Notes under the pieces: generated by a model
What the model saw: only the letters and a program-made list of their open reading frames with translations
Told to the model about the DNA's origin: nothing
Database searches by the model: none
Part shown: piece by piece, positions 1-64,000 of the stretch
Layout of the letters: every line of letters begins with the position of its first letter
Numbering within the stretch: the first letter of the stretch is position 1
Position numbers and translations under genes: made by a program
Assembly: GCA_951406725.2 (NCBI GenBank)
Contig: OX597824.1
Location: forward strand, 69,626,001-69,690,000
Length of the DNA stretch: 64,000 bases
Source: Octopus vulgaris
Lineage: Eukaryota
Reading direction: 5' to 3'

Positions 1-14009: not shown

Positions 14010-14269
14010 AGGTGAGTTATGAGCATTTATAGCATATAATCCTGTATAAACTCAACTAACAATTAAAGATGGAGAAGAGAAGTTGTTAAAAGTTTTGTAA
14101 AATTTTAATCCGTGCATGCGGTCTTTTCAAATGACAACACCAAGATGTAAGAAACATGGAAAAAATTAAATTATTATTATAATTAAATTAAAATCTTCTC
14201 TTCTCCACCTTTAATTGTTAATTGAGTTTATATAGGATTATATCCTATAAATGCTCATAACACACCTTA
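14008..14269. mobile_element. MITE-like element with inverted termini of about 75 bp
   Basis: 14008-14082 is the imperfect reverse complement of 14195-14269. Confidence 0.7.
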
Positions 14270-14619
14270 TACTTGTTTACAGCTACAATTTAAATATGAA
14301 GAATCTTTCTTAGATATCTACCCCCCCTCCACACACATACACCAAAGCAAAAATGTTCTAATTGAACTCAAACCTTCTCTCTCTCTCTCTCTCCCTCTCT
14401 CTCCCTCTCTCTCTCTCTCTCTCACTCACTCACACACACACACATGCACACATCGACATTCATATGTACACACAAAAGACATGCTCACACGCTTTCACAT
14501 GTACACACACATTCTCTTTCTCTCTCTCTCTCTCACTCACACACACACACATGCACACATCGACATTCATATGTACACACAAAAGACATGCTCACACGCT
14601 TTCACATGTACACACTCTT

Positions 14620-14660
<41 letters not shown>

Positions 14661-14729
14661 TTTCTCTCTCTCTCTTTCTCTCTATTATTTTTTTACTTAC
14701 AGGAGAAAATACTGTGGAGAAAATATCAT

Positions 14730-14995
14730 AGGCGCAGGCGTGCGTGTGTAGTAAGAAGCTCTTTTTGTTGTTTTTTTTTTCAAAGTACGTGGTCTTGGGT
14801 TCAATCCATCTGTGTGGCACTTTGGACAGGTGTCTTTCGCTTGTAGTCCGGGCCGACCAGCAGTTCGGCAGAAATAGAGCGATAGTATAAAGTACCAGGC
14901 TTTAAAACAAGTGTCACTTTCGATTTGTTGAGCCAAAGCCTTCAAGACAGTGCCCCCACTGTCGAAGAAATCGACTCAAGATATAAGATGAAAGA
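14730..14995 (+). mobile_element. Old SINE family B-related copy
   Basis: Degenerate head GGCGCAGGCGTG..GGTTCAATCC and CORE-like TGGCACTTTGGACAGGTGTCTT. Confidence 0.6.
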
Positions 14996-15312
14996 AATTG
15001 CGTCAAATTAAACATTTTACGAAGTTAGACAACTAGTTTACAGTTTAAATGGCGTCATTGGGATTTTAATGAACGATAGAATGGCGCTATACATAGCAAT
15101 GGACGACCGGAAATTTTAAGATGTTTATGTAATGAGAAGTTTAAAGGAATGTTAAATGTGTACATTCTGCAAGCCTTCTCTATGATTTGATTTAACATTC
15201 CAATTTCTAAACCAGCCTTAACTTTAATGTAGAAGAGATTGTCTCCGCTATCATAGCTGACCACTAGGGGTATACCACGTGTACTATGAAAAAACTCCTA
15301 AACAAATATATA

Positions 15313-15545
15313 TGTTTCTTTACTACCCACAAGGGGCTAAACATAGAGGGGACAAACAAGGACAGACAAACGGATTAAATCGATTACATCGGCCCCAGTG
15401 CGTAACTGGTACTTAATTTATCGACCCCGAAAGGATGAAAGGCAAAGTCGACCTCGGCGGAATTTGAACTCATAACGTAGCGACGGGCGAAATACCACAA
15501 AGCACTTCGCCCGGCGTGCTAACGTCTCTGCCAGCTCGCCGCCTT
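15313..15545 (-). mobile_element. Full-length SINE family A with TSD
   Basis: Full consensus; ACAAATATATA duplicated at 15302-15312 and 15546-15556. Confidence 0.9.
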
Positions 15546-16009
15546 ACAAATATATAGTGGTTCTGTGTACGTGTGTGTGTGTCCGCGTGCGTGCGTGCGT
15601 GCGTGCGTTTGTGTGTGTGTGTGTGACTAGGCGACTCTGAATTACAGATTGCGATCTTTCTGAAAGGCTTCCACATATTTATACAATTACAGTCATAAGA
15701 TTTTGGATTGATCGGAGACGGTGGCAAAGGATACAAGCCAGAACGTGGCATCGTATTCAAAACCTCGACAACTGAGACGCGTGCTTCATAGACATTCAGT
15801 TATGCCTATATGGACACACACACATATACTTACATACATATATACGCACATACATACATAGATACATACATACATACATACATACATACATACATACATA
15901 CATACATACATACATACATACATACATACATAAACACGCACTCACACACACACATATATATATATAATTATATATGTGTGTTTATGTGTATATTTATGTA
16001 TATGTGTAC

Positions 16010-16165
16010 ATATGTAGCAGTGTGGTAAAAAGCTTTCTTCCCAACCACATGGCTGCGGGTTCAGCCCCACTGCGTGGTATCTTGGGCAAGTATTTTGTTA
16101 TAGCCTCGGGCCGACCAAAACCTTGTGAATAAATTTGGTAGATGGAAACTGAAAGAAGCCTGTCG

Positions 16166-16202
<37 letters not shown>

Positions 16203-16485
16203 CTGTCTGTGTGTGTGTGTGTACGTATGTATGTATGTATGTATGTATGTATGTATGTATGTATGTATGTATGTATGTATGTATGTATGTATGTATATGT
16301 TTGTGTGTCTGTTGTTGTCCTCCCACCATCGCTTGACAACCAAAGTAGGTGTGTTTACGTCCCCTAACTTAGCGGATCGGCAAAAGAACCCGATAGAATA
16401 TGTACTAGACTTACAAATTTGTTCGACTAAAGGCGGTGCTCCAGCTGTCAAATGACTGAAACAAGTAAAAGAAACAAGTAAAAGA
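16010..16485 (+). mobile_element. SINE family B with expanded internal microsatellite
   Basis: Consensus head and tail; internal (TA)(TG)(TATG)n. Confidence 0.85.
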
Positions 16486-16544
<59 letters not shown>

Positions 16545-16655
16545 TGTGTATACATAGGTTGTCATATACGGCTTTGTTATACATCAATATGAATTCACAT
16601 ATGCCTGTGTATCTATGAATGTGCATCTCTCCGTGTGTGAATATGTTGGAATGCT

Positions 16656-16719
<64 letters not shown>

Positions 16720-16999
16720 TGCTTGCGTACATGTCTGAGTATCACCATCAAAGATCAACAAGTGTATATTTCAGCCAAAAGAGCAAGCTCTCCTGCCTCA
16801 CTAACAGTACATGATATTCCCTAATCACTCCACACCTATAAAAAAATCCACATATCTCTGTACTACAGACACTGACACAAACACACACACACACACTCTA
16901 AAACGGGAGCAACAGTCTTTAAAAACATCTGATCTACATTACTCCACTTATTCATTTGTCATTATACGATCAACACAATGACAACCAATCGAGCAATTG

Positions 17000-17462
17000 C
17001 ACTGGTCAACAAAATGAAACTTTTTTTTAATCATCAGAGTTGCTGAGTGACTTTTCTAGCTTAATTTATGATGCTGATTACGAATCTGAAGTCCGATTTC
17101 CTCTATTAGGTCACATATTCATGTTAATGATACCTGCTGTTTTGACTTATAGGATACGTAAAGCATGTCTATATAAAGTATATTGAATACAAGATACGAT
17201 AATTTCATGGCTTTTTATTGTACAAAATTAATATTATTGTGTACAAATAAGTTAGAATACACTCAAATGCATAACAACTTAAAATCTTTGAGATTTAGAC
17301 TTTCTATGGTGTTTTGTCTCAGATTCATCCTTGTATAACATCCAACAGTATTCAGCTAACATTCCTGCATTCCAGAATCCTTTATATCATTGTTCCATCG
17401 ATGCAATATCTTGATGAAAGTGTTCCCCTTGCTCAGACACTGCTCTAAGGTTCTCTAAGGGT
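17000..17462 (-). mobile_element. CMC/Chapaev3-like DNA transposon 3' end
   Basis: Minus strand ENLRAVSEQGEHFHQDIASMEQ*YKGFWNAGMLAEYCWML matches the NLGAVSDEHGERFHQDI..ME.RYQG.W...MLADYCW motif; terminus starts CACTGGTCAAC; family name assigned from memory. Confidence 0.7.
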
Positions 17463-17491
17463 CTCTGCAAAGAGTTCCAGATGTGAATCAA

Positions 17492-17857
17492 TCTCATATC
17501 AAGATAAACAGCACATGACCTTGCAGGTGGGGCCCAGTTAGAATTTTCTTCTGGTCGAGTAACCCATCCCGCTCAAAAGGTTTCTGAATAAGGGTTCTTT
17601 AAGGATGCTGAACGAAACACCCATGTTTCCAGAGGTAAACTATTCAAACCCCAAAGAATCCCTCTCAACACATGGCTATGATGCTCCCCCACTACTTCTG
17701 CTCGTGATCAGAGCTGCATATATCGTCAGCCACTAAAGGACATGCTCAACTGGTTAAGGTCAAACAACTGACAAGCAAATCTGTGGTATTGAGCAGAATA
17801 TTTGCTGTAGCCCATCTTTTATACCAAGACAAAACAATGTACAGGATAACACTTCCA
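17492..17857 (-). mobile_element. (AAT)n-associated repeat family E fragment
   Basis: Reverse complement of 50583-50950; abuts (TAT)n. Confidence 0.85.
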
Positions 17858-17882
17858 TATTATTATTATTATTATTATTATT

Positions 17883-17938
<56 letters not shown>

Positions 17939-18468
17939 TATCATCATCATCATTATTATTATTATTATTATAGTAAGATATAATTGATAATTAAGTAGAC
18001 TGCTAGATGAATCCGAACAAGGAGCTTACTGTGATAGCTTAGTCTGAATCCATATTTCACACAACATTGCTGTATATCTATATATGTGTATAGGTGTGTA
18101 TGTGTGTGTGTGGGTGTGTGTGCGTGTGTATGTGTCTGTCTGTCTGCCTGTCTTTGAATGTGTGTATGTGAGTGTCTGGTTGATCGTGTGTGTATGTACA
18201 TATGCACATACACATAGGGTTACAGTATAATGGAAATGTCCATGCACAAATACACGGATATATATACATACATACACACGCATATTATACACAAATATCT
18301 ACTAACATGTGTGCATAGATACAGTCATAACACGCATCAACTGCTTCCGCTTGTCAATAATTCAATATTTATTTCTGATTAAACACACACATACACACAC
18401 ATACATACACAAACACACACACGCATACACACGCGTGCGCAGGCACAAATATATACATATATAAATAG

Positions 18469-18505
<37 letters not shown>

Positions 18506-18549
18506 CATATGTATGTGTATATATATGCATATATATATCTGTATATCTA

Positions 18550-18629
<80 letters not shown>

Positions 18630-18657
18630 TATAGATATATATAGATATATTAATGCA

Positions 18658-18709
<52 letters not shown>

Positions 18710-19228
18710 TTTTACTGAGCTGAAGACGAAATAATATACAACTTATCAGTAAAACTAAATGAATAAATTGAATGTTTTTTCGATTAATGAGGTGAGCAGA
18801 TGGCGACAGGTACTCATGAACACATCTAAGCAGAGACGCAAATATGCGTACATAAGTCTTTCCTTATGTGTGTATACGTATACATCCACACACACACATG
18901 TATGTGTGCGCTCTCCCTCTGGGTGCGTGTGTATATTTGTTCGTGCGTACGTGTGTGTGTGTGTATGTTTGTGTATATATCTGTATAAGCTGATATTTCT
19001 CTCTGTGGCTATTCAGATAATCATGCAACGTGTGGTCAGTTTGTGTCTCTCTGAAGAATTGATGGTAGTGAGAAACAACGGACTCGGGATGTTGTAGAAT
19101 TTTATCTTTGAAATTAAAATGCGATACTTCCATTTGTAGACATCACAAACGGCTATGGGTTGATTATAGTAATCCAAAATGCTACATTGACTGTCTGTCT
19201 CTTCTGAATACTATTCCTCTCTACAGAG

Positions 19229-19488
19229 CTGTTCCTTCTCGAGCCATGCCTGGCTCAAAAGAGCTGGTTTCCCGGTCCGTCGCAGGTGAGCTGCAAGATG
19301 CAGGAGGAAAGAGTGAGAGAAAGTTGTGGTGAAAGAGTCAGCAGAAGTTTGCAATTACCTTCTACCGGAGCCGCGTGGAGCTTAGGTGTTTCGCCCATAA
19401 ACACACATATCGCCCGGTCTGAGCTTCGAACCCGCGATCCCTCGACCGCGAGTCCGCTGCTCGAACCACTAGGCCATGTGCCACCACA
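19229..19488 (-). mobile_element. SINE family C head with a D-type tail
   Basis: Highly similar to 11766-12038. Confidence 0.8.
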
Positions 19489-19835
19489 CTCTAGAGAGCT
19501 GGAATATGAAGGAGCATTTACATGTACACTTCTACTAGCTAGACAATCACCAAAGAGCGTAAGGGGAAACCTCTACACTGTATCTTAACATGCGAAAAAT
19601 ATCAGCTAAATCTCTCTTAATTATCACCTACATAATGAAAAATAGAAAGCTACACCGGTTAATGTAATCCTACATAAAATATTAACGATACATATATGGA
19701 ACGCTTTTGATTACAGGACAGATTGATCGTGTCTGGCCAATGGTTAAATAACAGTACTAACATTAACAACAACAACAACAACTAAAGCTAGAGAATTTCA
19801 ACCTAGAATTCTTTTACATCTCGACATATATATGT

Positions 19836-20265
19836 CGTAGGAGTGGCTGTGTGGTAAGTAGCTTGCTTAGCAACCACATGGTCCCGGGCTCAGTCCCACT
19901 GCATGGCACCTTGGGCAACTGTCTTCTACTATAGCCTCGGGCCGACCAAAGCCTTGTGAGTGGATTTGGTAGACGGAAACTGAAAGAAGCCCGTCGTATA
20001 TATGTATGTATATATATATGTATGTGTATGTGTATGTGTTTGTGTGTCTGTGTTTGTCCCCCCAACATCGTTTGACAACCGATGCTGGTGTGTTTACGTC
20101 CCCGTAACATAGCGGTTCGGCAAAAGTGACCGATAGAATAAGTTCTAGGCTTACAAAGAATAATTTCTGGGTGGGATCTAATTGCTCAACTAAAGGCGGT
20201 GTTCCAGCATTGCCGCAGTAAAATGACTGAAAAAAATAAAAGAGCAAAAGAATAAAAGAATAAAC
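19836..20265 (+). mobile_element. SINE family B, full length
   Basis: Consensus head, internal microsatellite and tail. Confidence 0.88.
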
Positions 20266-20284
20266 TTTCTTATAAGTATATTTT

Positions 20285-21190
20285 CTGAATTCACATTTGA
20301 TGTCAACGATTCCTTCGAGGTAGAACCATATTAGTTGACAAGCCTGCACAAAAATGGTCCCTATTTATTTCAGGGATTACCTGGGCAATGACGGTTTTCA
20401 GTGAAGGTATGGCATCGCGAGGATGTTGATTAGTCTTCATTTCAACAGCGATCCAAACCTAGTAATGTCATAGAATTTTAATCTGGTGAGTTTGGAGGCT
20501 GCAAATTGGATCTCATATGATTGTAAACGTTATCTCACATCCATTCTTAGGTTATGTGCCTTTGTGAGAAGGTACTGAGTCTTACTAAAACATGGATGGC
20601 CTTCCACTGCGACCTTCATGTACTCTGGGCTTAACAACTGTCTTCATCACCTCAACATAGTCAGTCGCATTAATTCTAAGACCTTTTGCAAAGATGTAAA
20701 GTGGCATGGCATACTCTTTTACTTGTTTCAGTCATTTGACTGCAGCCATGCTGGAGCACCGCCTTTAATCGAGCAACTCGACCCCGGGACTTATTCTTTT
20801 TTGTAAGCCCAGTACTTATTCTATCGGTCTCTTTTGCCGAACCGCTAAGTAACGGGGGACGTAAACGCACCAGCATCGGTTGTCAAGCAATGCTAGGGGG
20901 ACAAACACAGACACACAAACACACACACGCATATATATATACATATATACGACGGGCTTCTTTCAGTTTCCGTCTACCAAATCCACTCACAAGGCTTTGG
21001 TCGGCCCGAGGCTATAGAAGAAGACACTTGCCCAAGATGCCACGCATTGGGACTGAACCCAGAACCATGCGGTTGGTAAACAAGCTACTTACCACACAGC
21101 CACTCCTGCATGGCCTTCTTTACTCACTAGTCCAAAGACCTTTTCAGTTCCAGGGCAGCCAGTCCCGTCTGTGAATGTCCGAGGACGGAG
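20285..21190 (-). mobile_element. Decayed maT/DD37D-like transposase relic interrupted by a SINE B
   Basis: Minus strand KVFGLVSKEGH|..IFAKGLRINATDYVEVMKTVVKP..DSVPSHK..PPNSPD..VWIAVEMKTNQHP..SLKTVI; reading resumes across the SINE. Confidence 0.7.
20712..21108 (-). mobile_element. SINE family B, full length
   Basis: Consensus match. Confidence 0.88.
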
Positions 21191-21564
21191 CCTCAAATTC
21201 TGACCAACGGAATGCCATCAGTTGAAACTCGAACCATGCGCACGTTTATTCATATTTATTCATCCTCAGTCGTAAGTTTCTTTTTAATTTGTCCCTTCCA
21301 CCACCGAATAGGTAAACCTACTTACAAACCCATGACTCCTTACAAATATACACTTGAGTATATGTATGTATATATATGCATACATATATGTGTGTTTCTG
21401 TGTGTGTATGTGTATGTGTGTGTGTTTGTATGTACGTATCAGGCCACTGAATAACAGGCTGTTACCTCACTAATAGACATATTGAACAATTTAACCACTT
21501 TGAAGTTTAATATATATGTACGAACGTATGTGCACAAACGTAGATACATACATACATACATACA

Positions 21565-21595
<31 letters not shown>

Positions 21596-21607
21596 GTATG
21601 TATGCGC

Positions 21608-21669
<62 letters not shown>

Positions 21670-22864
21670 AGAGAAATATACAGATGGGACATAGATAAAA
21701 AAAAAGTCGACCGCTCAGCAACTCGTTCTTGTAACGAACATTACGCTGTCTTTGCAAAAAAAAAACTACTTGCCATAAACCTGGTTTGCAAGTGATCACA
21801 ACTGTTGCCTTTAAACAGCAACAACAACCATAAAATGCTACAGAGACTGGTCTAATGAGGAAATGAATGATCCTTTGATTTTAAACTCATCCTCTTTAGT
21901 ATGATCTTAATATCGAAAAATACAATTGCGAAAAATACATTCAATACCAAACCCCAAATGACACTCACCCATTTACACTTCCAGACTGAAGTAGGTCCAC
22001 ATCATTATCGTAATACATCTGGAAGCAGAAAGATAGTTGAACTGAGTATAGGAATGGCATAGCTCAGAAACCTGGTATTGCTGTTTCTGTGATCCATCCA
22101 TAGAGTGGGCCATAAAGACTACAATACTTGTTACTGACATGTCAAACTGTTTAAGTTATGTTTAACACTTTGTCTGTGTAATCGCTTGTCATAATTTCAT
22201 CCTAAATGTCCATGCTTGTTTTCAGACATTTGGTCAGCTCTGGTTTCATATGTTTTGAGTAATAAATAGTTTTCCTTTCATACACCCTAAGTTACTCTAG
22301 TGACTGAAGAGAATTGAAAACGCCAAATATGATGAATGATCACTAGGAAAATACGTTTCGTGTATCACGTGTGATGCTCAGGACTGGCAAATGACTAACT
22401 GAGATGTATGACATTATGATTTAATTGTTTGATATATTCTATTAAAAAAAAAGACTTTTCTATTGTACATATGTAACCATGTTAACAAATTCCTATTAAA
22501 CATTTAAGCGTAGCTAAATATCCTCACCAGTACATGCATTGAACCGCTATCTACCCTTGATAATAATAATAATAACTCTTCAATCTAGTATAAAGTACTG
22601 GTTCACTAATCATATATCTACAGCAAACTCTTAACGCAAGTTGCCATATTGTTGTATCAAATCACCACAGTTCGCCATCGAAAACTAGCAAATATAAGAC
22701 GTTCGACGAGCACTTTCATCTAAACTGATGAATTCTTAATATAAGTTCTTCTGTCTATGATTTTTCTGCCCTTGCTATAATTTCTATGTTGTAATTCTGA
22801 ATAGGGACGGAGTGAATTAAAGACTTCAAACAAATCTATTGTATCTTTGTGATTGTAATTTACA

Positions 22865-22963
<99 letters not shown>

Positions 22964-22967
22964 TTAT

Positions 22968-23032
<65 letters not shown>

Positions 23033-23045
23033 AATCTATCTATCA

Positions 23046-23112
<67 letters not shown>
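22865..23112. repeat. (TATC)n microsatellite
   Basis: Direct reading. Confidence 0.97.
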
Positions 23113-23152
23113 CCAGGACAATGTAAAACACTATTAAGGTAAGAATTAATAT

Positions 23153-23546
23153 AAGGTATTTAATTTTATAAATATAATTATAAAATTATAAGAGTAACTT
23201 CTGAGTTACCACATGTTAGAACAAGACGCCAAATGGCTCTAAAATTACCTTATTTATCACATAGATACGAGCAGTTTATTATTTTTTACATGCTAGCTAC
23301 TTGATAAAATCCTATACAGATTTTATCCTTACTCTCTCTCTTTTACTTTTATACTTGTTTCAGTCATTTGACTGCGGCCATGCTGGAGCACCGACTTTAG
23401 TCGAGCAAATCGACCCCGGGACTTATTCTTTGTAAGCCCAGTACTTATTCTATCGGTCTCTTTTGCCGAACCGCTAAGTGACGGGGACGTAAACACACCA
23501 GCATCGGTTGTCAAGCAATGATAGGGGGACAAACACAGACACACAA

Positions 23547-23597
<51 letters not shown>

Positions 23598-24170
23598 AAC
23601 GACAGGCTTCTTTCAGTTTCCATCTACCAAATTCCACTCACAAGGCATTGGTCGGCCCGGGGCTATAGCAGAAGACACTTGCCCAAGATGCCACACAGTG
23701 GGACTGAACCCGGAACCATGTGGTTGGTTAGCAAGCTACTTACCACACAGCCACTCCTTGATTATAATGATAAATATAAATTCCTTTAAACCAAATTTAT
23801 TCGCTGCTGAATAATTTGGTTATTCACACGTGGCTAATATGAACGAATTAGATTTAACTTGTATATCACTGTGAACATTTGTATATGCACTGTGGATGCA
23901 TTGTGTTCGTATTGTATGAATAAATGTTTATAATTATGTACCTTCGGTTATGTCATACTGGGGACGGTAAAGGGTGTTACACCCCTAAACCAGAAATCGA
24001 TCTAGGGCTAAACTTTTTTAAAAATCTTTTTGTTCATTCCCTCGCTTTCGGTCCATATCTATGTGATAAATAAGGTAGTTTTAGAGCCATTTGTGTCTTC
24101 TTCTAGCTTATGACATTACTCAGTAGTGTCATTATAATTTTATAATTATATTTATAAAATTAAATACTTT
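23153..24170. mobile_element. Non-autonomous DNA element with inverted termini of about 115 bp
   Basis: 23153-23267 vs reverse complement of 24056-24170 (GTATTTAATTTTATAAATATAATTATAAAATTATAA..CAAATGGCTCTAAAA.TACCTTATTTATCACATAGATA). Confidence 0.75.
23329..23757 (-). mobile_element. SINE family B nested in the TIR element
   Basis: Consensus match. Confidence 0.88.
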
Positions 24171-24279
24171 ATGTATGTATGTATGTATGTATGTATGTAT
24201 GTATGTATGTATGTATGTATGTATGTATGTATGTATGAATGTATGTATGTATGTATGTATGTATGTATGTATGTATATA

Positions 24280-24389
<110 letters not shown>

Positions 24390-24421
24390 GGATAGATAGA
24401 TAGATAGAGAGAAGTTTTTAC

Positions 24422-24796
24422 AGGCGTAGGAGTAGCTGTGTGGTAAGTAGGTTGCTTACGAACCACATGGTTCCGGGTTCAGTCCAACTGCGTGGCACCT
24501 TGGGCAAGTGTCTTCTATTATAGCCTCGGGCCGACCAAAGCCATGTGAGTGGATTTGGTAGACGGAAACTGAAAGAAGCCTGTCGTATATATGTATATAT
24601 ATGTACGTGAAGGTATATATTTGTGTGTCTGTGTTTGTCCCTGGTGTGTTTAAGTCCCCGTAACAGTTCGGCAAAAGAGACCGATAAAATAAGTATTACG
24701 CTTACAAAGAATAAGTCCAGGGTCCATTTGCTCGACTAAAGGTGGTGCTCCAGCATGGCCACTGTCACATGGCTGAAACAAGTAAAAAAGTAAAGA

Positions 24797-24797
<1 letters not shown>
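24422..24797 (+). mobile_element. SINE family B
   Basis: Consensus match. Confidence 0.85.
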
Positions 24798-24845
<48 letters not shown>

Positions 24846-24847
24846 AT

Positions 24848-25180
24848 GAAGGCGCATCGTCCAGTGGTTACAGAGTCGAACTTACGATTGTGAGGTCGTG
24901 AGATTGTGAGTTCAATTCCCGGACGCTGCTCCAGTTCACTCACCTGTAGAAATGAGTCGCGATGTCACTGGTGCCAAGTTGTATAAGCCTTTACCTTTCC
25001 CTTGGATAACATCGGTGGAGTGGAGAGGACAGGTTGGTGTGCATGGACGACTGCTGGTCTTCCATAAAAACCACTCTACGTTTTGCGTTCGCAGGTGAGG
25101 CGACATTCCGCCCAGACCTGTACCCCGGAGGCGAACCTCTTAGGTGCACGCATGGTCATTCGTGGCCAACGGAACCAAGT
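24848..25180 (+). mobile_element. tRNA-derived SINE family D-related copy
   Basis: Head CCAGTGGTTACAGAGTCG..GAGTTCAATTCCCGGAC and GCTCCAGTTCACTCA shared with 37297. Confidence 0.65.
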
Positions 25181-25301
25181 ATATATATATATATATACTT
25201 GTTTTCTTTTTGGATGAAACTCTGCTAACTAGCTGCCTCTTTTAATTATGCGTATGTATGTATGTATGTATGTATGTATGTATGTATGTGCGTGTGTGTG
25301 A

Positions 25302-25352
<51 letters not shown>

Positions 25353-25802
25353 TGATTGATTGATGTTTGTATATTTGTATGTATATAAATTTACATATAT
25401 AGGCATATACCTCTCTGTGTGCGCGTGTATGTGTGTGTGTTTGTGCGCGTGTGTCTGTGTTTCATGTGTGTGCATAAGTGTCTTCGCGAGCACACATCTG
25501 AGTGTACGTGCGCGCGTTGTGGGTACCGATGATTTCGACTTAATTTTCTAGCATCATTACGAAAGTTAATTTGCATATTTCACTCGGCAGTAATGTCTTC
25601 CTCGCCTTCCACCACCATCGTTGTCGTCGTCGTTGTCATCAATAGCTCAATGCCAGTCGTCATGTGTGTCTTGGAACAGGCTTCCACAGACCTATCAACC
25701 TCACCAAGAACCATCTGTTGCGCCTGGCCTCCTCTCCCTATCCCCCACCCCACACACCTCCCACGGAGTTAGTCTCTTCAAATGCGTGTGCGTCTGTATA
25801 TA

Positions 25803-26782
25803 TATCTTATAGCTATATCTATATTTATCTATATATGTATATATACATATATATACTAATGTATGTATGTATGCATGTATGTATGTATGCATGCATGTAT
25901 GTATGTATGCATGCATGCATGTATGTATGTATGTATGTATGTATGTATGTATGTATGTATGTATGTATGTATGTATGTATGTATGCATGTATGTATGTAT
26001 GTATGTATGTATGCATGTGTGTATGCATGCATGTATGTATGTATGCATGCATGTATGTATGCATGGATGTATGTATGTATGTATGTATGTATGTATGTAT
26101 GTATGCATGCATGCATGCATGCATGCATGTATGTATGTATGCATGTATGTATGTATGTATGCATGTATGTATGTATGTATGTATGTATGCATGCATGCAT
26201 GCATGTATGTATGTATGTATGTATATATGTATGTACGTATGCATATATGTATGTATGTATGCATGTATGTATGTATGTATGCATATATGTATGTATGTAT
26301 GTATGCATGCATGCATGTATGTATGCATGCATGTATGTATGTATGTATGTATGTATGTATGTATGTATGTATGTATGTATGTATGTATGTATGTATGTAT
26401 GTATGTATGTATGCATGCATGCATGCATGCATGTATGCATGCATGTATGTATGTATGTATGTATGCATGCATGTATGTATGTATGTATGTATGTATACAC
26501 AGAGACATGAACATATTCACACAAATATATTATCTTATAGCTATATCTATATTTATCTATATATGTATATATACATATATATACATATATATTTATGTAC
26601 ATATATATACTAATGTATGTATGCATGTATGTATGTATGTATGTATGTATGTATGTGTGCATGTATGTATGTATGTATGTATGTATGTATGTATGCATGC
26701 ATGTATGTATGTATGTATGCATGCATGTATGTATGTATGTATGTATGTATACACAGAGACATGCACTTATTCACACAAATAT
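25803..26782. repeat. (TATG/CATG)n array in a two-unit higher-order duplication
   Basis: TATCTTATAGCTATATCTATATTTATC and TACACAGAGACATG each occur twice. Confidence 0.9.
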
Positions 26783-26901
26783 ATTCCAAGTTGCGTCAAA
26801 AGTTGATTTCATATTTTCACTGATGACTTTTGGCAACTTCTTTCTCCATGTCATTTCATTAATTTGATACAACTTTATTTACTATTGACAAACATTGTGC
26901 A

Positions 26902-27027
26902 CATCTTGTTTGTTGTTTGTTGTTAACACAATGTTTCGGCTGATATACCCACCAGCCTGATATACCCACCATCAAGTGTCTTGGGGAAATTTCGAACCTC
27001 GGTTCTCATTCTTAAGGTATTTTTCGA

Positions 27028-27083
<56 letters not shown>

Positions 27084-27095
27084 GTGTCGTCGTCG

Positions 27096-27163
<68 letters not shown>

Positions 27164-27244
27164 GGTATTCAGGTCACTGCCTTGAATCGAACTCGGAATC
27201 TTGTGGTTAGTAGCCCGCGCACTTAACTACTACGCCATATGCCC
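26902..27244 (-). mobile_element. tRNA-headed SINE-like element with a hammerhead-like 3' module (left arm of inverted dimer)
   Basis: Minus strand GGGCATATGGCGTAGTAGTTAAG (A box)..GAGTTCGATTC (B box), (AAC)/(AAT)n, then GACACTTGATG..GGCTG..CAGCCGAAACATTGTGTT. Confidence 0.75.
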
Positions 27245-27247
27245 ACT

Positions 27248-27341
27248 GTGGTTAAGAGCGCGGGCTACTAACCCCAAGATTCCGATTTCGATTCAAGGCA
27301 GTGACTTGAATAATAATAATAATAATAACAACAACAACAAC

Positions 27342-27385
<44 letters not shown>

Positions 27386-27582
27386 CAACAACAACAACAA
27401 CAACATCGAAAAATACCTTAGGAATGAGAAGGCAGGTTCGAAATTTCCCCAAGACACTTGATGAAGGCTGGAGGGTATCAGCCGAAACGTTGTATTAACA
27501 ACAAACAAGATGAGAACAAATGTAAATAATGTAAATAATGTAAATAGTGTACATAATTCCTCATCTCTTAAATATAGAACTG
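27248..27582 (+). mobile_element. Same element, right arm, about 15 nt 5'-truncated
   Basis: Reverse complement of the left arm; extends into an (ATGTAAATA)n tail. Confidence 0.75.
27453..27496 (+). ncRNA. Degenerate minimal type I hammerhead-like motif
   Basis: GACAC-TTGATGA-A-GGCTG-gagggtat-CAGCC-GAA-ACGT-T-GTATT; core has C3>U and stem I has one mismatch (GTGTT in the other arm). Confidence 0.5.
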
Positions 27583-27646
27583 TTGATACAACTTGTAACC
27601 GAGTCGTTGCACAATTGTGTTATTCTTTATTTTCGTATATAACATA

Positions 27647-28043
27647 CTAGCAGTATCACCCGGCGTTGCTCGGGTTTGTAAGGGAAATAACTATATAAGC
27701 ATTTTTAGAGAGTTATAGCCAAAAATAGGCAAAAAAATGCATTAAAAATGGAAAAAAAATTATGGTAAATTTTTTTTTTAAATCGTTGACTCATCGTAGA
27801 CATTTTTAGAGAGTTACTTCCCTTTTTTAATAGCGAAAAAATGCATTAAAATGGAAAAAAATGATGGTAATTTTTTTTTAATCGTAGACTCATCGTAGAC
27901 GCGCACTAATACCCAGAAGGGTTCGATATGAATCACGACTATAAGATACCCGGTTTTGGTTAAACTGCACCGCAAAATGTGGGAGTAGTTAGGAATCTAA
28001 ATCGTAGGAGACAGACATACAACTTGACTTTTATATATAAAGA
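27647..28043 (-). mobile_element. Non-autonomous Helitron
   Basis: TC start, hairpin plus CTAG end, A|T target; same family as 10222. Confidence 0.85.
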
Positions 28044-28049
28044 TAATCA

Positions 28050-29290
28050 TTAATTGTATGTTCTCTATTTTACAGCTTTGATAATGAGTAGTGAAAAAAT
28101 ATCAAACGGATCCATTTTACGCTACCTGCGGATAAAAGGACTGACTGCAAAGGCATCGGGAAAAGAAATTAATGATGTAAACGGCCTAGGAGCTGTCAAC
28201 GAACGTGTAGCACAAAACTAGTTTGCCGGTTCAAGGTAGGTAATGCTACCCTCGAGGACAATCCGCAGTCAAGGAGACTGTCTGTCATGGAAGATGAGGC
28301 TTAGCCTGAAATTCCGCTACCCGGCAAAGATCAGTTGAAGGGGTGCACTTCTACAGTATTACAATGGCCCAGGATGCACTGCCAATGTAACCTGACCTTA
28401 CATGTTCAGACTACTTTTTCAGCCATGGCTTATTTCTTGCATAGACAGACATTCAACAATGTGGGTAAGGATGAAAGTGGGTGCAGGGAGATTTTTGCCT
28501 TAAATCAAGCCAAATCGTATGGGCTGGGAATTGAGCTTTTCGCTCAAGCACTCGTATATAATCGGCAGAACTTGATCCTTCACAAAGCACCATCATTCGG
28601 CACCGCTCAAAGTTCGGCCTTGCGAACGAAGACTGTCGTGAAGTTCCTCATAAACTGATCAATGACCAAACTCAGTGAGGTGTGAACATTTGTAAACAAC
28701 TGCTGGCAAATCTTCGAGATTTGAGCATCGAAAACTGGATCTATTTTCGTAATCTTAATCAGAGAAATCTATTCCGGTTAGATATCAGAACCTTGTCCAA
28801 ACAAGAGCGGCATGCACAGAATGTCATGTTGTGTCTTGTGTGAAATTTCAAGGGTGTGTTGCACTTTGTCCCAAATGATCATGTTGTGAACGCTAACCTT
28901 TATGGTCAACAACTGCAGTAAGTATACGATGCATTGAAACCACGCTACCCGGCAATGGTCACTTGAAGACGTGCACTTCTACAGCATTACAATGGCCTAG
29001 CACGCACTGCCAATGTGACCAGACCTCGCACCTTCAGATTACCTTCTTTTCCAAGCCATAGACAGAGATTGTTTCCTGCATTGACAGAGATTTAATAATG
29101 TGGATTAGGTTGAAAACGGGTGCCGGGAGATCTTTGCCTATATACCAAGCAAACGGTATGAGCGTGGAACTGAACTTCTTACGTAGTAATGGCAACAGAT
29201 AATAGAATGCGCTTTGATGGATAAACACTTTTCCTATGTAATTTGTTTGAACTATTAATTAAAGCTTGAAATACGAAAAACCTCTTGATT
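28050..29290 (+). mobile_element. Rearranged, decayed mariner (Mos1/Hsmar-type) transposase relic
   Basis: ILRYLRIKGLTAKASGKEINDVNGLGAVNERVAQN*F.RFKVGNATLED; VMLCL..NFKGVLHF..VNANLYGQQL..ALLQHYNG..TANVT; PSDYLLF. Confidence 0.8.
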
Positions 29291-30469
29291 CAGCTTGGTA
29301 GATACCGAGGTTAAAATTGTATGTTTATTAAGATGTATATTCTACAATACATTTCATATAGATATGTGTATGTATGTATGTATGTATGTATGTATGTATG
29401 TATGTATGTATGTATGTATGTATTTATGCGTGTGTACGTGTGCGTTTGTGTGTATGTGTGTGTGTGTGTGTGTAAGTATATGTCTATGTGTGTGCCTTTG
29501 TATATAACCTTCACCACCGCTTTGACCTCCGGTGTTGTTTAGTTTACGTCCTCGTAACATCACGATTCCGCAACAGAGTGTGATATAGTAAGTACCAGAC
29601 TAACAAATAGGTACCGGTGTCAATTTATTCGATTAAACCCCACAAAACATTGCTCGCACTTGGCCGCAGTCTTATGACTGAAACAGAAACAAATACAAGA
29701 CAAAAGATCAAATATATGACAGGTATTTGCAACTTGAGGGACATATGATTCCTATGTCTAGCAAATCAAGTTACCACGTAGAGGTAAATACAAAAACCAT
29801 CCAGCTCAGAGAAACAGAGGCCATTATAGTAGTGAATGATCATACAGAATATTATTAAACTAGTACTAAGAAACGAAGCTATAGATGATAGAATTATAAT
29901 TTTATTAGCTTTGTTTATCTTACCATAATATACTTTGTAAAGAGAGCAAAGTTGGTTAAATGTTTATATATAATAACTGCGTTCATTTAATTGAAATTAT
30001 TAGAATATTGTCTAAGCAAAGGAAAAATTATACGAAAAGTAGAAAAGCCTTTAGATGTTCGCGAAATATTATTAAATTAATTTGCGGAGAAAGAAAAAAT
30101 AGAACAAGCGTCTGAATTAATATCTATTTAACGTTGAGTGGGTGGAGATTTTCGGATGTCTGGAGTGAATTATTAAATTTCTTTGGATTATCTCAGAGTA
30201 GAAGAACTAGTTTGGATAACCTAACAAATAAATGTATTAATTGTATCAGACTGTGTTAACAAATACGTAAGAAAATACAGTAGAATAGTAAAATATAGTG
30301 AAGCAAATATTCTCATAAAGATAGGAAATGATGGCAAAATATTATTTGGATGTGTAAACTTCTGAAGAGCTACCATGGCAAGGGACGTAACTAAGATAAA
30401 ACTAAAAGCATAGGCGATAAAATAGGTGTTGGTTGTGTTGGTGGCTGTAGTTTGTGTAGTTATTGAGGT

Positions 30470-30807
30470 TGTTAAGGTGGTGGTGGTGGTGATGGTGGTA
30501 TGATACTAGTACGATTGGCAACGGCGGTGGCGGTGGTGGTGGCGGCGATGGTGGAGGCGGTGGTGGAGGCGGTGGTGGAGGCGGCGCTGGTACTGGTGTG
30601 GCATTGGTGCTGGTCTGGTACAGAGGTGGTACTGGTCGTAGTGCTGGTGGTAGTTGTTGTTGTGGTTGTGGTGGTAGTGATGGTAGTTTGTGGTGTGATT
30701 GTTGATGGTGTTGTTATTGATATTGTTGAGATGGTGGTGGTATGATGCAAGTACAATGGTGGTGGCGATGGTGTTGTTGTTGGTGTTGTTGTTGTTGTTG
30801 TTGTTGC

Positions 30808-30838
<31 letters not shown>

Positions 30839-31197
30839 GGTGGTGATGGTCATGATGCTGGTTCTGGTGCATGTGATGCTGATGGTAGTTGTAGTTGTTG
30901 TTTTTGTGGTTGCGGTGGTAGCAGTGAGATGGTGGTGATGGTTGCAATGATAGTGTTTGTTGTGGTGCTGACGGTGGTGGTGGTGGGTGGCTGCGGGGAT
31001 AGTGGTTATGATGACGAGGAGGAGAGGCAGCAGGAGGAACAGGAGGAGCAGCAAGACCAGGAGGAGGAAAACGATGACGGAGATGATAATGATGAGGTGA
31101 ATGTTACGACTATGAGGATAGTGATGATGATAATACTATTGTTATTCTGTTGATGATGGTGATGATGGTGATGATAATAAACATGATTGATGCCTGA

Positions 31198-31258
<61 letters not shown>

Positions 31259-31534
31259 CATGAAAATTGATTTTATAAGAATGCTAATTGTGATGATGAT
31301 GATGACAAAAATGATGTTGATGATGATAATTTCTGATTTTGCAAATGATAATATTCTACTCCATAAAAAAGACGGCGTTAGTAATGACAGAGATGATGGT
31401 GATGATGATGATGATGATGATGATGATAGAGGTCGTGATGGTCGTGGTAGTGGTACTATATGATGATGATTATGGTGATGATGATGATGATGATGACGAC
31501 CATGATGATGGCGATAATGACGCTGACGATGATA

Positions 31535-31613
<79 letters not shown>

Positions 31614-31729
31614 CGATGATGATGATGAAGATGATGATGATGATGATGATGATGATAACGGCGCCAACGACGACGGCAATGATCAATATGATGATAATGG
31701 AGAAGATAGTGACGGCGTTGGTGTTGGTA

Positions 31730-31768
<39 letters not shown>

Positions 31769-31770
31769 GT
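30470..31770. repeat. (GGT)/(GTT)/(GAT)/(ATT)n degenerate trinucleotide tracts
   Basis: Direct reading. Confidence 0.9.
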
Positions 31771-32213
31771 ACAGAATTATATCGTTGTTGTTTCTGTTTC
31801 ATCAAGATCTAAAGAAGAATTAGAAAATAGGAAATAGTTAAAAGAAAAGAGAAAAAAAAAAACAAAGCAAAAGGAACTGTCCCAGATGTCTCGTTTTGCC
31901 TTTTGCAATCCGGGACACAAGAGGTCAATAAAGCCTCGTTCTGAAGTTGCATGTGACAAATTCGCTTTTAATTTATTTGGTCTGCAATATTCCAGATGGC
32001 CCCCTCATTACAGACAAGCACACACACACACTCGCACACGCACGCATACACGCCTACACACACACACACATACACACACACATACATACATACACACAGT
32101 CACATAGGCAATAACGTCAGATGCACATACAGACACACACAGAAGCAAGTTGTTATAGAACCTTCTTAAAGGCAGATGTATACAGGGAAATATATACACA
32201 TGCGTATATATAA

Positions 32214-32250
<37 letters not shown>

Positions 32251-32371
32251 CATGCGTTTGTGTATATATGCGTGTGTCTGTGGTCTGTATTTATTTATAA
32301 ATATATGCTTCCGTTGATGATAATTAGATAAATAATAAAGAAGATGGTGGAAGTTTTTGTTTTTGTTGTTA

Positions 32372-32418
<47 letters not shown>

Positions 32419-32571
32419 AATGGTGATGATGATGATGATGATATTGCCAAATATTTCGTTGTTTGACTTGTTTTTATTCCATCAAGATCTAAAGAAGTGC
32501 TTTATTAGTGTGTGTATTGCATACACACAAACACATACACACACACATATATATATATATACATGCATTTA

Positions 32572-32621
<50 letters not shown>

Positions 32622-32910
32622 GGTATGTGTGTGTATGCATTTATGCATGTGTGTACGTATGCATGTATGTATGTATGTATGTATGTATGTATGCATTCAC
32701 GCATGTATGTATTTACACATATACATATGCACCTCTGCACACAGAAACAGGCGTAGATACAAGCAATCATACTTCACAGATCGATACACAAACGCTACGG
32801 CACATACTGTCAAATTTCTGCAGAAATAGTTAGTGACAATCACATACACATTCAGGCACATACGCATACATATTCATACAAATGCGTTCAGATAGACATG
32901 CATATATGTA

Positions 32911-33003
<93 letters not shown>

Positions 33004-33079
33004 GTAGAAATATTAATATTTCTAAGTCTCTCATACATATGTATATGTATATATATATATGTATGTAAATATAAATATA

Positions 33080-33122
<43 letters not shown>

Positions 33123-33161
33123 GTATGTATACATAGATAGGTAGATAGATAGATAGAAAGG

Positions 33162-33244
<83 letters not shown>

Positions 33245-33254
33245 GGAAGATGAT

Positions 33255-33312
<58 letters not shown>

Positions 33313-33507
33313 AAGACAGACAGACATGCAGGCAAGCTAACAGAAAAACAGACAGACAAATAAACAGATATCGACAAGAAGAGAGAAAGACTAGTTGATT
33401 GATTTATTGAAAGTGACAGATACACACACAATGGCAGACTGGCAGACATACAGACAGACAGGCAGACAGTCGGACGGACAGACGGACGGACAGACGGACG
33501 GACGGAA

Positions 33508-33611
<104 letters not shown>

Positions 33612-33943
33612 GGTTATATGGAAGAGAAAATTGATAGAGAGATGAATAGATTAACCATATATAAGTATAGTTACAATCGTACAAGATCATACACCACATA
33701 GATACTAATCAATGTATCCATACAATTATACACGTACATGCACTTGCATACACGCATAGCTATGCACAAAGAAAGAAATATTGAGACCGAAGGGCAATAG
33801 AATTCTATGCCCGCATTTAGTCTTATTATCTTAGAATAGCATAACAGCTATATATATATTGTATGCACAGCATAACTCTCACACACCGAAATGGATATAT
33901 TATATACTAGTTTGCGTTTGATAAGTACGGCATATAAGTATGT

Positions 33944-34316
33944 GGATGGAAGCACTCCGTCGGTTCCGAAGACGAGGGTTCCGGTTGATCCGATCAACGG
34001 AACAGCCTGCTCGTGGAATTAACGTGCAAGTGGCTGAGCACTACACAGACACGTGTACCCTTAACGTAGTTCTCGGGGATATTCAGCGTGACACAGAGAG
34101 TGACAAGGCCGGCCCTTTGAAATACAGGTACAACAGAAACAGGAAGTAAGAGTGAGAGAAAGTTGTGGTGAAAGAATACAGCAGGGATCACCACCACCCC
34201 CTGCCGGAGCCTCGTGGACCTTTAGGTGTTTTCGCTCAATAAACACTCACAACGCCCGGTCTGGGAATCGAAACTGCGATCCTACGACCGCGAGTCCGCT
34301 GCCCTAACCACTGGGC
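33944..34316 (-). mobile_element. SINE family C with a distinct 3' body and TSD
   Basis: Head TGGCCCAGTGGTTAGGGCAGCGGACTCGCGG..GTTTCGATTCCC; CATATAAGTATGT duplicated at 33931-33943 and 34317-34329. Confidence 0.85.
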
Positions 34317-34624
34317 CATATAAGTATGTATGTATGTTTGTATATGTATGCATATATGTGTGTGTGTGTGTGTGTATGTGTGTGTGTGCCCTTATTTTGA
34401 TTTTTTTGATTTACTTGTATACATTTTTATTAAGGTTAGTTGTCTTAAAACTTTCTGAGGACATCAACTTAATGCTTTAAGATTTTGGTCTGTTTACATA
34501 TTGTCATACGTCCAAATGAAATATGCTCGGTAAGTTGAAATATGTTCGCTTTCTATATTCGAAGATCGCGTTCGGATGCCCGAGGATGTGGAATCTCTCC
34601 GTTGTACAAACGTCTTAGTATATA

Positions 34625-35053
34625 CTAGCAGTATCGCCCGGCGTTGCTCGGGTTTGTAAGGGAAATAACTATATAAGCATTTTTAGAGAGTTATAGCCAA
34701 AAAATAGCAAAAAATGCATTAAAAATGGAAAAAAAATTATGGTAAATTTTTTTTTAAATCGTTGACTCATCGTAGACATTTTTAGAGAGTTACTTCCATT
34801 TTTAGAGAGTTATAGCCAAAAAATAGCAAAAAAATGCATTAAAAATGGAAAAAAATGATGGTAAATTTTTTTTTTAATCGTAGACTCATCGTAGACGCGC
34901 ACTAATACCCAGAAGGGCTCGATATGAATCACGACTATAAGATACCCGGTTTTGGTTAAACTGCACCGCAAAATGTGGGAGTAGAAATGTGGGAGTAGTT
35001 AGGAATCTAAATCGTAGGAGACAGACACACAACCTTACTTTTATATATAAAGA
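34625..35053 (-). mobile_element. Non-autonomous Helitron
   Basis: Same termini as the other two copies; extra internal duplications. Confidence 0.85.
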
Positions 35054-35744
35054 TTATTCATGTCTTTTTTTGTTACTTCTTTAGTGTGCTGTTACTGGTA
35101 TTTTTTGTTAATTTTAGTTAATTTTGATTTTACTTTCAACATCCAGATATACTGTGAAAGTGTTGTGGTGATTACTCGAACGAGCTGTTGCAAGAGGACT
35201 TAATAAGATATGTGTAGCTTGTTGTATTACACAAAAGACATCAACAAAATTTACAAAGTCTTTCGCAATGTATTTACTATTAAAGGATTAAAGTTTTACA
35301 TTCAGATAGCTTTTTGCTGGGATTTTTCGAAATATCTTTGCGTTATGGATTTTAATGGCTATATAAGAATTTTGCCCATGGAACTCTCACTCCCTTTGGC
35401 GTCGTTTCTGTGAAGCAGCAGATGGAATAAACCGTCGTTTAGAAACTACTTTTCGATATGAATTAGAAGCGTTTTTTACTACTCATTTTTACACACGTTT
35501 TTTGTGCGGTGGATTATATCAAATAAACTTTTTAAAGCTTCCTCATATAGGTCACATTTAAAATACTGCTTTTTTTTCGAACATCTTTTATGTCTCCTCA
35601 GTGAAAGCTACCAACAGACCGTAAATTCTGTATTTTTTTTTCTTTTCAGAAAAAATATTACAGAGACTCCTTGTATCCCAGCTGTAATACTTGCAAGACT
35701 GGTTGAAGGTGGTTTCATCTCCATCATCAATACCAACTCAACGT

Positions 35745-37290
<1,546 letters not shown>

Positions 37291-37296
37291 GTAAGT

Positions 37297-37426
37297 GAAG
37301 TCGCATGGCTCAGCGGTCAGAGCGTCGAACTTACGACCGTGAGGTTGTGAGTTCGAATCCCGGACCGGGATGCGTGTTGTGTTCTTGAGCAAGACACTTT
37401 ATTTTACGTTGCTCCGGTTCACTCAG
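37297..37426 (+). mobile_element. SINE family D, 5' part
   Basis: TGGCTCAGCGG A box, GAGTTCGAATCC B box, then GTGTTGTGTTCTTGAGCAAGACACTT. Confidence 0.8.
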
Positions 37427-37721
37427 TTCGAAACGCCGCAGTGTTTTAAATTCCCCGTTATACTTCATTTTTAATACCTTCTAGCAGATTCGAACGTAAA
37501 TATATTATCTTATAGTTGTTGTTTATAATCATCGAAGAATATCTTTCTTTAGACGATACGTATTTATAATACCCGTGATACACCAGTGTAAGGGGGAATT
37601 TAAAATACTGCGGTGTTTCGAACTTCTTTTATGTCTCCTCAGTCAAAGCTACCAACAGACCGTAAAATCTAACAAGAGTACAATCAGTAAGCGAATTGTT
37701 TGTTGATGCAAGCTGATACCT

Positions 37722-37935
37722 ATTTCTTTATTACCCACAAGCGGCTAAACATAGAGGGGACAAACAAGGACAGACATAGGTATTAAGTCGATTACATCGA
37801 CCCCAGTGCGTAACTGGTACTTAATTTATCGACCACGAAAGGATGAAAGGCAAAGTCGACCTCGGCGGAATTTGAACTCAGAACATAAACAGCAGACGAA
37901 ATACGGCTACGCTAACGATTCTGCCAGCTCGCCAC
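37722..37935 (-). mobile_element. SINE family A with TSD
   Basis: CTGATACCT at 37713-37721 and 37936-37944. Confidence 0.85.
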
Positions 37936-38624
37936 CTGATACCTGCCAACCATTTAGAAAATCGAGAGATGCACGCAGAAAAACAGGTATCAAATAATGA
38001 GATATTTATTCATTCTTAATAGTTTCTTGTAGGTTCGAACGTAAATACCTGATCGCTGTTATATTTCATCATCAGAGAATACTGCCTTTGTTTATCCTTG
38101 TTAAAATGAATTTAATTCTGTATTTTTTTCTCCTTTCAGAAAAAATATTACAGAGACTCCTTGTATCCTAGAGTAATATATAATCTTAATTCACTTCTGT
38201 TTCTTATTCCTAAGAAGTTTCTGAAAACCCACTGCAAAACATTTATTTTCATGAAGCATCGGATGCTGGAAACACTGTAACTCATATATGGTGCCAACGT
38301 TTTAGAACTGCAAAGGGAAACGTTTTATGATAATCACAAATAATGCTTCGTTTTTGGATTTCGTTTCTCGATATGATCGGAAAGGTAGGGTTCGAGTATA
38401 CAAGGGTGCTCGAAAGAAATTAGAGAACAATATATGTAATGATACCAGTGGTACCTTCCCTAGATATAGAAACAAAGACTGGAATAGGATACAAAGAATA
38501 GTGACAAAGCAAACAGGGTGAACACCTGGAAGATAACCGACAAATATCAAGGAATTATGTTTGTATATATTAAATGGAACAATAACGCAATTGAGGATAA
38601 TAAAACATCCAGAAAGATAGATCT

Positions 38625-38692
<68 letters not shown>

Positions 38693-38891
38693 TATATACA
38701 TAACGTACGTTCTCAAATAACCTTTGCATTTGATTTTTTAATGTCTCTACCCTCATACTTTCGTGAGTTGAATTGAGCAAACACTATATGAGAGAGATTT
38801 TCTTTAAGTATTGGAGATATTTTAAAAAGTTTTTTAGCTGCTATTTCTAATGAGTTCAGTATGCAAAGTAATTTATTTTACTAAGCCCTTT

Positions 38892-39294
<403 letters not shown>

Positions 39295-39475
39295 AAGGGC
39301 TTAGTAAAATAAATTACTTTGCCGCATACTGAACTCATTAGAAATAGCAGCTAAAAAACTTTTTTAAAACTATCTCCAATACTTAAAGAAAATCTCTCTC
39401 ATATAGTGTTTGCTCAATTCAACTCAATGAAAGTATGAGGGTAGAGACATTAAAAAATCAAATGCAAAGGTTATT

Positions 39476-39528
39476 TGAGAACGTACGTTTCAAGATTAGT
39501 CAAAATCGACACTTCTATCATCAGTTCA
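39476..39528 (-). ncRNA. Type I hammerhead ribozyme motif (copy with a stem I mismatch)
   Basis: Reverse complement of the 40274 motif, with TGAA instead of TGAG. Confidence 0.6.
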
Positions 39529-40031
39529 GAACTCCCTGGTTTGGATTTGAAAACACTGAAAGTGGGAGCATACCCTTTCGGCCTGTTATCGCTTCTGAAG
39601 ATCTGCTCAAAACTAACAGTGCTAGCAAATTCAAATATGCAAACGAAGAATTTCTGCTCTCCCCTTTCCACCAGCGTGGGTTAAAATCAGCAAACACTAT
39701 GCTTTTTTCGGTAAAATCCGAGGCATTATATAGAGAGAGATGAATTATAATTTCAACAATTGAGGGTAAAATTAATTAATTAATCAATTTCACAAAGTAT
39801 TCAGTATACAGGGACCATTTAAGGCGAATTCAAATTATTACATTATATAAAAGGGTCTTAGTAAAATAAATTACTTTGCCGCATACTGAACTCATTAGAA
39901 ATAGCAGCTAAAAAAACTTTTTTAAAACTATCTCCAATACTTAAAGAAAATCTCTTCATATAGTGTTTGCTCAATTCAACTCACGAAAGTATGAGGGTAG
40001 AGACATTAAAAAATCAAATGCAAAGGTTATT

Positions 40032-40084
40032 TGAGAACGTACGTTTCAAGATTAGTCAAAATCGACACTTCTATCATCAGCTCA
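40032..40084 (-). ncRNA. Type I hammerhead ribozyme motif
   Basis: Identical to the 40274-40326 motif. Confidence 0.7.
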
Positions 40085-40273
40085 GAACTCCCTGGTTTGG
40101 ATTTGAAAACACTGATTTTAACCCACGCTGGTGGAAAGGGGAGAGCAGAAATTCTTCGTTTGCATATTTGAATTTGCTAGCACTGTTAGTTTTGAGCAGA
40201 TCTTCAGAAGCGATAACAGGCCGAAAGGGTATGCTCCCACTTTCAGTGTTTTCAAATCCAAACCAGGGAGTTC

Positions 40274-40326
40274 TGAGCTGATGATAGAAGTGTCGATTTT
40301 GACTAATCTTGAAACGTACGTTCTCA
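40274..40326 (+). ncRNA. Type I hammerhead ribozyme motif
   Basis: TGAG-CTGATGA-[tAGAagtGTCGatttTGACtaaTCTt]-GAA-AC-GTAC-GT-T-CTCA: canonical core, stem I TGAG/CTCA, palindromic stem III, GUU site. Confidence 0.7.
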
Positions 40327-40606
40327 AATAACCTTTGCATTTGATTTTTTAATGTCTCTACCCTCATACTTTCGTGAGTTGAATTGAGCAAACACTATAT
40401 GAGAGAGATTTTCTTTAAGTATTAGAGATAGTTTTAAAAAAGTTTTTTTAGCTGCTATTTCTAATGAGTTCAGTATGCGGCAAAGTAATTTATTTTACTA
40501 AGCCCTTTTATATAATGTAATAATTTGAATTCGCCTTAAATGGTCCCTTTGTATACTGAATACTTGGTGAAATTGATTAATTAATTAATTTTACCCTCAA
40601 TTGTTG

Positions 40607-40647
<41 letters not shown>

Positions 40648-40866
40648 CATATATATACGTACGTACATATATGCATACACACACACTCACACATACGCAC
40701 ACACACGTTCATTCACACACACACATACTTTCTGTCTACGAAGTTCACTCAGAAGGCAATTGTTGAGATGAGGTTATAGAAGACACTAGCCAAAGGTTCC
40801 CCGCAGTGCGACTGAACCCGAAACCACATGTTTGCAAGGTGAATTTCAGAACTATACAGCTATAAA

Positions 40867-41115
40867 GTTACCTTGCCGAGTCATGTCGACTCGTAAGGGC
40901 CGGTTTCCCGGTTTCCATCACGTGTATACACCACGCCTGGACAGAACGCTGGTCCGTCGCAGGATGGCCCATTTTTGCCAGCTGAGTGGACTGGAGCAAT
41001 GTGAAATAAAGTGCTTTGCTCAAGACCACAACGCGCCACGTTCGTTCCAGGAATTGAAACAACAATCTTACGATCATGAATCCAATAACCCTAACCATTA
41101 AGCCACGCGCCTCCA
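40867..41115 (-). mobile_element. SINE family D
   Basis: Colinear with 56877-57125. Confidence 0.8.
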
Positions 41116-41139
41116 CAATCATACAGACTTGCCTCCTAG

Positions 41140-41840
41140 ATATTGGCTTCAAATTTTGGCATAAGGCCAGCAACTTAGCGGGAGGAGATAAGTCGATTAC
41201 ATCGACCCATGTACACAACTGGTACTTATTTTATCGACCCCGAAAGGATAAAAGACAAAGCTGACCTCGGCGGAACTTGAACTCAGAACGTAAAGACGGA
41301 CGAAATGCGGCTAAACATTTTTCCCTGCATATTAATAATTCTGCCTGCTCGCCTCCTTAAAGAGACAAATACTGATTTCAAATTTTGGCACAATGCCGGC
41401 AATTTCGAGGGAGGGGTTAAGTCGATTGCATCGACCCCAGTGATCAACTGGTACCTATTTTATCGCCCTCGAAACAATAAAAGGTAAAGTCAATCTTGGC
41501 AGAATTTGAACTCAGAATGTAAAGACAGACGAAATACCTATTTCTTTACTACCCACAAGGGGCGAAACACAGAGAGGACAAACAAGGACAGACAAACGGA
41601 TTAAGTCGATTATATCGACACCAGTGCGTAACTGGTACTTAATTTATTGAACCCGAAAGGATGAAAGGCAAAGTCGACCTCGGCGGAATTTGAACTCAGA
41701 ACGTAACGGCAGACGAAATACGGCTACGCATTTCGCCCGGCTTGCTAACGATTCTGCCAGCTCATAGCCTTTAGACAGACGAAATATCACTAAGCATTTT
41801 GTCCAGCGTGTTAATGACTGTGTCAGCTCGACACCTTATG
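41140..41840 (-). mobile_element. SINE family A array, including a full copy nested in another A copy
   Basis: AGACAGACGAAATA flanks the inner copy (about 41523 and about 41773). Confidence 0.85.
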
Positions 41841-42173
41841 TCACCTGAATATTGATTATAAATACCTTTTTAGATTTTTATAGTTGTTTTTATCTATTTA
41901 TAGTTGTTTGATCGTATTTTATTTTTAATAAATATTTATTATCTGTAAATTTTCTTTGTTACCTTTCATATGTCGTGTTTGTTTTACATTTACATTTCCT
42001 TTTCAATGAAAAATTACATTAGCATAAAAGTACCTTAAATGGTACCTAATTGATCAACACGTGGTCTATGAATAGGCATACGTATAAGCATGTGTGCGGG
42101 TGTATATTAACATGTATGGATTTGTGTGCTTCTGTCTGTGAGTTTGTGTATGTGTATGCATGTGTGTGTGTGT

Positions 42174-42243
<70 letters not shown>

Positions 42244-42798
42244 GTGTGTGTGTTTACATAACGAGTAGTAAAAAATGGTTTCTACCACTGAGCATTTTGC
42301 ATGCACGCATCTACACACTTAAAATATACACACAAATGCGTGGGCAATGATGAAATTTCTAAATAGTCTCTCGATCTGCTAGACATAACTACTAAATCGC
42401 CCTTTAACCTCGCCTAATCATATCAGTAAAAGGAAAGGACATAGAAGACAGTAGTCTCAGATATACTGCCAGAAGAAAAAAAAAATGATGAGGTGGTCTT
42501 AGCTAGATCCTTCTTTGACCAAAAGTCTGCAAAATTTGAGCTGGTATGAGGTTACACAAAAGCCTTACATAAAAGCAATGGTAACGTTTACTCGATTTGC
42601 TTCAAATAACAGCCCAAGAGTCCATCACATCCTTCCTTCCATGAGCTGTTATGTTTAAGAACTCCTGGTGACGGCTTCTACGAGTCCCTATACGCTTTTC
42701 ACATGCCCTCTTCTGTTCCCTTCCGTTGTTACTTACAAGGCACCATCATGTCGTCTATAGCCAACACTTAAAGAGCGACAGAAATAGAATGAGAAATA

Positions 42799-42874
<76 letters not shown>

Positions 42875-42931
42875 CATAGATCACCTTAATAAAAGCAAAT
42901 TTGGGGCTTGGTAGCATGAGTTTAGCAGAGG

Positions 42932-42967
<36 letters not shown>

Positions 42968-43174
42968 ATCCACAAAGGTAAATGTTTATTATTTAAAGTA
43001 AATACATGTATCGTTGTTTATATATGTATGTGTGTGTGTCTGAGTGTGTGTGTGTGTGCGTGTGTGCGTGTGTGTGTGAGTATGTATGTATGTATGTATG
43101 TATGAATGTGTGTGCGTACATGTACTTCGTGTGTTTATGCTGTGTTTCCTGTCTTTCTTGTAAAGTAAAAGTAT

Positions 43175-43233
<59 letters not shown>

Positions 43234-43328
43234 GGAAGCTTTATGAAAATAAACAAAAGACGAAGGCAGGTGGAAAACAAACGAACAATTGTATTAGTAT
43301 GGCGCTCAGGAAATATAAATAAAACAAG

Positions 43329-43366
43329 TCTTTAACGTTTCGAGCCTACGCTCTTCAACAGAAAGA
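43329..43366 (-). ncRNA. Minimal hammerhead-like motif with a variant core
   Basis: TCTTT-CTGTTGA-A-GAGC-gtag-GCTC-GAA-ACGT-T-AAAGA: perfect stems I and II; A6>U relative to CUGANGA. Confidence 0.6.
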
Positions 43367-44267
43367 TACACAGAGAGAAAAAACACAGAAAGAAGGAGAG
43401 AAAAAAATGCGTGCAGTAGCTAACGAATCAACATGGCGATCTGATTTCGGCCAGAGGTCAAAGATCAAACATGAGACGCGAGAGCGAAATAAGGGGAGAT
43501 AATAGGGTTGATAAATGGGTTGAGGGACCAGCTAAAAGTGCGTGGGAGGGGTCTGGATGTGTGTATGTATAGGGTTGGTGTATGTATTAGTATGTATAAG
43601 GGTGTGTGTGTGTGTGTGTGTGTGTGTATGAGAGAGTATTAGTGCGTAAGATTGGTCTGGACGTGCGTATGTATGGGGTTGGTGTATGTATTAGTATGTA
43701 TTAGTATGTATTAGTACGTATTGGTATGTATAGGTGTGTGTGTGTGTGAGAGAGAGAGTATAAGTGCGTATGCGGGGTCTGGACGTGTGTATGTATAGGG
43801 TTGGTGTAAGTATTAGTATGTACTAGTATGTATTAGTACGTATTAGTATGTATTAGTTGGTGTGTGTATTAGTATGGCACATCATATGTGATGTGATGTG
43901 TAAAGTCATGTGGTGTAGTGAGGAGAAGAGGGGGAGGGGGAGAAGAGGGGGAGAGAAGGGGAGGGGGAGAAGGGGGAGAAGGGGGAGAGGAGAGGATGGG
44001 GGAGAGGAGAGGATGGGGGAGAAGGGGGAGAGGAGAGGATGGGGGGAGAAGGAAGGGGATGAGGGGGATGAAGGAGGAAAGAGGGAGAGGGGGAGAGAGA
44101 AGGGGAGAGAGGGAGTGAGGGAGCAGAGGGAAGGGGAAGAGGGAGGGAGAAAGAGGGAAGAAGGGAAGGGGAGTAGGGGTGAAAGGATGAAGGACTGAAG
44201 AAGTAGGGGTCGGGGGAGAAAGGATAGGTGAGGAGGGGGGAGAGGGGGGTTAGATGAGGAGGGGGGA

Positions 44268-44602
44268 GAGTTGAGACCAAATGGCGTATAAGAGCGAAGA
44301 GAGAAGATTAATTCCTGTTCACGGCGCAAACGGGAATCCGGATGGCCTCTGTGTAAGGACAAACCGAACACAGATAGGTGTTGCAAGGAGTGACCGGTGG
44401 AGCGGAAATGGCGTGAGACCGGTGTGTCGTTCGCAAGGTGGATGTCACGAAGGTGTTCCGCGAACCGGTCAGCCAAGCGGCGTCCCGTTTGTCCGATGTA
44501 CAAGGAATTGCAGAGAGAGCAAGAGATGCAATAGATAATATTGCTGGAGGTGCAGGTGAAGGAGTGGATGATGGGATAGGGTCGATGGTGGGTGCTAGTG
44601 AG
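44268..44602 (-). pseudogene. PLE GIY-YIG endonuclease domain (Neptune-like), 5'-truncated
   Basis: Open frame HSFTCTSSNIIYCISCSLCNSLYIGQTGRRLADRFAEH..VSRHF..GHS..RLRREQELIFSLRSYTPFGLN. Confidence 0.9.
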
Positions 44603-44622
44603 GCGGTGGTGTTGGAGAGGTA

Positions 44623-44684
<62 letters not shown>

Positions 44685-45424
44685 TGTATTTTACATTGTT
44701 AAAAGGATTCACGCAAGCACAAACATGCATACACATATACACCCAAATCACGCCAATTCACAATTATATATTTTAAAAATCTTTTCGACATCATCATCAT
44801 CATCTACAACAACAACACAAACGATCACCAGCATCTAATGAAATATCGGCTGATATATTTACTGCTTGGTACAATAATACATGAAACAACAACACCTACC
44901 ACCACCACCACCACTATCAAGAAAAATAACTACAGCCCCCCAACCGCCATCACACTCCAACCGCCATCACTACTATAATTCCGACAACTACCACTGCCGA
45001 CACCACCAATACCACGGCCCTCCACCACTTTCATCACCACCATCTGCATCACCATAACTACCACCGCCAACAACATCAACAGTAGAACCCACTACCACGA
45101 CGACGACGACCACCACCACCACCATCACTAAAACGTAGTACAATCGTTTGAGCGATCGTTCAAATCTTGCAATCATGGTTCAGTGAACACATTAGTATTA
45201 GAGCGGATCATCTCAATGAATGGATCAAGAGAGAGGGAGAGCGAGAGAAGGAGAGAAAGAAAGACAGAAAGAAAGGAGCAAACCAATTACGTGATACACT
45301 TTATACAGGATTTCTTTGACACGGCTATTTACCTAGAGCAATACCAGTCTTCTTAACTACTCACTTAACATAGAAACACTCATCAAAACAAATTAACAAA
45401 CAGCAAATACGAAATATAAATATA

Positions 45425-46275
45425 TTGGTTTCATATTTTGGTGCAAGGCCAGCAATATTGAGGGAGGAGCTAAGTCGATTACATCGACCCCAGTAATCCA
45501 CTGGTACTTATTCTATCGATCCCAAGAGCATGAAAGGCAAAGTCAACCTCGGTTGTATTTGAGCTCAGAACATGAAGACGGACGAAATGCCGCTAATCGT
45601 TTTGTCGCGTGTACAGACAACTCTGCCAGCTTGCAGCCTTGGTGGGCTTGAATAATCCTTTCAACGATAGGCACAAGGTCTGGAATTTGTGGGAAGCGTG
45701 ATAGTTGATTACATCGACCCCAGTACTTGATTGGTAATTAATTTATCGACCCTGAAAGGATGAGAGGTAAAGTCTACCTCAACAGAATTTGAACCCAGAA
45801 CCTAGCGGCAGATGAAATACCTATTTCTTTACTACCCATTTCTTTACTACCCACAAGGGGCTAAACACAGAGAGGAAAAACAAGGACAGACAAACGGATT
45901 AAGTCGATTATATCGACCCCAGTGCGTAACTGGTACTTAATTTATCGACCCCGATATGATGAAAGGCAAAGTCGACCTCGACGGAATTTGAACTCAGAAC
46001 GTAACGGCAGACGAAATACCGCTAAGTATTTCGCCCGGCGTGTTAACGATTCTTATTTCTTTATTGCCCACAAGGAGCTAAACATAGATGGGACAAACAA
46101 AGACAGACAAAGGGATTAAGTCGATTTACATCGAACCCAGTGCGTAACTGGTACTTAATTTATCGACCCCGAAAGGGATGAAAGGCAAAATCCACCTCAG
46201 CGGAATTTGAACAGACGAAATTCTGCTAAGCATTTCGCCCGGCGTGTTAACGATTCTGCCAACTCGCTGCCTTGG
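45425..46275 (-). mobile_element. SINE family A array (4-5 copies)
   Basis: Repeated consensus blocks. Confidence 0.85.
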
Positions 46276-47408
46276 CGGATTTATTAATACAACTGTAATT
46301 GTTTAGTCTTAGATCAGACCTGTTTACTGAAACAGCAAGTCAATGATCAAAGGGATAACCAGCTCTTCCGTTTTCAGTTTTCCGGGGAGTTTGGTGGGGG
46401 GGGGAGGTCCTCTCGAATTAAATGTTTCTAGAAATTCATTAATTAATTTATCTTTTTTTTTTAATTGCCTGTTGGGATTTAAGGAAGATCCTCCGACTCT
46501 TTCTCGCACATCGAACGACTACATAGAAGCGTCCCCGTTGTTCAAATGGCTATAGTAACTATTGCATAGTCGCACGTCAACCCTGATCAAAGTATGACAG
46601 TTCCATGTCAAATATAAAACTCTTCATCAAATCAAAGATTAATTGTGTGAAAAGACAACGGCGAAGGATCTTTTGTTTAGTGTCCAAGTGGGGAGAAGAA
46701 AATCACTTTTGGGCGACCAACCTTATTTAACGGACAGGACAGGCCAGAGGTAATAAATATCACGCTGATTCATACCTGGGCTCGAGAACTGCAACCACCA
46801 ACGCCAACACCACCACCAACACCAGCTCACATTCCTTCAGCAACATCTCTCGTTAAATAACTACAATAACAACAATATAGAAATAAATACATCAAAAAAG
46901 CCAAAAGAGCACTCGCAAGGAGATGATGTCATTTTGTCCCGTACGTTTGCGTTATCGATTCACTGTGTTAACAACCACTTCTTTATCTCACAAAATACTG
47001 AAGTTTCAGCATCCAGCGATGATTTGCTGAATCAATAGTAACAGATCGATAATAAATCAATGCTATTATTACATGAAGAGCTCACTGGTAACGTACCACT
47101 TCTACTCATGCCCTACCGATTCCTTTTTACCACCATTTTCCCCAAAATGTTCTCCATCGACGAAGAGAGATGTTGATGAACGTCTCGTGTCTTTTATTCA
47201 GAACAGACAAGACTCAAGAATCCCCAACTCTCTCCTCATCTCTCTCTCCGCTTTCTCTCCTCCCCCTCTCTCTCCTCCCCCTCTCTCCTCTGTTTCCTCA
47301 CCCTCTCACTCTCTCTCTCTCCCTCGCTATGTTATTCTCTCTTTCTCTCGAAAGATTTTGTTAGAAACGTCACAAACTTCTTGTCACAGTACTTAACTTA
47401 AATTTTAC

Positions 47409-47447
<39 letters not shown>

Positions 47448-47493
47448 CACACACACATGCACGCATACACACACACACATGTATGTGTATGTG

Positions 47494-47540
<47 letters not shown>

Positions 47541-47593
47541 CATGTATATATACATATATATATATATATACTTATATGTGTGTGTATGTTTGT

Positions 47594-47873
47594 GAAGGCG
47601 CAATGGCCCAGTGGTTAGGGCAGCGGACACGCGGTCATTGGATCGCGGTTTCGATTCCCCGACCGGGTGTTGTGAGTGTTTATTTAGCAAAAACACCTAA
47701 AGCCCCACGAGGCTCCGGTGGGGGTGGTGGCGATCCCTGCTGTACTCTTTCGCCACAACTTTCTTTCACTGTTTCTTCTGTTGGCTCGCTCGCTTAGCCA
47801 GCAGGGTGTCGTCATTTCAAAGGCTAAAACGATGCGAAGCGCATTGTGACCAGCGATGTGTATCAACATCTGA
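47594..47873 (+). mobile_element. SINE family C with a third type of 3' body
   Basis: Head shared with 33944-34316; body GCTAAAACGATGCGAAGCGCATTGTGACCAGCGATGTG. Confidence 0.8.
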
Positions 47874-48056
47874 TACATATACATATACATACATATGTGT
47901 GTGTGTGTGTGTGTGTCAGAGGATAATTTTATAATTTCGTCAAACTGCGCAAAAATAAAAGTAGGACTTCAGCTGGGAGTTGTCAGGTGACACCGATGCG
48001 AAAGGAGAAATAAATTGAAAGGTATTATGAATAAATATACCAATCGGTATTATCAC

Positions 48057-48127
<71 letters not shown>

Positions 48128-48130
<3 letters not shown>

Positions 48131-48223
48131 GACGGGCTTCTTTTAGTTTCAATCTACCAAATCCACTCACAAGGCTTTAGTCGGCACGAGGCTACAGTAG
48201 AAGACACTTGCCCAAGGTGCCAC
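48128..48223 (-). mobile_element. SINE family B fragment
   Basis: CGACGGGCTTCTT..AAGACACTTGCCCAAGGTGCCAC. Confidence 0.8.
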
Positions 48224-48904
48224 ATATATCGATTCACTGTGTTAATAACCACTTCTTTATCTCACAATATATATATATATATATCCGCATACATATATAG
48301 GTAGCATTATATGCATGTGTATAAAGGCTGTTGCATAGTTTTGCCTAAAAGTGCATCTGTGCATGATACTTAGCACCACTAATGAATTATATTTACATAT
48401 ATAATTAATCTTAAGATTAGACGAAGAGAGAAATAAAAAAAAAACTCTCCGATAAACATACTTTAAACATAACATTACAGTAATACGTTTACTTCAGATT
48501 ATTATACACCAACAATGAGCATTACAAAGGCACAGAAAATGTGATTTAGTGTGATTTAGAAGGAATACGTAATATTTTTCGAGGGGCGAAACTGAGGAAT
48601 TAATCCCGCGCTTTCATATCATCATTAACATCACTTTCATCATCCCATCATTATTGTCGTAAGCGATTTATTTGTCGTTCTCGTCACCGTCATCATCATC
48701 ATCATCATCAACGTCATCATCGTCATCATCATCATCATCATCATCATTATTATCTTGATTTAATGTTCATCATTAGCAAGATTATCTTTAATTATCTTCC
48801 TTTATCTTCCTCACACAATCAGAAGTAGATCCTTAAGTTAAGACTCAAATAATTTGTAATCGTTTCAAAACATATTAAAGTATCTCAAAACGGGATACAC
48901 TGAG

Positions 48905-49003
<99 letters not shown>

Positions 49004-49129
49004 GACCTCTCTGTTCGTTTCTGTCACTAAGTAAATTAAACGGAGATTTGGAGGCTGTCATAGGCAAAAGAAGATTAAAAATGATATGATAACGAAAATG
49101 ATAATACTAACAACAATAACAATAATAAT

Positions 49130-49495
49130 AATCCTGTGCCTACTATAGGCACAAGGCCCGAAATTTTTGGTGGCGGCGGGGCTAGTGGATTACATTGACC
49201 CCAGTCCAAAACTGGTACTTATTTCATCGACCCCAAAAGGATAAAAGGCAAAGTCGACCTTGGTGTAATTTGAACGCAGATCGTAAAAACAGACGAAATG
49301 CAAGAGAAGGATAATAATAATCCTTTCTACTATGGGCACAAGGCCTGAAATTTGGCGGGAAGGGGGCTAGTCAATTACATCGACCCCAAAGGCAAAGTTG
49401 ACCTCAGCAGAATTTGAAAGTCAGCACATAGAGACGGGGAGAAATACCGCAATATATTTTTTCGCAGCGTGCTAACCATTTTGGCAGCTCGTTAT
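49130..49495 (-). mobile_element. Two degraded SINE family A-related copies
   Basis: GGCACAAGGCC.GAAATTT and GGCAAAGTCGACCT blocks. Confidence 0.7.
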
Positions 49496-49507
49496 CTGAG
49501 TAATAAC

Positions 49508-49565
<58 letters not shown>

Positions 49566-49568
49566 GTA

Positions 49569-50017
49569 ATATTCTGCTCAATACCACAGATTTGCTTGTC
49601 AGTTGTTTGACCTTAACCAGTTGAGCATGTCCCTTAGTGGCTGACGATATGTGCATGTCTGATCACGAGCAGAAGTGGTGGGGAACATCATAGCCATGTG
49701 TTGAGAGGGATTCTTTGGGTTTGAATAATTCACCTCTAGAAACATGGGTGGTTCTTTCAACATCCTTAAACAACCCTTATTCAAGGACCTTTTGAGCGGG
49801 ATGGGCTACTCAACCTGAAGAAAATTCTAACTGGGCCCCACTTGCAAGGTCATGTGCTGTTTATCTTGATATGAAATCACCATGTCGCGCATCGCACATA
49901 TGGTTGTGATGCATGTGCCTGGTGTACCCTTATCAGACGGGTAGTCATGATGGGTATATTAGGCTTCGTATATTTTACCCCAGTGTCACTTTGATGGCAT
50001 GAACTGCTCTCTCACTC
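49569..50017 (+). mobile_element. Family E repeat, 5'-truncated, within (AAT)n
   Basis: Near-identical to 50638-51084; (AAT)n on both sides. Confidence 0.85.
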
Positions 50018-50066
50018 AATAATAATAATAATAATAATAATGATGATGATAATAATAATAATAATA

Positions 50067-50151
<85 letters not shown>

Positions 50152-50184
50152 TAATGATAATGATAATATTGATGATAATAATAA

Positions 50185-50530
50185 TGCTTTCTAATTGATG
50201 TATCAATACCAGCAGATGACAACGTGTCTCTAAAAGAAATGGAGAAACTTTGAAAATAAGTTACTCGAATGTGGAATCTAAAAACAAACAATTCCTATCA
50301 TAGTGGGCGCATTATGTATGATAAAAATATATTCAAACAAATACATAACAAAAGCACCAGGACTTACAAATATATATAACATACAGAAAATTGCATCTAC
50401 TGGGCACTGCACACATCCATACGCAAAACGCTTTCAATATAGTAACCATCAGAGCATCACAACAAATCACAGCATATATCCAAGGCACACAGTGTTGAAG
50501 TGAAAGCACGCTATAAAAATAAAACTACTG
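50185..50530 (+). mobile_element. R4/Dong-clade non-LTR retrotransposon 3' end (restriction-like endonuclease C-terminus and UTR) within (AAT)n
   Basis: CFLIDVSIPADDNVSLKEMEKL*K..VTRMWNLKT-TIPIIVGAL..IQKIA-LLGTAHILRKTLSI* with frameshifts; AAT repeats on both sides. Confidence 0.85.
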
Positions 50531-50540
50531 AATAATAATA

Positions 50541-51084
50541 AGTACCAGGCAGTGGCTCTCATGGCTTCTTATCTTAACTGATTGGAAGTGTTATCATGTA
50601 CATTGTTTTGTCTTGGTATAAAAGATGGGCTACAGCAAATATTCTGCTCATTACCACAGATTTGCTTGTCAGTTGTTTGACCTTAACCAGTTGAGCATGT
50701 CCCTTAGTGGCTGACGATATGTGCATCTCTGATCACGAGCAGAAGTAGTGGGGGAGCATCATAGCCATGTGTTGAGAGGGATTCTTTAGGGTTTGAATGG
50801 TTCACCTCTGGAAACATGGGTGGTTCTTTCAACATCCTTAAACAACCCTTATTCAGGGACCGTTTGAGCGGGATGGGCTACTCAACCTGAAGAAAATTCT
50901 AACTGGGCCCCACCTGCAAGGTCATGTGCTGTTTATCTTGATATGAGATCACCATGTCGCGCACATATGGTTGTGATGCATGTGCCTGGTGTACCTTTAT
51001 CAGACGGGTAGTCATGATGGGTATATTGGGCTTCGTATATTTTACCCCAGTGTCACTTTGATGGCATGAACTGCTCTCTCACTC
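50541..51084 (+). mobile_element. Family E repeat, longest copy, within (AAT)n
   Basis: Four copies in the window; ends CTCTCTCACTC(AAT)n. Confidence 0.85.
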
Positions 51085-51148
<64 letters not shown>

Positions 51149-51296
51149 GCAATCCTTTCTTCTATAGACACACTGATATTTTGGAGAAGGGGGCTCGTCG
51201 ACTACATCGACTATATATATATATATATGTCTAATAACACAGCACTTGTTCCACGTCCTCGCGTTCTTGTTTTTCTTGCTTGTCCTTGTTTGGATT

Positions 51297-51397
<101 letters not shown>

Positions 51398-51405
51398 CAT
51401 ATATA

Positions 51406-51606
51406 TAAGAGAGTGTTGAAAATTTCCTGGCTTTAAGGGTGTCACGAAAGGCCTAGAGTTCTTTTACATAGCTCAAAAAGAAACTGAAAAACCGCTACAA
51501 TAAGTGTGTGACTCTGAGAGGGGAATATGTTAGATAAAATCATAATTAACTGATCCTCCAGTATTTTCTTTACTCGAAGACAGGATCTTTATGGCACACC
51601 CTCGTA
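51406..51606 (+). mobile_element. Mariner-derived MITE
   Basis: Imperfect TIRs TAAGAGAGTGTTGAAAATTTCCTGGC / TACGAGGGTGTGCCATAAAGATCCTGTC; internal KLKNRYNKCVTLRGEYVR* resembles a mariner C-terminus. Confidence 0.7.
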
Positions 51607-51633
51607 AGAGAACAAAGATACGAAACATGTTCC

Positions 51634-52152
51634 GCGAAATTTTCCCCATGAGAGTTCCGGATCCCAGTAATGAACTCATCTGATTACCGCCAATCAAAGT
51701 TCACCTTGACCTTGTCAAGTTAACAAACACACTCTCCCAAGTAATCTCAAGATGAAGAAAGGTATTGTAAGTCGACCAATCGCAAAGTTATGCCTTATTT
51801 TAGAAGGGAACATTATTATCGGATTTTGCAAGGGCTCCAGACGGTGATGATGTGGATGGGAAAAATGTGGGTAGAGGGTGATGTGCTAGCAACCCTCTTC
51901 CCTTACGTTTTTTTACAAAGTAAGCAACATCAAAAATAACTACGCAGAGGTAACCATGTTTGATACAAGAAGAACAACAAACATTATTAAAGGAGAAAAG
52001 AAGCATGGTCATTCCTTACCTAAGTGACCTTATCTTATCACCCACCACTTGTTATGTGCTCATAAATCAGTTTGATAGCTGAGCTCTGATTGGCTGTATG
52101 CAAATGAGTTCATAACTGGGGTCCGGAACTCTCGTAGGAAGAAAAATTTCGC
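51634..52152. mobile_element. MITE-like element with inverted termini of about 70 bp
   Basis: GCGAAATTTT..GAGAGTTCCGGA.CCCAGT.ATGAACTCAT..CCAATCA on both arms. Confidence 0.7.
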
Positions 52153-52742
52153 TGCCCGCACCCCACCAATAGTTCGACCAAATCATTTTGCTTGCTCGGT
52201 ACTTGGAAGGATGAAAGACAAATTTCAATTCTGCGAGATTTGGACTCAGAACGCAAAGAACTGAGCAAATTTCGGAGGCACCTCGACAGCCGGTCTCCTA
52301 CTTGAATTGAAACATGTTTTTTATTTTCCTTTCTATCTACCACCCAAAGGGTAAAAGCAAAACTAACTTCAACGAGATTTGAACGCAAAGCAAAAAAAAA
52401 AACAAAAAAACAAATAGAGAGTGTGAGAGACAAAGAGTAGATTCTATTCAACGCTCTAATGAGAGTATTTCAGAGTTACCTAATGAATTTTAGTGAAAAT
52501 TGACCGCTCTTTTCAGCAAGCAAAGCGACCGCGTTCGATTTGCCGCGGGTGATTGGCGAATTAAGGGTAAGGTAGATAGAAACAGTTTGAGCCTACTTCG
52601 TTTCTGTTTAATCCATTTGTGAAAATTGTGTTAATCCGGTGTGCAATAGTGAATTATTATTATTATTATTGTTGTTGTTGTTGTTGTGGTCGTCGCTGTG
52701 ATTAAGAAACAATTACTACTAAAAAAAACTCATCAACAGCAC

Positions 52743-52785
<43 letters not shown>

Positions 52786-52996
52786 TTTTAGTAGTTTATC
52801 TGCTTTAAGACGACAAACTGATGTGAAAATGCTTATGTTTCGCTTCGGTGAGCATATTGTAAATATGTGAGTTTGAATCAATTTGACGTAAAACGGGATA
52901 GAGTGAGAGGAGAAGGATAAGTAAGAGACGGAGTGATACAGATGCATACACATACATACATACATACATACATACATACATACATACATACATACA

Positions 52997-53030
<34 letters not shown>

Positions 53031-53034
53031 CACA

Positions 53035-53098
<64 letters not shown>

Positions 53099-53146
53099 AG
53101 GAAAATATTTTCCTTACGCATATCAACTCGTGTGTTACTTTGCAGC

Positions 53147-53187
<41 letters not shown>

Positions 53188-53222
53188 ATACATATGTGTA
53201 TATCTATATATCTATATATCCA

Positions 53223-53340
<118 letters not shown>

Positions 53341-53528
53341 TGTATATACGTTTCTGTGCCTTGCGTATACGTATATACATACATTTGACTGCGTTTTACG
53401 TTGAATTGCAAGTAATGTAATTAATGTTTAATATACCCCCATATATGATAAACACCTTTATATAATGATTTATATATGTATGTATGTATATATATATATG
53501 CATGTGTATATAACTATATAGGTGTGTA

Positions 53529-53597
<69 letters not shown>

Positions 53598-53626
53598 GTA
53601 TATATATGTATATATGTATATATGTA

Positions 53627-53683
<57 letters not shown>

Positions 53684-54053
53684 AGTATATATGGATATAT
53701 ATGTGTGTATATATTAATATATACGCATAAATATATTATATATACACACACACATAAATGTATATATATATATATACAGAGGGAGAGAGGGGGTGAATGA
53801 GAGAGGGGGGAAGAGGTGTGGAAGAGGAATGTAAGAAATAAAGGCAAGTTGGAATCGAGAGAAAGAAGTGTGTGTGTGTGTGTGTGTGCGAGAGAGAGAG
53901 AGGAGAGAGAGAAAGAAAGAAAGAAAGGAAGGAAGAAAGAAAGGAAGAAAGAAAGAAAGAAAGAAGGAAAGAAAGGAAAAAGAAAGAAAGAGATGAAGAA
54001 GCTGACGTTGAGAGTAAATTGACTGTTATTGACTTCTGTGATAGCTTTCAGAT

Positions 54054-54084
<31 letters not shown>

Positions 54085-54411
54085 GTGTGTGTGTGTGTGT
54101 ATGCGTGAGAGAGAGAGAGACGGGGGCGTTGCCGTATGTACAGTATGTGTAGCTAAGGATGAGGATAAGGGTGGTGGTGGTGGTGTGGTGGTGTTAATGA
54201 ACATCAATCAACTGTATCGTCGTCTCTCTCTCGTCATTATCGTCATCGTCAGCAAGTTCATAACAACCACCTTCACCACCAACGCCATCATCACCACCAC
54301 CACCACCACCACCATCACCACTACCACCATCACCACCGTCATCATCGTCGTCATAGTAATCATCATCATCATCGTCAACATCGTCATCGTCATCGTCGTC
54401 GTCACCATCAC

Positions 54412-54442
<31 letters not shown>

Positions 54443-54864
54443 GTCGTCGTCGTAATCGCCATCATCATCATCATCATCATAATCATCATCATCGTCGTCG
54501 TCGTCGTCGTTGTCGTCATCATCATCATCATCATCAGCGCTACCACTACAACCACCATCATAATCGTCGTCGTTGTCGTTATGGTGATTAAGCTTGAAAG
54601 ATTGACAAAGTAAAAATTCGTACAGTCAGTCACAAGAGACAGTACAGTACAGTACAGTACGTACATTATTCAATACGCCCTCGAAGCCGTGCAGCCATGT
54701 AGGGTTAATTTCTACCGTTACCATAGCTGAGTTTCAGAGGCCTAGCTGTGTCTGTTATATTAGATACTGTGACCAAATCAGCCTTATCAGAGGGCACAAA
54801 ACGCATAAAAATGGGCCAAGAGTACAAATACGAGTATATGAACAGAAAGAAAGAAAAAAAATCA

Positions 54865-55025
54865 TCGTAGGAGTGGCTGTGTGGTAAGTAGCTTGCTTAC
54901 CAACCATATGGTTCCGGGTTCAGTCCCACTGCGTGGCACCTTCGGCAAGTGTCTTCTACTATAGCCTCGGGCCGACCAAAGCTTTTCGAGTGGATTTGTT
55001 ACACGGAAACTAAAAGAAGTCTGTC

Positions 55026-55069
<44 letters not shown>

Positions 55070-55293
55070 GTATGTGTGAGTATATGTTTGTGTGTCTGTG
55101 TTTGTCCCCCCAACGTCGCTTGACAACCGATGCTGGTGTGTTTATGTCTCCGTAACTTAGCAGTTCGGCAAAAGAGAACGATAGAATAAGTACTAGGCTT
55201 ACAAAGAATAAGTCCTGGGGTCGATTTGCTCGACTAAAGGCGGTGCTCCGGCATGGCCACTGAAACAAGTAAAAGAGTAAAAAGAGTAAAGAG
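54865..55293 (+). mobile_element. SINE family B, full length
   Basis: Consensus match. Confidence 0.88.

Positions 55294-64000: not shown

Follow-up and report, generated by a model that had tools for sequence, protein, structure and literature searches.

In Octopus vulgaris, a 556-nt repeat that is young, very abundant and non-coding carries one hammerhead ribozyme motif per unit. We think it probable that the family formed by this repeat works as a non-LTR (animal) retrozyme, and that the locus described here is one complex insertion of its unit. The locus lies within the window, that is, the whole stretch of 64,000 nucleotides of contig OX597824.1 that was analysed. The observations behind this reading are the motif itself, the unit, its tandem-plus-inverted layout, its (TA)n ends, its many copies in three organisms, and the lack of an ORF. 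In the proposed cycle, tandem copies would be transcribed via read-through, and the transcripts would cut themselves to unit length, a reaction for which the paired, double hammerhead is probably the most favourable form. The unit-length RNA may then be ligated to a circle, and the RT-endonuclease enzymes of Penelope-like retrotransposons (PLEs), as the putative mobiliser, would copy the RNA back into TA microsatellites. The cluster comprises the following features:

38629-38701, no strand: (TA)n tract to the left of the fourth piece
38702-38899, plus strand: fourth piece, 5′-truncated, 197 nt, beginning at the 10-nt helix III palindrome
38899-39287, no strand: (TA)n/(CA)n tract of ~390 nt, from the fourth piece to the minus copy
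39288-40115, minus strand: partial tandem of 1.5 units, 828 nt, from 79 nt before the first cut site to ~190 nt past the second, at (TA)n
39476-39528, minus strand: type I hammerhead motif whose core-closing helix I pair is an A.C mismatch (39525), predicted cut 39480/39479
39480-40035, minus strand: full repeat unit of 556 nt, predicted cut to predicted cut, non-coding, 34% GC, 64% paired as a circle
40032-40084, minus strand: type I hammerhead motif, intact, predicted cut 40036/40035
40112-40115, no strand: 4-nt microhomology CTGA at the head-to-head inversion junction
40112-40610, plus strand: inverted copy of 0.9 unit, from 211 nt before the cut site to ~288 nt past it, at (TA)n
40274-40326, plus strand: intact copy of the type I hammerhead motif, with the cut predicted after GUU at 40322/40323
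40610-40643, no strand: (TA)n tract to the right of the plus copy

A preliminary description of this DNA had reported three hammerhead motifs, and direct inspection of the sequence finds all three where it had placed them. The 53-nt motifs at 40274-40326 (+) and 40032-40084 (-) are identical, and the copy at 39476-39528 (-) is one base off, with UGAA in place of UGAG, which is the stem I mismatch already recorded there. All 13 core bases are intact in the three complete copies (both tandem-unit motifs and the inverted copy). The spacing of the minus-strand cores, given earlier as about 556 nt, is exactly 556 nt, and a fourth copy does start at 38702, 10 nt ahead of the predicted scissile bond. 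Stem III is self-complementary, as had been stated, with its detail now refined from an 8-mer: in the predicted fold the monomer helix III has 2 bp, closed by the palindromic tetraloop GUAC, and the stretch from A14 to U17 inclusive is a perfect 10-nt palindrome with a computed self-duplex energy of -12.2 kcal/mol. Helix II begins with a U.U mismatch in place of the usual G10.1-C11.1 pair and continues as 3 + 4 bp flanking a 3x3 internal loop, while helix I has 4 bp followed by 8 more pairs beyond an internal loop. GUU cleavage sites are slower than GUC sites. GUU is among the active hammerhead triplets (PMC3138052).

At 39525, the pairing base is present in all depth aligned in each of the four sequencing runs compared, and because none of this aligned family depth carries the mismatch base, the mismatch is either private to the copy at 39476-39528 or an assembly error. 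On 20 Mb of simulated sequence, a hammerhead descriptor returned 5 and 14 matches at the dinucleotide composition of the window and of the unit, respectively, equivalent to 0.016-0.045 chance matches expected per 64 kb. Taken alone this rate gives modest support, because the three motif copies share one origin. Rfam yielded no hammerhead match in the window at the gathering threshold or at E up to 10, where its 3 matches were weak and unrelated, one of them caused by the inverted repeat. A descriptor search of the opposite strand of the 556-nt unit found no second hammerhead, and so gives no sign of a viroid-like layout with two ribozymes.

The pieces of the cluster start at -211, -79 and -10 relative to the cut site, and end at ~+190 (twice) and +288. 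No piece ends at the cut site, and every piece reads across the scissile bond. The fourth piece and the minus copy end at the same position in the unit and have minority alleles in common. At 18 family-variable sites that were checked, all pieces agree except at two private sites, and one template lineage for all pieces is indicated, since the minority alleles at 39438 and 39643 are common to them. The two tandem passes differ at ~6/273 positions, which may reflect later mutations or assembly errors. We also note that, as the fourth piece starts exactly at the helix III palindrome (38702-38711), 10 nt of it precede the scissile bond, where its template must have been uncut or religated. The chance of a start falling within 10 nt of the scissile bond is ~4%.

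This anatomy resembles that of PLE insertions, which are described as partly tandem, as carrying an inverted 5′ copy and an extension of one end, and as favouring microsatellites (PMC8557442). The octopus cluster has a partial tandem, an inverted copy, a microsatellite target and an extension, the last amounting to an end offset of ~97 nt as compared with the 30-40 bp tail reported for PLEs in the same source. Target-site duplications are not resolvable within (TA)n flanks. Priming through homology to (TA)n is not claimed, as the overlap of 2-6 nt is ambiguous and PLE priming in vitro is described as proceeding without homology (PMC11167929).

Nothing in the unit suggests a protein. It has a GC content of 0.336, its longest stop-free stretches are 84 aa (sense) and 111 aa (antisense), and the ATG in the hammerhead core opens 16 codons only. 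None of its frames had a Pfam match among the 140 window frames scanned, out of 173 passing the filter, and the same scan found no RT-endonuclease ORF in or beside the cluster. A tRNA scan found none in the cluster, and no pol III A or B box occurs in 39288-40610, whereas SINE heads elsewhere in the window carry them. An LTR layout is absent from the unit. Two structural features of the unit may be recorded here, namely a near-perfect, AT-rich hairpin at 39772-39800 and an imperfect long-range inverted repeat (39400-39430 with 39675-39700) that brackets the hammerhead region.

The 64-kb window contains no autonomous partner, and its only RT belongs to an APE-type LINE. This broken element occupies about 8400-9950 (+), with an RVT_1 fragment at 8541-8840; its RT was rejected as a mobiliser on account of its APE type. 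One fragment of the LINE matches, with 71% identity across 70% of the fragment, a protein in a cluster named from Octopus bimaculoides, a similarity that by itself points to an octopus as the probable host without fixing the species. Thirty-one recently active PLE families have been reported for Octopus vulgaris (PMC13282606). The window further contains tRNA-type SINE heads in which pol III A and B boxes occur as a pair (11974-12027, 19423-19476, 27184-27237 and 37306-37359), a second very common repeat family (for example at 37716-37912 and 41121-41770), and a 5′ half of U4 snRNA at 3840-3912 (-) scoring 57 bits in Rfam, which is truncated, has dispersed repeats on its flanks and is probably a pseudogene.

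The unit is present in 20 of the 24 public DNA runs listed; these 20, none of them listed as RNA, come from three organisms and 8 studies. For comparison of the family, contigs from 4 of these runs were aligned to one 556-nt unit; they are short, and as assembled sequences carry no information on RNA ends, strand or level. Run X1 contributed 3780 aligned contigs, X9 2640 and X15 1590, about three quarters of them at >=95% identity and with depth in all 30 bins along the unit. Run X2, guessed to be RNA, contributed 8 low-depth contigs and says nothing on expression. Head-to-tail joints (alignments that go back 558 nt) occur in all four runs and define a unit of 556-558 nt. The share of aligned contigs that continue into unlike sequence is 0 in each of the four, among the loose ends listed and for contigs that are short. 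Summed depth in X9 reaches 1.8e5 to 1.7e6, compared with 21.7 for one long diverged contig; although this is not a copy number, a rough inference from the run data is that the family has thousands of copies. A family-specific 22-nt pattern had 0 matches in metagenomes and 0 in prokaryote genomes. Degenerate matches to the core plus palindrome (15 viral and 2 metagenomic) were dismissed as chance, as none had flanking helices or real similarity to the unit. The run variants, whose direction is not polarisable, comprise roughly as many A>G as T>C changes, and an A-to-G editing signature was not seen. A diverged subfamily of the unit is represented in X9 record 31 by a 630-nt contig, with 34 differences in 195 aligned bases.

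Excess conservation of the core across genomic copies, on which the preliminary description had made its reading depend, receives weak-to-moderate support: a diverged variant keeps the core, but depletion of variants over the motif as a whole is not significant. The variant in question is the consensus of loose ends at 39543, which lines up in register with the motif's 5′ side over 30 nt and is built from 4 contigs of X9 and 2 of X1; the median length in X9 is 8, so that the full 30 nt may rest on one contig, and the comparison covers the 5′ side only. In our alignment 10 of the 30 positions differ, while the 6 fixed core bases are all unchanged (P about 0.07). Among the changes are N7 (CUGACGA), U to A at 10.1, and an A to G in helix I that could still pair. 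Among the family variants listed, two fall inside the 53-nt motif, both in loop 2, leaving the core and helices untouched. Excluding the private 39525, and with 13 substitution rows beyond those listed, listed variants hit 2 of 47 motif sites, where 4.5 were expected (P 0.15); leaving out loop 2, a post hoc choice, gives 0 against 4.1 expected (P 0.011). By the same listed variants, 4.8% of all 53-nt stretches of the unit are variant-free.

Folded as a circle, the hammerhead strand of the unit is 64% paired, with a z of -4.2 and 0 of 60 shuffles as stable; the opposite strand has a z of -2.5 and 1 of 60 shuffles as stable. Selection for this rod fold is unsupported, because family variants break its pairs at the random rate: 15 of the 39 listed substitutions do so, as compared with 15.3 expected at random (P 0.52). 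Covariation in the predicted rod was not seen among the family variants.

Folding calculations with ViennaRNA bear on how the motif might act. In a 713-nt transcript, a double hammerhead has an energy of -171.8 as compared with -159.9 kcal/mol for two monomers, and in trans the values are -28.0 and -13.4 kcal/mol. The double hammerhead is thus more stable than two monomers by 12-15 kcal/mol, and dimeric cleavage is plausible on these models. Neither hammerhead fold is the lowest-energy state, the free fold of the same transcript reaching -182.4 kcal/mol. Single motifs of 77 nt adopt the hammerhead fold at -6.7 (intact) and -4.6 kcal/mol (mismatched), with an MFE of -10.9 kcal/mol that corresponds to a different fold. 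The criterion for activity used in a 2026 preprint by Li, Clavereau and Pollet is two consecutive units with complete motifs and an MFE below -5 kcal/mol (10.64898/2026.07.22.740005). For the circle, energies are -135.3 kcal/mol when constrained to the hammerhead and -139.4 kcal/mol when free, with a helix I probability of 0.25. In the predicted circle the motif folds into an inactive hairpin that is 4 kcal/mol more stable than the active fold and could protect the circle from cutting. Published motifs vary in their behaviour: those of coral and mussel retrozymes are described as cutting as single motifs, an axolotl motif with the U.U mismatch and a 2-bp helix III is 22% cut as a monomer and cuts better as a dimer (both PMC7229834), and in vitro cleavage was seen for only 1 of 9 predicted dimers of Xenopus retrozymes (10.64898/2026.07.22.740005). 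The two sites at which octopus pieces end on the 3′ side are AU-rich and predicted to be open, with 0.57-0.76 unpaired as compared with 0.38 on average. This is in line with internal initiation by PLE RT, which is reported to start at fixed sites on unprocessed RNA and to insert in vitro without need of hammerhead cleavage (PMC11167929).

The preliminary description had further proposed that the two tandem motifs could release a unit-length RNA, as in retrozymes. The retrozyme part of this interpretation gains from the tandem non-coding unit, its one type I hammerhead per unit, its many copies and their head-to-tail joints; unit-length release from this particular locus is doubtful. The mismatch of the downstream motif adjoins the core, so that in both modes one cut out of the two would be weak. 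In transcripts running through the entire cluster, two of the three motifs would be locked in a duplex with the inverted copy, to which 52-53 of their 53 bases pair in the predicted fold. Retrozymes are said to lack promoters (PMC7761336). On the mismatch, the inverted copy and the absence of pol III boxes, this locus is predicted to be a poor and unlikely source of RNA; it is probably a product of the mobility cycle and not a good source for it.

The closest known systems are the non-LTR retrozymes (PMC7229834; 10.64898/2026.07.22.740005), of which mussel units of 350-390 bp and the axolotl Rtz_353 are examples. As described there, they are likewise short non-coding tandem units with a GC content below 50%, a highly paired predicted circle and no internal promoter found (a statement that for the octopus covers pol III boxes and tRNA only), and each unit has a single type I hammerhead, with a tetraloop and a helix III of 2 bp (PMC7229834). 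The U.U at the base of helix II, as described for the axolotl HHR_Amex2, matches the octopus motif (PMC7229834). At 556 nt, the octopus unit is above the range of 150-450 bp given in PMC7229834 and within the 51-972 bp of the preprint (10.64898/2026.07.22.740005). It differs from this class in its GUU site, in its dispersed tandem-plus-inverted insertion in (TA)n and in its probable octopus host; its motif is locked in an inactive hairpin in the predicted circle, whereas most retrozyme circles in the published descriptions leave the motif free. Cleavage and circles of the octopus unit are putative.

Similarities extend to the hammerheads in PLE pLTRs (PMC4209133), including Poseidon of Anolis (PMC11167929), which are described as having a short core-adjacent helix I and a palindromic helix III/loop 3, and as occurring in partial tandem and inverted copies at AT-rich targets with one longer end. 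The minimal PLE hammerhead is characterised by a G10.1-C11.1 pair, an extra base after A9 and a helix II of 7-8 bp (PMC4209133). This set of features is not found in the octopus motif, which lacks the G10.1-C11.1 pair and the 7-8 bp helix II and has an extended helix I; the unit at this locus also has no RT-endonuclease ORF attached. The octopus motif does have the palindrome formed by 15.2-16.2 and loop 3, a trait of PLE hammerheads. The motif is closer to the canonical retrozyme type than to the minimal PLE one. Newt satellite 2 and the axolotl Rtz_331 offer another parallel, with a palindromic loop 3 in tandem repeats and a fold improved in the dimer (PMC7229834, PMC7761336); there helix III is described as a single pair, whereas the octopus motif has 2 pairs as a monomer and 8-10 as a dimer. 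The preprint derives retrozyme units from pLTRs (10.64898/2026.07.22.740005).

A competing account of the same data is that the unit is the pLTR or tail of an autonomous PLE, or a non-autonomous derivative whose template is a linear multimer that has not been cleaved, with the hammerhead as a passenger and no circle. The layout of partial tandem, inverted 5′ copy, one longer end and microsatellite target is that reported for PLE insertions (PMC8557442). PLE RT is described as starting internally on unprocessed RNA, with hammerhead mutants inserting equally well (PMC11167929), so that a linear multimer left uncut accounts for the layout equally well; Xenopus retrozymes are described as homologous to pLTRs (10.64898/2026.07.22.740005). 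Every piece here crosses the scissile bond, the tandem passes are non-identical (~6/273), and a rare link to an ORF is possible among the 267 loose ends beyond those listed. We nevertheless consider this account unlikely: in none of the four runs, whose contigs are short, does any share of the aligned contigs lead into unlike sequence, depth is present in all 30 bins and the unit joins back onto itself; the motif has neither the G10.1-C11.1 pair nor the 7-8 bp helix II that mark minimal PLE hammerheads; and the window holds no PLE ORF, the core ATG closing after 16 codons.

The hammerhead might instead be a weakened relic in a repeat that spreads without self-cleavage, as a structured retroposon or through duplication of microsatellites at the DNA level. 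The U.U at the base of helix II, the GUU site and an active fold above the lowest energy would suit such decay, as would the lack of support for rod selection from the variants and the inactivity of 8 of the 9 Xenopus dimers (10.64898/2026.07.22.740005). A relic would, however, hardly be expected to keep all 13 core bases in three of three copies, to be spared by listed variants in its core and helices, and to retain its core in a diverged variant; moreover, the axolotl hammerhead with U.U and a 2-bp helix III is reported to cleave, and better as a dimer (PMC7229834). Decay of this kind is distinctly improbable. Most remote of all is a chance match in an unrelated repeat that was then multiplied through duplication. 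The motif does have a single origin and no Rfam match, 0.016-0.045 matches are expected per 64 kb, and many windows are scanned. Chance explains poorly why each unit of a tandem, non-coding repeat with the anatomy of PLE insertions has one such motif, why its helix I is extended and its helix III palindromic, traits described for animal type I hammerheads (PMC4209133), and why a diverged variant conserves the core.

The retrozyme reading, which we prefer, can be carried further. The octopus may harbour a still-spreading retrozyme whose insertions record rolling-circle copying, by PLEs acting in trans, of a circle made by the ribozyme, with the palindromic helix III as a switch: the inactive hairpin would protect the monomer circle, and the double hammerhead would cut the multimer. 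We hold this extension only tentatively and regard it as rather doubtful. Its basis is the combination of permuted starts, lengths exceeding a single unit, and two fixed internal start sites in AU loops. Against copying of a circle, one circle would give identical passes, yet ~6/273 positions differ.

The retrozyme class is already known, and the octopus unit adds a member to it. Regarding cephalopods, we found no retrozyme in the literature searched, and supplements (that of PMC7229834 may list molluscs), Repbase or Dfam may hold one. In giant squid, 235 Rfam hammerhead matches are reported as a count without analysis (PMC6962438), and the main text of the paper on O. vulgaris repeats does not contain the words 'hammerhead', 'ribozyme' or 'retrozyme' (PMC13282606). 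Published mobilisation of animal retrozymes by PLEs has been deduced from co-occurrence and pLTR homology. In the octopus family, a non-coding hammerhead unit bears the footprint of PLE insertion, and the family's youth and abundance would allow statistics on its ends and variants. The natural mismatch at 39525 would separate monomer from dimer cleavage in a single assay. If the extended reading is true, this would be the first cephalopod retrozyme, and a test case for how retrozymes move and how their circles avoid self-cutting.
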